A stretch of 64,000 bases of DNA from Candidatus Latescibacterota bacterium (GCA_965116885.1 OZ220741.1:5152001-5216000); one strand, 5' to 3'; shown: positions 1 through 64,000, counted from the first letter of the stretch. Translations and numbers: made by a program. Notes: a model not told the origin generated them from the sequence alone.

Positions 1-29
1 TGGCTTGTTGAATGCATCAAAAAGACACT

Positions 30-96
30 GCCATCCTCTCCGGATGGCTTTTTTTAATGGCCACAGCGCAAAACGAGGCGCGGTGGCCATTTTTTT
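30..96 (+). terminator. Two tandem intrinsic terminator-like hairpins
   Basis: GCCATCC/GGATGGC followed by T7 (30-55), then AATGGCCAC/GTGGCCATT followed by a T-run (56-96). Confidence 0.65.
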
Positions 97-345
97 ACAA
101 GGAGGCACTATGATTATTTGACAAACGCTTGGTAAACAAATATCTGGCTCACCATTTCTCTCCCCTTCATCAGAGAAAGGAGATCTGATATGATGTCAGT
201 ACAAACAGAAAGGCCCTCACGCGAGTCTTTGGCGGGACGACGTGAGGACCCCAGATCACACCGACAAGTACATGCGGTGTTCCGCATAATTTAGGACAAA
301 TTTCTGATAACTGCAAATGAAATCACAAACTTGTGGAGAAATTAA

Positions 346-543
346 ATGCAAACCTGGAAGGATGTATTCCGCAGAAAAGAAGAATTGCAAAATCTGAAAA
401 ATATCGGATTCTGCTTTCTGATCGTCATTGCCCTCATCACGGGGTCTTATGCCCTGACGGGGTTGCGAGACATTTTTCAAGTCTCGCTTGCGGAGCCTAC
501 CGAATGGGAAGTCACCGCAATACCTGACGATATTGACGAGTAA
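346..543 (+). CDS. Small single-pass membrane protein, unknown function
   Basis: 65-aa ORF, GGAG RBS, one hydrophobic segment IGFCFLIVIALITGSYAL, directly upstream of the ECF sigma gene. Confidence 0.55.
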   Translation: MQTWKDVFRRKEELQNLKNIGFCFLIVIALITGSYALTGLRDIFQVSLAEPTEWEVTAIPDDIDE

Positions 544-577
544 ATAGACAATCATTCACAGAGGGGGGATCCTAACC

Positions 578-1159
578 ATGGATTACGCAGAAGAGCGAGA
601 TCTGGTGCGTCGCACATTAAATGGCGATGCCGGGGCTTTCAACAGCCTTTACAAACGCCATCACGCCCGGATTCTCGCCACACTGATTGGACGAACCAGA
701 AATCGACACGATGCTGAAGATTTGATGCAAGTGACTTTCTTGCGCGCCTATCGCGGTTTGTCCGGATTCCGCGGGGAGGCCGCATTCTCAACATGGCTAA
801 TGCAGATTGCCCTGAACGTGTGTACCACGCACATGCGATCCAAACAAGCCCGTAGATCCTGGCAACAAACTATTGAAGATACACAACTCGGTTATCGAGA
901 TACGTGGGAGCCAGCCAGTACAGAGCGCCCCGACGATGCGTTGTCTCGAAAAGAATGCCGCGAAATGCTCGAAGAAAGCATAGAAGAACTGCCACAGCGA
1001 TATCGCCATGCCGTGCGATTGCGCTATGTAAAGGATCGATCTTATGCAGAAATTGCCAGAGAACTCGGCGTGCCAATGGGCACCCTGAAAACCTGGCTTC
1101 ATCGCGCGCGACACCAGTTGCAAGAATCTCTTAACGACACGGAACTTGCGGCAATGTAA
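578..1159 (+). CDS. ECF-family RNA polymerase sigma-70 factor
   Basis: Region 2 (DAEDLMQVTFLRAY...FSTWLMQIALN) and region 4 (SYAEIARELGVPMGTLKTWLHRAR). Confidence 0.93.
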   Translation: MDYAEERDLVRRTLNGDAGAFNSLYKRHHARILATLIGRTRNRHDAEDLMQVTFLRAYRGLSGFRGEAAFSTWLMQIALNVCTTHMRSKQARRSWQQTIEDTQLGYRDTWEPASTERPDDALSRKECREMLEESIEELPQRYRHAVRLRYVKDRSYAEIARELGVPMGTLKTWLHRARHQLQESLNDTELAAM

Positions 1160-1224
1160 AACGTCTTACAAGGTGTTATCGCAATAGCTGTCAAATTTTA
1201 ACATTCAAAGGAGAAATTCATTTT

Positions 1225-1437
1225 ATGCACTGCGACATTTGCGGGCGCGAAAACGCGTACATCCACAAAATCGACCGCCTGTATGGCAAGGGGGACCATA
1301 CCGTCACCATTCGCAATATTCCCCTTGCGATATGTTCGACCTGTGATGAACGCTATTTTGCGCCTCGCATACACGACAACGCCGAACAACTGAGTCCAGC
1401 ACTTCATAAACACTCAGAATCGACCTGTCTTGTATAA
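1225..1437 (+). CDS. YgiT/MqsA-type zinc finger protein
   Basis: CxxC...TIRNIPLAICxxC.ERYF pattern; AAGGAG RBS. Confidence 0.75.
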   Translation: MHCDICGRENAYIHKIDRLYGKGDHTVTIRNIPLAICSTCDERYFAPRIHDNAEQLSPALHKHSESTCLV

Positions 1438-1448
1438 ACAAGCAGCTT

Positions 1449-1486
1449 AAAAAAAGCCGCCGGTACATCTTATCGGCGGCTTTTTT
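1449..1486. terminator. Bidirectional intrinsic terminator
   Basis: AAAAAAGCCGCCG...CGGCGGCTTTTTT. Confidence 0.8.
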
Positions 1487-1487
1487 G

Positions 1488-1694
1488 TGTTCATTTTCGG
1501 ACACTACTGTATCAAAATCGGACACTTGCCCACGTAATTAAATTTTGATGAGGTCATTGGTTTTTTTTATTTTTGCCAATATCTTAAATTTTAAAAAAAA
1601 TTAAGCGGTTTATTTACAATAAGTTAAAATAAGTGTAGCCTGAAAAATGTGCTTGAATTATCGATCTCTCAAAAAATTTGGCACGATTTTCGCT
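1488..1694 (+). promoter_or_regulatory. Sigma-54 promoter with tandem upstream activator sites
   Basis: TTGGCACGATTTTCGCT at 1678-1694 (TGGCAC-N5-TCGC); TGT-N10-ACA at 1488-1503 and TGT-N11-ACA at 1508-1524; AT-rich spacer between them and the promoter. Confidence 0.7.
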
Positions 1695-1738
1695 AAATAA
1701 AATGCAAACAATCTTTTCAATTTTCAAAGGAGGTTCCC

Positions 1739-4270
1739 GTGCTCAAAAATTACCTGACTATTGCCTTACGAAATCTGGTACGCTACAAAATATACACCGC
1801 GATCAATGCCCTCGGCCTGGCAACAGGCATTGCATTTTGCCTGCTCACATTTCTCTATGTGCGGCACGAATGGACTTATGACCAATTTCACGAAAAATCC
1901 GACCGCATTTTCCGACTCGGAATGTCTGGCGGAACGTATGGCGGAAGAGACAATGCCATACATGTCCGACTATCGGATCAAATTGGACCACTCATGCGAG
2001 AAAACATCCCGCAATTTGCCCATGTTGTGCGGATCAATGAAGGTCCAGGCACTGTATCTCACGGCAACAACACCTTTGAAGTAAAATCTCTGTTCACCGA
2101 CGAAGATTTTTTTCAACTATTCACGTTTCCACTCATTTACGGCGATCCCAAAACCGCTCTTGCAAATCCAAACAGTATTGTCTTAACTCAAAGTGCGGCA
2201 AAAAAATATTTCGGACAAACCGATGTTGTGGGACGAGAAATCAACATCCGCGACAAAATCTGGAACGAGACAGAAAAAACTTTTGTCATAGCGGGTATCG
2301 CACATGACCCCCCTGAAAATTCCAGCATTCAGTTCGATCTGATTTTTTCTCAGGCAAGCCGTCCTTCTTCTAAAAATAAAATAACGTCATTTATCATGAC
2401 ACCAGATGGCAAAACCGAACGCAAAGAAATTACCCCGCCCGTCTTTATGAGGGGAAGAAATGTCACCTATATACAGCTAATTGATAACGTGCAATTGGCA
2501 GACGTGGCTCCTGTTCTGAATGCATTTGTTGAAGCAAACAAAACTTCCAGTGGCAATTTCCACTCTAAACGCAAGACTCCAGATTTGACCTTGCACTTGC
2601 AGCCTATCGCGGATATTCATTTTGATCGCGAAATAACAAATGGACTTTCAGCACCGAGCAACCCCGCATATTCCTACATCCTCGCGGGCATTGCCCTCTC
2701 TGTATTGCTGGTAGCGTGCATCAATTTTACGAACCTCGCCATTGCGCGGTCTGCGACCCGAGCGCGAGAGGTGGGGATACGCAAAGTAGTAGGTGCGATG
2801 CGTTTTCAACTGATGAAACAATTTTGGGGCGAATCTTTGCTGCTCACGGGTGTGGGAATGCTACTGGGGCTTGCACTAACAGAGTTTTTTCTCTCGACCT
2901 TCAATGCTTTAACACAGGTAAATTTAACACTGAATTATCAACCTTCCCTATCTGGCTTACTCTTTGGCATGGTGCTCTTATTGGTTATCAGTCTGGTATC
3001 GGGCATCTATCCGGCACTCGTACTATCGGGTTTTGACCCCATTGCCGTTTTGAAGAACCGATTCAATATCGGCGGCAGGTCCTGGTCTGGTCGCGTCCTC
3101 ATCGTTGGTCAGTTCGTCGTTGCGATTTTATTTTTGATTGCCACCCTTGTAATGTCTCGGCAATTGACATTCTTAAAAGAAAAGAATCTGGGCTTAAATG
3201 AGTCGCAGGTCGTATTGATAACCCCACGCTACTCGTCACCAGACCGTCAGCAACACCACCTGAGATTGCAACTCTTCAAGCAAGAACTCAAACGGCACCC
3301 CCAGATCGTAAACGCGACGCAATCGCGTTTGTTCTCCCACCTGGAAGCGGACTCAGATACCCGCAAAAGCAATATTACATTTCCCAATGGAGAAATCGTG
3401 GAAAAAGCCGAAATTTCCGTAGATTACGACTTCTTTGACACATTAGGTATCAATCTACTGGCAGGACGCAATTTTTCGCCAAACTTTGGCACAGACGCAA
3501 CACAGGCCGTTCTGGTCAATAAAACATTTGTCGAACGCGCGCAATTGGAACAACCTATCAACACAACCTTGCCCATGACGAAGATGATGGCTTCTTTTGC
3601 AACGGGAGATAGCTTACCGAAAGTTCAACAAATAAAAGACCCCAAAATTATCGGTGTCGTAGATGATTTTCACCTGCGGTCACTGCATTATGCCCTGCCT
3701 CCTTTGGTGATATTTTTAGACGCCGTCAGCTTGAGCAGCGATTTCCTTGTACGCATTCGCCCAGAACGCATGGCCGAAACGCTCGCCTTTATGGCTGAAA
3801 AGTGGCAGTCTATTTCGGGAGATGCACCGTTTGACTATGTCTTCCTCGACGAAAATTTTGATCGCCTCTACCGCGAGGAAGAACGCTGGGGCACCATTGT
3901 CCAATACGCCTCCTTCTTCGCGCTCTTTGTCGCATGCCTCGGAGTTCTGGGCCTCACGTCCCTCGCCATTACCCGACGCACCAAAGAAATCGGCATCCGC
4001 AAAGTACTCGGCGCATCGAACCATCACATCGTCGCCTTATTGTCCAGAGAATTTGTGGTGCTTATTCTCATCGCCAACCTGATCGCCTGGCCCATCGCCC
4101 ATTACGGCGTCGAGCACTGGTTGCGAGATTTTGCCTACCGCATCGATGCGGGTATGGGCCTCTTTTTGCTCGGCGGATTGCTCGTCTTTTTAACGGCCCT
4201 GCTCACCATTGGCATTCAAGCCCTCAAAGCCGCACAGCGCAATCCCGTCCACGCCCTGCGATATGAGTGA
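1739..4270 (+). CDS. MacB/FtsX-family ABC transporter permease (duplicated domains)
   Basis: MLKNYLTIALRNL start; two FtsX motifs (REVGIRKVVGA, KEIGIRKVLGAS); NPVHALRYE end. Confidence 0.93.
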   Translation: MLKNYLTIALRNLVRYKIYTAINALGLATGIAFCLLTFLYVRHEWTYDQFHEKSDRIFRLGMSGGTYGGRDNAIHVRLSDQIGPLMRENIPQFAHVVRINEGPGTVSHGNNTFEVKSLFTDEDFFQLFTFPLIYGDPKTALANPNSIVLTQSAAKKYFGQTDVVGREINIRDKIWNETEKTFVIAGIAHDPPENSSIQFDLIFSQASRPSSKNKITSFIMTPDGKTERKEITPPVFMRGRNVTYIQLIDNVQLADVAPVLNAFVEANKTSSGNFHSKRKTPDLTLHLQPIADIHFDREITNGLSAPSNPAYSYILAGIALSVLLVACINFTNLAIARSATRAREVGIRKVVGAMRFQLMKQFWGESLLLTGVGMLLGLALTEFFLSTFNALTQVNLTLNYQPSLSGLLFGMVLLLVISLVSGIYPALVLSGFDPIAVLKNRFNIGGRSWSGRVLIVGQFVVAILFLIATLVMSRQLTFLKEKNLGLNESQVVLITPRYSSPDRQQHHLRLQLFKQELKRHPQIVNATQSRLFSHLEADSDTRKSNITFPNGEIVEKAEISVDYDFFDTLGINLLAGRNFSPNFGTDATQAVLVNKTFVERAQLEQPINTTLPMTKMMASFATGDSLPKVQQIKDPKIIGVVDDFHLRSLHYALPPLVIFLDAVSLSSDFLVRIRPERMAETLAFMAEKWQSISGDAPFDYVFLDENFDRLYREEERWGTIVQYASFFALFVACLGVLGLTSLAITRRTKEIGIRKVLGASNHHIVALLSREFVVLILIANLIAWPIAHYGVEHWLRDFAYRIDAGMGLFLLGGLLVFLTALLTIGIQALKAAQRNPVHALRYE

Positions 4271-4365
4271 GAGCAAATAAGGCGTTATGAGAAGATTGGC
4301 CATAACCCATTGATTTTACTTTTTAAAAAAGTTTAATTGTTTTCCATTAAACTGTAAAATTTTCC

Positions 4366-4394
4366 TTGACACCTGTTCTTTTGTTTAGTATTTT
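4366..4394 (+). promoter_or_regulatory. Sigma-70 promoter
   Basis: TTGACA-17 bp-TATTTT upstream of ORF 4439; IHF-like TAACCCATTGATT at about 4303. Confidence 0.6.
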
Positions 4395-4438
4395 TGTGCA
4401 TAGAACGTTGAGACATAATCCTTCGACAGGAGGTAATC

Positions 4439-4735
4439 ATGGCAAGCATTGAGATTCAGACTGAACAGGGAATTGAGGAAATTCTATTGTCCGATTTGAG
4501 TCGGGATTTGCTCAAAGTTGCCGATCGCATTCAGGCCGAGATGCCACATGTACCTTTTGATGACATTCGTCCCGAAGCCCTGGCGCGCGTCGAAGCCGCC
4601 GAGCAAGCTGTCGATACTCTGGCACAAGATTTGTGCAAGGGGCAAGGGGAACTCACTGAGTGGCACGGTGCCCTGACGGCTTACGAATCGGCCTGGTTTC
4701 AGGTTATAGAGTCTTTAGGCGTCCGCAATAATTAA
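4439..4735 (+). CDS. Small acidic helical hypothetical protein
   Basis: 98-aa ORF with strong AGGAGGT RBS. Confidence 0.75.
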   Translation: MASIEIQTEQGIEEILLSDLSRDLLKVADRIQAEMPHVPFDDIRPEALARVEAAEQAVDTLAQDLCKGQGELTEWHGALTAYESAWFQVIESLGVRNN

Positions 4736-4816
4736 ATCACATATACTCACGTTTATTTTCGGCAATAAATAACCCGTCGTATTGCCGATTTCCACGAAAG
4801 CAAAGGAGAGATAGCA

Positions 4817-5554
4817 ATGTCCCAGCGAGATATGAAAACGAATAACGCAAATATGAAGGCGACAGCAACCCAACCAATCGACCATATCAAAACTCAGATT
4901 GCAGAATCCGAAGGTTTTCCCACCGAGAAAATCGATGAGTTTGTGGTATTCATCCAGAACGATCCCTACATCACGTCTGCGGGGTTGCAGTACAAAATGT
5001 TGCAAACCTATAAGGCTGGCAAATTCGCTGTGCAGGCTGTAATGCCTACCAAAGAAGAATACGCTCTATTGCGGCAAATGATGGGATTAAAAGATGAGGA
5101 ACCGCTGGTGGTAATGCGCGGTGAAGTGTGGGTTGATGGGCTTGCGCGGCCTTTTGTCGATTACGGCACTACAACACCTAAAAATCTCAAAGGATTTGTG
5201 CGGTTTTCAGATTATCCACTCGAAATGGCGACGCGACGCGCCACCAATCGGGCGATGCGTTTGGCTACTGCGACGGGAATGTGTTCTGTCGATGAGCTAC
5301 AGGTAGCCACAGACGCCGCACAGACCAACGGCGATGTTGAAGCGATGCACAACGGTTCATCTGCTACGCAAAGTCAAATTGATCTGATTAAAAATCTGGG
5401 GCGCAGTCCACGGCTAACCGAGCGAGAACGCGAGCGATTGAAAACCCAGATTGAAGGTGGATTGGACAAGCGTCAAGCATCGGAATTGATCCAAAAAATA
5501 AAAGCGAGGTTAGACGCCCGGCGCAAAGCCGATGCACAACCTATCGCGGCCTGA
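4817..5554 (+). CDS. Putative single-strand DNA annealing protein (Rad52/RecT-superfamily-like)
   Basis: PYITSAGL N-terminal motif, EMATRRATNRAMR helix, CSVDEL, flexible linker, ATQSQIDLI...ASELI C-terminal helical domain. Confidence 0.6.
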   Translation: MSQRDMKTNNANMKATATQPIDHIKTQIAESEGFPTEKIDEFVVFIQNDPYITSAGLQYKMLQTYKAGKFAVQAVMPTKEEYALLRQMMGLKDEEPLVVMRGEVWVDGLARPFVDYGTTTPKNLKGFVRFSDYPLEMATRRATNRAMRLATATGMCSVDELQVATDAAQTNGDVEAMHNGSSATQSQIDLIKNLGRSPRLTERERERLKTQIEGGLDKRQASELIQKIKARLDARRKADAQPIAA

Positions 5555-5628
5555 TTTTGAGCCGGTTGTCACGCACATTCTTTCGTCAGGGGAGAGGGGA
5601 AGGATTTAGCGTACAACCGGCACTTAAC

Positions 5629-5664
5629 AAAAAAGCGGAAGCTCTTTGAGAGCCCCGCTTTTTT
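5629..5664. terminator. Intrinsic terminator
   Basis: AAAAAAGCGG..GCTCT/AGAGC..CCGCTTTTTT. Confidence 0.7.
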
Positions 5665-5765
5665 GTTTTTTACGGCTAATAGTGCCCTCTTGTGCTTTCG
5701 TTTCCTTTTGTGTATCATGGGGCAAACCGGCGGACGATCAAAAATGCGATAAAAGGTATATTGTT

Positions 5766-8123
5766 ATGAAATCGATAATACTGGGAATTTTGTGCATTGC
5801 GCTGACTGCAACAGATGGTCTGGCAAAAGATGCTTCGCCAGAGGCCATTGCCGCGGCAGAGAGAGCGTATCGTGAAGGGATGAAACACTTTGAGGCAAAA
5901 AATCTGGACGCGGCGCTTGTATCGTTTCAATCGGCGATTGCCCAGAACGAAAAGTACGCACCCGCCTATGTGGGCCTGGGGCATGTCTATTTGAAACAGG
6001 GCAATTTGACCGAAGCGGAAAAGGCGTTTAAGACCGCAGTCTCAAAAAACAAAAAATACGCGCCAGCTTACAATGGATTGGGCCTGGTCTATAGCCGCAA
6101 AAAGAACGAACTGCGTCGGGCAATTGCGTATTTTCGGGATGCAAATCGAGCAGATAAAAAATACTCGGAAGCGCAATATAACCTGGCGCAAACCCTGGAA
6201 AATTACGGCAGCAGTGAGACTCTCAAAGCCTATCGCAATGTCTTAAAGATCGATCCCAAACACCCCAATGCAAACTATCGCATAGGGATATTGCTCGATA
6301 AAGATGGAGAACGCGAAAAAGCCGTGCAAGCGTATCGCGATCAGCTACAAGCAAAACCGGATCACCGCGGGGCGCGCTTGAATCTGGGCATTGATCTAAA
6401 ATTGCTCGGGCAATTGCGAGAGGCACTTCAGCACCTGCTCAAAGTTGCAACCGTAGCCAGCGATTTTCAACGTCGAGCCGTATTGGAATTGGCGCAGGTA
6501 TTTCAAAGGGCAAAGGCATTTGAACAATCAGCGCGATTATTTGAATCATATATCAAGCAGTTATCCGAAAAAGAACAAGAAACGTATAGCGATCTGAATC
6601 TCGTCGCATCGGGTCCCATTCTCAAGGAATATAACGATGCCGAGACACTGCCAGAAAAAAAGCGCGTTTTTAGAACATTCTGGTCGCGTTTAGATCCCGC
6701 TCCCGTCACCGAAGCCAATGAACGGTTATTGGAACACTATCGCCGCGTCGCGTATGCGCGCGAATTTTTTGGAACACTTCGATTTCCCTGGGATGCGCGC
6801 GGCGAAGCCTATATCCGCTATGGCGCGCCTGACCATGTGAGCAATTCGGGCAATATTCAATTGGAGCAGACAAAAAAATTGGTTGATGTAAAAGAGCGGC
6901 TCATTCAAAAAGCCGGACCAGCGGTAGATCGATTGCTCAGAGCGCGGGCCGACGCGGTCGCATCGAGCATGGTGGGTATGCGAGGACAATTGCCGCGCAC
7001 AGGAGATCGAAGCCCCGGCGCGCGCGGCGAACGCCAGCAAGTAACCAGTGGAACCATTTTGGGCTGGCCGGTATATCCGGTAGATGGGATATGGGAATAC
7101 TGGATCTATGCCGATGTTGGCAATGGTATAGAAGTCGTATTTGAGCAGCGCTCAAACCAGGGAGCCTGGGATTATGCCGATATACCGCTCGGCAGAGGGC
7201 GGATTGCGAGAATATGGCAGGACATGCATCCAGAAATTGTCTTGAAGGGAATTGCAGCTATTACACCAATGACATATCGCCCCGACTTTGCGACTGGTGC
7301 GTTGGATTTTTATCTTGCCTCATCGGCTTTCCGAGGACAAGATGGTCTAACCACGCTCGAAATTTATTACGGTATTCCAACCCCGCAATTGCACTTTGTG
7401 GCCGGGCAAGATGGCGCGAGGATCGCACAATTAGACCGTGGCATTGTGGTTTACAATCAAGCGGGCGATCCCATCTATCGCACGAGCCAGGAAATGCTAC
7501 TGGCCGCGTCGGGTGAGGCTACTCAGGCACCTGGCGCATATATGCCTGAAATGGACCGCTTATTTTTAACACCGGGCAATTATCGCATTTCCGTGCAGGT
7601 TTTGGATCGTCGTTCGAGAAAATCACAGGTATATCACATCAACCGCGTCGTACCCGAATACGATATAGACGACGAGTTAAAAATCAGCGATGTGGAACTC
7701 GCCGCCACCATTGATATAGCCGACAAGAGCCGGTTCCAAAAGGGCGATATCGAAGTGATTCCCATAGCCTCAAAAACTTATTTGCCCGCGCAGCCCGTAT
7801 TTATCTATTTCGAAATTTACAACTTAAAACGCAATGCCTTCGGCCAGACCAAATACCGCGTATCTTATGTCGTGCGATCGCGCGACCAAAAAACCATCGG
7901 CGCACGAATTTTAGGCGGCGTAGGCAAAATGCTCGGACAAAAGAGCGAGCAGGGCGTTATTTCAATCGAATACGAACAGGTGGGAACAGAGACACAAGAA
8001 CCGGGCTATCTTGAATTGGATATGTCGCGCTCTGAACCGGGCGAAAAAATCGTAGAAATCGCGGTTGTAGATGAAACAACAGGCCAGACAGCAACCGCGA
8101 CCGCGACATTTATCACTCAATAG
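5766..8123 (+). CDS. Secreted TPR-repeat GWxTD-domain protein
   Basis: Signal peptide MKSIILGILCIALTATDGLA, multiple TPRs, FWSRLDP...EHYRRVAYA...PWDARGEAYIRYGAPD; start moved to ATG 5766. Confidence 0.85.
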   Translation: MKSIILGILCIALTATDGLAKDASPEAIAAAERAYREGMKHFEAKNLDAALVSFQSAIAQNEKYAPAYVGLGHVYLKQGNLTEAEKAFKTAVSKNKKYAPAYNGLGLVYSRKKNELRRAIAYFRDANRADKKYSEAQYNLAQTLENYGSSETLKAYRNVLKIDPKHPNANYRIGILLDKDGEREKAVQAYRDQLQAKPDHRGARLNLGIDLKLLGQLREALQHLLKVATVASDFQRRAVLELAQVFQRAKAFEQSARLFESYIKQLSEKEQETYSDLNLVASGPILKEYNDAETLPEKKRVFRTFWSRLDPAPVTEANERLLEHYRRVAYAREFFGTLRFPWDARGEAYIRYGAPDHVSNSGNIQLEQTKKLVDVKERLIQKAGPAVDRLLRARADAVASSMVGMRGQLPRTGDRSPGARGERQQVTSGTILGWPVYPVDGIWEYWIYADVGNGIEVVFEQRSNQGAWDYADIPLGRGRIARIWQDMHPEIVLKGIAAITPMTYRPDFATGALDFYLASSAFRGQDGLTTLEIYYGIPTPQLHFVAGQDGARIAQLDRGIVVYNQAGDPIYRTSQEMLLAASGEATQAPGAYMPEMDRLFLTPGNYRISVQVLDRRSRKSQVYHINRVVPEYDIDDELKISDVELAATIDIADKSRFQKGDIEVIPIASKTYLPAQPVFIYFEIYNLKRNAFGQTKYRVSYVVRSRDQKTIGARILGGVGKMLGQKSEQGVISIEYEQVGTETQEPGYLELDMSRSEPGEKIVEIAVVDETTGQTATATATFITQ

Positions 8124-8139
8124 GATAGGAGCAAATTCG

Positions 8140-9483
8140 ATGCGTATTTTTGACGTTGAAACTATGCGCGCACACGCGCGTGAAATTTTTGACACATCAG
8201 TCAAAGCTGTTGATGCCGAACAGTGCGTGCGGCAATTTGTATCGCTGGATGGCGATATTTTGCGCGTGGGCGATCAAAATTATGATTTAAGTGTTTACCG
8301 CCGCATTCTGGTCGTGGGCACGGGCAAAGCCTCGCCACAAATGGGTGTGGCTCTGGAAGATATATTAGGCGATTGCATCTCTGATGGATCTATGAATACA
8401 AAATACGACCATGCATTGCCCTTAAAACATATCGATATAGTGGAATGCGGCCATCCCGTACCCGACGAATCGGGAGTTGAAGGCGTCGGACGCATGGTTC
8501 ATTTGCTGGAAGAAGCGGATGAAAACACGCTGGTGATTTGTTTGATCTCCGGTGGTGGCTCGGCACTCGCACCCGCACCTGCTGACGGATTGACGCTTGC
8601 AGACAAGCAAGAAACGACGAGCCTATTGTTGGCCTGCGGTGCAAATATTGTGGAACTCAATGCCATCCGCAAACATCTATCGCGCCTAAAAGGTGGGGGG
8701 TTAGCGCGTGCGGCGTTTCCCGCAACAGTTATCGCACTAATGTTGTCAGATGTGATTGGCGATCCCATGGATGTCATCGCATCTGGCCCCACAGTGCCGG
8801 ATACCGCGACATTTAAAACGTGTATGGATATTCTGGACAAATACGAATTGGTCGATAAAATACCCGAAAGCGTTCGGCTGAGACTACAAGCCGGTTTGGC
8901 CGGAGATATTGAAGATACGCCCAAGCCCGGCGATGCGGCACTCTCCAAAGTTCAGAATCTCGTGGTCGGCAGCAATGGCCTGGCCGTAGCTGCGGCAAAT
9001 AACAAAGCAATGGAATTGGGATATAATACGCTGGTATTATCTACGCGCATCGAGGGCGAAGCGAGAGAAGTCGCTTATGTATATGCGGGTATTGCCAAAG
9101 AAATTGTGACATCTGGACAGCCCATTGCGGCACCGGCCTGCGTGATTGCCGGCGGAGAAACAACCGTGCTGGTGCGCGGGGATGGCAAGGGGGGGCGCAA
9201 TCAAGAGATACCGCTATCGGGTGCAATTCAGTTGGCCGGATGGGACAATGTCGTACTGTTTAGCGGAGGTACCGATGGCACCGATGGACCAACCGATGCC
9301 GCAGGCGCCGTAGCCGATGGACAAACCATAGCGCGAGCAGAGACACTGGGACTTTCCGCGATCGCACATCTTAAAAACAATGATGCCTACCACTTTTTTA
9401 AACCACTGGACGACCTGATCATCACGGGAGCAACCGGAACCAATGTCGCAGATGTCGCGCTGGTAATGGTCGGGAATGCATAA
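8140..9483 (+). CDS. Glycerate kinase type 2 (MOFRL/TtuD family)
   Basis: GHPVPD, ISGGGSAL, GGETTV, GGRNQE, TDGTDGPTDAAG, TGTNVAD motifs. Confidence 0.92.
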   Translation: MRIFDVETMRAHAREIFDTSVKAVDAEQCVRQFVSLDGDILRVGDQNYDLSVYRRILVVGTGKASPQMGVALEDILGDCISDGSMNTKYDHALPLKHIDIVECGHPVPDESGVEGVGRMVHLLEEADENTLVICLISGGGSALAPAPADGLTLADKQETTSLLLACGANIVELNAIRKHLSRLKGGGLARAAFPATVIALMLSDVIGDPMDVIASGPTVPDTATFKTCMDILDKYELVDKIPESVRLRLQAGLAGDIEDTPKPGDAALSKVQNLVVGSNGLAVAAANNKAMELGYNTLVLSTRIEGEAREVAYVYAGIAKEIVTSGQPIAAPACVIAGGETTVLVRGDGKGGRNQEIPLSGAIQLAGWDNVVLFSGGTDGTDGPTDAAGAVADGQTIARAETLGLSAIAHLKNNDAYHFFKPLDDLIITGATGTNVADVALVMVGNA

Positions 9484-9518
9484 TTTGACGCGTTTGAATT
9501 TTTCGGGAAATATGTCTC

Positions 9519-10292
9519 ATGTCCAATTTAACCGAACCCATCCTCAACGAAGTCGAAGTCGATTATTTCCGACGTCACGGGTATATCGTGCGTACCGATC
9601 TGCTCACCGATGAAGAACGCGACGAATTTATCGCCCTATTTGACCGCGATCGCGAGCAATTCAAATTTCGATGGCATCCCTATGGCTACCATCAGCAAGC
9701 CAATTACGACGCACTCGTCACCACGCCCGAATTTGACCGCGTGATCCGTCACCCAAAAATCCTCGCTGCAATCGAACAACTCATGGGGGGACCGGTTTGC
9801 TTTGGCGAAATTGGCGCGCGTTACATGCTCCCTTACGACGGCGAACTGCACCGCAGTTGGCATCGCGACCGCCCCCACTGGGACGAGCATCCATTTCGAA
9901 TGGACTACATCCAGCTCATGCTCTATCTCACAGACGTCGGTGCAGACACCCACTGCTTCTCACTCTCTCCCGAATCGGTTTACGAACCCACGCTCGAAGA
10001 CAAAGAAGCACAACTCAAACGCGGAGGCATCGCCGATATCCACGGTCCGGCAGGCACGGTCTGTCTCTTCAATGTCGCGGCACTACACACAGCCACCACG
10101 CGGCCGACAAAATGCGACCGCAAAACCCTGCAAATCTACTATGGACACCGCGATCGCAAATACCTGGCCAATGACTCCGTCATCCCCCCTATCTTCTGGC
10201 GCGACCACAAAGACCCGGAAGTGCGCGCCTTTTACGGCAACCTCAACGAAGTCTCCAATATTTACAACAAAGCATTTGGAATCAGGCCATGA
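9519..10292 (+). CDS. Phytanoyl-CoA dioxygenase (PhyH)-family Fe(II)/2OG enzyme
   Basis: WHRD iron motif, distal LH, YFRRHGYIV N-terminus. Confidence 0.85.
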   Translation: MSNLTEPILNEVEVDYFRRHGYIVRTDLLTDEERDEFIALFDRDREQFKFRWHPYGYHQQANYDALVTTPEFDRVIRHPKILAAIEQLMGGPVCFGEIGARYMLPYDGELHRSWHRDRPHWDEHPFRMDYIQLMLYLTDVGADTHCFSLSPESVYEPTLEDKEAQLKRGGIADIHGPAGTVCLFNVAALHTATTRPTKCDRKTLQIYYGHRDRKYLANDSVIPPIFWRDHKDPEVRAFYGNLNEVSNIYNKAFGIRP

Positions 10293-11101
10293 CCTTCCGA
10301 ACAACACCCCTCACGCCCAACTACGGTGCTGAAGTTCACGACATAGACCTCACCCAAATCAATGGCGAAATGGCCGAAGCCATTCTCGATGCAGTCAATG
10401 AACACGCCCTGCTTCTTTTTCGGCGGCAATCGCTCCACGACGAAAACATCTACGCCCTCAGTGCCGCACTCGGACCCGTCGAAGAACCCGCAGCCCGGAT
10501 CAATCACAGTCCCCGTTTCAAAGAAGTCAATTACATCTCGAATTTGAACAATGATGAAGGAACATTTATCGGTGCTCCCATCACAGACAATGACGGTGGC
10601 TGGCATACAGACCAGGCCTTTCGCAAAAATCCCGCCACACTATCTACGCTTTTCTGTATCATCGCCCCAGAACAAGGGGGCGGCACCAGCTTTTGCAGTA
10701 CACACATGGGCTATGAAGCCCTTCCGGAAACACTCAAGAAGCGCATTGAGAACATGCGCGTCAAATACCTGCCCGGCAAAATTCACGAAGTCGAACCCCT
10801 TGAAGTCACCCATCCTCTGGTACTCACCAGCCCGAGCACTGGGCGAAAAACCCTCTATCTGGCTCCCAGCACGCGCGAAATTGACGAACTTGCCGAAGCT
10901 GAAAGCCAGGCCCTCAAAAGAGAACTACTCACCTATCAACTCCGCCCACAGCACATATACCAGCACAACTATCGCATGGGCGACATGCTCATTTACGATA
11001 ACGCACAACTCCTGCACAAACGCGACGCGTACAAAGGTCCTCGCTTCCTGAAAATTACGCGTGTCTTTCTGTCTCCTGACCGCTTCGCCATTCCCGACTA
11101 A
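10289..11101 (+). CDS. TauD/TfdA-family dioxygenase
   Basis: GAEVHDIDL, WHTD, GGGTSF, DMLIYDN...LHKR; ATGA overlap with the upstream gene. Confidence 0.9.
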   Translation: MTFRTTPLTPNYGAEVHDIDLTQINGEMAEAILDAVNEHALLLFRRQSLHDENIYALSAALGPVEEPAARINHSPRFKEVNYISNLNNDEGTFIGAPITDNDGGWHTDQAFRKNPATLSTLFCIIAPEQGGGTSFCSTHMGYEALPETLKKRIENMRVKYLPGKIHEVEPLEVTHPLVLTSPSTGRKTLYLAPSTREIDELAEAESQALKRELLTYQLRPQHIYQHNYRMGDMLIYDNAQLLHKRDAYKGPRFLKITRVFLSPDRFAIPD

Positions 11102-11103
11102 CC

Positions 11104-13092
11104 ATGGCTGCAACATCTCCCCAACAAGAACGCATTCTCTCGCGCATCACGGGACGCTCCGTGTTCTTTGGCGCACTCACCGCCATTGCCCTCAACGTGT
11201 ACACCGATCACGCCGGGCTGGTGATGGGATCGTCATCCCTGGTCAAATCGCAATATCCAATGGCCATGTTGCTGCCCTTTGTACTCTGGTTATTTGCCAA
11301 TATCGGTCTCAAAACCTTCTGGCCCAAAGCGGCTCTTTCGGGCACCGAGCTGCTGGTCATCTACGGCATGTCCTGGATCGCGGGCGTTATTCCCCTCGAA
11401 GGTTGGGCAGCTTATTGGACGAGCACAATGGCCGTGCCCACCTATTATGCGTCACCTGAAAATCGCTGGACCGAAATTATCTTTGACATCTTGCCCTGGT
11501 GGACCCTGCCAGATGTATCGCCTGCGGTCATTCGTCCTTTCTACGATGGATTGCCTCCACATAGTTCCATCCCCTGGGCGGGCTGGTTGCAACCCCTATT
11601 CTGGTGGACCGCCATCTCACTGGCCGTTTTTACAGCGGGATTGTGCTTGTGTATTCTCTTCCAACGCCAGTGGGAAGACCACGAGCGACTCGCCTTTCCG
11701 CTCGTACAATTTGCCGTAGAACTGACCTCTGGCTTTGATCAACCCGGACGCGTTCCCGGCATATTTCGCAACAAAATTTTCTGGGCGGGTTTTCTCACTG
11801 TTTTTGGCGTCTTCGCGTGGAATATCCTCGGTTATTTCGCCACGGGACTACCGCGCATCACCATCTATGCCGGGTACCTGAGCAAACAAATCGACCTCGC
11901 CCGCGACTTTCCACCCATTTACCTTCGCATCCTGCCCCCGGTGGTTGGTCTCACCTACTTTTGCAATCTCGACATCCTCTTCAGTTTTTGGGTTTTGCGC
12001 CTCGTTGCCATAGTCAAACTCGGCATTATGGACCGCACGGGTTTCACCCTGGGCCTGACCAACCAACAGGCAAAATCATCCGAAATCATCAATCTCGAAA
12101 GCCACGGCGCCCTTGTTTTGCTGGCACTCTGGTCTATTTGGGCCGCTCGGGGGCACCTGTCTCGCGTCTGGCAAGCTGTTGTAGAGGGCCGACAGTCTGA
12201 TCATAACGACGGCATCATATCCTACCGCATGGCATTTATCGGCTTTGTTCTGGCAACCACCTTCATCATCGGCTGGATGAGCGCAATGGGCATGTCTATC
12301 CCCATTGCACTCTTGCAAACCGCGTTACTCTACACGGCATATTTCACCGTCGCCAAATTCACGGCCGCCAGTGGTTTTCCCCATCTTCTACCCATATATG
12401 GTAAAGGCGGTGGCATGGTCTATACCTTTACAGGTACTGCCAACTTGACCCCCTCGGACTTTGTGGGTACTGAATTTGTCAACTCCAGCTCCTTCTTTGG
12501 CAACACTCGCATTCCCGCATGGCCCGCGCTACCCCACCATTTGAAATTGCACGGCGCAACGCCAAACGCCCGCATTGCCCGTATCGCTACACTCGCCTTC
12601 ACCGCGGGCTTGCTCGCATCCTTCATCTTTATTATTTATTTGGCATACGCCCACGGAGGGCAAAATTTGCACACAGCCCCTTTTTCTGGCCGCTCAAACT
12701 CGGCCTCGGTCCGCCTCTACAGCAACATGACCAACCACATACTCAACGAACAAAAAACCGTTTTTGATCCATATAAAATGGCCGTATGGTTCATTGGCAT
12801 CTTTGAAGCGCTCGTGCTCATTGGCTTGCGAAGCCGCCTGCCCTGGTGGCCCTTGCACCCGATTGGCCTCGCCTTTCAAAATACCTCTGGTCCAAGAATC
12901 TACAGCTTCTCCATTTTTCTCACCTGGGCGGCCAAATCGCTTTTCCTGCGCATCGGCGGCATTGCTCTGTACCGCTGCGCAGCACCTTATTTTATTGGCC
13001 TGCCAGTGGGCTATGTCACCGGCGTCATCGTTTCGTCTATTGTCGATCTCATCTGGTTCCCAACAGGTGGGCACTGGACACATGGGTGGTAG
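11104..13092 (+). CDS. Large multi-pass membrane protein, putative transporter (DUF6785/DUF6784-like)
   Basis: Many hydrophobic segments; QWEDHERLAFPL and WWPLHPIG motifs. Confidence 0.7.
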   Translation: MAATSPQQERILSRITGRSVFFGALTAIALNVYTDHAGLVMGSSSLVKSQYPMAMLLPFVLWLFANIGLKTFWPKAALSGTELLVIYGMSWIAGVIPLEGWAAYWTSTMAVPTYYASPENRWTEIIFDILPWWTLPDVSPAVIRPFYDGLPPHSSIPWAGWLQPLFWWTAISLAVFTAGLCLCILFQRQWEDHERLAFPLVQFAVELTSGFDQPGRVPGIFRNKIFWAGFLTVFGVFAWNILGYFATGLPRITIYAGYLSKQIDLARDFPPIYLRILPPVVGLTYFCNLDILFSFWVLRLVAIVKLGIMDRTGFTLGLTNQQAKSSEIINLESHGALVLLALWSIWAARGHLSRVWQAVVEGRQSDHNDGIISYRMAFIGFVLATTFIIGWMSAMGMSIPIALLQTALLYTAYFTVAKFTAASGFPHLLPIYGKGGGMVYTFTGTANLTPSDFVGTEFVNSSSFFGNTRIPAWPALPHHLKLHGATPNARIARIATLAFTAGLLASFIFIIYLAYAHGGQNLHTAPFSGRSNSASVRLYSNMTNHILNEQKTVFDPYKMAVWFIGIFEALVLIGLRSRLPWWPLHPIGLAFQNTSGPRIYSFSIFLTWAAKSLFLRIGGIALYRCAAPYFIGLPVGYVTGVIVSSIVDLIWFPTGGHWTHGW

Positions 13093-13120
13093 GCTAATCG
13101 CTTCTACAGAAAGGTTTTTC

Positions 13121-13840
13121 ATGTCCGAACAAAAACACATTCTCATCACAGGCGGTGCAGGCTTTGTCGCTGGCATGTTGCGCCAGCACTGGGGCGCGAC
13201 CTATCGCCTCCGGCTTGCAGATGTGAACCCGGTTGAAAATCTTGCAGATCACGAAGAATTTGTCCAGATGGATATTACCAATCTCGACGAATTCCAGGCT
13301 GCTTGTCGAGGCATTCATACCGTTATACACCTCGCAGCTGACCGCAGCCCACGCGCCGACTTTTACGAAACCTTGCTCGACCTCAACATTATTGGCGCAT
13401 ACAACGCCTTTCACGCTGCACACCTGTGCGGTTGCAAGCGCATTGTTTTTGCCAGTTCGGTCAATGCTGTGTTGGGCTACCCGGGTGATTCCTCCATTGA
13501 ATGGGATGTACCCGTATTCCCCACCAATGTCTATGGCGCCACCAAATGCTGGGGTGAAGCCCTTGCGCGGGTATATTCCGAAACCCACGGACTATCCTGC
13601 ATCTGTGTGCGCCTGGGCGGCCCGAGATGGAATGCCAATGAAATTTACGACCCAGACAAACCCAGCATGCTCATCAGCCCGCGGGATACCGCACAACTTT
13701 TTCAAAAATGCGTGGAAGCAGATACCGACTTTGCCATTGTACATGGCGTATCTGATCACAAAAAATCCTATCTCGGAATTGATAGCACCAGAGAAGTATT
13801 GGGCTACACCCCACAAGACGGGACAGCGAAAAGGCCGTAA
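13121..13840 (+). CDS. NAD-dependent epimerase/dehydratase family, uronate dehydrogenase-like
   Basis: ILITGGAG Rossmann motif, FASS, YGATK (YxxxK), ISPRD; start at ATG 13121. Confidence 0.85.
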   Translation: MSEQKHILITGGAGFVAGMLRQHWGATYRLRLADVNPVENLADHEEFVQMDITNLDEFQAACRGIHTVIHLAADRSPRADFYETLLDLNIIGAYNAFHAAHLCGCKRIVFASSVNAVLGYPGDSSIEWDVPVFPTNVYGATKCWGEALARVYSETHGLSCICVRLGGPRWNANEIYDPDKPSMLISPRDTAQLFQKCVEADTDFAIVHGVSDHKKSYLGIDSTREVLGYTPQDGTAKRP

Positions 13841-13855
13841 ACAGAAAGGATACCC

Positions 13856-14308
13856 ATGGGAAAGGGAAAGTTCTCATCGACAAAAACATATCGCGATCTG
13901 CCCTGTGCACACCGTCAGGGGTATCACGACGGACACTGTCGCTTTATTCACGGATACAATCGCGAGATCACGTTTTATTTTACCTGTAACGAACTCGACG
14001 AAAACCACTTTGTCGTCGATTTTAGCAAGCTCAAAAAGCTCAAAGCATGGTTGGAAAACATGTTTGACCACACGATGCTCATCAACGAAAATGATCCCGA
14101 ACGCGAATTTTTTGAAGAAATGCACCGCCGGGAACTGATCGACCTGCGAATTATGCCCAACGTCGGCATGGAAGCGTCATCAAAATATGTCTTTGATTAT
14201 GCCGACAAACTCGTGCGCGACATGACCCAAAACCGATGCTGGGTCTATAAAGTTGAAACCCGCGAAAACACGAAAAACTCGGGTATATACGAACTCGTAG
14301 ATGGCTGA
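13856..14308 (+). CDS. queD: 6-carboxytetrahydropterin / 6-pyruvoyl-tetrahydropterin synthase
   Basis: CAHR...HCRFIHGY, VVDF, FDHT, E..N.N.SG motifs. Confidence 0.8.
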   Translation: MGKGKFSSTKTYRDLPCAHRQGYHDGHCRFIHGYNREITFYFTCNELDENHFVVDFSKLKKLKAWLENMFDHTMLINENDPEREFFEEMHRRELIDLRIMPNVGMEASSKYVFDYADKLVRDMTQNRCWVYKVETRENTKNSGIYELVDG

Positions 14309-14419
14309 TCTATATATCTGAATAGCATTTTTTGCCCTACTGCACAAAATACTGCACATATTTTTTCTTATAACACAATAAATTGTGTATAAACAATAAT
14401 TTATTGTGTTATTTTTTTC

Positions 14420-14448
14420 TTGACTTATGAACAAATGTTCACTATATT
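14420..14448 (+). promoter_or_regulatory. Sigma-70 promoter containing a GAAC-N4-GTTC (LexA-type) operator
   Basis: TTGACT 14420-14425, 17-bp spacer containing TGAACAAATGTTCA, TATATT 14443-14448. Confidence 0.75.
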
Positions 14449-14529
14449 CTTGCTCAGCCATAACTGAGGCCAAAGCAGATAGATGTTCCGCACAGAGTAC
14501 AGGACCTCAGAACACCATAAGGAGGAAAC

Positions 14530-15528
14530 ATGATTTCCGAAATGAACCAGAATCGCAGGCAGGCTCTTCGCAGAGCACCAGGACAAAGCGCAGACCGAGT
14601 TTGCACTTCTCCCTATGTGGGCGATGAACCCTCTCTGGCCTATTACTACAAGGAGATCGAACGACATCCACTGCTCACGCCAGACGAAGAAAAAGCACTG
14701 GCAGAGCAAATTGCTCTGGGCGATCTGCCAAATGCAGGAGCTCGTGCTCGGCGGGCAGGAGAGTATGCCCGCGAAAAGCTCATCACCAGCAACCTGCGCT
14801 TTGTTATTCACATTGCCAAAAATTTTAAAAATCAAGGGCTTCCCCTGGCCGACCTCATCAATGAAGGCAACATGGGTTTGATGACTGCCGCCCGCAAATT
14901 CAAACCCGAGAAAGGTTACAAATTCATCACTTACGCAGTCTGGTGGATCAGACAGAACATCCTCAAAGCCCTCGAAGTTCAAACCCGATCTATCCGGATT
15001 CCCGGCAATGTCGTCAACGACCTCAACAAATTGCGCAAAGTCGAAGCTGACCTGACTCAACACCTCGACCGGCATCCCGATGCCGATGAACTCGCTCAAG
15101 AAACCGATCTGCCCCTCAAAAAAATCACGCACACCCTCGAATCGGCCTATAACACCGTGTCGCTGGATACCCCAATGTACGATGAAGTCGCAAACTCAGC
15201 GCCACTGGCTGCCACCCTGCAAGAAACTCTGTCAGATCCCCAAACATTGTCTCCAGAAGACGCCTATATCCAAAATACTATGCACAATGATATACACAAC
15301 GCGCTGAGTGCCTTACCCGATCGCGATCGGCAAATTCTACATCTCTACTACGGTTTTAGCGACCCGGCAGAATGCGCCGAAGTTAGCGGTTCAAAACCCG
15401 CGACTTATCAACAAATAGGTAACAAACTGGGAGTAAGCCGAGAACGGGTGCGCCAACTCAAAGAAGAGGCACTCAACCGGCTGCGGCATCCCACCCACAG
15501 TAAGCGACTTGCCACCTATTGTAGTTAA
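14530..15528 (+). CDS. RpoD/SigA-family sigma factor lacking region 1.1
   Basis: Region 1.2 YYKEIERHPLLT, NLRFVIHIAK, DLINEGNMGL, KFITYAVWWIRQ, SRERVRQ. Confidence 0.93.
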   Translation: MISEMNQNRRQALRRAPGQSADRVCTSPYVGDEPSLAYYYKEIERHPLLTPDEEKALAEQIALGDLPNAGARARRAGEYAREKLITSNLRFVIHIAKNFKNQGLPLADLINEGNMGLMTAARKFKPEKGYKFITYAVWWIRQNILKALEVQTRSIRIPGNVVNDLNKLRKVEADLTQHLDRHPDADELAQETDLPLKKITHTLESAYNTVSLDTPMYDEVANSAPLAATLQETLSDPQTLSPEDAYIQNTMHNDIHNALSALPDRDRQILHLYYGFSDPAECAEVSGSKPATYQQIGNKLGVSRERVRQLKEEALNRLRHPTHSKRLATYCS

Positions 15529-15579
15529 AGTGAAGAATTATACACCGCTTGCCTTGTAACACATAGCCCTAAAAAAATC

Positions 15580-15611
15580 AGAGCGCCGGCAGACAGCGTC
15601 GGCGCTCTTTT
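15580..15611 (+). terminator. Intrinsic terminator
   Basis: AGAGCGCCGGC/GTCGGCGCTCT followed by a T-run. Confidence 0.7.
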
Positions 15612-15720
15612 GTATTTCTACTTGCATCTAAAGCCGAAACCTTGCTATTTATTATTCAATCTTCTTGGAACTTTGTAAACCACTGCTCGTCCAGAATATA
15701 GCTCATACAGTAAATTATCT

Positions 15721-16533
15721 ATGAAAATCCTCATCCTCTCCACACTCGGCACACTCATCCTGCTCGGCGTAGGTGTGTACATTGTTTTTTATATTTCAGA
15801 GCGCGACAAAATTGAAGGCAAATCCTTCTTCCGCCTTGAAAATCGCTGGCTCTACGGATTTTTGGGCTACGCATCTGTCATTGTCGTCACTTTTCTGATC
15901 CTGATTTTGCAAACCTCGCTCACGCGCCAGGAGCAAACCCTTGAAAATACCCAGGCGCGATTCCAACAAGAACTCACGGCTTTTCGCGAGCGACTCGGCG
16001 ACCAAACCGACCGTCTCATGTCCCAAATCAATGAAAAAGCGGAACTCACTGGATCTGAAGTCGAGGTGCGCGGCAAGCTATCCAGTGAAATCGCACATCA
16101 CCAACGCACCCGCAAAGAACTCGACGCTACACGCGAGCAATTGCGCCTCACACAGAGCGACTTAAATCGGGAAACACTCGCACATCGCGCCTATCTCGAC
16201 AGCCTCAACACCGAAAGATCGCTTCACGCATCAACCCAAAATCGGCTCAAGCGCGAGGAAGCACAACACACCAAAAACCGCGAGACATTGCGAAATACCC
16301 AACAAAAACTCGACCGCGCCAACGAGCGACTAAACGTACAAAATCGCCAGATTACAGCACTTAGAGCCGATCTCAAACGCGCGCAGGACAACGCCAATAG
16401 CGCACGCCAGATGGCCAGTCGCCTCTTACAACAATCCGCCGATCAGCAGCGGGCACTCATGATCCTTCAAGCCACCGTCGATTCTCTCTTTCTAAAAGAA
16501 TTTAAACGCCCCCGAGTTCCTTCAGACAAATAG
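15721..16533 (+). CDS. Two-TM membrane-anchored long coiled-coil protein
   Basis: Two N-terminal hydrophobic helices then about 200 aa of Q/E/R/L-rich heptad sequence. Confidence 0.75.
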   Translation: MKILILSTLGTLILLGVGVYIVFYISERDKIEGKSFFRLENRWLYGFLGYASVIVVTFLILILQTSLTRQEQTLENTQARFQQELTAFRERLGDQTDRLMSQINEKAELTGSEVEVRGKLSSEIAHHQRTRKELDATREQLRLTQSDLNRETLAHRAYLDSLNTERSLHASTQNRLKREEAQHTKNRETLRNTQQKLDRANERLNVQNRQITALRADLKRAQDNANSARQMASRLLQQSADQQRALMILQATVDSLFLKEFKRPRVPSDK

Positions 16534-16552
16534 ACAAGGAGAAAAATACACC

Positions 16553-17707
16553 GTGAAACTCAAAATCCTCCTTCCCATCATTGTCCTGATCATCGGTATG
16601 CTGGGAGCTTTTGCACTTGTCAAAAGCCGAGAAGTCGTCCAGCCCAAACCAACAAAAGTGCCCCCGCCGCTCGTGCGCGTTCAATCTGTTTACCCCACAG
16701 ACTTTCAACTCGTTATTCCAGCGCAAGGCACAGTTGCCCCGCGCACGCAAACCACGCTCATCTCACAAGTGGCAGGACAGATCATTGAAGTATCGCCCGC
16801 ATTTGCCAACGGGGGATTTTTTGAAAAAGGCGATGTCCTGCTCACCATAGACCCGCGCGATTACGAAGCCGCTGTTGCACAAGCACAGGTTCAGGTCGCA
16901 CAGGCCAAATTGCGATTGGCACGCGAAGAAGAAGAATCCGCAATTGCCCGCGACGAATGGAAACGCCTGGGCACTGGAGAGCCAACCGACCTGGTTTTGC
17001 GCAAACCGCAAATTGACGAAGCCCGTGCGACCATTGCCGCTGCCAAAGGCGCATTGATGCGCGCCAGTCTCAACCTCGAACGCACGCAAATCAGAGCACC
17101 ATATCCCGGACGCGTTCGCACCAAAAATGCGGATGTCGGGCAATACGTCAATCCCGGTTCACCGCTCGGCCACATTTACGCGATCGACTATGCCGAAGTG
17201 CGCCTGCCCGTGTCCGATGATCAACTCGCGTATCTGGATCTGCCCCTATCCTTTCGCAATAATCCCCATGACCATTCAGGCCCCGATGTGCGTTTCCACG
17301 CCACATTTGCCGGACGCGAACACTCCTATATGGGACGCATTGTGCGCGTTGAAGGTGAAATTGATACGCGCTCTGGCATGATCGCGCTCGTCGGGCGCGT
17401 AGATAATCCATACCGCCAGCGCGATAGCAACACGCCGCCATTAGCTGTGGGCATGTTTGTCACGGCAGAAATCCTGGGCCATCGCGCGGAAAACGTCGTG
17501 GTCATCCCACGCGCTGCACTGCGCGGAAAAAATCGCGTCCTCGTGGTTACAGACAATCGCCTCTACTATCGAACCATCGATATCTTGCGCGCCGACGCAG
17601 AAAAAGTCGTTGTCAGAAACGGTCTAAAATCGGGCGATCAACTCTGTGTATCACCACTCGATACCGTCGTAGATGGCATGCGCGTGCGCACTGGAGGTAC
17701 ACAATGA
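16553..17707 (+). CDS. RND efflux periplasmic adaptor (MFP)
   Basis: N-terminal anchor, lipoyl half-motifs (GDVLLTID, IRAPYPG), alpha-hairpin. Confidence 0.92.
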   Translation: MKLKILLPIIVLIIGMLGAFALVKSREVVQPKPTKVPPPLVRVQSVYPTDFQLVIPAQGTVAPRTQTTLISQVAGQIIEVSPAFANGGFFEKGDVLLTIDPRDYEAAVAQAQVQVAQAKLRLAREEEESAIARDEWKRLGTGEPTDLVLRKPQIDEARATIAAAKGALMRASLNLERTQIRAPYPGRVRTKNADVGQYVNPGSPLGHIYAIDYAEVRLPVSDDQLAYLDLPLSFRNNPHDHSGPDVRFHATFAGREHSYMGRIVRVEGEIDTRSGMIALVGRVDNPYRQRDSNTPPLAVGMFVTAEILGHRAENVVVIPRAALRGKNRVLVVTDNRLYYRTIDILRADAEKVVVRNGLKSGDQLCVSPLDTVVDGMRVRTGGTQ

Positions 17708-20700
17708 AAAATGCCATTGAATGGTTTGCCCGAAACAGCGTGGCGGCCAATCTGTTGATGGTATTGATCCTGGGAGGTGGTATTCTCCTCGTATCCCGCA
17801 TTCGCATGGAAGTCTTCCCAGAGATTTCACAGGATATGATCAATGTCTCCATGATCTATCTGGGGGCTGCTCCCGAAGAAGTCGAAGAAGCCATCTGCAT
17901 ACGCATCGAAGAAGCTGTGCTGGGTCTCGACGGCATTGAGCGCATCACCTCCACGGCATCGGAGAACAGCGGTGTTGTCAACATCGAACTCGAGTCGGGT
18001 GCTGATATGCGCAAATTGCTCGACGATGTCAAAGCCCGCGTAGATGCCATCACCACGTTTCCGGTCGAAACGGAAAAACCCATCATTCGAGAAATCACCA
18101 ACCGCCGCCAGGTCATCAACGTTGCTATCTCTGGTCCGACAGATGAAAAAACCCTCAAAACAATTGGCGAGCAAGTCAGAGATGACATTGCAACCATTCC
18201 CGGCATCACACAGGTAGATCTCGTCAGCACACGCCCTTACGAAATCGCTATCGAAGTCTCGGAAAATGACCTGAGGCGTTACGACCTCACCTTTAGCGAA
18301 ATTGCCATGGCCGTGAGGCGTTTCTCAATCGATTTGCCCGGCGGCGCCATTCGAACACAGGGCGGCGAAATCCTGTTGCGCACCAAAGGGCAGGCATATC
18401 GAGGCAAAGAATTTGAATCGCTCGTCTTGCGCTCTCGGCCCGATGGCACGCATCTTCGCCTGGGCGATGTCGCCACAGTCATCGACGGATTTGCCGAAAC
18501 AGACCAATCTGCTCAATTTGATGCAGAGCCCACCGTGACGGTCAAGGTTTATCGCGTAGGCGATCAAAATGCTCTGGACATTACCGAAAAAGTCAAAGCC
18601 TATATCAATAATACACAACAGCGCATGCCCGATGGCATCAAACTCACCGTCTGGGCAGACTTTTCTCGCATCTTAAATGACCGCCTGGAACTCATGCTGC
18701 ACAATGGTCAACTGGGTTTTATCCTCGTCTTTATCGCACTGACGATGTTTCTCCGTTTACGACTCGCCTTCTGGGTCGCCCTGGGTATTCCCATCTCATT
18801 TCTCGGCGCAATCGGCCTGATGCCCTTCTTTGACATCTCCATCAACATGATCTCCCTTTTTGCATTTATCGTGGTGCTCGGCATTGTCGTAGATGATGCG
18901 GTCATCGTAGGAGAAAACATCTATCGCCATTACCAAATGGGCAAACGCGGTTTGCGTGCGGCCATTGACGGCGCGCAAGAAGTATATGTTCCCGTCATTT
19001 TTGCTATCCTCACATCTATTGCCGCCTTCTCTCCCCTGCTCACAGTTGAAGGCAGCATGGGAAAAATCATGAGACTCATTCCCATGATTGTCATCCTCAC
19101 CCTCATCTTTTCACTCATCGAATCGCTCTTTATTTTACCAGCGCATCTCGCACATGCCAAAATAGATTCAAAAAAAGACAGCGATCCCCCGCGCAAGCGC
19201 GCCATTGTCACTCTGTGGCAACGCGTTCAAAATGGCGTGGCCGATGGTTTGCTCATCGCTGTTGACCGCTATTATCGTCCCTTTCTCGAATGGGCACTCC
19301 AATGGCGATATCTAACCCTCGCAGGGGGTGTTGCCACGCTCTTTCTCACCGTGGGGCTCGTTGGCGGCGGATGGATCAAGTTCGTCTTTTTTCCCAACGT
19401 CGAAGCCGATAATATCGTAGCTATGCTCACCATGCCCCAGGGCACACCTGCCGAGGTCACTGAAAAAGCAGTGCGCCATCTGGAGGCGTCAGCGCAGCAA
19501 CTCCAACGGGAAATCGAAGGCGAGAATTCGAGTTCGGTATTTCGCCATGTTTTCGCTTCTGTGGGCGAACAACCCTATCGCGCAGCACAAGGTCCGCCCA
19601 CCGGGAATGCCGCCTCATTTTCATCGGCACATCTGGGCGAAGTCTATATTGAACTCATGCCTTCAGAAAATCGCAACATCAGCAGTGAGGAAATAGCCAA
19701 CCGCTGGCGCGAACTCACCGGCGCTATTCCCGACGCGGTCGAACTGGCCTATTCATCCTCGCTATTTTCTTCCGGAGAAGCCATCAATATCCAGTTCTCA
19801 GGCCCCGACTACGGCGAATTGCGCGAAGTTGCCGAAAAATTCAAAAGCGCGTTGAATGACTATCCCGGTGTCTTTGACATCGCGGATTCATTTCGCCCGG
19901 GGAAAGAGGAAGTGAAACTCTCCCTCACCCGACAGGCCGAAACCCTGGGCATCACATTGGCCGACCTCGCACGTCAGGTCAGACAGGCGTTTTACGGAGA
20001 AGAAGCGCAACGCATTCAGCGAGGGCGCGACGACATCCGCGTGATGGTGCGCTATCCCGAATCAGAGCGACGATCTCTGGGCAACCTCGAAGACATGCGC
20101 ATTCGCACGCCCAGCGGTGGCGAAGTGCCCTTCTCAATTGCCGCCAGAGCAGAACCCGGTCGGGGCTACGCATCCATCCGCCGTACCGACCGCCAGAGAG
20201 TTATCAACGTCACTTCCGATGTCGATATAAGCATCGCCAATGCAAACGAAATCATCGCCGAATGCACCCGCACTGTCTTGCCTCAAATACTGGCAGACCA
20301 CCCCCGCGTGCGCTACGATTTTGAAGGCCAGCAAAGAGAACAGGACGAAATGCTACAGGGACTGGCCCAAAGCTTTATTATTGCCTTACTGATCATTTAT
20401 ATTTTGCTCGCCATTCCCTTCAAATCCTATGTCCAACCCCTAATTGTGATGGGGGCCATCCCATTTGGAATCGTCGGCGCAGTCTGGGGGCATGTCGCTC
20501 TTGGATTTAATCTCTCGATTCTCTCTGTATTTGGCATCGTTGCACTTACGGGTATCGTCGTCAATGACAGTCTGGTCATGGTCGATTTTATCAACAAACA
20601 ACGCGAAAAAGGCCACGCACTTTCCGACGCCCTCCGCGAAGCCGGTGCTGTGCGTTTCCGCCCCATACTCTTGACCTCGGTCACGACATTTCTCGGCCTC

Positions 20701-20913
20701 ACGCCCCTGCTATTAGAAAAAAGCCTTCAGGCGCAATTCCTGGTGCCGATGGCCATATCCCTCGGCTTTGGCGTTCTCTTTGCAACCGTCATCACCCTCT
20801 TACTCGTCCCCATCAGCTACAATATTCTCGAAGACATCATCAACGCCTTCTACCACCTCATCGGGCGCGAACGCGGCGCATTCCGCGCCGATCTGAATCG
20901 CGCAGCAGATTAA
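17704..20913 (+). CDS. RND efflux permease (AcrB/AcrD/AcrF family)
   Basis: 1069 aa, GIVVDDAVIVGEN, RFRPILLTS; ATGA coupling to the MFP gene. Confidence 0.95.
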   Translation: MKNAIEWFARNSVAANLLMVLILGGGILLVSRIRMEVFPEISQDMINVSMIYLGAAPEEVEEAICIRIEEAVLGLDGIERITSTASENSGVVNIELESGADMRKLLDDVKARVDAITTFPVETEKPIIREITNRRQVINVAISGPTDEKTLKTIGEQVRDDIATIPGITQVDLVSTRPYEIAIEVSENDLRRYDLTFSEIAMAVRRFSIDLPGGAIRTQGGEILLRTKGQAYRGKEFESLVLRSRPDGTHLRLGDVATVIDGFAETDQSAQFDAEPTVTVKVYRVGDQNALDITEKVKAYINNTQQRMPDGIKLTVWADFSRILNDRLELMLHNGQLGFILVFIALTMFLRLRLAFWVALGIPISFLGAIGLMPFFDISINMISLFAFIVVLGIVVDDAVIVGENIYRHYQMGKRGLRAAIDGAQEVYVPVIFAILTSIAAFSPLLTVEGSMGKIMRLIPMIVILTLIFSLIESLFILPAHLAHAKIDSKKDSDPPRKRAIVTLWQRVQNGVADGLLIAVDRYYRPFLEWALQWRYLTLAGGVATLFLTVGLVGGGWIKFVFFPNVEADNIVAMLTMPQGTPAEVTEKAVRHLEASAQQLQREIEGENSSSVFRHVFASVGEQPYRAAQGPPTGNAASFSSAHLGEVYIELMPSENRNISSEEIANRWRELTGAIPDAVELAYSSSLFSSGEAINIQFSGPDYGELREVAEKFKSALNDYPGVFDIADSFRPGKEEVKLSLTRQAETLGITLADLARQVRQAFYGEEAQRIQRGRDDIRVMVRYPESERRSLGNLEDMRIRTPSGGEVPFSIAARAEPGRGYASIRRTDRQRVINVTSDVDISIANANEIIAECTRTVLPQILADHPRVRYDFEGQQREQDEMLQGLAQSFIIALLIIYILLAIPFKSYVQPLIVMGAIPFGIVGAVWGHVALGFNLSILSVFGIVALTGIVVNDSLVMVDFINKQREKGHALSDALREAGAVRFRPILLTSVTTFLGLTPLLLEKSLQAQFLVPMAISLGFGVLFATVITLLLVPISYNILEDIINAFYHLIGRERGAFRADLNRAAD

Positions 20914-21010
20914 TCCCAATCCAAAAGATTGACAAGCTATTTCAATGCGTGTACATTGCGCTCACAGTATATAAAGCTCCTGTATAGCTCAAAATTGAAA
21001 GGAATAACCA

Positions 21011-22390
21011 ATGGACATGGCCCCCAACATCATCTTTATCCTCACCGATGATCAAGGCCCCTGGGCTGCCGGATGTTATGGCAATCCAGAAATTCGCACC
21101 CCCAATCTCGACCGCATTGCTGCTACGGGTATTCGATTTGACAATTTCTTTGTCACCATCCCCGTGTGTTCGCCCAGCCGCGCCTCTTTTCTCACAGGTC
21201 GCATACCCTCACAACACGGCGTACACGACTGGATCCGCGAAGGCAACACGGGTCCCGATGCAGCTTCTTATCTGCAGGACGAAATCTGCTATACCGATAT
21301 CCTATCCGAACACGGCTGGACGTGTGGATTATCGGGCAAATGGCATCTGGGCAATAGCACCTTACCGCAGCACGGCTTCTCGCACTGGTTTGCCCATGAA
21401 AAAGGCGGTGGTCCCTACAACGACGCCACACTGGTACGCAATGGCGAACTCGTCACCGTACCGGGTTATGTGACCACCGCCATCACAGACGACGCCCTCG
21501 CATTTATCGACAATCACGCCAATAACGACAATCCCTTTTACCTCAGCGTTCACTACACAGCGCCCCACAGCCCCTGGACTGGACATCCCCAGGATATTGT
21601 CGATTCCTACGACGATTGCCCATTTGAATCCTGCCCACAAGAAGATCCACACCCCTGGGCGGGTGGCTTGAGCAATAATTTGGGCAACCGCGAAAGTCTC
21701 AAAGGCTACTTTGCCGCTGTCACCGCAATGGATTATGACGTAGGGCGCATTCTCGATAAAATCGAGGACAAGGGAATTCGCGACAACACCCTCGTTGTCT
21801 TCACCTCCGACAATGGTTTTTCCTGTGGTCACCACGGTTTTTGGGGCAAGGGCAATGGCACGCGCCCCTTAAATATGTATGAAAACTCTATCAAAGTGCC
21901 CTTCCTATCCAGCCATCCCGGCGTCATTCCCGAAGGCAGCGTACAACCCGCAATGGCTTCGGGATACGATTTTATGCCCACCCTCCTCGACTATCTCAAC
22001 TTGCCCTTACCCGAAGACCGCAACTACCCCGGCCGATCCTTCCTCGCCGCGCTAAAAGGCAAAGAAGATTCCGGACGCGACAATGTCGTTATCTACGACG
22101 AATACGGCACGACGCGCATGATTCGCACTGCCGAATGGAAATACGTACATCGCTATCCCGATGGTCCCAACGAACTCTACGACCTGCAAAACGATCCCGA
22201 CGAGCGCGACAACCTCGTTGCCGACAATGCGCAGGCCAACCGCATCAAAACGATGAAAACACAGATGGAAACGTGGTTTGCTACCTACAGCGTTCCCGAC
22301 AAAGACGGACGCGATTACAATGTCACAGGTAGCGGACAACTCCGCCCTGTCGGACAAAAATGGGAAGACGACCGCAAACCCTTTGCATAA
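21011..22390 (+). CDS. Cys-type sulfatase (S1 family)
   Basis: PNIIFILTDDQG, CSPSRASFLTG, GKWHLG, SDNG; no signal peptide. Confidence 0.93.
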   Translation: MDMAPNIIFILTDDQGPWAAGCYGNPEIRTPNLDRIAATGIRFDNFFVTIPVCSPSRASFLTGRIPSQHGVHDWIREGNTGPDAASYLQDEICYTDILSEHGWTCGLSGKWHLGNSTLPQHGFSHWFAHEKGGGPYNDATLVRNGELVTVPGYVTTAITDDALAFIDNHANNDNPFYLSVHYTAPHSPWTGHPQDIVDSYDDCPFESCPQEDPHPWAGGLSNNLGNRESLKGYFAAVTAMDYDVGRILDKIEDKGIRDNTLVVFTSDNGFSCGHHGFWGKGNGTRPLNMYENSIKVPFLSSHPGVIPEGSVQPAMASGYDFMPTLLDYLNLPLPEDRNYPGRSFLAALKGKEDSGRDNVVIYDEYGTTRMIRTAEWKYVHRYPDGPNELYDLQNDPDERDNLVADNAQANRIKTMKTQMETWFATYSVPDKDGRDYNVTGSGQLRPVGQKWEDDRKPFA

Positions 22391-22423
22391 AGAGCAGTCA
22401 GTTTTCTGTCAAAGGAGGTACTG

Positions 22424-23308
22424 GTGAAAACGGGTGTGTGCAGTTACTGTTTCAATTCGATGCTGACCGAGGGTAAGATCTCTTTGATGGAGGCGATCGA
22501 GTTCGTAGGAAAGGAGACTGAGGCCGACTGCTTCGAGCCCTACTCCCCATACTGGCGTCCTGATCGAGACGTCCAAGAACAGGCGCGCGAGGCCCGGAAA
22601 CTGATGGACCGGGTGGGCCTGCAGGCCTCGTGCCATGCCCTGGCGACCGATTTCGCCGTCTATGACGAAGACGAAAATCGCGCCTGCCTGGACTGGTGTG
22701 AGAAGATGCTCCAGGTCGCCGTGATCCTCGGAGCCGATACGGTCCGAGTCGATCCCCGCACCGCCCCACCTCCCGGCAGATCCCGCGGCGATATCGATCC
22801 CGAAGACGCCCTCGCCCGCGTTGCCCAAAGCATGCAGACCGTCGCCGACATCGCTATCGAAAAAGGCTTGAAAGTCGGCGTTGAGAACCACGGAGTGCTG
22901 CTCGGACGCACGTCGCAGACCGCGCGCATCGTCGAGTGGGTCAATCGCCCCAACTTCGGCGTGAACCTCGACTTCACCAATTTCCGCACGGTCTTCGGAG
23001 AAGACCACATTGAGGCGACCCGGCTTCTCGCCAGACATGTTGTCCACATTCACGCCAAGGACTTCCACATTCGGCAGGATTCCCAACCTGGGGAGGAGTG
23101 GCGCGAAATCCCCTCGGGCGAATACGTCAAGCGCGCGATCGGCGGCGAGGGGAACTCGGGTTGGGCCGAGATCTTGCGCATCCTCAAAGATGCGGGCTAC
23201 AAGGGCACTATCTCCCTTGAGGTCTCAGATCCAGCGGACATCCGGGGCAGTGTCGCCAAAGGAGCGGCCAATTTGAAGCGTATCATTTCGGAGATGGAGC
23301 AGTTGTAA
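22424..23308 (+). CDS. Sugar phosphate isomerase/epimerase (xylose-isomerase-like TIM barrel)
   Basis: ENH, NLDFTN, HIHAKD, ISLE metal ligands. Confidence 0.88.
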   Translation: MKTGVCSYCFNSMLTEGKISLMEAIEFVGKETEADCFEPYSPYWRPDRDVQEQAREARKLMDRVGLQASCHALATDFAVYDEDENRACLDWCEKMLQVAVILGADTVRVDPRTAPPPGRSRGDIDPEDALARVAQSMQTVADIAIEKGLKVGVENHGVLLGRTSQTARIVEWVNRPNFGVNLDFTNFRTVFGEDHIEATRLLARHVVHIHAKDFHIRQDSQPGEEWREIPSGEYVKRAIGGEGNSGWAEILRILKDAGYKGTISLEVSDPADIRGSVAKGAANLKRIISEMEQL

Positions 23309-23366
23309 TGCCAGAGCCAGGACGTGGTTGGCCCCTTACAAACGGCATAAGACATTGGAGGATGGT

Positions 23367-24593
23367 ATGAAAGAAAAATTAGCTCTTAATGGCGGAGAAA
23401 AAACGCGCACAGATCCCTTTCCTTCGCGGACACCATTTGGAAAAAAAGAAGAAGAATTGTTGTTGGACGCCGTGCGCAGTCAAAATCTGTTTGGCAAGAG
23501 CGGCACCTATGTCAAAGATTTTGAAAAGCAATTTGCCGAATTTTACGGAATGGGATATGCACAAAGTTCGACGAGCGGCACGGCGGCTATCCATCTGGCA
23601 GTGGGCGTTGTCGATCCCGAACCGGGGGACGAAATCATCACCGCGCCCATCACCGATCCGGGCAGCGTAATGCCCATTTTAATTCAAAATGCCGTGCCCG
23701 TATTTGCTGATGTCGATCCCCTGACAATGAACATGACACCCGAATCAATTGAAGCAAATATTACAGACCGAACGCGCGCAATCATCCTCGTACACTTGTT
23801 TGGACGCCCCTGCAATGTCGAAGAAGTGGTAAAAATTGCGGAAAAATACCACATTACGCTAATCGAAGATTGTAGCCAATGCCACGCCACCAAATACAAA
23901 GGTCGCTATGTGGGAACTTTTGGACATATGGGTTGTTTTAGCTTGCAGCAGTCCAAACACATGACCACGGGCGATGGTGGGATGACGGTCACGCATGACC
24001 GAGAAACCTATATTCGCCTCAAGCTATTTTCCGATAAAGGATGGGATTATCAATATATGGCCGATCGCGATCACGCTTTTGTCGCACCCAACTATCGCAT
24101 GACCGAGATGCAGGGCGCGGTTGGCCTCGCGCAGTTGGAAAAGGTGCGCAGCGTAGTCGAAAGACGCCACGAATTAGGCGCATTGCTGTGTGAACTGATA
24201 GCCGATGCGCCGGGCATAACGCCCGTTCCCCCCGAGGGAGACCGCGAGGTTTCATGGTGGAATTTTATTTTTCACGTCACAGGTCACGATCCCGATGAAT
24301 TTTGCAAAGCCGTGCGCGCCGAAGGCGTATCTATGGGGGCGCATTATATCAAAGATCCAATTTTTATGCGCGGGAATTACCTGACCGAAAAACGCACCTA
24401 TGGAAACAGCGGATTCCCCTTTCACCACGGCGTAACAAGCCGCGAATATAACTATGGCCCAGAACTTGTTCCCGGCGCAGTACAGGCATTGAGTACAGTC
24501 GTTGTATGGGGCTTGCACGAGCACCTCGACGAAAAAGACATCCGCGACACCGCCGCCGCAATCAACAAAGTCGCAAACGGCCTGAGTAAATAG
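23367..24593 (+). CDS. DegT/DnrJ/EryC1/StrS PLP aminotransferase
   Basis: SGTAAIH, IEDCSQ, FSLQQSKHMTTGDGG, NYRMTE. Confidence 0.92.
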   Translation: MKEKLALNGGEKTRTDPFPSRTPFGKKEEELLLDAVRSQNLFGKSGTYVKDFEKQFAEFYGMGYAQSSTSGTAAIHLAVGVVDPEPGDEIITAPITDPGSVMPILIQNAVPVFADVDPLTMNMTPESIEANITDRTRAIILVHLFGRPCNVEEVVKIAEKYHITLIEDCSQCHATKYKGRYVGTFGHMGCFSLQQSKHMTTGDGGMTVTHDRETYIRLKLFSDKGWDYQYMADRDHAFVAPNYRMTEMQGAVGLAQLEKVRSVVERRHELGALLCELIADAPGITPVPPEGDREVSWWNFIFHVTGHDPDEFCKAVRAEGVSMGAHYIKDPIFMRGNYLTEKRTYGNSGFPFHHGVTSREYNYGPELVPGAVQALSTVVVWGLHEHLDEKDIRDTAAAINKVANGLSK

Positions 24594-24611
24594 ATAAAAA
24601 AAGGAATCCAA

Positions 24612-25640
24612 ATGCACCAGTCTCGTACACGGCGGTATCACATCAAAGGCATTTTTGCAAGTGTACTCTGTATTTTAGCTCTCTCGGCTTGTGGAAACAC
24701 ACCACCGGACATCACGGGACCGGGAGAACCCGGCGCAGAGGCAATACCGGGCGGCCCTGGACAGATCGCATATATAAAACAGAACCTGCAAACGGGCAGT
24801 TTTCATCTTCATATTGTAGATCCCGACGGGAAAAACCCGATCAATCTCAATCCCATAGACGATCTGGCTGAATATTCCGGGCAATCGTGGGCACCCGATG
24901 GCACACAACTCGCCTTTGCCTCGAACCGCAGCGGCAATGCCAATTTCAATATTTTTGTTATGAATACCGACGGGAGCAATATCCGCAGTGTGGTAGAAGA
25001 TTCGGGAGGCGATTTTGCATCGTCCTGGTCGCCCGATGGACAAAAAATTCTCTTTCAAGCCTGGCGCAGCGATGAGACAACCTGGGATATTTATGTGGTC
25101 AACATCAACGGCTCTGACGAAAAGGTGCTGATCAATACAGATATGGAAGAGCAACTGCCCGTCTGGTCGCCCGATGGCACCAAATTTGCCTATCAGGCTG
25201 GACACCGCGGTCAGGGAATCGATATCTACGTCGCCAATGTCGATGGTACAGGCGCAATGCGTTTGACAGATGGCAATGGCACCTTGCATGCTGCACCTGC
25301 CTGGTCCCCCGATGGAACGCAGATTGCCTTCGCTTCCAATCGCCACCAACCCCCGCCAACAGGCACGAGAACACCCCTGGCACAGTACGAGATTTATGTG
25401 ATGAATCGAGACGGTTCAAATATGCGTCGTATCACTTCTTCCGAACCCCTCGAAGCATTGCACCAGCCAACCTGGTCACCCGATGGAAAACAAATTGCAT
25501 TTGAATCTCACACTTATGCAACAGAGCTAATCTCGGGATTTTCGACCGTTAAGGTCATGAACGCAGATGGATCCAATTTGTACTCCATACCCAACCTTCC
25601 CATTGGCGCGCGCTTCCCGCGCTGGTCACCTGTCCCTTAA
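24612..25640 (+). CDS. TolB-like PD40 beta-propeller lipoprotein
   Basis: Lipobox LSAC; repeated WSPDG.QIAF motifs. Confidence 0.85.
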   Translation: MHQSRTRRYHIKGIFASVLCILALSACGNTPPDITGPGEPGAEAIPGGPGQIAYIKQNLQTGSFHLHIVDPDGKNPINLNPIDDLAEYSGQSWAPDGTQLAFASNRSGNANFNIFVMNTDGSNIRSVVEDSGGDFASSWSPDGQKILFQAWRSDETTWDIYVVNINGSDEKVLINTDMEEQLPVWSPDGTKFAYQAGHRGQGIDIYVANVDGTGAMRLTDGNGTLHAAPAWSPDGTQIAFASNRHQPPPTGTRTPLAQYEIYVMNRDGSNMRRITSSEPLEALHQPTWSPDGKQIAFESHTYATELISGFSTVKVMNADGSNLYSIPNLPIGARFPRWSPVP

Positions 25641-25671
25641 ACACACACCCAGGTCGTGAATCAACCACCTG

Positions 25672-25701
25672 AAAGTCTCAGATTTTATCTGAGACTTTTT
25701 T
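25672..25701. terminator. Intrinsic terminator
   Basis: AAAGTCTCAGAT/ATCTGAGACTTT followed by a T-run. Confidence 0.7.
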
Positions 25702-25780
25702 GTTTGACTTCGTCGCTTTTGTCCAATTAATTGTTCGCGGCGGGTATATGGTATTGCGAACCACTTGTCAGGAGATGCGT

Positions 25781-26500
25781 ATGAGACGGCCAACAGATAC
25801 TGAACGGCAGGAATGGGAAGACAACGGCGTGTTGTTTTTAGAAAATGCAATTGTTGGAGAAGACCTCGCGCGGTTACAGGCGACATTTGACCGATGCGCC
25901 GCCGAGGCCAGGCGCGAATGGTTGGAGGGAATTGCAAAAGGCACGCGTCCCGCTGCCCATTTTGATATTCCAAAACCATTGGAAAAGGACGACGTGTTTA
26001 TCGACCTGATCGATTATCCGGGTTGGTACGGATTTTTGATGGATTTTGCCGATGAAGATCTGATTCTGCTCGCACCGCAAGTGCGAACCCTTCCAATATC
26101 ACCCATCAGTTATGTGGGCTGGCATCCAGATGTACCGCATACGACACCGCTCCACATGAAGGTACAGATCTATATCGAGGATGTCCCGGCCGATGGCGGA
26201 GCATTTGGGTATGTGCCGGGCAGTCATAAACCCGACGCCGGGCCGTGTCCTCTGGTTCGTCCACTCGATTCAATGCCGGGGCACAAAGTGTATCCGGGCA
26301 GAGCGGGCGATGCGGTATTATTCAATTCTTATGGGTGGCATACCTCAATGGTCAACCGCACGTTAAAGCCGCGCAAATCGATTATCCTCATCTACGAAAA
26401 GTGGAGTAAAGATCGCATATCGACCAAACATTTTGCAACCATTGCAGATAAATGCACAACGCCAGACCGCAGGCGGTTGTTCAGTCTTGATGAGAGATGA
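25781..26500 (+). CDS. Phytanoyl-CoA dioxygenase (PhyH)-family protein
   Basis: WHPD, VPGSHK, GDAVLF...WH; AGGAG RBS before ATG 25781. Confidence 0.87.
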   Translation: MRRPTDTERQEWEDNGVLFLENAIVGEDLARLQATFDRCAAEARREWLEGIAKGTRPAAHFDIPKPLEKDDVFIDLIDYPGWYGFLMDFADEDLILLAPQVRTLPISPISYVGWHPDVPHTTPLHMKVQIYIEDVPADGGAFGYVPGSHKPDAGPCPLVRPLDSMPGHKVYPGRAGDAVLFNSYGWHTSMVNRTLKPRKSIILIYEKWSKDRISTKHFATIADKCTTPDRRRLFSLDER

Positions 26501-26504
26501 TAGT

Positions 26505-27407
26505 ATGCCAATTATTGATTCGCACCTGCATGTATTTGAAAAACTATCTGAAGATTTTCCCCGCGAGGTAAATGCCCAGTGTCCAGCAGACAGGGCAGAG
26601 ACCGCGGAAAAATTGCTGGAGGTCATGGCGGCCAATGGGGTCGATCAAGCAGTATTGACGCAGATTGGCGGTGAACAATTGCCGCACCACCAGTATTTGC
26701 AGCATTGTTTGAAGACCTACCCCAATCGCTTCCGGGGAATTGGCTTGATTCCTCGGGATGAATGGGACGCACCGGAAGATCACATGGACCGGTTGGCTGA
26801 GAACGGAGATATTATCGGATTCAGGATTAACGAAATTGGCGGGCCTGCCGATCCCCTCTCCCATATGGATGTACGGACATTTACTTCGTATCGCATCTGG
26901 AAACACGCGGCAAAAAAAGACTATGTGATGTGGCTGTATATTCGGGCAAAAGACGCGCATCAAGTCGCCTTTATGGTTCGGGCATTTCCCGAAATTCGCG
27001 CCGTGTTTAACCATCTGATGATCTGTCCAGGCGAGGGGATGTTTTCGTGGGATGACGAAGGCCGCCCGCACATCAATACCCCCATACCGCCGCTGACGCG
27101 CTACTCAATGCTGGGCTTGCACGAATACCCAAATATCTGCGTACATCTATCGGGGCAATATGCATTTAGCCAGGAGGCATGGCCCTATCGCGACCTGGAG
27201 AGTTGGCACAAAACACTGCTTTCCAAGTTCGGCGCAGACAAATTGATGTGGGCGACGGATTTTCCCTGGATTTTGGAAGATCCGGGGTATGATAAGCTGG
27301 TACAGGTAATCGCTGAATTGCTACCGGATTTGAACGCGCAGCAAAAAGCAAAAATTATGGGGGGAACTGCAAAACGGGTTTTGGGCTTTCCCGACGTGGC
27401 GGATTGA
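26505..27407 (+). CDS. Amidohydrolase_2 family (possible lactonase)
   Basis: IIDSHLH, NHL, LMWATDFP, IMGGTA motifs. Confidence 0.85.
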   Translation: MPIIDSHLHVFEKLSEDFPREVNAQCPADRAETAEKLLEVMAANGVDQAVLTQIGGEQLPHHQYLQHCLKTYPNRFRGIGLIPRDEWDAPEDHMDRLAENGDIIGFRINEIGGPADPLSHMDVRTFTSYRIWKHAAKKDYVMWLYIRAKDAHQVAFMVRAFPEIRAVFNHLMICPGEGMFSWDDEGRPHINTPIPPLTRYSMLGLHEYPNICVHLSGQYAFSQEAWPYRDLESWHKTLLSKFGADKLMWATDFPWILEDPGYDKLVQVIAELLPDLNAQQKAKIMGGTAKRVLGFPDVAD

Positions 27408-29439
27408 CCCTTTTGAAATTGACCTTGTATTGTTCGAGGGCCTTGAGCGCCTTGTTATCGGGATGGGGATATACGTCGCGGGATTTCCCAAAAAACGCGA
27501 CAGCTTCTACCCTCAGGCCCTGTTTTTGCAACAGACTTCCCCTCAAATAGTACAGCCGCGCCAGGGTTTTCTTTTTTAATGCCTCGTGTTTGAGCGTCTC
27601 CGCTCTGTCTAACCACGCCGAGACTTGTTCCCAGTGCGAGCTATTCCCATTCTCTATCAGTGTGTCGGCCATGCCGAGGAGACAGGCATAGCTACTCTCT
27701 GCGAGGCGGAACAATTCCCGCATTGAGTCGAGAAATCCCTGATCGCCCGAAAAATAAATCAAACCCAAATATCGCCCGTACTGGGACAACAACCCGTTTC
27801 GCCGCACGCGTTCCCAGCGATCAATGGGTTGCAGATGTATCAGATAGGTAAAATACTCCTCGCCGCGCGGATGGCGTTTTATTTCTATGGTACCCGGCTC
27901 ACTATCTTTAACTGCCTCCATGAGAAAACCATAGATCCGTCCCTGGCGGTTGGGAAAAATGTCGTAATCCATAGGAAAAAAGAGGGCGCGTTCTGTCGAA
28001 TCGGTGAATTGTTCCAAAACCTCCTTCTTCTTTTTTTTTGGTAAAAATGGATCGTAGAGGCGTTTGCCATATACGAGTCCCTGAAGATTGTACAACGCCA
28101 CATCTGGACGGCGGTTCTCGATGTATTGATAATAGCCCATCGGCCCGGTGGCATCGCCGAATACAAACAGGACCGCGTCCTCCGGCAAAATATCCAATTG
28201 CATGTCCGCATAGTGCTCGGCAAAGTCGCTATCGGATCGATCATTGGCCCGCCAGTGTTCGTGCACCGACCACGCAACCATCGCCGTGCCCACCAGTGCT
28301 GCCATACCAATTTTGAGTCTCGGCCTCTGGGCAAATTTGGGAGGCAACCGTTCTGTCAACCAGTCAATCACAACATGCAATCCAATACTCAGCCACAGAG
28401 CCGCTATGCCGTAACAAAGCAGAGAATATGGCCGAAAAATCGCGCCCCAGAAAAAGTCAAAATCGAAACCCAGCAGGGCGATCAGCACAATGCTATTGCC
28501 CAAAAACACCAGCAATCCCGAACCCGCTTTTGCGATCTGCCGTCGCTGAAACAGAACGATCAGACCGAACACGGCGAGTGCAAATCCCGGCAGCGTCAAT
28601 TGCCACAAAAATTCGTTGCCCAGCCATTGCATGAACCCGAATCGGTCACTCCACCCCGCGCTGGGGCTGGCATCTATATGGGCATAGCCCTGCCGGCTAA
28701 AATAATGCCAAAATTCTTTCAGAGTATCGAGAGAGCCGTAAAAATTGATCAGGGGATCATGATGCGACCGCCAGACCATCCATGCATAAGGCAATGCCGC
28801 ACACGGCAGGGAAACTCCAAAAAGTAGCGGCAGTTTCCGATACAAGGTGCGCCAGGCGGGAAAGACCAATATCATCAAACCCGGCGTTGAAAGCACCATC
28901 AGCGGCCAGTGGTTGGTCAGGCTCAATCCATAAACGACAGCTGCGGCAACCCAGATCCCGGTGCGGTGCGGCTGGCGAACGCCGTATAAAAGCAACGCAT
29001 AGAGACCAAAAAAGAACAGTGCATTGAGCGTATAAACCTCGGCGATAATAGCCTGAGACCAGAAATGCTCAGAAGCGGCAAACAGCCAGGCGGCAGTCCT
29101 GGCTGGTGTTGGCGATGCGCCCAACAAACGGGCACATACATAAACGCAGCCGCAGGTAAGCGCGCCCAATACCGCACTGGACAAATGGCCGAGGAAAGCA
29201 ACACTACCAAAGGGCAATTGCGTAAACAGATAGACAATAAGGGTATAGAGCGGATAGCCCGGCGGATGTGCCACTCCGAGATGCGCTCCAGCCATGAGAA
29301 ACAAGCCGTCATCTTCCAAAACAACAGTGCGCGGCATAGTAAGCACATAAAGCACGAGAGGGCCAATAACCGATGCGACCAGTGCGATCCCATCGCGCAA
29401 GGGCTTAAATGCTTCAATTTGGGCATCCACGCGATTCAT
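27355..29439 (-). CDS. DUF2723/TMEM260-like GT-C membrane glycosyltransferase with C-terminal TPR
   Basis: EDDG acidic loop, GVAHPPGYPLY, FWSQAIIAEVYTLN, LTNH; many TM helices. Confidence 0.85.
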   Translation of the reverse strand: MNRVDAQIEAFKPLRDGIALVASVIGPLVLYVLTMPRTVVLEDDGLFLMAGAHLGVAHPPGYPLYTLIVYLFTQLPFGSVAFLGHLSSAVLGALTCGCVYVCARLLGASPTPARTAAWLFAASEHFWSQAIIAEVYTLNALFFFGLYALLLYGVRQPHRTGIWVAAAVVYGLSLTNHWPLMVLSTPGLMILVFPAWRTLYRKLPLLFGVSLPCAALPYAWMVWRSHHDPLINFYGSLDTLKEFWHYFSRQGYAHIDASPSAGWSDRFGFMQWLGNEFLWQLTLPGFALAVFGLIVLFQRRQIAKAGSGLLVFLGNSIVLIALLGFDFDFFWGAIFRPYSLLCYGIAALWLSIGLHVVIDWLTERLPPKFAQRPRLKIGMAALVGTAMVAWSVHEHWRANDRSDSDFAEHYADMQLDILPEDAVLFVFGDATGPMGYYQYIENRRPDVALYNLQGLVYGKRLYDPFLPKKKKKEVLEQFTDSTERALFFPMDYDIFPNRQGRIYGFLMEAVKDSEPGTIEIKRHPRGEEYFTYLIHLQPIDRWERVRRNGLLSQYGRYLGLIYFSGDQGFLDSMRELFRLAESSYACLLGMADTLIENGNSSHWEQVSAWLDRAETLKHEALKKKTLARLYYLRGSLLQKQGLRVEAVAFFGKSRDVYPHPDNKALKALEQYKVNFKRVNPPRRESPKPVLQFPP

Positions 29440-29858
29440 TGTGTACCGTCCTCCTTTTCTCCTAATCGCCCGTCTGTCACCTCGCGAAACGTCCAGAGAG
29501 AATTAATGAAATAGTTAAATAATGTGGCCGGGGCAATCGCGCACCCCTGCAAAATGACCGATTGCACCGCTGGAAAAAGGAAGGAAAGCAAGACAAATGT
29601 GCCATAACTCAGCATGAGCGTCACCAGTGAAACGAGATTATACTTTAAACCCCGAACGCGCTTTTTCCCCTCCAGTGCGCGATCGCGGAAGGTCCAGTAG
29701 TTATTGAGCAGAAAATTTGAGATAATCGACAGCTCAATGGCAATTGGTGATGCCAGCAACTTATGCACACCGAGATTGAGCAAGAATTGAAACGAACCGA
29801 GATTGACAAATACCCCCGATAACCCCGTGAGGGCAAATTTGATAAATGTGCGAGACAT
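29436..29858 (-). CDS. GtrA-family flippase
   Basis: FIKFALTG, SNFLLNNYWTF, NYFINSLWTF; four TM helices; ATGA overlap. Confidence 0.88.
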   Translation of the reverse strand: MSRTFIKFALTGLSGVFVNLGSFQFLLNLGVHKLLASPIAIELSIISNFLLNNYWTFRDRALEGKKRVRGLKYNLVSLVTLMLSYGTFVLLSFLFPAVQSVILQGCAIAPATLFNYFINSLWTFREVTDGRLGEKEDGTQ

Positions 29859-29982
29859 AAATTTTCCGATAAATTAGATTTTCAACTGATCAAAGTAACA
29901 ACGCACCTTTGAGAAATCAAGCGCGAAACTCCCAAAAATCTTCTCTCGCATTTACCAGAATACACAGACAACTTGATACGGT

Positions 29983-30876
29983 TTGCCAATAGTGAAACGA
30001 ATCGCTAAAATTTTGCTCCTCTCTATATTGTTGTTTACTGCACTGTGTGTTGTGCTATCCATCTGGAGGAAACCGATGCCCGATCATCCTTTCATCAAAA
30101 AAAACGCGGGTGTTGAAGTGATTGCACACCGGGGGGGATGGCGATTGTGGCCCGAAAATACGCTATATGCTTTTCAACACGCGGTAGATCTCGGCGTGGA
30201 TATGCTGGAAATGGATATTCGCAGTACAAAAGACGGCCATATCGTGGTCTTTCACGATGAGACCGTAACGCGCACGACCAATGGCAACGCGCGCGTAAAT
30301 GATTTGACACTTGCAGAATTGAAACAGTTAGATGCTGGGTACAAATGGTCGGCAGATAACGGCACGACTTTCCCCTTTCGCGGAAAAGGAATAGTAGCCC
30401 CCACGCTGGATGAAGTCTTTGCGTCTTTTCCGCACATGCGAATGACCATTGAAATCAAACAGAAAGAGCCAGATATTGTTACAGCATTTGGCGACCTGAT
30501 TCGCCACCATGGAATGCAGCACCGCGTACTGGTCGCGTGTTTTGACACCGGGACATTGAAGCGTTTTCGCAAACAGTTTCCCGAAGTTGCGACATCGCCG
30601 GGAATGACGGAAGGAATGATCTTTTACGCCCTGTGCTGGTTGCATTTGAGCGCGGTTTATCAGCCCGATGTCGAAGTATTGCAGTTCCCACTAAAAATGG
30701 GACCGATAAATGGCAACCATCCACGCCTTTTATCAGGGGCACGCAAAAACAATATACAAGTACAAATATGGACTGTAGATGACGAATCGAAAATGCGAAT
30801 GCTAATTGAAAATGGTGTAAATGGCATCATCACCCGCTGGCCAGATCGCCTACTAAAAATACTGGGGCGAGAATAG
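29983..30876 (+). CDS. Glycerophosphodiester phosphodiesterase
   Basis: IAHRGG...PENT, EMDIRSTKDG..VVFHD, WTVD, GIIT; start could be GTG 29992. Confidence 0.92.
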   Translation: MPIVKRIAKILLLSILLFTALCVVLSIWRKPMPDHPFIKKNAGVEVIAHRGGWRLWPENTLYAFQHAVDLGVDMLEMDIRSTKDGHIVVFHDETVTRTTNGNARVNDLTLAELKQLDAGYKWSADNGTTFPFRGKGIVAPTLDEVFASFPHMRMTIEIKQKEPDIVTAFGDLIRHHGMQHRVLVACFDTGTLKRFRKQFPEVATSPGMTEGMIFYALCWLHLSAVYQPDVEVLQFPLKMGPINGNHPRLLSGARKNNIQVQIWTVDDESKMRMLIENGVNGIITRWPDRLLKILGRE

Positions 30877-30901
30877 GTCTTTCACAAACGGAACAAATAC
30901 C

Positions 30902-32356
30902 ATGTCTGAACAAATCAACTTGCTTTTTATATTAACGGACGATCAGGGCTATTGGGCGATGGGATGTGCGGGCAATTCGGAAATTCGCACACCAAATTTG
31001 GATCGACTGGCTGCAACGGGATTGCGCTTTGAGAATTTCTTTTGCGCATCGCCGGTCTGCTCGCCGGCTCGGGCTTCCATTTTAACGGGCCGCATTCCAT
31101 CGCAACACGGCGTACAGGATTTTTTGCGGGCAGGCAATTCAAATATCTACGGCGCGGATGATCGAGCTATCGAATATCTATCGGGACAAACCGCATATAC
31201 AGATATCCTATCTGAACGGGGTTATACGTGCGGTTTAAGTGGCAAATGGCATCTGGGCTATTCGGAAAAACCGCAGAAAAGTTTTGCGTTTTGGGATGTT
31301 CACGCAAGTGGCGCGGGACCGTATTACAATCCCCCGATGATTCGCGATGGCAAAGCGTATCAAACATCGGATTATGTGAGCGATCTGATTACAAATAATG
31401 CACTGGACTTTTTGGAAAATGCAAATCAACCGTTCTGTTTGAACGTTCACTACACAGCGCCTCATGCGCCCTGGGGGCGCGAACACCATCCACCCGAATT
31501 ATTCGAAGATTATTATCAAAACTGTCCTTTTGAATCAACCCCAGACGAACCCATGCACCCTCAGCAGCTATCAAAGACGGGGTCATCGGGTTCTTTGGGA
31601 TTTACAAAAGAAGAACGCAGAGAAACGCTTAGCGGATATTTTGCTGCAATGACCGCAATGGACACCAACGTGGGCAGATTGCTGGATTGGCTGGAAGCCA
31701 ATGGACTGCGAGAAAATACACTCATCGCATTTACAAGCGACAACGGGATGAACATGGGGCATCACGGGATTTACGGCAAAGGCAATGGAACATATCCGCC
31801 GAATATGTTCGACACCTCGGTGAAAGTCCCCATGCTCTTTTCGCATCCAGGTCGCGTTCCCGAAGGCAAAGTTATTTCCTCACTGCACAGCCATTACGAC
31901 ATCATGCCGACCTTGCTGGACTATCTCAAAGTAGAAAATCTCGACTCCGATTCCCTCCCCGGACGCAGCTTTTCCGCATTGCTCGAAGGACGTGATTTAA
32001 GTGGCGATGGTCAGGTGGTTGTATATGACGAATACGGTCCCACGCGCATGATCCGCACCGTGGAATGGAAGTATGTCCATCGCTATCCCTATGGTCCCCA
32101 TGAACTCTACAACCTGGTAAACGATCCGGATGAACGACAAAATCTGATCGCAGAACAAAAACATCAACTAATCCGAGAATCGCTACAGGCCGATCTGGAT
32201 GCGTGGTTTGTGCGCTATGCCGATCCCGAGCGGGATGGCTCGCGAGAAGCCGTGATGGGCAGAGGACAGTTAGACATTGTTGGTCCTGCAGCAAAGGGGC
32301 GGAAGCGATTTGGCGATGATGTCGTTTTTGAACGCGACAACAAACGGAGATCCTGA
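30902..32356 (+). CDS. Cys-type sulfatase (S1 family), paralogue of 21011
   Basis: CSPARASILTG, GKWHLG, shared YDEYG.TRMIRT.EWKYVHRYP block. Confidence 0.93.
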   Translation: MSEQINLLFILTDDQGYWAMGCAGNSEIRTPNLDRLAATGLRFENFFCASPVCSPARASILTGRIPSQHGVQDFLRAGNSNIYGADDRAIEYLSGQTAYTDILSERGYTCGLSGKWHLGYSEKPQKSFAFWDVHASGAGPYYNPPMIRDGKAYQTSDYVSDLITNNALDFLENANQPFCLNVHYTAPHAPWGREHHPPELFEDYYQNCPFESTPDEPMHPQQLSKTGSSGSLGFTKEERRETLSGYFAAMTAMDTNVGRLLDWLEANGLRENTLIAFTSDNGMNMGHHGIYGKGNGTYPPNMFDTSVKVPMLFSHPGRVPEGKVISSLHSHYDIMPTLLDYLKVENLDSDSLPGRSFSALLEGRDLSGDGQVVVYDEYGPTRMIRTVEWKYVHRYPYGPHELYNLVNDPDERQNLIAEQKHQLIRESLQADLDAWFVRYADPERDGSREAVMGRGQLDIVGPAAKGRKRFGDDVVFERDNKRRS

Positions 32357-32358
32357 CA

Positions 32359-33492
32359 ATGGCCGATCTACTTGATGAACGCATTGTACGCATTGAAAAA
32401 GTAATGTTAAAAAGTCCGCGTCCCCGCTTTGTGGGCGTAAATTCCAAAGGTGGCCCCATAGGCGATATGGTTACGGATCACGTCGTTCGCATCCATACAG
32501 AGAGCGGAGCCATTGGCGTTGGCTGGTCGCGCATAAACCGCAAACAGGCCGAACAATTCTTGGCAAAACAATTGAATGAACTCTTCGCATTGCCCAACGG
32601 CTGTTTGGAAGTGGGCGAAAGCATCGACTTGCCGCTGTGGGATCTGGTGGCAAAACTCTCGGATATGCCATTGTACAAACTGCTGGGCGCACGTGGTTCC
32701 CGAGCAGTGGAACTCTACGATGGATCGGTTTATATCGATGACCTGGAAGCGACCGATGACGAAGCAGTGGCAATTTTCCAGGAAGAAGTAAAAACCGGCC
32801 AGGAATACGGATTCAAAAATTTCAAAATAAAAATTGGACGCGGGGCAAAGTGGATGCCGATTATCGAAGGCCTGGAACGGGATGTGCTCGTCATTCAAAC
32901 GATTCGAGAGGCAGCGGGACCGGACGCCAAAATTCTCGTTGACGCCAACAACGGAACAACGCTGAATATTGCCCAGGAAATTCTCAAACGGTGTGAATCC
33001 GCAAGGATCTACTGGTTTGAAGAAGCCTTTCACGAGGAACGGGGATTCAACGAACCTTTTAAGGCATTTATTCAAGCCTCTGGTTATGACACTTATGTCG
33101 CAGATGGCGAGTCAGGCCCACCACCACCTAATTTTTTTGACATGGTAAAACGCGGCTGGATTGATATTGTGCAACACGATTTCCGCGCCAGAGGATTGAC
33201 CTGGTGGAAAGCGACTGCGGATATGATCGCGCCCTGGGGTGCCCAATGTGCTCCGCATTGCTGGGGCAGTATTATCGAGCGTTATGCACACGCACATTTT
33301 GCCGCTTCGATTCCAAATTTTTGCCTATTAGAAACAGCGCCAGCAGACACGCAGGGCATAGTGCTTGATGGCTGGGAATTTCGAGACGGCCACCTCATCG
33401 TGTCAGATACGCCGGGAACGGGATTTGACCTTGCACCTGAAACAATTGCACGGGGAACACGCGAAGAAGGCGGGTTTTGCGTTTCTGTTTAA
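32359..33492 (+). CDS. Mandelate racemase/enolase superfamily enzyme (acid-sugar dehydratase-like)
   Basis: KIKIG (KxK), DANN, WFEE, DGE, PH, PGTG. Confidence 0.87.
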   Translation: MADLLDERIVRIEKVMLKSPRPRFVGVNSKGGPIGDMVTDHVVRIHTESGAIGVGWSRINRKQAEQFLAKQLNELFALPNGCLEVGESIDLPLWDLVAKLSDMPLYKLLGARGSRAVELYDGSVYIDDLEATDDEAVAIFQEEVKTGQEYGFKNFKIKIGRGAKWMPIIEGLERDVLVIQTIREAAGPDAKILVDANNGTTLNIAQEILKRCESARIYWFEEAFHEERGFNEPFKAFIQASGYDTYVADGESGPPPPNFFDMVKRGWIDIVQHDFRARGLTWWKATADMIAPWGAQCAPHCWGSIIERYAHAHFAASIPNFCLLETAPADTQGIVLDGWEFRDGHLIVSDTPGTGFDLAPETIARGTREEGGFCVSV

Positions 33493-33507
33493 AATAAGGA
33501 TAACACA

Positions 33508-34608
33508 GTGAATAACACACTCGTAGTAGCTACCCCCCAGGACGCTGGCATGTCTGCCGACCAGCTCGAACGGGCCTTTGGCGTACTCACAGCCGCTACA
33601 GAAGCCGGGCAAATTGGCGCGGCCTCGCTGACAGTTGCGCGGCACGGCAAGGAAGTCTTCGCCCGGGGATGCGGACAAGAGCACCCTCGCACAGGCCAGA
33701 TAGTCGATGCGGACTCGATATTTCTCCTCGCCTCAATCACCAAGCCAGTTACTGCCTGCGCGCTGATGATCCTCGTAGATCGAGGGCTGATCTCACTCAA
33801 CGACCCGGCCATCGATTATCTACCCGAATACACCGGCGGCGACCGTCCCGCTGTCAAAGTGCGCCACTTGCTCTCGCACATATCCGGCATGCCCGACATG
33901 CTACCCGAAAACACTATCTTGCGACAGTCGCACACCCCCGTAGCTGGCTTCGTCGAACGGGCACTCCAGACCCCCTTGCTCTACAAGCCGGGAACCGATT
34001 TTTGCTACCAGAGCATGGGCATCCTGCTCGCAGCAGAAATAGTCGAACGAGTCAGCGGGCAGCGATTGCGCGACTTCGAGCGCGAGGAAATTTTCGCGCC
34101 GCTGGGAATGGCGCGAAGCGCATTGGGAATGGACAAATGGCCACTTCAGGACGTAGTGTGGTGCGGCACGGACGCCGAAGAGGATGAAGAGCAACAGAGT
34201 TGGGGCTGGAATTCCCCATATTGGCGCGACTTTGGAGCACCGTGGGGCGGCATGCACAGCACCGGACGCGATCTGGCGATCCTCTTGCAAACCATGCTCA
34301 ACGGCGGTACGTATGGCGATCGGCGCATCTTCAGCCGCGCCGCAGTCGCGACAATGACGCAAGATCAAAACGGGGCACTCAATGCACCCTGGGGAATCGG
34401 TTGGGGCGTATCCGGAGCGCGGGTATGGGGCTTTTGGGGCGACCTGGTATCGCGGCGAACCTTCGGACATACCGGGGCGACCGGCACAGTAGCCTGGGCA
34501 GACGCCGAACGTCAGCTCAGTTGCGTCGTGCTCACCAATCAGATGGTCGCCGACGGAAGCCTCCTGCGACGGGTTTCCAACGCAGTCGCAGCAGCAGTGG
34601 AAGAATAG
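33508..34608 (+). CDS. Serine hydrolase, beta-lactamase-related family
   Basis: SITK (SxxK), LLSHISG, F.Y.S, FGHTG. Confidence 0.88.
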   Translation: MNNTLVVATPQDAGMSADQLERAFGVLTAATEAGQIGAASLTVARHGKEVFARGCGQEHPRTGQIVDADSIFLLASITKPVTACALMILVDRGLISLNDPAIDYLPEYTGGDRPAVKVRHLLSHISGMPDMLPENTILRQSHTPVAGFVERALQTPLLYKPGTDFCYQSMGILLAAEIVERVSGQRLRDFEREEIFAPLGMARSALGMDKWPLQDVVWCGTDAEEDEEQQSWGWNSPYWRDFGAPWGGMHSTGRDLAILLQTMLNGGTYGDRRIFSRAAVATMTQDQNGALNAPWGIGWGVSGARVWGFWGDLVSRRTFGHTGATGTVAWADAERQLSCVVLTNQMVADGSLLRRVSNAVAAAVEE

Positions 34609-34635
34609 TTTTCAGCCATACACTAAGGAGACAGT

Positions 34636-36357
34636 ATGAATACCGCAGCAAAAACGCGACAGACCAAACGTGACCGCGAGCGCATTGCATGGTGGGAAGA
34701 AGCGCGGTTTGGCATGTTCATTCACTGGGGCGTGTATGCGATCCCCGCGGGCAAATGGAAAGGCAAAGCCATTGAGGGCATCGGAGAATGGATTATGCGC
34801 CGTGCGGAAATTCCCGCCGCGGAATACGAACAACTCGCCTCACAATTCAATCCGGTAAAATTCGACGCCGATGCGGTTGCCAAACTCGCACGAGATGCGG
34901 GTATGAAATACCTCGTGATCACCGCCAAACACCACGACGGCTTTGCCATGTATGACTCCCCGTGCAGCGACTACGACATCGTCGATGCCACGCCTTATGG
35001 CAAAGACATTATGGCAGACCTGTCCAAAGCCTGCCAAAAATACGGCATTCGCCTCTGCTTCTACTATTCTCAAGATCAGGACTGGCACGACCCCAACGCC
35101 TCTGGGAATAACTGGGATTTTGATCCCGCGACCAAAGACTTCGCCTATTATCTCGAAAACAAAGCCAAACCCCAGGTGCGCGAGTTGCTCACACAATACG
35201 GGCCTATCGGCCTGATATGGTTCGACACCCCCGTCTCTATTTCCCTGGAACAGAGCCAATCGCTCTCCCGTCTCGTCCACGGCTTGCAACCCGACTGTCT
35301 CGTAAGCGGTCGCGTGGGCAATGGCGTGGGAGACTACGGCAGCCTGGGCGACAACCAGATCCCCACCGGCCGCCTCGAAGGCTACTGGGAGACACCCGCT
35401 ACCCTCAACGATACCTGGGGCTATAAAACCGATGACCACAACTGGAAAAGCGTAAAAACACTGCTCCATCTTCTCGTGGAACTCACCAGCAAAGGCGTCA
35501 ACTACCTGCTCAACATCGGGCCGCGCGCCGACGGCAGTGTACCCATGCCGAGTGTCAATCGCCTTCGCGCCATTGGCGAATGGATGAAAACCAACGGCGA
35601 AGCGATCTACGGCAGTAAAGCCACGCCATATCCCTATGAATTTCCCTGGGGCGGTATCACGCAAAAAGACAACCGTCTCTACTTGCTCTTTACCACATGG
35701 CCCGGCGAGAATTTCACCCTCCTGGGCCTGCGCAACCGCGTTACAAAAGCGACCTTGCTCGCCGACAAAAGCGCGCACATCGACGTCTCTCAAACCCGCG
35801 ACAGCGGTTGTGATATCTTAACATTGCGCCTGCCCGAATGCCCCGATCCAAACGTCTCGGTCGTCGCCCTCGAACTCGATGGCGCACCCGATGTCGATCA
35901 AACCGCTCTCCAGCAAACCGATGGCTCTATCACCATGATCGCCAGCATGGCGAACTTGCACACGCCCGAATCGGGAACGCAAATCCGCATTGGTGAAAGC
36001 GGCGTTATCGAAGACTGGTTTGACACATCCAACTGGATCGATTGCGACTTCAAAGTTTTCAAACCCGGCACCTTTGAAGTCCGCGTTCACACCAGCGCAC
36101 TCCGCCGCGCCCGAGAATGGACAGGCGGCCACGAAGTGCGCGTTGATATTGCGGGCAACACATTCCACAAAACCATCACACCCGACGCGTGGAGCGACAG
36201 CCCCAAAGCGCAGTATTTCCCAGAAGCCGCAACCATTATCGGCCAGGTCCAGCTCGACGAACCCGGCCTTTACACCATCGAAGTCCGCGCAGAATCTATC
36301 AACGAAAAATCTCAGGCTGGATTGTCTATCTCGGCCATTTCCCTGATGCGCGAATAA
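34636..36357 (+). CDS. Alpha-L-fucosidase (GH29)
   Basis: ARFGMFIHWG, TAKHHDGF, IWFD, YLLNIGP. Confidence 0.93.
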   Translation: MNTAAKTRQTKRDRERIAWWEEARFGMFIHWGVYAIPAGKWKGKAIEGIGEWIMRRAEIPAAEYEQLASQFNPVKFDADAVAKLARDAGMKYLVITAKHHDGFAMYDSPCSDYDIVDATPYGKDIMADLSKACQKYGIRLCFYYSQDQDWHDPNASGNNWDFDPATKDFAYYLENKAKPQVRELLTQYGPIGLIWFDTPVSISLEQSQSLSRLVHGLQPDCLVSGRVGNGVGDYGSLGDNQIPTGRLEGYWETPATLNDTWGYKTDDHNWKSVKTLLHLLVELTSKGVNYLLNIGPRADGSVPMPSVNRLRAIGEWMKTNGEAIYGSKATPYPYEFPWGGITQKDNRLYLLFTTWPGENFTLLGLRNRVTKATLLADKSAHIDVSQTRDSGCDILTLRLPECPDPNVSVVALELDGAPDVDQTALQQTDGSITMIASMANLHTPESGTQIRIGESGVIEDWFDTSNWIDCDFKVFKPGTFEVRVHTSALRRAREWTGGHEVRVDIAGNTFHKTITPDAWSDSPKAQYFPEAATIIGQVQLDEPGLYTIEVRAESINEKSQAGLSISAISLMRE

Positions 36358-36374
36358 AAGCATAGGAGGATCCC

Positions 36375-37391
36375 ATGCCACTGGAAGTATGTGCCCTATC
36401 ACCCGAAAAGATGGAACTGCGGGAATACGAGGTACCAAAAGTTGGAAAAGGACAGATGAAAGTGCAGAGCCTGTACGCTGCTGCTAAGCACGGAACCGAG
36501 CTATCGGGCATAAAAGGTGACAGCGCAAAACGCGGAACTTATGATCCGGAACTCCAGGTATTTCCAAACACGGGCAAAGGGCGGTCGTCCCGGACGGGCA
36601 ATATGTTTATAGGCACTGTAATCAGCGAAGGTGTAGATGGGTTCGCAGAAGGCGACGTAGTGCTGAGCTACGGGCCATTCCGAGAAGTCCATGTCATCTC
36701 AACCGAACGGTGCTGGAAGGTCCCAGAGGGATTTTCGTGGAAATCCGCAGTCTGTTTGGACCCGGCGGATTTTGCCATGTGTGCGATCAGAGATGGACAG
36801 GTAAGAGTCGGAGACGCAGTCGCCGTATTTGGAATGGGAGCTATTGGCCTGATGGTCGTACAAATCGCCAAACTATCCGGGGCATATCCAATCATCGCGG
36901 TCGATCCATTGGAAAACCGCAAAAAAGTAGCCCAAATCTGCGGTGCCGACCTGATCCTTGACCCCACAACCTGTGACGCGGGCGTGGAAATCAAAAAAGC
37001 AACCGGAAACCGGGGAGTAGATGTGGCAATTGACTACAGCGCCAATGTACACGCCCTACAAGCTGCCATACGCGGCGTGGCATTTGGCGGCAATGTAGTG
37101 GCTGGCGCTGCGCCAGCACCTTATGGTCCCGGGCTGGATCTTGGCGCAGAAGCGCATTACAACCGCCCCAATCTCATCTTTTCGCGGTCCTGCAGCGATC
37201 CAAACCGGGAATATCCCCGATGGGACGAAAAACGCGTTTACGCCACCTGCTGGCGACTGCTCACCGAAGGAAAACTGACGGGCGAACCCATTGTAACGCC
37301 CGTAGTCGCCTTTGAAGACATCGTCACAGAATATCCCAAAATCACCAGCAACCCCGAGCAGAATATCAAACTGGGGGCTTATTTTAAATAG
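36375..37391 (+). CDS. Medium-chain (zinc-binding family) alcohol dehydrogenase-like oxidoreductase
   Basis: KHGTE, GMGAIG Rossmann motif, GVDVAID. Confidence 0.85.
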   Translation: MPLEVCALSPEKMELREYEVPKVGKGQMKVQSLYAAAKHGTELSGIKGDSAKRGTYDPELQVFPNTGKGRSSRTGNMFIGTVISEGVDGFAEGDVVLSYGPFREVHVISTERCWKVPEGFSWKSAVCLDPADFAMCAIRDGQVRVGDAVAVFGMGAIGLMVVQIAKLSGAYPIIAVDPLENRKKVAQICGADLILDPTTCDAGVEIKKATGNRGVDVAIDYSANVHALQAAIRGVAFGGNVVAGAAPAPYGPGLDLGAEAHYNRPNLIFSRSCSDPNREYPRWDEKRVYATCWRLLTEGKLTGEPIVTPVVAFEDIVTEYPKITSNPEQNIKLGAYFK

Positions 37392-37533
37392 CTCTCAGGC
37401 TTTTTTCGCCATCTCGGAAGCGGACTTAGAGCAGATATGCTACGCGCTGTTCGAGAATTTTGCCCCGCTAAGATAGAATCCAATACAAAACAGCCATCCG
37501 ATGTGGGTGGCTGTTTTAATAAGGAGAATTTCC

Positions 37534-38634
37534 ATGCCGAAAATCAGGGTAGTTGTGTTGCTTTTTCTTTTTTTGTGTCAGACTGCCGAGGGCAAAGAAC
37601 TAAGTCCAGATATACAGTTATTGATTGCTCATGGGTTTATTAAAGAAGCAAAACTTGAGTTGATTGCCGTAGCCCGCAATCCTGAAAATAGTGACCCAGA
37701 AAAAATACAGGCACTATTGCTTTTGGACACGATAGCATCAAATAACACAGAAAAAAAAGTTGTTTTGGAGATGCTATGCGACATTGACAACAAATACTTG
37801 CCGCAGCTAAAACAATTTGAGGCTGATGTTTTAAAGGAGAAAGAGCAAGAGAAATTAGCCCAGCAAAGGCTCCGAGATGAAGAACGTGCCAAACAGTATC
37901 TTGAACATGCAAAGTTATGGAGAAAACGGATAAGAGAATGGAAGGATAGCTCCGATTATTATGACTATGAAGAGTTGGTGGCGTCTATGGAATTTTGGCT
38001 TAACAAAGCATTGAATCATGTTCCCAACTCCGATGTATCTAAAGAAGCCTTTGAGTTTTATTTTGATATTTTATTTCAGGACCTGATAATCTATAAGCCG
38101 GGGTTCTTTTCTTCTAAGTTTGAAGCAAAGAATTTTGAAGAATCTATGGCTAAAATTGTCAATGGTCTTGAAATTTATGAGACAATGTATCCTGACGCTC
38201 CAGAGGTTTTGGAGTTGATGTGGAATGTACATGATACTTTTTACCGGTTGTCTCTGCATCGTCAATGGTGGCAGGTGATTCCGAGAAAGCGTAGTGATAT
38301 AAAAGGGGAACATAGGCATTTAATTTATTTTAGGTCTATGTTCGACATGTACATGTTGTCCCTGGAATGGTTAGATCGTATTATGAAACGATCCGAAGGT
38401 AAGGAGAATTTCTACTCTGATATGGCACGTCGAAAATATCGGTTTATGTCTCGCTACTTCCACCGTTATGTAGATATCGAGAAGGACGAAAAAAACCAAT
38501 ATCGCATCAAAAGTGTCCTAAACGCAGGTGGATTCAGAGGTGTAGCAGAAGAAGACCTGAAAAAGATACAGGTAGAAATTAGCCTGAGAGTCACGAAGTA
38601 CCCTGTTATAGAAATATCTTCTGTTTCCCAGTAG
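37534..38634 (+). CDS. Secreted helical hypothetical protein, AT-richer than its flanks
   Basis: Signal-like MPKIRVVVLLFLFLCQTAEG, AAGGAG RBS. Confidence 0.7.
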   Translation: MPKIRVVVLLFLFLCQTAEGKELSPDIQLLIAHGFIKEAKLELIAVARNPENSDPEKIQALLLLDTIASNNTEKKVVLEMLCDIDNKYLPQLKQFEADVLKEKEQEKLAQQRLRDEERAKQYLEHAKLWRKRIREWKDSSDYYDYEELVASMEFWLNKALNHVPNSDVSKEAFEFYFDILFQDLIIYKPGFFSSKFEAKNFEESMAKIVNGLEIYETMYPDAPEVLELMWNVHDTFYRLSLHRQWWQVIPRKRSDIKGEHRHLIYFRSMFDMYMLSLEWLDRIMKRSEGKENFYSDMARRKYRFMSRYFHRYVDIEKDEKNQYRIKSVLNAGGFRGVAEEDLKKIQVEISLRVTKYPVIEISSVSQ

Positions 38635-38837
38635 CCACAAAAATAGCCACCAGTGATAGGTGGCTATTTTCTTTATACGTATTTGTGAATTGAACCACTA
38701 TCCGCCAACAAACAGCCCCTGCCGCCCACTGTCCGCGTCTCGTTCTCTGGAAGAGCGAAGGTTGAATGCCTTGATCCAAGACATCCTTACCTCGGATCGG
38801 CTAAGTATTAACGCCTGCATTCGCTTCCACCATTGGA

Positions 38838-39068
38838 TCAATTTCCGAGCAAACCAATGAATGTCTCTCTATCAATTTCGACATCTTTCCGAATTTTGGA
38901 CATAAGGCCAACGCCGATTGTTTCACCGCGATGAATAGGCACAACCGTGCCTCGCCCATCTGGGTGCTTCATAATCACATGACTCCCCCGTTGTCTCACA
39001 ACCTCGAAACCGACTTTCCTCAGAGACCGGACTACATGGGCACCTGTTACCCTTGGCATTCTGGTCAT
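38838..39068 (-). CDS. hicA: HicA toxin
   Basis: GFEVVRQRGSHVIMKH...VVPIH. Confidence 0.9.
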   Translation of the reverse strand: MTRMPRVTGAHVVRSLRKVGFEVVRQRGSHVIMKHPDGRGTVVPIHRGETIGVGLMSKIRKDVEIDRETFIGLLGN

Positions 39069-39277
39069 ACGGATATTCTTTGAACGCCGACCAGTTCAAG
39101 TGGACTCTGAGCGTCTTCACCCTCAACCTCAAGCCAGAGTGCAATCGCCTCTTCCATCCGTTCAAGCAACTGGTCAATTGACTTGCCCTGGGTATGACAA
39201 CCCGGAAGAGCAGGGACACTCCCGACGTAATACCCGTCTTCATCCTTTTCTATTACAATCGTGTATTCAGTGCTCAT
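39065..39277 (-). CDS. hicB: HicB antitoxin (short, no DNA-binding domain)
   Basis: EKDEDGYYVGSVPALPGCHTQG...EEAI; ATGA overlap with hicA. Confidence 0.9.
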   Translation of the reverse strand: MSTEYTIVIEKDEDGYYVGSVPALPGCHTQGKSIDQLLERMEEAIALWLEVEGEDAQSPLELVGVQRISV

Positions 39278-39358
39278 TGGATTTTCTCAAAATCGTAGCT
39301 TCTTACAATAATGCGCTGGTTCAGTATATGCGAGACGCCAGCATACGCTACTCGCTGC

Positions 39359-40149
39359 CTATTCTTCGGAATAACGTTGCGTGACCGCCTTTGCGGCATA
39401 GAACTGCACATCATAACCGTGTTCGTTTTGCAGGTCGCGGCACGCTTCCAGCAAATTCTCAATGCTTTTGATTTCCTTATTATCGTTCTCTCGAGCTGCC
39501 CCAGTATCTTGGGATTCATTCATACGGCCTTCGCTTTCCACAGTTTCGCTTTCCATATCTGCGAATGCGATATATTTGTATTAATGAGCTTTGCAGAGAC
39601 GAGATTTGCGTCAACGACTATCGCTTTTGTCAGGTTGGCATTGGAAAGATCCGCATTGGAAAGATCCGCATTGGAAAGATCCACGCCCGTCAGGCAGGCA
39701 TTGGAAAGATCTACACCTGTTAGGCAGGCATTGGAAAGGTCGGTGCTGGAGAGGTTGGCACTGGAAAGAGCGGCACCAGAGAGGTCGGCACCAGAGAGGT
39801 CGGCGTTGCCAAGATAGGCACCAGTCAAGCTGGGCGTCTCCCAGGGCCGCGCTCGGAAGATTTTGCCTCCGGTGAAACTGGCCCTACTGGGATAGACATC
39901 AGACAAATCGGCACTGATCGGGTCGGCTTTAGAAGGGTCGGCACAGGAACTGAGATTGATCCCAGAGAGAGGAATTTGCCCATTGCTGTCGAGCTTTCCC
40001 GCCTCCTGAAATTTTTTGTAGAGATTCACGCCCGCAAGATTTGGCACAAAATCTTCGCGCTCGCGTCTTTTGTTCCAAGCCTCAACGCCTTCGAGAAGCC
40101 ATTGAATGTGTTGTGTATTCGCCATATCTCTTTCTCCTCTATATCCCAA
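39359..40149 (-). pseudogene. Pentapeptide-repeat protein, apparently frameshifted near 39540
   Basis: A(D/N)LSN repeats with 15-bp DNA repeats; WKAKL-WKAK duplication before TGA; protein-like continuation (EIKSIENLLEACRDLQ) in another frame. Confidence 0.6.
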
Positions 40150-40349
40150 AATTCATCCGTTTAATCGTTTCAGATCAATATAGCCAACATCATATCATCG
40201 TGCAAGGTCGCCGCTTTATTTCGGACGGATTTGAGATCATTGTTCGGAGCAAAGTCAAACAAATCAAAAGGGCCAGAGTCGTTTGACTACTGACCGCTCG
40301 CTACCCATTTCTTATGCGCCTATGCTACGGCATCTGACCTGCGGGTTTT

Positions 40350-40383
40350 ATCCTGATCATCCTTTCATCCTGTAAATCCTGAT
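40350..40383. repeat. ATCCT short-period intergenic repeat
   Basis: ATCCT at 40350, 40359, 40367 and 40376. Confidence 0.6.
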
Positions 40384-40416
40384 GAACTGGTCTGAAAATC
40401 GACCAGTTGTACACCG
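40382..40416 (+). repeat. About 35-bp palindromic element, copy A
   Basis: ATGAACTGGTC-TGAAAATC-GACCAGTTGTACACCG; homologues at 61894, 61958 and 62093. Confidence 0.8.
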
Positions 40417-40431
40417 CTTCTGACAATGTTT

Positions 40432-42327
40432 TCACCCCAACACCCGCACATCTCCTTGCCTGATGGTTATGCCCTGTGTATCAAAATAATTCAACAGCGG
40501 CACGGCAAATTTGCGCGTGGTTCCGATCAGGCTGCGAAACGTCGATACATCGATCTCCCCATTTTCTTTTAGATAATCAACCAATTGCCGCGTCACCTCT
40601 TCCATCACCTCGGGATGAAAGAGCAATGTATCGTCCAGACGCACCAGACCACCCATTGCCTGCATCGCCGATACAACATCCCGCACAGATCTCGCATTGA
40701 CCTGAATCGCATCGGGCAACGTCTTTAAGTCCTCAGGCGTTGTCCCCCCATCTTTTAATACTCGCGCAATCGCATCGCGAATTTCCTCTTGTTCGGGCGT
40801 CAATGCAATTTTGTAATCGCGCAACCCAATCAGCGCGCTTTCGCTCCTTAAAACACCTTCACGGACGAGATGTTCAACACCCTGCACAAACAAATCGTCC
40901 GAAGGTGCTCCCTTCACCAATGCGCGAAGCTCCTCGCGCCGCGCACCTGGTCGGAGGGGATACGCCCCGTGAAAAAACCGCATCGCATCGCCAATCCCAT
41001 CCAGCACATCCCGCCAGCACATCGCGTGGACATACATCGTTTTACCCGCCTGCACATAAGAAATCACATCGCCCGAATCGACGAGTGCGGTTAACTGGCT
41101 CTCAATCCCACTCGCAGACACCGCCATCTCAGATGCGAGTTGCAGCACAGTTCGCGGTTGCAATCGCGCGGCCTTTAAGCGCGTCAACAAAACCTGTGTG
41201 GGATCATCCTGTTCCAATTCCCGCAGTGCGTCAATGACATCGTCCCGAAACCGCCGATGCTTCACGGGTTGCGGATCCAGCACCACACCACCGCCCAGCG
41301 TTTGCACCGGTGAATACCGCCGAATCACAAACCGATCTCCCCGCGCGGCAACACCCGGTTCCTCCAGCCGCAACTGCACCAGTTGCGACTCACCCGGCAA
41401 CAATGTCTCACCCTCAAGCAACACCACACGGGCCAAAACCTCTCGCGGTCCCATCAGCAAATGCACGCGCGTGCGATTTGTCACATGCGCGGGTGCATCG
41501 GGTAACATGTGCAAACGCGCATCGATCATATACGTCGTCTCAAAATACCCCGGTTGTGCCAGAAGATCGCCCCTCGACACCTCATCTACTTCGACCCCGC
41601 TTATATTAATAGCCGCACGCGCGCCCACCTGTGCCACATCTACATCCCGCCCATGCGTTTGCACACCGCGCACGCGAACACTTTTATCCGACGGCAACAG
41701 CGACAATGCATCTCGCACGCGCACATCCCCTGAAATCACAGTACCCGTCACCACAGTTCCAAATCCCTGCACGGAAAAAGCGCGATCAACGGGCAAGCGA
41801 AAAATACCCTGATCTGGCCGCGCCTCAACCCTTGCGATCTCCGCCTCAACCGCCGAACGCAACGCATCAATCCCCTCACCCGTAATCGACGATACGGGCA
41901 CAATCGACGCATCCTCCAAAAATGTCTCGGCAAACACCTCCTGTAATTCCTCTTCAACCAGCTCCAGCCACTCTTCTTCTACCAGATCGACTTTAGTCAA
42001 CACCACAATGCCGCGGGGCACACCTAAAAGATTCAAAATACCCAGATGCTCGCGCGTCTGCGGCATCACCCCATCGTCGGCAGCCACCACAAAAAGTGCC
42101 AGATCAACCGTACACACACCCGTCACCATATTCTTGACAAAGCGCTCGTGCCCGGGCACATCGATAATGGTCACATTGTCTTTCCAATACGCAAAGCCAA
42201 TATCAATCGTCACGCCGCGATCGCGCTCCTCCGGCAAGGTATCGGTCTCAATACCCGTCAATGCCTTGACCAATGCCGTCTTGCCGTGATCGATATGCCC
42301 GGCCGTTCCAATAATCACATGCGCCAT
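40432..42327 (-). CDS. selB: Selenocysteine-specific elongation factor
   Basis: GTAGHIDHGKT, RGVTID, DVPGHE, TKVD; C-terminal winged helices with RKFAVPLL. Confidence 0.96.
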   Translation of the reverse strand: MAHVIIGTAGHIDHGKTALVKALTGIETDTLPEERDRGVTIDIGFAYWKDNVTIIDVPGHERFVKNMVTGVCTVDLALFVVAADDGVMPQTREHLGILNLLGVPRGIVVLTKVDLVEEEWLELVEEELQEVFAETFLEDASIVPVSSITGEGIDALRSAVEAEIARVEARPDQGIFRLPVDRAFSVQGFGTVVTGTVISGDVRVRDALSLLPSDKSVRVRGVQTHGRDVDVAQVGARAAINISGVEVDEVSRGDLLAQPGYFETTYMIDARLHMLPDAPAHVTNRTRVHLLMGPREVLARVVLLEGETLLPGESQLVQLRLEEPGVAARGDRFVIRRYSPVQTLGGGVVLDPQPVKHRRFRDDVIDALRELEQDDPTQVLLTRLKAARLQPRTVLQLASEMAVSASGIESQLTALVDSGDVISYVQAGKTMYVHAMCWRDVLDGIGDAMRFFHGAYPLRPGARREELRALVKGAPSDDLFVQGVEHLVREGVLRSESALIGLRDYKIALTPEQEEIRDAIARVLKDGGTTPEDLKTLPDAIQVNARSVRDVVSAMQAMGGLVRLDDTLLFHPEVMEEVTRQLVDYLKENGEIDVSTFRSLIGTTRKFAVPLLNYFDTQGITIRQGDVRVLG

Positions 42328-43733
42328 TAGCCCCGCGCTCCTTTTTTCACTGCATCGCCCACAATACGCACCTCGTCATCTCTTATCGTGCGCAAATCCA
42401 GAAATAACTGCTCCTCACGCACATAGCCAATAACGGGCGGATCATAGCGGCGTAACTTATTAGACAGAGATAAAATATCGCCACCGGAAATTGCGACCGC
42501 AACGCTCGGGATATTTTCCAAAGGCAACGCGCCACTGCCTGTTTGTGCCTGAGAATCGACCAGTTCGCATGTAAACTCCTCGAGTTCCCCGATCATCCGC
42601 AACAACCTCTGACCGCGTCGCTCAAGCATTCCCACAGACTCTGTCAACATGCGGAGTGTGGGATGTTCGCGCGCTAATGCCTCTGGATTTAAGAACAACT
42701 TCAACGTCGCTTCCAGCGCGGCATACGTCAGCTTTCCACAACGCAACGCGCGCATCAAGGGATTTTTGCGAATTTGTTCTACGACATCTTGTTTACCCAC
42801 AATAATCCCACACTGCGGCCCACCGAGCACCTTGTCACCGCTAAACATCACCACATCTGCCCCAGCGGAAATACTATCGGACACCAGCGGCTCATAAGGC
42901 AATCCGTAATCCCGCAAATTGACCAGCACACCGCCGCCCAAATCGTGCGCCACAGGTACGCCGCATTGTCGTCCCAACACCACCATATCTTCCACTGCAA
43001 CTTCGGCTGTAAATCCCATCACCTTGTAATTGCTCGGATGGACCGCCAGCATCACCCCCGTATTTTCCGTCAAAGCGTTTTCGTAATCGCTCAAATGGGT
43101 GCGATTGGTCGTACCCACCTCGACGAGTTGCGCCCCACTGCGCGACATAATATCGGGAATGCGGAACGACCCTCCAATTTCGACCAGTTGCCCACGCGAC
43201 ACAATCGCCTCTTTCCCACCGGCCAGTGTATTTAACGTCAGCAAAACAGCCGCTGCATTATTATTGGCAATCGCAGCGGCTTCGGCACCGGTCAACTCAC
43301 ACAGCAATTTTTCCACAAGCGTCGTACGCGACCCGCGCTGTCCAGTCTCCAGATCCAACTCCAAATTGCTATACGAACCAGCAATATCAGCAATATGTTT
43401 CACCGCAACATCGGGCAGTGGTGCGCGTCCCAAATTGGTATGCAGAATAACCCCGGTCGCATTCACAACACGCCTGAGATTTGGCGCAAACTGTTCTGCT
43501 AATTCCCTCTCCACATCCCCGACAATCCATTTAATCAACGCCTCACGCGACGCACCCACCACCTCGCCATCGCGCATCATCTCCCGCACGCGGTCTATTG
43601 CCCGCCGAATCATATCGGTCAAAACAGACGTCCCACACCGCTTTGACAACACCTGTATCGCACGTTCATTGAGCACCCGATCCACACCGGGAATAATTGA
43701 ATAATCTATATTTTTTTTAAAATCACCATTCAT
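42327..43733 (-). CDS. selA: L-seryl-tRNA(Sec) selenium transferase
   Basis: VNATGVILHTNLGRA, SRGQLVEIGGSFR, EVGTTNRT, FSGDKVLGGPQ; TAATG coupling to selB. Confidence 0.96.
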   Translation of the reverse strand: MNGDFKKNIDYSIIPGVDRVLNERAIQVLSKRCGTSVLTDMIRRAIDRVREMMRDGEVVGASREALIKWIVGDVERELAEQFAPNLRRVVNATGVILHTNLGRAPLPDVAVKHIADIAGSYSNLELDLETGQRGSRTTLVEKLLCELTGAEAAAIANNNAAAVLLTLNTLAGGKEAIVSRGQLVEIGGSFRIPDIMSRSGAQLVEVGTTNRTHLSDYENALTENTGVMLAVHPSNYKVMGFTAEVAVEDMVVLGRQCGVPVAHDLGGGVLVNLRDYGLPYEPLVSDSISAGADVVMFSGDKVLGGPQCGIIVGKQDVVEQIRKNPLMRALRCGKLTYAALEATLKLFLNPEALAREHPTLRMLTESVGMLERRGQRLLRMIGELEEFTCELVDSQAQTGSGALPLENIPSVAVAISGGDILSLSNKLRRYDPPVIGYVREEQLFLDLRTIRDDEVRIVGDAVKKGARG

Positions 43734-43744
43734 AATCTACTGCC

Positions 43745-45361
43745 CTATGGCACAATCTTAAACACAATCTCTTGCTTCACATCGCGGTCTGCCAGTAGAT
43801 CCGTCACTTTGACGCGGACCTCTTGACCGCCCGGCTCAGCGTCTTTCAAATCCAATTCGACATACGCCATATCCTCTGTGGTATCACCCGATTGCTCATA
43901 AGAAATCACCACTTCCCGGCGCTTCTCTTGCAAGCGCAACATGCGGCCCAATCCGCGCAGCGCGCGAATCGGAGCAAGCCCTTTTTCCCGAGCGCGAAAA
44001 GAATAATCCACGCGATACTTTGTCCGTCCAAATTCATTGCGTTTCAAATTGTACACTTCAAAATAGACAAATGCATTTTGATCTGGGCGAAATGCCTTTG
44101 ATGCCATTGGAATAATTTTTAATCCGCGTTTTTGAAACGGTCCTTGCTCATCACTCGGACCAACATAAAATGCAAGGGCAATATCGCTCATCAGAAGATC
44201 ATCGTGCTGCGAAAAATCTGTTACAGCCAGTGATTGCTGATACACCTGCGATTTTCCCGACACCACATCGCGAATCTGAAAAGAAAGATAGTGCAGCCCC
44301 GATTCAACCTCAAACGCGAGCACACCCGGAATAAACGCCCCATCCAACACTTGCTGGTCTGAAGGTGCCTGAAATGTCAATTGATCCTGCACGCGATAGA
44401 CCTCTGTCCACAGGCTATCAAACATCGCAAGACCGCGGTCCAGCATCACCCGATCAGTTTTGTCATCAATGGGCAACCGCGCCATTTCCGTAGCTGGCAA
44501 CCCATAATAGATCTCCAGCCTCGTCGCGCCATCTTCACCGCGAAATCCAGCGGGAAAATAATAAAAATCAACGGGAAGCTCGGCAATATTTGCATCGTAA
44601 ACAGAGGGCTGATGCGCTGCCACTTGCCGCAAAACCATCTCGCCTTGATACGCCATCAAATCCGTTGTCAGTGACAGGCTCAAGCCCTCGGGCATCGGTG
44701 CAAAGTCATACCTGTTCCCCTTGCCACGGCGCACAAAATCAAACTCTGTCCCGCCCTCCAAATCCGCATACACCCAATACTCCCACCACGACATCGCTGG
44801 CACGGGAAAAATGGGTTGTCCCGGCCTGATCCTCAAGGCAATACGTCTGCGATTCACATAATTTTGCCGCGCATCCTGTATCTCTCGATCCATCTCATTT
44901 TGAATATCGCCCGACTTGCTCGTGTGATCGGGTTTGCCAAACCGCACATAAACCTCGCCCCGATCATCCCACGGGAACTCTCCCTCACCGTAATATCGGC
45001 GCGCATACGCCACGCGCCGATAATGCTCAATGAGCCGCTCATTAGCCTTTGTTAACGGCGAGGGATCCAGACGTCGCCAAAAGCGGGCAATCAACTCAGC
45101 GCGTTTTTCCGTATCCGCATCCCGGTAAATTTCCAGATCCTCGGGCAATGCCACCTGCGCCAAATCGCGATAGAGCGCCTGCTCCTCTTCCGACAAGTCT
45201 TTAATATATTCTTCAAACAACGCCTGCGCCTTCGCATAGTCTCGAACGGACTGCGCCTGAACCGCCTGTACCAACAGCGGATCGTCAAAACCGCCCTCCT
45301 GCGCCCAAAGCGTTGTACTCAACGCACACACCATCAGAAAACCCGTCAATATCGCATGCAT
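43745..45361 (-). CDS. Secreted GWxTD-domain protein
   Basis: Signal MHAILTGFLMVCALSTTLWA; FWRRLDP...EHYRRVAYA...PWDDRGEVYVRFGKPD. Confidence 0.85.
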   Translation of the reverse strand: MHAILTGFLMVCALSTTLWAQEGGFDDPLLVQAVQAQSVRDYAKAQALFEEYIKDLSEEEQALYRDLAQVALPEDLEIYRDADTEKRAELIARFWRRLDPSPLTKANERLIEHYRRVAYARRYYGEGEFPWDDRGEVYVRFGKPDHTSKSGDIQNEMDREIQDARQNYVNRRRIALRIRPGQPIFPVPAMSWWEYWVYADLEGGTEFDFVRRGKGNRYDFAPMPEGLSLSLTTDLMAYQGEMVLRQVAAHQPSVYDANIAELPVDFYYFPAGFRGEDGATRLEIYYGLPATEMARLPIDDKTDRVMLDRGLAMFDSLWTEVYRVQDQLTFQAPSDQQVLDGAFIPGVLAFEVESGLHYLSFQIRDVVSGKSQVYQQSLAVTDFSQHDDLLMSDIALAFYVGPSDEQGPFQKRGLKIIPMASKAFRPDQNAFVYFEVYNLKRNEFGRTKYRVDYSFRAREKGLAPIRALRGLGRMLRLQEKRREVVISYEQSGDTTEDMAYVELDLKDAEPGGQEVRVKVTDLLADRDVKQEIVFKIVP

Positions 45362-45590
45362 AACAACCACCTTGTGAAATGTAGGTATGCCATATAAAAC
45401 CAAATCTACCCCATAATCCCTTGGCCCGCAAAGAAAATCTCCCTCATTTATTGACAAGCACCACGCCTGCATGTATCTTCTTGATCTATTTTTCAAAATA
45501 CGCAAAAAAACGTTTATATCTCCTCGTCCTCTCCTGTAACCTCGCATTTGTGATACCGGTTCCAATTTAATTTCTCAGAAGGAGTTCTCC

Positions 45591-46664
45591 ATGGCAGTTG
45601 CTGTTCAAAGTGGCATTGACAAAATCGCAGACTACCTCGGCAATGACGCCGACGACTTACTCGATTACGAAGCATTGGTAAACCAAAACCTGCTCACACT
45701 GCCCGGTCCCGACTTTATCGACCGGGTCTTTGCGGATTCTGACCGCACCATTCCCGTGCTCAACAACCTGCAACGCCTCTACAGCTCGGGACGGCTCTCG
45801 GGTACCGGGTACATTTCCATTCTCCCCATTGATCAGGGCATCGAACACTCTGGCGGCGCGTCCTTTGCCCCCAACCCCATCTACTTTGATCCCGAAAACA
45901 TCGTCAAACTCGCCATTGAAGGGGGTTGTAATGCCGTGGCAACCACGCTGGGCGTACTCGGGATGGTCGCCCGTCAATACGCCCACAAAATCCCCTTTAT
46001 CCTCAAATTTAACCACAACCAACTGCTCACGTACCCTTCGCAATACGACCAGGTCGTATTTGGACAAGTCGAACAAGCCTGGGAAATGGGATGTGCAGGC
46101 GTGGGAGCCACCATTTATTTTGGCTCGCCCGAATCCAACCGACAAATCGTCGAAATCAGCGAAGCATTTGCCCGCGCACACGAACTGGGGCTATTTACCG
46201 TACTGTGGTGTTATTTGCGCAACTCGGCATTTGCGACCGATGACATCGACTACCACGAAGCCGCGGACCTCACGGGACAGGCCAACCACCTCGGTGTCAC
46301 CATTGGTGCAGACATCATCAAACAAAAATTGCCGACCAACAACAACGGTTACACAGCCCTGAATTTTGGACGCACCCACGACAAAGTCTATACCGAACTC
46401 TCGTCAAATCACCCCATTGACCTGTGTCGCTATCAGGTCGTCAACTGTTACATGGGCAAAGCCGGACTGATCAATTCCGGAGGCGCATCCTCAGGCGCCA
46501 GTGATTACGCCGAAGCCGTGCGAACCGCTGTAATCAACAAACGCGCCGGAGGCACCGGCCTCATCTCTGGGCGCAAGGCATTTCAACGCCCCATGCACGA
46601 AGGCATCCAACTGCTCAACGACATACAAGACGTCTATCTCTGCCCCGATGTAACCATCGCCTGA
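45591..46664 (+). CDS. fbaB: Class I fructose-bisphosphate aldolase (DhnA type)
   Basis: [35 protein letters not shown]. Confidence 0.95.
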
Positions 46665-46671
46665 TTCACAC

Positions 46672-46719
46672 AAAAAAAGCGGAGCTTTCGATCTACCGAA
46701 GGCTCCGTCTTTTTTTTTT
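46672..46719. terminator. Bidirectional terminator between convergent genes
   Basis: A7-GCGGAGCTTTCG/CGAAGGCTCCGT followed by a T-run. Confidence 0.75.
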
Positions 46720-46751
46720 AAGGCGGATGTACGGGAACTGACCACTCTCCC

Positions 46752-47186
46752 TCAAACCAACTTTTCACCGTCAAAAATCATTTTGTCCTTTTCGTAAATC
46801 GCGCCCGTTTCTTCATCCAACTCGTACTTCATCAACTGCCCCAGAGACATATGGTTAAACACCTCTTTGGGATCGCCGTATTTTTCCAGCAATTTTTCAA
46901 TTGGACCTTCAAACTCATAGGTTCGGCGTTTGGACCGTTCGCGTGCTCTGCGCTCGGATTCTTCCTTGCTCAAAATTGGCAACCGCTCAGCGGCGGGACC
47001 TAATCGACTCGCGTATTCCTGCCGTCTGCGGTACTGATCGTGCCGCTTTTCAACCTCGTCCTTGTCCTCTTCTCGCTCCTTGTGACTGAGCAGGTCTCCT
47101 GCTCGCTCTGACCACTTTTCCCGCTCCCGCTCGCGCACATCATCGCGTCCCACTTTTCGCATAATATCTCGCAGTGAATCACTCAT
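46752..47186 (-). CDS. Highly charged hypothetical protein
   Basis: 144-aa E/R/K-rich ORF, GGAGG RBS, terminator downstream. Confidence 0.7.
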   Translation of the reverse strand: MSDSLRDIMRKVGRDDVREREREKWSERAGDLLSHKEREEDKDEVEKRHDQYRRRQEYASRLGPAAERLPILSKEESERRARERSKRRTYEFEGPIEKLLEKYGDPKEVFNHMSLGQLMKYELDEETGAIYEKDKMIFDGEKLV

Positions 47187-47355
47187 CTCTCAAACCCTCC
47201 AAAGCCAGATAAATTTAAGACTACCGGGTAACCCAAAAATAACGCGCCTCATCCCATTTGTCAAAGGTAATTCTCGCTTTTAAAAATATCGAGGTTGACG
47301 CAGGTCCTCTTTGCATACATATTGCAGTCATACAACACCATGCGAAAGGAAATAT

Positions 47356-48126
47356 ATGTCCAATATGGAACGACTTATCAACATCATGGCGCGCTTGAGA
47401 GGACCTTCGGGCTGCCCGTGGGACAAAGAGCAAACACCCCAAAGTCTGAAACCCTACCTCATCGAAGAAGCCTACGAAGTCCTCGAGGCGATTGACCGCA
47501 ATGACGATAGCGAAATCAAAGAAGAACTGGGCGATCTTTTACTACAAGTCGTCTTTCACGCGCAAATTGCCAGCGAAGAAAACCGATTTACCATAGACGA
47601 TGTAGCCGAAGCCATCGCCGACAAACTCATCCGCCGCCATCCCCATGTTTTTGGTGACACGCAAGCCGATACACCCGACGAAGTAATCAAAAATTGGGAA
47701 GCCATAAAAGCCGAAGAAAAACCCGACAAAAAAGCCTCTCTGCTCGACGGCGTACCGCAACATCTGCCAGCATTATTGAAAGCACGCAGACTTCAGGAAA
47801 AAGCCGCGCGAGTGGGATTTGAATGGGAACACATTGCGGATGTGGCTCAAAAAGTGCGGGAAGAAACAGAAGAATTGATACACGCACGAAAAACCGGCAA
47901 AATAGAAAAGATCCAGGAAGAATTTGGAGACTTACTATTTGCCCTGGTCAATCTCGCTCGATTTCTCAAAATATGCCCCGAAGAAGCACTCATACAGACC
48001 AACAGAAAATTTCAATCGCGCTTCCGGTACATCGAAACCGAACTGTGCAAAAAGGGCAAAACACCCCATGAATCTACGCTTGAGGAAATGGACGCGCTGT
48101 GGGAAGCCGCAAAAAAAGAGAATTAG
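47356..48126 (+). CDS. mazG: Nucleoside triphosphate pyrophosphohydrolase
   Basis: GCPWDKEQT, EEAYEV, EELGDLL, KLIRRHPHVF, second domain EEFGDLLF. Confidence 0.95.
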   Translation: MSNMERLINIMARLRGPSGCPWDKEQTPQSLKPYLIEEAYEVLEAIDRNDDSEIKEELGDLLLQVVFHAQIASEENRFTIDDVAEAIADKLIRRHPHVFGDTQADTPDEVIKNWEAIKAEEKPDKKASLLDGVPQHLPALLKARRLQEKAARVGFEWEHIADVAQKVREETEELIHARKTGKIEKIQEEFGDLLFALVNLARFLKICPEEALIQTNRKFQSRFRYIETELCKKGKTPHESTLEEMDALWEAAKKEN

Positions 48127-48635
48127 CCCCAAAAATCGTAGTGTGCAGACAACTCCAGAACGGGAATAGGAGCAGATTCCCAATCGTCAATCCAGCAAAT
48201 AATGCTATCACATGCCATATAATCGAGAGCTTCGCGTTCGAAATCACTGCTGCGCAACACAGCGTGTGCTCGAACCGGCAATTCATTACTCGACAGAATA
48301 TAATTGGGAAACGCCTCCTGAGATTTGAGCACCTCAAATCCCAATTTGTCGTAAACCCGAATAAACAACTCGCGAACATTGGTCGCATTTCGCACAGCCG
48401 GATACGTCAAAAGTGGCTCTTGCTTAACAGGCGCCAGTTGTTTTCCAATAATATCAAGCGTACTCTGGGGAACCGTAACCGACTTTGCGTTTTTGCGCTC
48501 CAACTCAGCCTCAACCCGCTTGAGAGCCAACTCGGCCACCTCTTTGGAATCGCTAATCGACTTCCGCACGCGCTTACCCTCTTCATCGTAATACCCGATC
48601 CACCACTTCTTTCCCCGCTGATAAAGCCACGCCAT
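48123..48635 (-). CDS. Integrase arm-binding-like domain fused to a degenerate PD-(D/E)xK-like domain
   Basis: LYQRGKKWWIGYYDEEGKRVRKS...KEVAELAL N-terminus; LGFEV...FPN...SSDF...CDSIICWIDDW...PVLEL C-terminus. Confidence 0.6.
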   Translation of the reverse strand: MAWLYQRGKKWWIGYYDEEGKRVRKSISDSKEVAELALKRVEAELERKNAKSVTVPQSTLDIIGKQLAPVKQEPLLTYPAVRNATNVRELFIRVYDKLGFEVLKSQEAFPNYILSSNELPVRAHAVLRSSDFEREALDYMACDSIICWIDDWESAPIPVLELSAHYDFWG

Positions 48636-48647
48636 AGTCGTGCCCCC

Positions 48648-48817
48648 GCCACAAAATATCAGTGTGTCTTACATCATAGCCACAAAAAATGAGAAAAACA
48701 ATTTGTCGCTGATATTACCCAATATATTGTATATTACTCTGAAAATAAAGCACAATATATAGAGCAAAATGTGGCTATTAGCCACAAAATGTCCATCAAA
48801 TAATAATCTAAGCCACA
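48648..48817. promoter_or_regulatory. Cluster of (TA)GCCACA sites
   Basis: Copies at 48648, 48677, 48779 and 48810, plus an inverted copy forming TGTGGCTA-T-TAGCCACA at 48770-48786. Confidence 0.65.
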
Positions 48818-48829
48818 CTTTTACGCAAC

Positions 48830-48862
48830 AAAAAAGGCGGGCCTTTCGAGCCCGCCTTTTTT
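48830..48862. terminator. Bidirectional terminator-like hairpin
   Basis: AAAAAAGGCGGGC...GCCCGCCTTTTTT. Confidence 0.75.
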
Positions 48863-48921
48863 ATTTTTTTCTGGCGTTCTATTCAATCCAAATTTGGAGC
48901 AACCTATCGATCACCAGAGCC

Positions 48922-48953
48922 GTCATCGCGGCAGGATGTTAGCCGCGATCCAG
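48922..48953. repeat. REP-like palindrome (GTCAT...GATCCAG type)
   Basis: GTC-ATCGCGGC...GCCGCGAT-CCAG; single copy in the window. Confidence 0.45.
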
Positions 48954-49274
48954 AAGGTTTTGCCTGTCATCCCAATCATCCTCTGGCTCTTTTCTCCCTG
49001 AACCAGGGAACATTTCTTTCACCATACCACTCATCCATCGCTCAAAATATACACTAACGCCTGTCTATTCCACCTCTGCTTCAACAGGCAATCCACAAAT
49101 TCAAGTTGTGAACAACCGCATAATACAGCATATTGAAGGCATAATGAGGTGCCTGAACTTCTTTTTTTCCTCTTTTATCACTCAATTCTGTGATAATTGG
49201 CTCGATATTTGCTTGAGTTCTGACAGTTGCGTTAGTCCAAAATACGCCCCACCTTCAGAACAAAGGAAACAGAA

Positions 49275-49658
49275 GTGTCAGACGACCACAATTCGATTAA
49301 AGAATATAAAGGCATTCTGGGACAGGTCACTTCACCCCTGATATTTTTTGCTCTGGCACTTCTGGTCATTGAAGGAATCATTGGAATTACGGTTGTTAAA
49401 TCAAAACTCGACGCTATACAGCAATTCTACATGATTCTTGTTATGGCCTTTCTATTTCTATCTGTTGTCGGTCTCGTTGCATGGATTACTGTGAAATATC
49501 CGTTGAACTTAATGGATAAAGTTGATGAAAATTTGAAACGCAATGAATTGATGGAAACGCTCCTTGGCAGTGACATGTTCAAAGACGCTGTTATCGACAT
49601 CGTATCGAATATTGTCCAGGAGCCACAATCAAAGGAAGAAAAAAATGGATCAAAATGA
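49275..49658 (+). CDS. Two-TM membrane protein, unknown function
   Basis: Two hydrophobic helices; AAGGA RBS; AT-rich. Confidence 0.65.
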   Translation: MSDDHNSIKEYKGILGQVTSPLIFFALALLVIEGIIGITVVKSKLDAIQQFYMILVMAFLFLSVVGLVAWITVKYPLNLMDKVDENLKRNELMETLLGSDMFKDAVIDIVSNIVQEPQSKEEKNGSK

Positions 49659-49914
49659 ACAAGGGACGATAAGGGATATTGTCAAAGTGATCTATCACTC
49701 CAGAGGTGACTGGCGCACGCCAGGGGGCATTGCAAGAGATCTCAAAATATCTCCTGAAACGGTCATCCAAATCGTCAAAAGCCATCCCGAATTTTTTATT
49801 TTAGCAAGCGACGAACGGGCAAAATTTGTTATCCGTTTCGGTGGCCTCGATGCTGTATCACTCACTGATAGTGCGCGAAATTTATATCTTCAGGAGCTAA
49901 CGCTGAGTGCATAG
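49645..49914 (+). CDS. Small putative winged-helix protein
   Basis: WRTPGGIARDLKISPETV helix-turn-helix-like segment; overlaps the upstream stop. Confidence 0.55.
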   Translation: MDQNEQGTIRDIVKVIYHSRGDWRTPGGIARDLKISPETVIQIVKSHPEFFILASDERAKFVIRFGGLDAVSLTDSARNLYLQELTLSA

Positions 49915-50157
49915 CTCACGACACATCTCATCCTATCTTCAATGCAACACGCGGCTGTTGCGACTGTGAAGAATCCTAATGAAAATAGAACGAAAATACT
50001 TCTGATCATTCTCTGCCTGGTGCTTTCCTTTTATCAATAATTCATCCTAAAAAGGCATGCATGCTGGCAGATAATGATATCGCAAAACTCCCTGCCAAAA
50101 ACCAATCCCCAGTCCCTTTCCCGCCCCTACAAAAAATAAAAAATAAAGAACCAACAG

Positions 50158-50434
50158 CTAAAAGGACCGGGCAACTCGAAAACCGATAAATCGGTATTAT
50201 CTGTTTCGCCTGTTCCGCCTTATTCAACAACGCCAGCGCCTCCTTGTAGAACGTGCCCTTCTCCCCTGATGTGGCTAAATACTTCTTCACCGCATCAACC
50301 GCGGTCTGGAACAAGCCTGTTGAAAAGGCAACCTGTGCATACTGGAAGTGGAATTCGTGCGGTAATGTAAGACTATGCTCTTTTTGCAGCACAAGGATCT
50401 TTTCTACCAGGTTGAGAGCATCTATATAGTCTTT
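50158..50434 (-). pseudogene. Remnant of a helical-domain + FGE/CLec-fold gene with the lectin domain deleted
   Basis: KDYIDALNLVEKIL...ALALLNKAEQAKQIIP joined out of frame to FIGFRVARSF*; no native start. Confidence 0.7.
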
Positions 50435-50436
50435 GC

Positions 50437-53103
50437 TTATTTACCGAAAGCATCGACAAAAATCAGAAAATCGCCAATCCCAATTGTGCCATCGCCATCC
50501 AGATCAAACCGCGCATCATATCCCGCATCGCCACGACTTAATCCGAATCGGGTTGCAAACAGCAGAAAATCGCTAATGCCAACTGTCCCATCGCCATCAA
50601 AATCAGCCGTTGGCGACGCCACCGGAACACCAGTGACCACAGCATCCACGCCCACATCTGCCGCTGTTAGAGGACCTCCGCCTTTCTCCTGAACTGGAAA
50701 CTCGACGCAACCAACTGTTTTGCGCTCGCCGCGAGAATTTCCTAAGATATCGGTTGTTATATCTGGATAATGCCCCTCGGCATTGCCAATCAAACCACTG
50801 GACTCTGCTGGCGCAACAACCCCATTGGGCAGATACTCCACATCGATCCGCTCAACCTTTATCCCATCCCGAGCGGGCATACCCAAATCCCCATCCGTCA
50901 CATTCCCCTCCCATCGCCAATCCACCGGCTCATCGCCCAGCACCAGCCGCACAGTCCTATCGGACAACACAAAAGCATTATTCGCAATCACGCAATCTTT
51001 AGGCACCATGCCATTGGGATACAGAATGTGATTTAGACCCACATCCATCGCCGGACTACATCCCACAAACGTATTAAACGCAACTATCGCGCGCTCCACC
51101 CGCACATAGTGATCATCCGGTAACCCATCATTCATACCCACGCCAAACGCATTGAGCGAGTGGAACAAATTATTCACAACAACCTGATCTGTCCCCTGCA
51201 AACGCACACCGCCCGCTCGGTGTTCGCCCTCGCCAAAAAAGAAATTCTCAGACACCACATTGCCATCTCCGTGCCTAAGCTCTAGCGCGCCGCGGCAATC
51301 GCGAAACGTATTCCTGCGAAGCATATTGCCATTGGACTTCACAGAAATAATCTCCGCCTCCCCATTACAACGCTCAAAAAGATTGTACTCAATCACCGTC
51401 TCACAATCGCCCGGCTCTGGGTCCCAGGGATTTCCCTCTGTAATGAGTTGAAGCGTCTCGTACCCATTGCTCTCCTTCCCTTCTGGAACATCGACGAAGT
51501 GGTTGTGGTGAACATGGTGTCTCTCGCCCTGATTCCGAACGTAAATCTGCATCAACTGGCAGCCGCCCATCTTCTCGCGGTTATTGGTCTTATTCTCAAA
51601 TCGGCAGCGATCAATCTCAATCTCCCGGCTCTCTGCACGGACGCGTATCCACGTGCCCACCTGCACATCTGTCATTACACAGCGACTTATGCGACAACCT
51701 CTCCCCCGAATTTCTATACTGCCCTTCTCCTCAAAGCGAAGACCTACGAGATTAATGTAATCTCCCTCTATAGATATGGGACCCTGGATAACGGCTTTCC
51801 CGATGTTCTTCGCCTGAATTGTGATGGGATAGGCCGCGCTCCCCTTTGCTACCAACTCGCACACATCGCCATCATATACTCCGTCATCTAAGGTGATTGT
51901 GTCGCCCGCCCGCGCGTCAGACACCCGGTGTTCAAGATCGGATAATGTCATAATTCCTGTGCGAAAGGTCAACGGTGGCACCGACGCATGCCCTATGAGT
52001 AATACCTCGACCGTATTTTCTTTTGATGATCCCAATGTCAAGGTTGTCTGTGCCCAACCTTTAGTATTGGTTGTGCCGGTGGTGGTACTGAGTGAGCCAC
52101 CACCTGAGGTGACGGTAAAAGACACCGGCACACCAGCAAATGCTTCATCCCTCTGATCCCACACTTCCACAACAAAGGGGGCCGCCAAAGCCGCACCGGG
52201 CGTGCCATCCTGCCCTTGCCCTGAGACTATGGCCAACCTCGCTGGCGTGCGAGAATCGAAACTTACGCGGACCCCGCGGCCCTGAAGAGCCGGAATGTGC
52301 GTATTAAGAGAGGGATAGGTCAGAGGGTTACGTAGCAAATTGACCTCGTCATCATTTCCCAGTCCCGTGTTTACTACCAATGGCGAGATGTCCAGGATGT
52401 TGTTTATGTGAAGCTCCAGAGATGTCAGACCAGTTAAGTTAGAAAGCGGCGACACATCTGAAATACTGTTGCCCCATAGCGATAGATGTATCAGATCGAT
52501 TAAGCCCGCGAGGTGTGAAAGATCTGACATATTGTTCCGGCTAATATCCAGAGATCTCAGACGGGTTAAGTTAGAAAGCGGCGACACATCCGAGATTGAG
52601 TTGAGCTCAAGATCCAGAAATGTCAGACGGGTTAAGTTGGAAAGTGGAGATATATCCGAGATTGCGTTGCTCTGGATATCCAGTTCTGTCAGATGGGTTA
52701 AGTTAGAAAGCGGAGATATATCCGAGATACTGTTGCCTGCAAGATTTAGCTTTGTCAGGCTGGTTAAGCTCGACAGTGGCGAGAGGTTGGAGATGTCGTT
52801 GCTGTTGATATAACCACCCTCTCCCCACGCGCCACCGAGATAAAGATGGGTCAATCCGGTTGCATACTCAAGTCCTACCAGGTTGTTGATATTCGTATCC
52901 CGCGCGTCAATGCGCGTCAATGTCGCCATTTCCGCCCGAGTAATCGTCGCACCGCTTGCCTTGTCCAACGAATCCTCAATGACAGCCCTCAGGTTCACGT
53001 CGGGGATGGTTGTGACCTGGTTCTGCGCGCTGCTTTCGCCGCAGACGGCAAAGAAAATTAAAAGTATGGTAAAGACAGAGGATATATAACGGCAAAAGAT
53101 CAT
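50437..53103 (-). CDS. Secreted internalin-type LRR + Ig-like + PL6 (chondroitinase B/alginate lyase-like) + EF-hand/dockerin-like protein
   Basis: 22-aa NSISDISPLSNLT repeats; Ig strand TNTKGWAQTTLTLG; GEAEIISVKS and RHG PL6 motifs; two DxDGDG repeats. Confidence 0.85.
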   Translation of the reverse strand: MIFCRYISSVFTILLIFFAVCGESSAQNQVTTIPDVNLRAVIEDSLDKASGATITRAEMATLTRIDARDTNINNLVGLEYATGLTHLYLGGAWGEGGYINSNDISNLSPLSSLTSLTKLNLAGNSISDISPLSNLTHLTELDIQSNAISDISPLSNLTRLTFLDLELNSISDVSPLSNLTRLRSLDISRNNMSDLSHLAGLIDLIHLSLWGNSISDVSPLSNLTGLTSLELHINNILDISPLVVNTGLGNDDEVNLLRNPLTYPSLNTHIPALQGRGVRVSFDSRTPARLAIVSGQGQDGTPGAALAAPFVVEVWDQRDEAFAGVPVSFTVTSGGGSLSTTTGTTNTKGWAQTTLTLGSSKENTVEVLLIGHASVPPLTFRTGIMTLSDLEHRVSDARAGDTITLDDGVYDGDVCELVAKGSAAYPITIQAKNIGKAVIQGPISIEGDYINLVGLRFEEKGSIEIRGRGCRISRCVMTDVQVGTWIRVRAESREIEIDRCRFENKTNNREKMGGCQLMQIYVRNQGERHHVHHNHFVDVPEGKESNGYETLQLITEGNPWDPEPGDCETVIEYNLFERCNGEAEIISVKSNGNMLRRNTFRDCRGALELRHGDGNVVSENFFFGEGEHRAGGVRLQGTDQVVVNNLFHSLNAFGVGMNDGLPDDHYVRVERAIVAFNTFVGCSPAMDVGLNHILYPNGMVPKDCVIANNAFVLSDRTVRLVLGDEPVDWRWEGNVTDGDLGMPARDGIKVERIDVEYLPNGVVAPAESSGLIGNAEGHYPDITTDILGNSRGERKTVGCVEFPVQEKGGGPLTAADVGVDAVVTGVPVASPTADFDGDGTVGISDFLLFATRFGLSRGDAGYDARFDLDGDGTIGIGDFLIFVDAFGK

Positions 53104-53187
53104 AAATTTTCTTGCTCACTTTCTGACGACTTTGTGCAAGATCTCCGGCTCATTAAAGTTACCGCGGACGAAGTCGAGGCGCAGGAG

Positions 53188-54024
53188 CTAAAAAGACCGG
53201 GCAACTCGAAAACCGTAGGTGACGTCCCGGTAACTGGGGGGTTTCCCGTAGCGAAGCGCCGAACGCAAGAACCACGGAGAGTCGTCCCACGATCCACCAC
53301 GAAATACGCGCTCGCAGTAGCCATCCCCTGCCCCTGACTCCCTCGCAGAACCGTCTGAAGGTGCGCCTTCATAGCTTCCTTCATAGCAATCTTGAACCCA
53401 CTCCCGCACATTCCCGTGCATATCGTGAACGCCCCAAGCATTGGCTGAGAATGATCCCACTGGCGCTGTCTTCTCACCATCCCACTGACTGCCGCAACCT
53501 CTGCAATTGGCACGATTGACGCCTATGCTGTCTCCCCAGCTATACTTCGTCGTTGAACCAGCACGCGCCACATACTCCCATTCCGCTTCACTCAATAAAC
53601 GATACGTTTTATCCGTCCGGGCTGACAACCAACTAACATAAGACTGCACATCTTCCCAACTCACATTCATCACAGGACGATTCTCACGGTCCCAGCTATT
53701 ATCTGGAATATCCGGAAGATAGTTTCCACAACCTCCTGCATCCAGACAGGCATACCATTCGTCAAAGGTCACCTCATATACACCCACTGCAAACCGGTAA
53801 TCTATACGCACTCTGCGCATCGGTCTTTCACTATACCTACCCCTTTCACGCGCGGGTGACCCCATCCTGAACGATCCCGATGGCACGACAACCATCTTTG
53901 GACATTCATCACAATCTTGAAAAGTTTCTCCGGGTGAAGGCGTACTATCCCCAGTGTTCTGTTGTGACCATAGAGGAAGGCTCAGAAGAATGAATACACC
54001 TGTACAAATACAGTAACGATACAT
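53188..54024 (-). CDS. Secreted FGE-sulfatase/SUMF1 (C-type-lectin fold) protein
   Basis: Signal peptide; RLLSEAEWEY, DMHGNVREW, RGGSW...GFRVARSF. Confidence 0.9.
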   Translation of the reverse strand: MYRYCICTGVFILLSLPLWSQQNTGDSTPSPGETFQDCDECPKMVVVPSGSFRMGSPARERGRYSERPMRRVRIDYRFAVGVYEVTFDEWYACLDAGGCGNYLPDIPDNSWDRENRPVMNVSWEDVQSYVSWLSARTDKTYRLLSEAEWEYVARAGSTTKYSWGDSIGVNRANCRGCGSQWDGEKTAPVGSFSANAWGVHDMHGNVREWVQDCYEGSYEGAPSDGSARESGAGDGYCERVFRGGSWDDSPWFLRSALRYGKPPSYRDVTYGFRVARSF

Positions 54025-54117
54025 CTTGTCTCTCCTTTCATTCACTCCAAGAAATTCTGCACACCTGCTTATCCTTCATTCCTTCATTATAGAGTTTTCT
54101 GTTTTTGAGACTCACGG

Positions 54118-55092
54118 TTAGAAAGCCAGCGACAAACCGGCTGCAAAATTACACTTATATGATAATATTTGCATCGGTATGATCCCGCCAAGAGTGATGT
54201 TGATACCAGCATTGCCCACCTCAAACCACCGCGTCAATCCCAGAAAGAGGTCATCGAACGGTTGGCTTCCCAACTGGAATCCTATGGATACATACGGACA
54301 TGGCAGGCACTCTTTCTTGCATAGCGAATCCAACTGGAGATTCACGAAGGTAAACGGCGACGGAACCAGTCTCAATTTATCCCGAAACTCGGACTCCTGT
54401 TGGTTCGGTTTCGCGGCGTATTTTACCACGAGACCATGCGATACGGTATATCGGGGTGGAGGATTTTCAATTTGAAATAACCATGGCCCTGACGAGGCCA
54501 CGACCCTACCCTTCGGGTTCTTTTTTTTATTAAAAGTCACTACAAAGGAACCGCCAGCCACCAGATCGTCTTTCACGGGCAATATCTGTAAACAGGTTCC
54601 ATTAACTTTGGATACAGTAGGCTGCCTCGGACCCAGTTCAGCTTTTTGGGATTTAGACACATTTAGTTTTGTCAGATTTTCCAGGATTATCTTCAGTATG
54701 TTGAGCCCCCTGGCCTTACCCATCACGGTGTAATGAATATCCGCAGCAGTAGTGTCACATCGCGCTGTAGAGTCGCATTGCCATTTCATCATTAATATCA
54801 CGTTGTCAGTTGGTTTAATATCAAATTCAGGTCTCTTTATTTCCCCCTTCTTGTCAGATTTGATCTTGACGTCCTTGTTGGACGTACGTGTGCCATAGAC
54901 CCGAGCATAGAGACAATCTGTCTGCCCCTTACCGGCGTCATACATGATTTCTACTACACGGTTTTCAGCCGCCTCTAATCCCGAATCCAAGCAAAGCACC
55001 AGAAATACGAATCCGACTGTCAACCACCAAGATTTCATATCCATTCTACTTGTAGGGAAAAGTCCTCGAACATACCGCCTAAAAAAAGTCAT
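54118..55092 (-). CDS. Secreted/outer-membrane hypothetical protein
   Basis: Signal-like WWLTVGFVFLVLCLDSGLEA, beta-rich, terminal Phe; start uncertain. Confidence 0.6.
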   Translation of the reverse strand: MTFFRRYVRGLFPTSRMDMKSWWLTVGFVFLVLCLDSGLEAAENRVVEIMYDAGKGQTDCLYARVYGTRTSNKDVKIKSDKKGEIKRPEFDIKPTDNVILMMKWQCDSTARCDTTAADIHYTVMGKARGLNILKIILENLTKLNVSKSQKAELGPRQPTVSKVNGTCLQILPVKDDLVAGGSFVVTFNKKKNPKGRVVASSGPWLFQIENPPPRYTVSHGLVVKYAAKPNQQESEFRDKLRLVPSPFTFVNLQLDSLCKKECLPCPYVSIGFQLGSQPFDDLFLGLTRWFEVGNAGINITLGGIIPMQILSYKCNFAAGLSLAF

Positions 55093-55197
55093 AAAACTTC
55101 CTCCCAACCTCCAAAAAACCGCAAAACTCCACAATCCCTCATACCCTCCAAAAACACCACTCCCTTCTCCCCCACAAAAAATGTAAAGAATTAGGAG

Positions 55198-56040
55198 CTA
55201 AAAAGACCGGGCAACTCGAAAGCCGGCGATAAGACCGCCAGCAGGGTAGTAACTCTCGATGCTAACCGAAGCACCGGTGCCGGTGGGGAGGTAACTGAGA
55301 TCGGTGAGAGACCTCACTACTTGGCGCGCGTGGCGATTCGCAGAACGCACGTGCCTCGGAGCACTGAAATACCCACCACCACGCAAAACGCGAAACTCGC
55401 AGTATCCAGTCAGCCAAGCAGTACCATCTGTAGGCGCACCCTCATAACTATCGTTCCAACAATCTTGAACCCACTCCAGCACATTACCATGCATGTCGTA
55501 CAGACCCCAACCATTGGCCTTGAACGAGCCCACACGCGCCGTTCTCGAACCACCCCACAGACTGGCGCATCCATCACAATTGGCGCGGTTGCGACCTATG
55601 TCGTTACCCCAGCTATACTTTGTCGTTGTACCTGCACGCGCCGCATACTCCCACTCCGCCTCACTCGGCAAACGATAGTGCTCCCTTGTCTGATCCGATA
55701 GCCATTCTGTGTACGCTATCGCGTCATACCACGAAACGAATACCGGACGCCGACCACGACCCCAGCCGAAATCGTATGCCTGCTCGCGTCCCGTCGCATC
55801 CGTGAAAGCATCATACTCCTCGAATGTCACCTCGTACTTCGACATTGCAAATGAGTCTATCTTCACTTCCTGCACAGGCTTCTCATTATCATTGCAGTCT
55901 ATACCTGACACGCAACCCATCTGAAAACTACCCGACGGAATCACCACCATCTCAGGCATTGGAAAACTCGGTTGGGAATACACTGAATACACCGTCCAGA
56001 AACTCATCACAACTGCCAATACAACAAATATGCGCCACAT
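55198..56040 (-). CDS. Secreted FGE-sulfatase/SUMF1 (C-type-lectin fold) protein
   Basis: Signal peptide; RLPSEAEWEY, DMHGNVLEW, RGGG...GFRVARSF with about 24 extra aa in the C-terminal loop. Confidence 0.9.
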   Translation of the reverse strand: MWRIFVVLAVVMSFWTVYSVYSQPSFPMPEMVVIPSGSFQMGCVSGIDCNDNEKPVQEVKIDSFAMSKYEVTFEEYDAFTDATGREQAYDFGWGRGRRPVFVSWYDAIAYTEWLSDQTREHYRLPSEAEWEYAARAGTTTKYSWGNDIGRNRANCDGCASLWGGSRTARVGSFKANGWGLYDMHGNVLEWVQDCWNDSYEGAPTDGTAWLTGYCEFRVLRGGGYFSAPRHVRSANRHARQVVRSLTDLSYLPTGTGASVSIESYYPAGGLIAGFRVARSF

Positions 56041-56098
56041 AATGAACCCCTTTCTTGTAGGCTTAAAAACAGATAGAGCTTACGACATCATTGGGACC

Positions 56099-57280
56099 TC
56101 ACCTTGCTGTTTCCACGATGATTCGCGCCTTCGATCCGGCACCACCCCGATGACGCCATACTTGCGTTTCTGTGTTCTCCCCAGTAACGCGGATCTCACC
56201 CGTGTTTTCGTCTCGGTAGCTACAGTCTCCCTTGTATCCCGTGCCGTTGAGGGCTGTCAATTCCACAGCATAACTTTCTCCTGCCCACACATCCAGCGTG
56301 TAGCAGTCCCAGTCGTTGTCAATTTCTCCGGAAAATATGCTTCTGCCATCTATATCAACGCGGATCTTATCGCCATCTTCGCACTCGTGGTCTCGCACGC
56401 AAATCTTCAAGGTTCCCGTCGAGCCTCTGATTTTCATCGGAAAGTCCTGGATGGCCTGATCACTCTCACTACCCTGATCATTGGCGACGGCCAGGCCGTC
56501 GTAGGCATAAATCTTATCGTAATGATCGTCCACCACCCACACGGTTGTCCCATCCGACCAGATCCCTGTGGGAGAATAGATGCCAGCGAGCTTATTGAAG
56601 TCCTTCGGGTCACGTGCTCTGGACCTCATGTTGTAGGCATACATTGTATCGTCCCAGTCGTCCACCACCCACATGGTTGTCCCGTCCGACCAGATACCCG
56701 TATCCCTGGCATACGCTGAGAAGGGTAGATCGAGGTCCTTGTCAGGGTCACGTGCTCTGGTCCTCAGGTTGTAGGCATAAATCTTATCTTCAGCACTGGC
56801 GAGTACCCACATAGTCGTCCCGTCCGACCAGATACCCGTAGAATTGGCATTTACCGCGATGTGTAGCTCGAAGTCCTTGTCAGGGTCACGGGCTTTAGAT
56901 CTCATGTCGTAGGCATAAATCTTGTAACGGTAGTCCACCACCCACATGGTCGTCCCGTCCGACCAGATATCTTCAGGGGAATCGTTGGCTGCTTCGAGCC
57001 TATTGAAGTCCTTATCAGGGTCACGGGCTTTGGATCTCAGGTTGTAGGCATAAATCTTATCTTCAAAACTGTCGAGCACCCACATGGTCGTTCCATCCGA
57101 CCAGATCCCTTCAGGGAATTTGTTTCCTGCAGCTTCCAGCGTATTGAAGTCCCTGTCTGGAGCACGGGTCAAGTCTTCAGCCAAAGCCGGACCTATCAAC
57201 ACAAACACCGAACAAGCTGAAAAAAACAAGGCAAGCACAAACAGGCGTAACCCAAGATACCTGCGACCATATGGCAACAT
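56099..57280 (-). CDS. Secreted NHL-like repeat beta-propeller protein with C-terminal beta-sandwich
   Basis: Five ~46-aa repeats RDPDKDF...IWSDGTTMWV...KIYAY. Confidence 0.85.
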   Translation of the reverse strand: MLPYGRRYLGLRLFVLALFFSACSVFVLIGPALAEDLTRAPDRDFNTLEAAGNKFPEGIWSDGTTMWVLDSFEDKIYAYNLRSKARDPDKDFNRLEAANDSPEDIWSDGTTMWVVDYRYKIYAYDMRSKARDPDKDFELHIAVNANSTGIWSDGTTMWVLASAEDKIYAYNLRTRARDPDKDLDLPFSAYARDTGIWSDGTTMWVVDDWDDTMYAYNMRSRARDPKDFNKLAGIYSPTGIWSDGTTVWVVDDHYDKIYAYDGLAVANDQGSESDQAIQDFPMKIRGSTGTLKICVRDHECEDGDKIRVDIDGRSIFSGEIDNDWDCYTLDVWAGESYAVELTALNGTGYKGDCSYRDENTGEIRVTGENTETQVWRHRGGAGSKARIIVETAR

Positions 57281-57356
57281 AATCCTCTCCTCTCATGGTA
57301 TTGTTTGACCATCTTCCCGCTCATCGCTCTGGCGGGACTTAAAATTAGTTTATAGA

Positions 57357-57373
57357 TGCAAAAAGCGTGCCAA
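57357..57373 (-). promoter_or_regulatory. Sigma-54 -24/-12 promoter
   Basis: Minus strand reads TTGGCACGCTTTTTGCA, matching TGGCAC-N5-TTGC. Confidence 0.88.
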
Positions 57374-57430
57374 CATGAGAACTGTTTCCAGACACATACT
57401 CGTAAAGGGTTGTTTTATATAAAGAAAAAA

Positions 57431-57596
57431 CCAATCTGACTATATAATACCGCCTCCAAATAGTCGGATTGGCTCTTGTATAAGACTTTATATGGCCTTA
57501 TACAAGACGTACTATGGTCTCAAGACTATAGTACGTCCTTTTTTCTTTGCAAGTGTGAGATTCAATATTATGTTCTTCCTTGCAAGCGTGAGATTC
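57431..57596. promoter_or_regulatory. Candidate enhancer/operator repeats
   Basis: Three adjacent inverted repeats and a 17-bp direct repeat TTGCAAGYGTGAGATTC (57547, 57580). Confidence 0.6.
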
Positions 57597-57639
57597 CATT
57601 TATAAATCCATTTTTTACCCTTATCACAAGGTTCTTTCT

Positions 57640-60600
57640 ATGACCAAACCACTTGACCGCACAGGCATCTGGCGGACTTATACTATGGCCGATGGCCTGG
57701 CCGGGATGCGCGTTGAACATATCGTTGAGGATAGCGAAGGGTATCTCTGGTTCGCCACATGGGGCAACGGTGTTAGTCGCTTCGATGGGGACGAGTTTCA
57801 GAATTTTACGCGACGCGACGGTCTTATTAATGATCATACTTATTTTCTTTTACAAGACAGTCAGAAGCGGTTGTGGTTCAGTACAGAAAATGGTGTATGC
57901 TGGTACAGCGGGACAGTGTTTCACCATTTGGAGGACGAGGGGATCGCAGGCCGTGCTGTGCACAGCATTTACGAAGACAGTGAGGGACGTGTATGGTTAG
58001 GGGGCACGAGAACTCTGGGATATTACGATGGCACTGTGTACCACGATCTGATTCCACGCTACCTGCAAGACTACGAACAGCCGCCTTCTCCTCAGTGGTC
58101 CAACCTGTGTTGGGGTATTACCCAGGATATGGAAGGTCGCCTGTGGTTTGGTTTTGACTACCCCATTCGCTACGATGGTCAATCCTTTCACCGCTATGAT
58201 GAGAAAGAGGGATTTCCTCAAGATGGAAACGTCTATTCTGTGGGCAGGGACCCTGCTGGCAAGGTGTGGATCGGTCGGCTTGGACATCGAGAAGGACTCT
58301 GGTGCTATGCCGATGGTACTTTCCTGTATGTGCAGGTGGATTTGGGTGGCGGATTACGTAGAATTCAGTGCGACGGTACAGGTCGGATGTGGTTCAGTAC
58401 TTCTGAGGGAGTACTCTACCAGGACGGTGAAGAATTCAACAGATTTACCCCTGCCGATGGCTTACCTCATCCCGCGGTCAAATCTGTGTTTCAAGATCGC
58501 GATCATCAGTATTGGTTCGCCACCTGGGGTGGCGTCGTGCTCTACGATACACAGACCAGTGTTTTCGATCTCAGTAAGGAACTCTCTTCAAACGTGAGTG
58601 AGGTCTCGCAACTCGTGCAAGACCGGCGAGGCGATATATGGGTAGGGTGTGTCGTTTACCTTCTCAATCCCTTGATCAAAAGCGTCTTTCGCTTCGATGG
58701 AGAGCACTTTGCATTCGCAGGCACCGAGTATGACTTTGATATCAACAACTGTTTTGCTATCTACGAGGACTTCGAGGGGTATCTGTGGTTTGGCGGCCGC
58801 AACGGGCTGTTCCGCTACGATGGGCAGAAAGTTGAAAAAATAGAAACAATCGCAGGTTTAGACGGAAAAAGTGTTAGTGCAATCGCCCAAGACTCGCAAG
58901 GAGGATTCCTTTTTGGTCATTGGGAGAACAGCACAGGGAAAAAAAGAGAAGATATTTTTGCCAGCGCATTGAAGCTTATTTACCAGCGAGGGGAGGAGTT
59001 CCAGACCATTTTTGTAGAAAATGAAAAGAAAGATCCTTTTAGCAGCATCGGTACTGTGATTGCCGGGCGCAACAACGAGATCTATTTTCATTTGACCTGC
59101 CACAATTTCTCAGTTGGCGGCAGAGGCCTGGCGCGGTGGCATCCCGAAGATGGTATTAAATTTTATGGCATTGAAGATGGTCTGATAGACCACCAGATCA
59201 CGGACCTGCTCTTAGACCGCAATGGCAACCTGTGGGTCGCTACCCCGTGCGGTCTCAGTTGCTTTGATGGCAACGACTTTCACAACTTCACAACAGCAGA
59301 TGGTTTGCCGAGTGATTGCATCCGTTGTTTGCTCGAAGATCGGCAAGGTCACCTTTGGATCGGTACAGACGGGGGTGTGATTCACTACGATGGCCAGTAT
59401 TTCCAGACGATCAACTCACCGCACATAGGATCGGTTTCCCAGATACTCGAAGACCGCGATGGAGCCTTCTGGCTTGGCACTACCCTGGGATCTATCATAC
59501 GCTATCGTCAGCGTCAAACTCTGCCCCAGATTCGCCTGCTTTCTGTGATTGCCGATCAGGTTTATGAGAACCTGCAGGAAGGTATTGTATCTAAGACAGA
59601 CCAGAATGTGATCTTCGAGTATAAAGGCATGAGTTTTTCTACCCATCCCCGCGACATGCTCTACATCTATCGCTTGAAAGGATACGACTCCGACTGGCAA
59701 CCAGCGACTCGAAAAATGCGGGCACATTACCGGGACTTGCCACCGGGAGATTACACTTTTCAGGTCAGGGCGATAGATCGCGACCTCAATTATTCGGAGA
59801 TGACACAGGTGCAACTCTCGGTAGAGCCTGACCCGCGTATCAAAGCATTGACGGACGTCATCAACCGTCGAGAAAGCCAGAAGTTTATCGGGCATAGCGC
59901 GGCACTGCGCCAGTTTCAAGTCAATCTTGAAAAAATTGCACCCACTGATATAACCGTGCTAATTCTGGGCGAGACGGGTGTGGGCAAGGGACTGGCTGCG
60001 CGGACACTACACGCGCTGAGTGCCAATGGCGATGGTCCTTTTATAGAAGTCAGTTGCGGCGCATTGCCTACAGCGTTGATCGATAGCGAACTGTTTGGTC
60101 ACGAGAGAGGGGCTTTTACCAGCGCAGTTTCTCACAGGCTGGGCAGGGTGGAACTGGCAGAGGATGGCACGCTCTTTTTAGATGAAGTCGGCGATATGGC
60201 TGTGGAAACGCAAGTCAAGCTGTTGCGCTTGCTGGAAGAGGGAACGTTTGAGCGGATTGGGAGCAACGAGACGCGGATGGCAAAGACGCGTATTGTGGCA
60301 GCGACAAATCGCGACTTAAAGGAGATGGTCAGCACAGGTGATTTTCGGGAGGATCTCTATTACCGCCTCAATGCCTTTCTGATGTATTTGCCGCCGCTTC
60401 GCGAGCGCAAGGAGGATATACCGGAGTTGGCCGAGTATTTTAAGGATCGCCTATCATCGCATATAGGCAAGCAAATAGATTCCTTGACGCCAGAAATTAT
60501 CGAGGTATTGCAAAGCTACGATTGGCCTGGAAATGTGCGTGAATTAGAGCATACCATACAGCGAGCAGTCATCTTGTGTCCTCATTCTCAAATCGGAGTG

Positions 60601-60843
60601 GAGGATCTGGGCCTGTATGGTTCTCGAATCGAAGATATGGGTCAGCGCACCTTATCCGCTTCTCAAGACCGCCCAATCGTGCCCTTGAATGAATTTGAAC
60701 GCCGCTACATCCTCGACGTGCTCAAAGCCACCAAATATCAGATAAAGGGTCCTGAAGGCGCGGCGACATTGCTGGGAGTACCGCCTTCTACCCTGTACGG
60801 CAAAATGAAAAGACTGGGTATCAAAAATCAAAAACCAAAGTAG
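57640..60843 (+). CDS. Sigma-54-dependent activator: Reg_prop beta-propellers + Y_Y_Y + AAA+ + Fis-type HTH
   Basis: Repeated EDxxGxLWF blades; YIYRLKGYD...YRDLPPGDYTFQVRA; GETGVGK, GAFTSA, LFLDE, FREDLYYRL, WPGNVREL. Confidence 0.93.
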   Translation: MTKPLDRTGIWRTYTMADGLAGMRVEHIVEDSEGYLWFATWGNGVSRFDGDEFQNFTRRDGLINDHTYFLLQDSQKRLWFSTENGVCWYSGTVFHHLEDEGIAGRAVHSIYEDSEGRVWLGGTRTLGYYDGTVYHDLIPRYLQDYEQPPSPQWSNLCWGITQDMEGRLWFGFDYPIRYDGQSFHRYDEKEGFPQDGNVYSVGRDPAGKVWIGRLGHREGLWCYADGTFLYVQVDLGGGLRRIQCDGTGRMWFSTSEGVLYQDGEEFNRFTPADGLPHPAVKSVFQDRDHQYWFATWGGVVLYDTQTSVFDLSKELSSNVSEVSQLVQDRRGDIWVGCVVYLLNPLIKSVFRFDGEHFAFAGTEYDFDINNCFAIYEDFEGYLWFGGRNGLFRYDGQKVEKIETIAGLDGKSVSAIAQDSQGGFLFGHWENSTGKKREDIFASALKLIYQRGEEFQTIFVENEKKDPFSSIGTVIAGRNNEIYFHLTCHNFSVGGRGLARWHPEDGIKFYGIEDGLIDHQITDLLLDRNGNLWVATPCGLSCFDGNDFHNFTTADGLPSDCIRCLLEDRQGHLWIGTDGGVIHYDGQYFQTINSPHIGSVSQILEDRDGAFWLGTTLGSIIRYRQRQTLPQIRLLSVIADQVYENLQEGIVSKTDQNVIFEYKGMSFSTHPRDMLYIYRLKGYDSDWQPATRKMRAHYRDLPPGDYTFQVRAIDRDLNYSEMTQVQLSVEPDPRIKALTDVINRRESQKFIGHSAALRQFQVNLEKIAPTDITVLILGETGVGKGLAARTLHALSANGDGPFIEVSCGALPTALIDSELFGHERGAFTSAVSHRLGRVELAEDGTLFLDEVGDMAVETQVKLLRLLEEGTFERIGSNETRMAKTRIVAATNRDLKEMVSTGDFREDLYYRLNAFLMYLPPLRERKEDIPELAEYFKDRLSSHIGKQIDSLTPEIIEVLQSYDWPGNVRELEHTIQRAVILCPHSQIGVEDLGLYGSRIEDMGQRTLSASQDRPIVPLNEFERRYILDVLKATKYQIKGPEGAATLLGVPPSTLYGKMKRLGIKNQKPK

Positions 60844-60844
60844 A

Positions 60845-61801
60845 TTATACATTATCGCGAATCTTTTCCCAAATAGTAGCCGCAGCGTGGACATCTTGAA
60901 TCGCCAGACCGCTCGAATACGCAATACATCCCTGTCCTCGCAAATGTTCCAAATGTCCCAGTGCCGCATGTCCGATATTCAGTATCTCATCCTCCTCACC
61001 CTTTACCCAGCGAGGCGTCTCATCTCTCTGGCACAACGCGAGAAACTCGCCCGACTTCAGCACCTGCTCACCGTGATCGGGCACCACAAATCGCCGCGTC
61101 AACAATCCCGAATCCAATTGTGTGGAACGCCCATCGCCCCCAATCACAGAAATATGCACATGGCTTTCCACATCGAAGAGAATCGGCTCAGGCGTTGGCA
61201 CAGAAGTAAAAACCGCATCTGCCCCATCAATACAGGTCTCAATATCCGCAACCACCTCCAGATCACAGGAAATATCTCCTCCAACCTCTGCTGCATAAGC
61301 CTCACGCTTCTCGGCCGTCCTGCTCGTTACACGTATAGTCTCTGGCGCCAGAGCCACATCAATACACCTCCCCAATGCCTGTGCAATGCGCCCCGTCCCC
61401 AGAATCGCCGCCGTGCGTACCGGCGACTTCGCCAAATACTTCGCGCCCAACGCACCCGCCGCGCCCGTACGCATATTGGTAATACGCTCGGCATCAAACG
61501 AAATGCGATCACCCCTCCGCACATCCTCCAATTCGATCACAGCGGTTCTCGAACCCAGCCGCCCCATCTTGACATCCGAACGCTCTTCGATAACCTTTTG
61601 TCCCATAAATTTCCCCTTCCACCAGCCCGGCATCACCAGACGAAAAAGATCCATCTCTCCCTCGCGCGAAACCTCTTCTTTGCGCAGCGGACTGACCATT
61701 TTTCCAAGACCATAAAGTTGAAACGCCTCATCGCAACTCTCGACAAAATCCCGCGTCGTCATCACCGAAGCGATTTGTTCATCTGAAATATACTGTCTCA
61801 T
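60845..61801 (-). CDS. Ornithine cyclodeaminase/mu-crystallin family protein
   Basis: ITNMRTGAAG, LGTGRIA, SSGLAIQD. Confidence 0.87.
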   Translation of the reverse strand: MRQYISDEQIASVMTTRDFVESCDEAFQLYGLGKMVSPLRKEEVSREGEMDLFRLVMPGWWKGKFMGQKVIEERSDVKMGRLGSRTAVIELEDVRRGDRISFDAERITNMRTGAAGALGAKYLAKSPVRTAAILGTGRIAQALGRCIDVALAPETIRVTSRTAEKREAYAAEVGGDISCDLEVVADIETCIDGADAVFTSVPTPEPILFDVESHVHISVIGGDGRSTQLDSGLLTRRFVVPDHGEQVLKSGEFLALCQRDETPRWVKGEEDEILNIGHAALGHLEHLRGQGCIAYSSGLAIQDVHAAATIWEKIRDNV

Positions 61802-61838
61802 GTAATACCTCACTTAAGAATGGGCAAACCCCACCCAA

Positions 61839-61867
61839 CGGGCGGGCACAGGGGCACCGCCCCTACA
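61839..61867 (-). repeat. GTAG-type REP-like element
   Basis: Minus strand TGTAGGGGCGGTGCCCCTGTGCCCGCCC. Confidence 0.55.
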
Positions 61868-61893
61868 TTGTGTATATATACTGCTATTTGTTG

Positions 61894-62127
61894 ATAAACT
61901 GGCCTGAGAGGCGGCCAGTCATGCTCGATTTACTCGCCTTCATACCCCGTTCCGTCTATGAACTGGTCTGGAAAACGACCATTTGTACCCCTTTCCGTTG
62001 ACATTTGTTTTTGGGCGATCTATTTTAGGGCTACTGTAGGCTGCTATGAGATAGCTCAAATTGTTCGCTATCTTCTTAATTCTTAATTTTTAATGAACTG
62101 GTCTGGGCTGCGACCAGTTTTACACCG
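61894..62127 (+). repeat. Three further copies of the ~35-bp palindromic element
   Basis: ACTGGCC-TGAGAGGC-GGCCAGT (61894), AACTGGTC-TGGAAAAC-GACCATTT (61958), AACTGGTC-TGGGCTGC-GACCAGTT (62093). Confidence 0.8.
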
Positions 62128-62162
62128 TTCCTCAATTCCTAATTCTTCTTTGGGAGATTTTC

Positions 62163-62867
62163 ATGGCACAATCAACTCAGGCTGATCGCCCAATGTACAC
62201 CATTTACCGCGCAGGCACACCTATTGTAATTGACGGACGCCTGAATGAACCCGCCTGGGTCGCAGCACCAGACGTGGGAGCCTTTGTATTTCCGTGGTAC
62301 GAATCGGGCAAAAAAGAACAAACCGTAGCCAAAATGCTGTGGGACGACAATAATTTATACGTCTCGTACATCTGTGAAGATGCACATATTTGGGCAGAAC
62401 ACACCGCGCGCGATTCCGACGTGTGGAAAGACGATACCGTCGAAGTATTCACAGCACCCAACCCCAATCAGCCCCAGGCCTATTTTAACATTGAAATGAA
62501 CGTACTCGGCATCTTTCTCGACCAGTTTCATCCACAAGGTCCCGACGCGCCCGTACCCGGCGAGTGGAATGGCGAAGGCATTCAGATTAAAACGCAAATC
62601 GTCGGCACATTGAACGATGACAGCGACGAAGACGAATACTGGATATTGGAAGCCGCCATACCCTTTGCAAATTTTGCACACGTCGCCGTGCATACCCCTC
62701 CAAAAACCGGTGACATCTGGCACCTCAATCTAAATCGCCTGGGCGGAAAAACCAATGAGCAATTCAGCCAGTGGTCGGGCAGCCGCACGCCGGAGCCGCA
62801 ATTTCATTCACCAGATGATTTTGGGCGGGTAGTATTCTCAGATAAAACAAGCCCATTCTGGCGATAA
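62163..62867 (+). CDS. CBM9-like sugar-binding domain protein
   Basis: IDGRLNEPAW, LWDDNNLYV, DDTVEVF, EAAIPF, NLNR, FHSP..FG. Confidence 0.85.
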   Translation: MAQSTQADRPMYTIYRAGTPIVIDGRLNEPAWVAAPDVGAFVFPWYESGKKEQTVAKMLWDDNNLYVSYICEDAHIWAEHTARDSDVWKDDTVEVFTAPNPNQPQAYFNIEMNVLGIFLDQFHPQGPDAPVPGEWNGEGIQIKTQIVGTLNDDSDEDEYWILEAAIPFANFAHVAVHTPPKTGDIWHLNLNRLGGKTNEQFSQWSGSRTPEPQFHSPDDFGRVVFSDKTSPFWR

Positions 62868-62885
62868 TCGCAAAAGGAGAAAAAC

Positions 62886-63962
62886 ATGTCACAGACATTG
62901 CCATTACTCGAAGTCAGTGGTTCGCCAACCGAGCGAGGTCGTGCGCATGGTGAGGCATTTAAGGAACTGATCCGGGACCTTGTCACCGTCAACTTTGAAG
63001 ATATGGTCCAGGGAACACAGGGCTATCTGACAAAAGAGCGCGTGTATGAAATTGTATCAACTTACGCGGAACCCAACCGCGACTATGCACCCCACCTCTT
63101 TGAAGAAATGGAAGGAATCGCCGAGGCAGCGGATGTACCCGTAGAAGACCTGCTCGCATTAAACGGCTTTTTGGAATTACACGATTATTATTCCGATGCA
63201 TTTATGGTATCGGGTTGCACATCGTTCATGGCTCCGGGAGACACATCGGGCGAAGGCGCATTAATCGCGCAAAATTACGACCTCTCGTCAATCTATGCAG
63301 CGGCGGCAATTTTGATCAAAGTCAAAAATGATCACGCACCCGACGCGCTCTTTTACACATCTGCCGGCATGCTGGGCTGTGCCGGAGTAAACGACGCGGG
63401 CATTGGCGTCGTCATCAACAACCTCGTCCCATCAGATGCATCGGGCGGCGTGCTTTATCCCTTCATCATTCGGCGCATCCTGGAATCCGTGCGAATCGGA
63501 GATGCCATAGATGCAGTTATAGCAAAACCGAGAGCATCGGGTATGAATTACGTGATATGCGATGAAAATGGCGAAATATACGACCTCGAAACCACGGCGA
63601 GAGAATACGAAGTCATCTGTCCCTTTGATGGACCCATGGCCCATTCAAATCACTATCTAACAGACCGGCTCAAACCCTTTGAACGGCGTCAATGGGATCA
63701 ACGCGGCCAGAGCATCTTACGCTGGGGACGAGCGACCAGATTGTTAAAATCCTGCGACAAACGCAATGCGGACGCCCTGAAAAATATGCTATCAGACCGC
63801 GTAAATACCCCCGTGGGAATATGCCGCCACAACGAAATTCACAATGGCGAAGCCTGCGGTCAAACCATTGCCGGCATCGTACTCGATCCCCCGGGGCGAA
63901 AAGCGTGGTACACCAGAGGACCGACCGGTGAAAACGAGTGGGTTGAGTATCGCCTAAACTAA
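62886..63962 (+). CDS. Peptidase C45 (Ntn acyltransferase/hydrolase) family
   Basis: ERGRAHG, GCTS autocleavage site, AQNYD, GVNDAG, HSNHY. Confidence 0.88.
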   Translation: MSQTLPLLEVSGSPTERGRAHGEAFKELIRDLVTVNFEDMVQGTQGYLTKERVYEIVSTYAEPNRDYAPHLFEEMEGIAEAADVPVEDLLALNGFLELHDYYSDAFMVSGCTSFMAPGDTSGEGALIAQNYDLSSIYAAAAILIKVKNDHAPDALFYTSAGMLGCAGVNDAGIGVVINNLVPSDASGGVLYPFIIRRILESVRIGDAIDAVIAKPRASGMNYVICDENGEIYDLETTAREYEVICPFDGPMAHSNHYLTDRLKPFERRQWDQRGQSILRWGRATRLLKSCDKRNADALKNMLSDRVNTPVGICRHNEIHNGEACGQTIAGIVLDPPGRKAWYTRGPTGENEWVEYRLN

Positions 63963-64000
63963 AAAAGCCGCATTCCTGTTGAGACCGTTGCGAGAAGTGA

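Follow-up and report, generated by a model that had tools for sequence, protein, structure and literature searches.

The input half of the protein described here has its nearest solved relatives in hybrid two-component systems of Bacteroides, and one of these, BT4663, is listed in passages of PMC8534201 as a Y_Y_Y-domain sensor with scissor-like signaling. On the output side, a review-type analysis (PMC3162934) argues that sigma-54 controls mainly the bacterial exterior. For sponge symbionts, the passages searched of PMC12993501 give LRR, ANK, Fn3, cadherin, WD40 and NHL among the eukaryotic-like proteins; those passages hold 0 mentions each of sigma factors, regulators, sulfatases and chondroitin. 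Full-text literature searches found no paper joining a Reg_prop/Y_Y_Y input to sigma-54.

Here, we analyzed a locus in a 64-kb window (the whole stretch of DNA under analysis) from a Latescibacterota genome of 5.56 Mb, in which an activator, par1, is followed up together with five genes, g1 to g5. Our reading, to which we give a probability of about 72%, is that par1 is a cytoplasmic one-component enhancer-binding switch for g1 to g5 and belongs to a multicopy Latescibacterota family with private enhancers and re-assorted parts. The activator comprises the following features.

57640..60843, plus strand: activator par1 (P0001), 1067 aa, from the open reading frame and Pfam
Pfam match, 4e-52: Reg_prop
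About residues 1-650: two seven-bladed Reg_prop propellers
Residues 669-722: Y_Y_Y (Pfam, 8.7e-13)
About 25 aa: linker from Y_Y_Y to AAA+
Residues 750-913: Sigma54_activat (PF00158; Pfam, 7.2e-63)
Residues 777-784: Walker A, GETGVGKG
Residues 824-829: sigma-54 contact loop, GAFTSA
Residues 845-849: Walker B, LFLDE
Pfam match: AAA_lid_14
Residues 1016-1059: HTH_8, Fis-type HTH (Pfam)

An earlier sequence-only reading had proposed that Reg_prop/Y_Y_Y is fused directly to a sigma-54 AAA+ domain with a GAFTSA loop in one 1067-aa protein, and the open reading frame, Pfam matches and motif positions all agree. The propeller and Y_Y_Y folds are assigned from sequence matches. Fourteen blade motifs could be read from the sequence, at about residues 37, 79, 119, 169, 210, 251, 292, 334, 383, 423, 482, 532, 573 and 610. 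Against solved structures, the sensor matched 4a2l (2e-37), 3v9f (2.1e-36) and 3va6/3ott (2.5e-22), and for residues 1-745 no solved relatives came up beyond four periplasmic-domain sequences of Bacteroides hybrid two-component systems. The AAA+ part matched NtrC, FleQ, ZraR and NifA chains with E values of 1e-71 to 1e-74. Compared to the canonical GAFTGA, the par1 loop has S in place of G at the fifth position with the other residues kept, a substitution that hardly varies across 30 aligned family members. Pfam returned no HisKA, HATPase, receiver or AraC-type HTH match for par1. Searching the ESM Atlas with the activator returned one Latescibacterota cluster of identical architecture.

The same reading had held that the activator lacks a signal peptide and a hydrophobic helix between its modules, and hydropathy agreed. 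The top 19-residue Kyte-Doolittle mean in par1 was 1.40, at residues 332-350 within a blade, on a coarse test in which the signal region of g4 likewise reaches just 1.40. The N terminus was polar, and 19-residue hydropathy gave no hydrophobic segment either there or at residues 722-750. Windows of at least 1.8 were found in 0/121 family members (the query and 120 matches at ≥70% identity). As a positive control, distant SpoIIE-linked relatives run through the same script showed N-terminal and post-Y_Y_Y segments at 1.9-2.4. Since the stop-to-stop frame is only 1083 aa, a hidden N-terminal extension is impossible. Among the 150 nearest sensor relatives, 77 were without a membrane-like segment, and these soluble relatives bear histidine-kinase, SpoIIE or sigma-54 outputs. 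As judged from these proteins, par1 is not alone in having Reg_prop/Y_Y_Y in soluble form, and the module is widespread as a soluble input.

The intergenic region between the activator and g1 contains the following elements.

57357..57372, minus strand: sigma-54 -24/-12 promoter TGGCACGCTTTTTGCA (TGGCAC-N5-TTGCA), from a motif scan
57400..57429, no strand: conserved AT-rich block CGTAAAGGGTTGTTTTATATAAAGAAAAAA
57429..57476, minus strand: conserved hairpin with arms CCAATCTGACTAT and ATAGTCGGATTGG, then a U-run on the minus strand
57482..57498, no strand: candidate enhancer site 1, type A, AAGAC-N7-GGCCT (GGTCT in most relatives)
57504..57520, no strand: candidate enhancer site 2, type A, AAGAC-N7-GGTCT
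57547..57566, plus strand: Box 1 TTGCAAGTGTGAGATTCAAT, 20 nt, kept in 14 divergent-type loci
57580..57599, plus strand: Box 2 TTGCAAGCGTGAGATTCCAT, second copy of the conserved 20-nt box before the activator start

What had been described as a near-consensus -24/-12 promoter divergent from the activator turned out to be a perfect match and the sole zero-mismatch site in the window. It lies on the strand opposite to the activator, at 267 nt from the activator ATG and some 77 nt from that of g1. Sites with up to two mismatches occurred in the window at chance level (43 observed versus 37.3 ± 5.8 in shuffles). The type-A site pair starts 127 to 147 bp upstream of the -24/-12 element, and at this locus site 2 also supplies the left arm for a 14-bp hairpin (57506-57537), after which comes a T-run on the plus strand. 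The AT-rich block is possibly a DNA-bending or IHF-like site. The hairpin at 57429..57476, which separates the candidate enhancer sites from the promoter, is terminator-like. We considered that it might be solely a leftover terminator; it is conserved even in loci where no gene ends there. Box 2 might serve the activator gene as a promoter or operator, and Bacteroidota-type -33/-7 promoters were considered for both 20-nt boxes.

The genome carries eight full-length activator paralogues, 57-82% identical over 740 residues, and a single rpoN (Sigma54_DBD, 203.8 bits). Strict sigma-54 sites numbered 53 genome-wide, versus about 10.6 expected from base composition. At 6/8 paralogues, a strict site lay within 300 nt of a gene end, in either a divergent or an immediately downstream position. 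We examined 34 loci in other Latescibacterota records, with a divergent strict site in 10, a downstream one in 19 and both in 3, giving 26/34 with any. Allowing one mismatch raised the number of foreign loci with an adjacent promoter to 29/34; in L042, L043 and L051, palindromes accompany the one-mismatch site. No adjacent promoter was found, even at one mismatch, for par8 and 5/34 foreign loci. Thus, the anticipated association of homologues with TGGCAC-N5-TTGC promoters and differing secreted repeat-protein cargo was recovered in both sets. The notion that the activator faces a divergent promoter stands for this locus and 10/34 others, but not as a rule, as the promoter lies directly downstream and co-oriented in 19/34 foreign loci and at par5 and par6.

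Behind the family promoters, the cargo consisted mostly of secreted-type repeat proteins or matrix enzymes. The L062 cargo begins with a TonB-receptor gene and that of L050 with a PL8 lyase, and an IS605-type transposase occupies the cargo position of L044. Some promoters drive activators, as in the series par5, a 124-aa protein and par7, and likewise at L041 and L061, while the L033 promoter product is a 340-aa AAA+-HTH protein with no sensor. Most likely, the family activators turn on genes for secreted repeat proteins and for enzymes directed at the matrix.

The cargo of par1 and its surroundings are as follows.

56099..57280, minus strand: g1, 393 aa, signal-like N terminus
55198..56040, minus strand: g2, 280 aa, signal-like N terminus and FGE-sulfatase (C-type-lectin-like) fold (PF03781, 6.8e-54)
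54118..55134, minus strand: g3, 338 aa from TTG
53188..54045, minus strand: g4, 285 aa, FGE-sulfatase fold (PF03781, 1.5e-52)
50437..53103, minus strand: g5, 888 aa, signal-like N terminus
50164..50184, minus strand: FRVARSF then a stop, 7 residues matching the C termini of g2 and g4 (E of about 0.9)

All five genes are co-oriented and face TGGCACGCTTTTTGCA, with intergenic gaps of 58-156 nt. Sharing one orientation and lacking strong terminators, they are a candidate operon. A hydrophobic N-terminal stretch in 5/5 of them upholds the earlier call of five co-oriented genes with signal peptides; judged from hydropathy, these stretches are putative signal peptides and the cargo is probably exported. 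A GGAGAGG ribosome-binding site precedes the g1 ATG. The g1 product had been called an NHL-like propeller. The propeller part holds in the model, which has five WSDGTTMWV-type repeats and a Cys-rich C-terminal beta-sandwich; “NHL” is approximate, with every Pfam match sub-threshold and no NCBIfam family for g1. The start of g3 is more likely the ATG at 55041, which would give 307 aa with the hydrophobic stretch next. No Pfam or NCBIfam family was found for g3, and the ESM Atlas returned unnamed clusters only, with recognition below the usual level.

The two predicted C-type-lectin-fold genes were recovered as g2 and g4, which are 50% identical to each other. Their best NCBIfam model, PvdO, scored far under the cut-off. 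No cysteine is visible in their C-terminal RGG(S/G)(W/Y) segment, where we presume the catalytic FGE cysteine pair would lie. The LRR-Ig-PL6 gene was likewise as described: g5 matched an internalin-type LRR (LRR_4, 5.1e-28), a Big_1 Ig domain (6.4e-09) and Chondroitinas_B (PF14592, 2.5e-46), together with weak matches to two dockerin/EF-hand-like repeats. Against structures, its PL6 beta-helix matched alginate lyase 8bwk (2.6e-36) and chondroitinase B 1dbg (7.6e-15), so the lyase domain is predicted to be a right-handed beta-helix homologous to PL6 lyases. The proposed C-type-lectin remnant after the cassette, at 50164-50184, was rejected as evidence, being too short. Of the sampled words, 5% were found in one sponge metatranscriptome run and 21-91% in six runs of unrecorded kind; the small RNA share was not used as evidence.

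From this arrangement we infer how par1 would work, with DNA binding, control by a ligand, activation and the export of a cargo transcribed as an operon all parts of the model. The par1 HTH would bind the two tandem AAGAC-N7-GGTCT sites upstream of the promoter. An intracellular ligand on the propellers would cause the regulatory module to release the AAA+ domain from restraint. The freed domain would form a ring and loop across the AT-rich bend to a sigma-54 holoenzyme waiting at TGGCAC-N5-TTGCA, where spending ATP would open the promoter and allow transcription of g1 to g5. The output would be a propeller protein, two FGE-fold proteins, the unassigned g3 protein and the LRR-Ig-PL6 lyase. The domain types and the sponge-type lineage suggest a role in host interaction for this cargo.

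Across the family, the interval from activator to promoter has two or three copies of a palindrome specific to the locus, together with an AT-rich block and a hairpin resembling a terminator. Aligning 14 divergent intergenic regions, we found that the promoter, AT-rich block, hairpin, both AAGAC-N7-GGTC sites and the two 20-nt boxes were kept. In downstream-type loci, two copies of a locus-specific 14- to 16-bp palindrome sit right behind the stop codon, often with a third inside the hairpin loop; 16 such regions contained 11 strong 16-mer palindromes versus 0.63 ± 0.81 (maximum of 4) in 200 shuffles. With palindrome types assigned by eye before counting, the nearest neighbor had the same type in 31/32 cases by HTH tail, 21/32 by AAA+ domain, 20/32 by propeller 2 plus Y_Y_Y and 17/32 by propeller 1, counts that overstate independence given the relatedness of the loci. 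Palindrome type tracks the HTH tail, not the first propeller. Copy by copy, the palindromes are thus candidate private enhancers paired to HTH tails. A quick tree disagrees with palindrome type. The paralogues are mosaics from gene conversion, par2 and par4 sharing their 3' half at 93-99% identity, and cargo cassettes and activator types recombine.

The tandem type-A pair occurs five times in the 5.56 Mb, always upstream of a strict sigma-54 site: par1 to par4 share one enhancer sequence, and a fifth module is an orphan. One-to-one control of g1 to g5 by par1 stays a candidate for these two reasons. It is a serious possibility, though one we place short of probable, that the AAGAC-N7-GGTCT sites are shared targets of par1 to par4, acting singly or in mixed rings, so that several sensors feed all five type-A promoters and the adjacent gene is no preferred target. 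The type-A pair is near-identical at the five modules here and at 14 loci from other genomes, the HTH tails of par1 to par4 are closely similar, and the shared 3' half of par2 and par4 fits such a network. However, the palindromes of other paralogue groups are clearly private and track the HTH tails, small tail differences exist inside type A (GKMKRL versus GKINRL), and the adjacency of activator and module in 29/34 loci argues for selection on cis pairing.

Instead of sensing a small molecule, the propeller module could mediate protein interaction, act as a scaffold or be always permissive, with control exerted mainly via the amount of activator, including cascades. Beta-propellers are often protein binders, and the promoters that drive activators (par5 to par7, L041 and L061) and the sensorless L033 product are in keeping with this idea. 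We consider it quite improbable, given that the only solved relatives are ligand-binding sensor domains, that the nearest relatives join the soluble module to kinase or phosphatase outputs, as is typical of an input domain, and that 740 residues are held at 57-82% identity among paralogues. That the conserved block between the genes is repetitive or mobile DNA rich in hairpins and repeats, with promoter-like and enhancer-like parts that regulate nothing, is scarcely credible. In its favor are the high nucleotide conservation of the block among paralogues, its two orientations with respect to the activator and the L044 transposase at one cargo position. Against it, the -24 GG and -12 GC are invariant, the block always points toward an ORF that lies 20-300 nt downstream, palindromes and HTH tails change together, and no copy of the element was seen other than next to a member or remnant of this activator family.

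With par1 taken as a dedicated switch, the locus family supplies a concrete regulatory unit for the control of LRR, Fn3, cadherin, WD40 and sulfatase-fold proteins in uncultured sponge symbionts. This unit of sensor-activator, private enhancer and sigma-54 promoter could be transferred to another host to seek the inducing signal. The private palindromes and mosaic genes also form a natural data set on the re-assortment of enhancer specificity and sensor identity. More speculatively, and in our view rather unlikely, sponge-associated Latescibacterota may place the “eukaryotic-like” and matrix-directed proteins that they secrete under a recombinable kit of cytoplasmic glycan-type sensors, private enhancers, sensor swaps by gene conversion, mobile cargo cassettes and activator cascades. 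If so, imported host cues, e.g., sulfated glycan fragments, could quickly be rewired to other effector sets.

With activators of the XylR/DmpR, NifA, NorR and FhlA type, par1 has in common the sigma-54 AAA+ domain, Walker A and B motifs, GAFT-type loop, lid and Fis-type HTH; like them, it has no receiver domain and adjoins a -24/-12 promoter with repeated upstream sites. Unlike them, its input is a double propeller plus Y_Y_Y of about 740 aa rather than GAF, V4R, PAS or ACT, its loop is GAFTSA, and it belongs to a multicopy family with private enhancers and mosaic sensor/output pairs. The Reg_prop and Y_Y_Y module is shared with the Bacteroides hybrid two-component systems (BT4663, 4a2l/4a2m; 3v9f; BT4673, 3ott/3va6), and in both cases sensor and DNA-binding output are on one polypeptide. 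However, par1 has no signal or membrane segment, so its sensing must be cytoplasmic, and it has no HisKA/HATPase, receiver or AraC-type HTH; in place of a phosphorelay, its predicted output is ATP-driven sigma-54 activation. A sensor type used by gut Bacteroides for periplasmic glycan sensing is here tied to an ATP-driven promoter-opening motor. The uncharacterized soluble Reg_prop/Y_Y_Y kinase or SpoIIE-phosphatase proteins have colinear sensors (35-51% identity), and 20/20 single-stretch relatives are without a membrane segment; their output domains differ from that of par1. Compared to a polysaccharide utilization locus, g1 to g5 include no SusC/SusD pair and no TonB receptor, and only g5 has a lyase domain. 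The secreted cargo fits the exterior theme argued for sigma-54 in PMC3162934, and its classes match the eukaryotic-like domain classes given for sponge-associated Latescibacterota MAGs in passages of PMC12993501. The link between sponge-symbiont-type cargo and a dedicated sigma-54 activator family is drawn from the present analysis.

The window's activator gene, par1, encodes a propeller-type sensor joined directly to a sigma-54 AAA+ output and an HTH tail.

57640-60843, +, activator ORF par1, 1067 aa (ORF call and Pfam)

Pfam assigned Reg_prop (4e-52), Y_Y_Y (residues 669-722), Sigma54_activat (750-913; 7.2e-63) and, in the C-terminal part, AAA_lid_14 followed by HTH_8 (1016-1059). Two seven-bladed propellers would account for the fourteen G-x-L-W-F/I-G/A-T blade motifs legible in the sequence. 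The protein has Walker A at 777-784, Walker B at 845-849 and, at 824-829, a GAFTSA loop that is nearly invariant among 30 aligned relatives. The sequence-only reading had taken the activator to be soluble, and this was borne out. The N terminus is polar, the 19-residue Kyte-Doolittle mean peaks at 1.40 within a blade, and none of 121 family members reached a mean of 1.8. The stop-to-stop frame has space for just 16 extra residues. By hydropathy, and because its AAA+ and HTH parts need access to DNA, the entire chain is predicted to be cytoplasmic. A convergent gene of the ornithine-cyclodeaminase family (60845-61813, -) ends 1 nt from the par1 3' end, and this junction (60843-60845) has no space for a terminator.

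We searched residues 1-745 against 1.84 billion representatives, which gave 17,734 matches at 1e-30, and classed the best 150 by output using exemplar domains.

Outputs of the best 150 of 17,734 sensor matches (in brackets, those without a membrane-like segment)
Sigma-54 AAA+: 20 (19)
Kinase or kinase-receiver: 73 (33)
SpoIIE: 27 (4)
Other: 30 (21)

A Pfam scan of 30 chosen from these 150 found sigma-54 output in 13, and none of 20 colinear single-stretch sensor relatives had a membrane segment. The named members of the sigma-54 sensor clusters are Latescibacterota, as is the single ESM Atlas cluster of the activator architecture.

As had been proposed, a sigma-54-type site divergent from par1 faces five co-oriented genes (g1-g5); it is the sole perfect TGGCAC-N5-TTGCW site in the 64 kb.

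57357-57372, -, sigma-54 -24/-12 site, 267 nt from the par1 ATG and ~77 nt ahead of g1

The g1 ribosome-binding site is GGAGAGG, and all five products begin with a hydrophobic N-terminal stretch. The structure model of g1 (pLDDT 73.8) is a five-repeat beta-propeller with a Cys-rich beta-sandwich; its top fold matches are generic propellers, and its family is unnamed and common (1728 matches), with frequent fusion to cadherin or Fn3 domains. Two products, g2 and g4, match the FGE-sulfatase fold at about 1e-53 and share 50% identity; Pfam, NCBIfam and ESM Atlas yielded no family for g3. In g5, the domains run from an internalin-type LRR through Big_1 and a PL6 lyase helix to two dockerin/EF-hand-like repeats. 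The supposed CLec remnant dissolved into a 7-residue match.

The g5 repeats carry the motif DFDGDG-x-VG-x-x-DFL twice at the C terminus (50437-50700), and the LRR proteins of the paralogues par2, par3 and par4 have it once, directly past the signal region. Judged from its sequence, this may be a common anchoring or calcium-binding module.

G000:C1 (source-genome contig) 1098838, 4403867 and 4416556, LRR cargo N termini with this motif

The Cys-rich beta-sandwich of g1 recurs in the genome, by itself in a 145-aa ORF after another strict (zero-mismatch) site (G000:C1 5501502, +) and in an additional copy near par2 (G000:C1 4398703-4399065). Elsewhere in the window, a one-mismatch sigma-54-like site (TGGCTCGATATTTGCT; 49198-49213, +) precedes a 127-aa ORF (49275-49658) by 62 nt in a low-GC stretch (41-43%).

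The source genome is a single contig of 5.56 Mb (51% GC) with one copy of rpoN. It holds eight full-length activator copies (par1-par8; 68-100% identity) and 17 further sigma-54 AAA+ matches; 25 such matches in all suggest a large sigma-54 regulon. Base composition would give ~10.6 occurrences of the strict motif TGGCA[CT]-N5-TTGC[AT]; the genome has 53. Strict promoters adjoin par1 to par6 and face varied cargo, as anticipated. The proposed divergent arrangement held for par1-par4, each with the motif on the other strand at 270-285 nt upstream, and failed for par5 and par6, where it lies downstream.

Genes faced by the promoters adjoining the paralogues
par1: g1-g5
par2: 954-aa LRR protein and PKD/FGE protein
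par3: Fn3-LRR protein
par4: 905-aa LRR protein
par5 (motif 168 nt downstream): 124-aa Imm_superinfect-family membrane protein, then par7
par6 (motif 210 nt downstream, co-oriented): g1-like gene and two FGE-fold genes

No strict motif adjoins par8, which overlaps an aminotransferase gene upstream. A few kilobases from par4 is another eukaryotic-like protein, a 694-aa ankyrin-repeat protein (L028 17090-19174, -; G000:C1 about 4423928-4426012). Seven strict sites precede ~780-830-aa proteins whose N termini resemble a MacB/FtsX permease adjoining par6, and two precede proteins whose N termini we take to be PspA-like.

An activator protein search gave 34 loci in other genomes, all from records titled Candidatus Latescibacterota except one Rhodothermaceae; close database homologues of the activator carry the source label Gemmatimonadetes MAGs. 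The strict site was divergent in 10, downstream in 19 and on both sides in 3, so that 26 of the 34 have one. Counting one-mismatch sites with accompanying palindromes adds three more loci (L042, L043 and L051), for a total of 29/34. The association with a promoter and differing cargo extends to orthologues, and a divergent strict site to 10 of these loci. The regulatory module described below is retained in parts at L052 and L058 and was not found at L059, L065 (a truncated gene) or L066.

Families at 1e-8 among 38 ORFs behind the foreign promoters
LRR proteins: 5
FGE-fold proteins: 5
Fn3/cadherin/Calx-beta/PKD giants: 3
WD40 proteins: 2
PL8 lyase: 1
TonB-receptor N terminus: 1
Further sigma-54 activators: 2, one sensor-less
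DUF4189, AhpC, IS605 OrfB, FRG, Imm_superinfect, DUF1800 piece, HAD: 7
No family: 12, including 2 g1 homologues

Among 151 sampled genomes of the phylum, 65 have an activator match at E 1e-100 or better. These cluster in three families within a single class and usually carry multiple copies; five candidates per genome were scored, making copy numbers lower bounds.

Some loci have the arrangement of an activator cascade, with the family promoter ahead of another activator directly, or ahead of a gene for a small membrane protein of the Imm_superinfect family that precedes a second propeller activator. At L033, it precedes a sensor-less 340-aa AAA+-HTH protein.

G000:C1 2985707-2992815; L041, L049, L061, L033 and L037, activator-cascade loci

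Alignment of 14 divergent intergenic regions gave a conserved module. It runs from an invariant promoter through a conserved, AT-rich block that includes GTTGTTTT to a hairpin (arms GAGCCAATCTGACTAT ... ATAGTCGGATTGGCTC) with a T-run on the cargo strand, then to two tandem candidate enhancer sites of the form AAGAC-N7-GGTC(T) (type A), two copies of a 20-nt box and the activator start. The hairpin folds at -18.7 kcal/mol (z = -3.0) and has one compensatory change, G-C to A-T, at L036; no gene ends at it in divergent loci. Type-A sites begin 127-147 bp upstream of the promoter element, a usual distance for enhancers. At par1 only, the second candidate site also forms the left arm of a hairpin with a perfect 14-bp stem and a T-run after it (57506-57537, +), directly upstream of the gene's own 5' region.

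Downstream-type loci keep the order sites, hairpin, AT-rich block, promoter and cargo; here the hairpin is also the activator's predicted terminator, and a third palindrome copy often lies within its loop. The 16 regions contain 11 strong 16-mer palindromes, where shuffles gave 0.63 +/- 0.81. The sites differ in sequence from one group of loci to another.

Examples of locus-group palindromes
TCC(G/A)TATATGGA: par6, L060
CACGATATATGGTG: par5, L041, L049
GACGTTATAACGTC: L050, L062
GGGCGAAT...GCCC: L039, L056
GGACCATATAAGGCCC: L037, L047
GGATCATATATGATC: L045

Tandem type-A pairs number only five in the source genome: four at par1-par4 and an orphan pair (about 4431591-4431720). The orphan's promoter points at a 137-aa protein with hardly anything beyond the HTH-like tail of the family. 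From its sequence, this protein could compete for type-A sites. Pieces of another sigma-54 activator lie on the divergent side.

G000:C1 about 4431069-4431720, orphan type-A enhancer, hairpin, sigma-54 promoter and 137-aa ORF

Palindrome type covaries with the activator tail. Types were set by eye in advance for 35 activators. When each was matched to its nearest neighbour over the final 57 residues, the two had the same type in 31/32 cases, compared to 21/32 for the AAA+ domain, 20/32 for propeller 2 plus Y_Y_Y and 17/32 for propeller 1; type A accounts for 16/35, so the background rate of agreement is high, and the loci are mutually related. A quick whole-protein tree was at odds with palindrome type. 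The genes are mosaic: par5 and par6, which have different candidate enhancers, are 97-100% identical at nucleotides about 151-1500 and about 75-87% elsewhere, and par2 and par4 pass from 66-77% identity to 93-99% at about nucleotide 1950. From these identities, we read both stretches as gene-conversion tracts.

G000:C1 2989615-2992815 and 5509002-5512172, putative tract, par5 and par6
G000:C1 4404149-4407370 and 4416839-4420057, putative tract, par2 and par4

Likewise, between par1 and L034 identity falls from 100% in the tail to 90% in the AAA+ domain and only 69-71% in the sensor. A g1-FGE-FGE(-g3) cassette stands behind type A (par1, L036), type B (par6, L060) and type H (L045) sites, and type A modules also precede LRR and other cargo. 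These mosaic genes, and one cassette behind several enhancer types, imply that sensors, output/enhancer pairs and cargo have been re-assorted.

The likeliest mechanism is that par1 is a sensor-gated enhancer-binding protein, which would act through DNA binding, ligand gating and looping. We infer that g1-g5 form an operon and that the cargo is exported, perhaps with a role toward a host. The PL6/PL8 lyases and TonB receptor among the cargo, and the relation of the sensor to glycan sensors, together suggest a possible glycan-derived cue. Cross-talk among the four type-A paralogues is possible.

In a literature search with subscription journals outside its coverage, we found no paper joining Reg_prop and sigma-54, none joining "enhancer binding protein" and "two component regulator propeller," and, among the papers listed, none that mentions Latescibacter* alongside NtrC, sigma-54 or enhancer-binding proteins. 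ANK, LRR, NHL, SEL1, TPR, WD40 and FN3 proteins are reported from sponge Latescibacterota (PMC12993501), and "sigma" and "regulator" have zero occurrences in the passages searched. Taken together, the original observation is real and its interpretation largely right. Judging from the sequences, this recombining, multi-copy family seems to regulate the set of secreted repeat proteins in a sponge-type lineage. Its member par1 is a sigma-54 activator, known in kind, whose soluble double-propeller input is novel.
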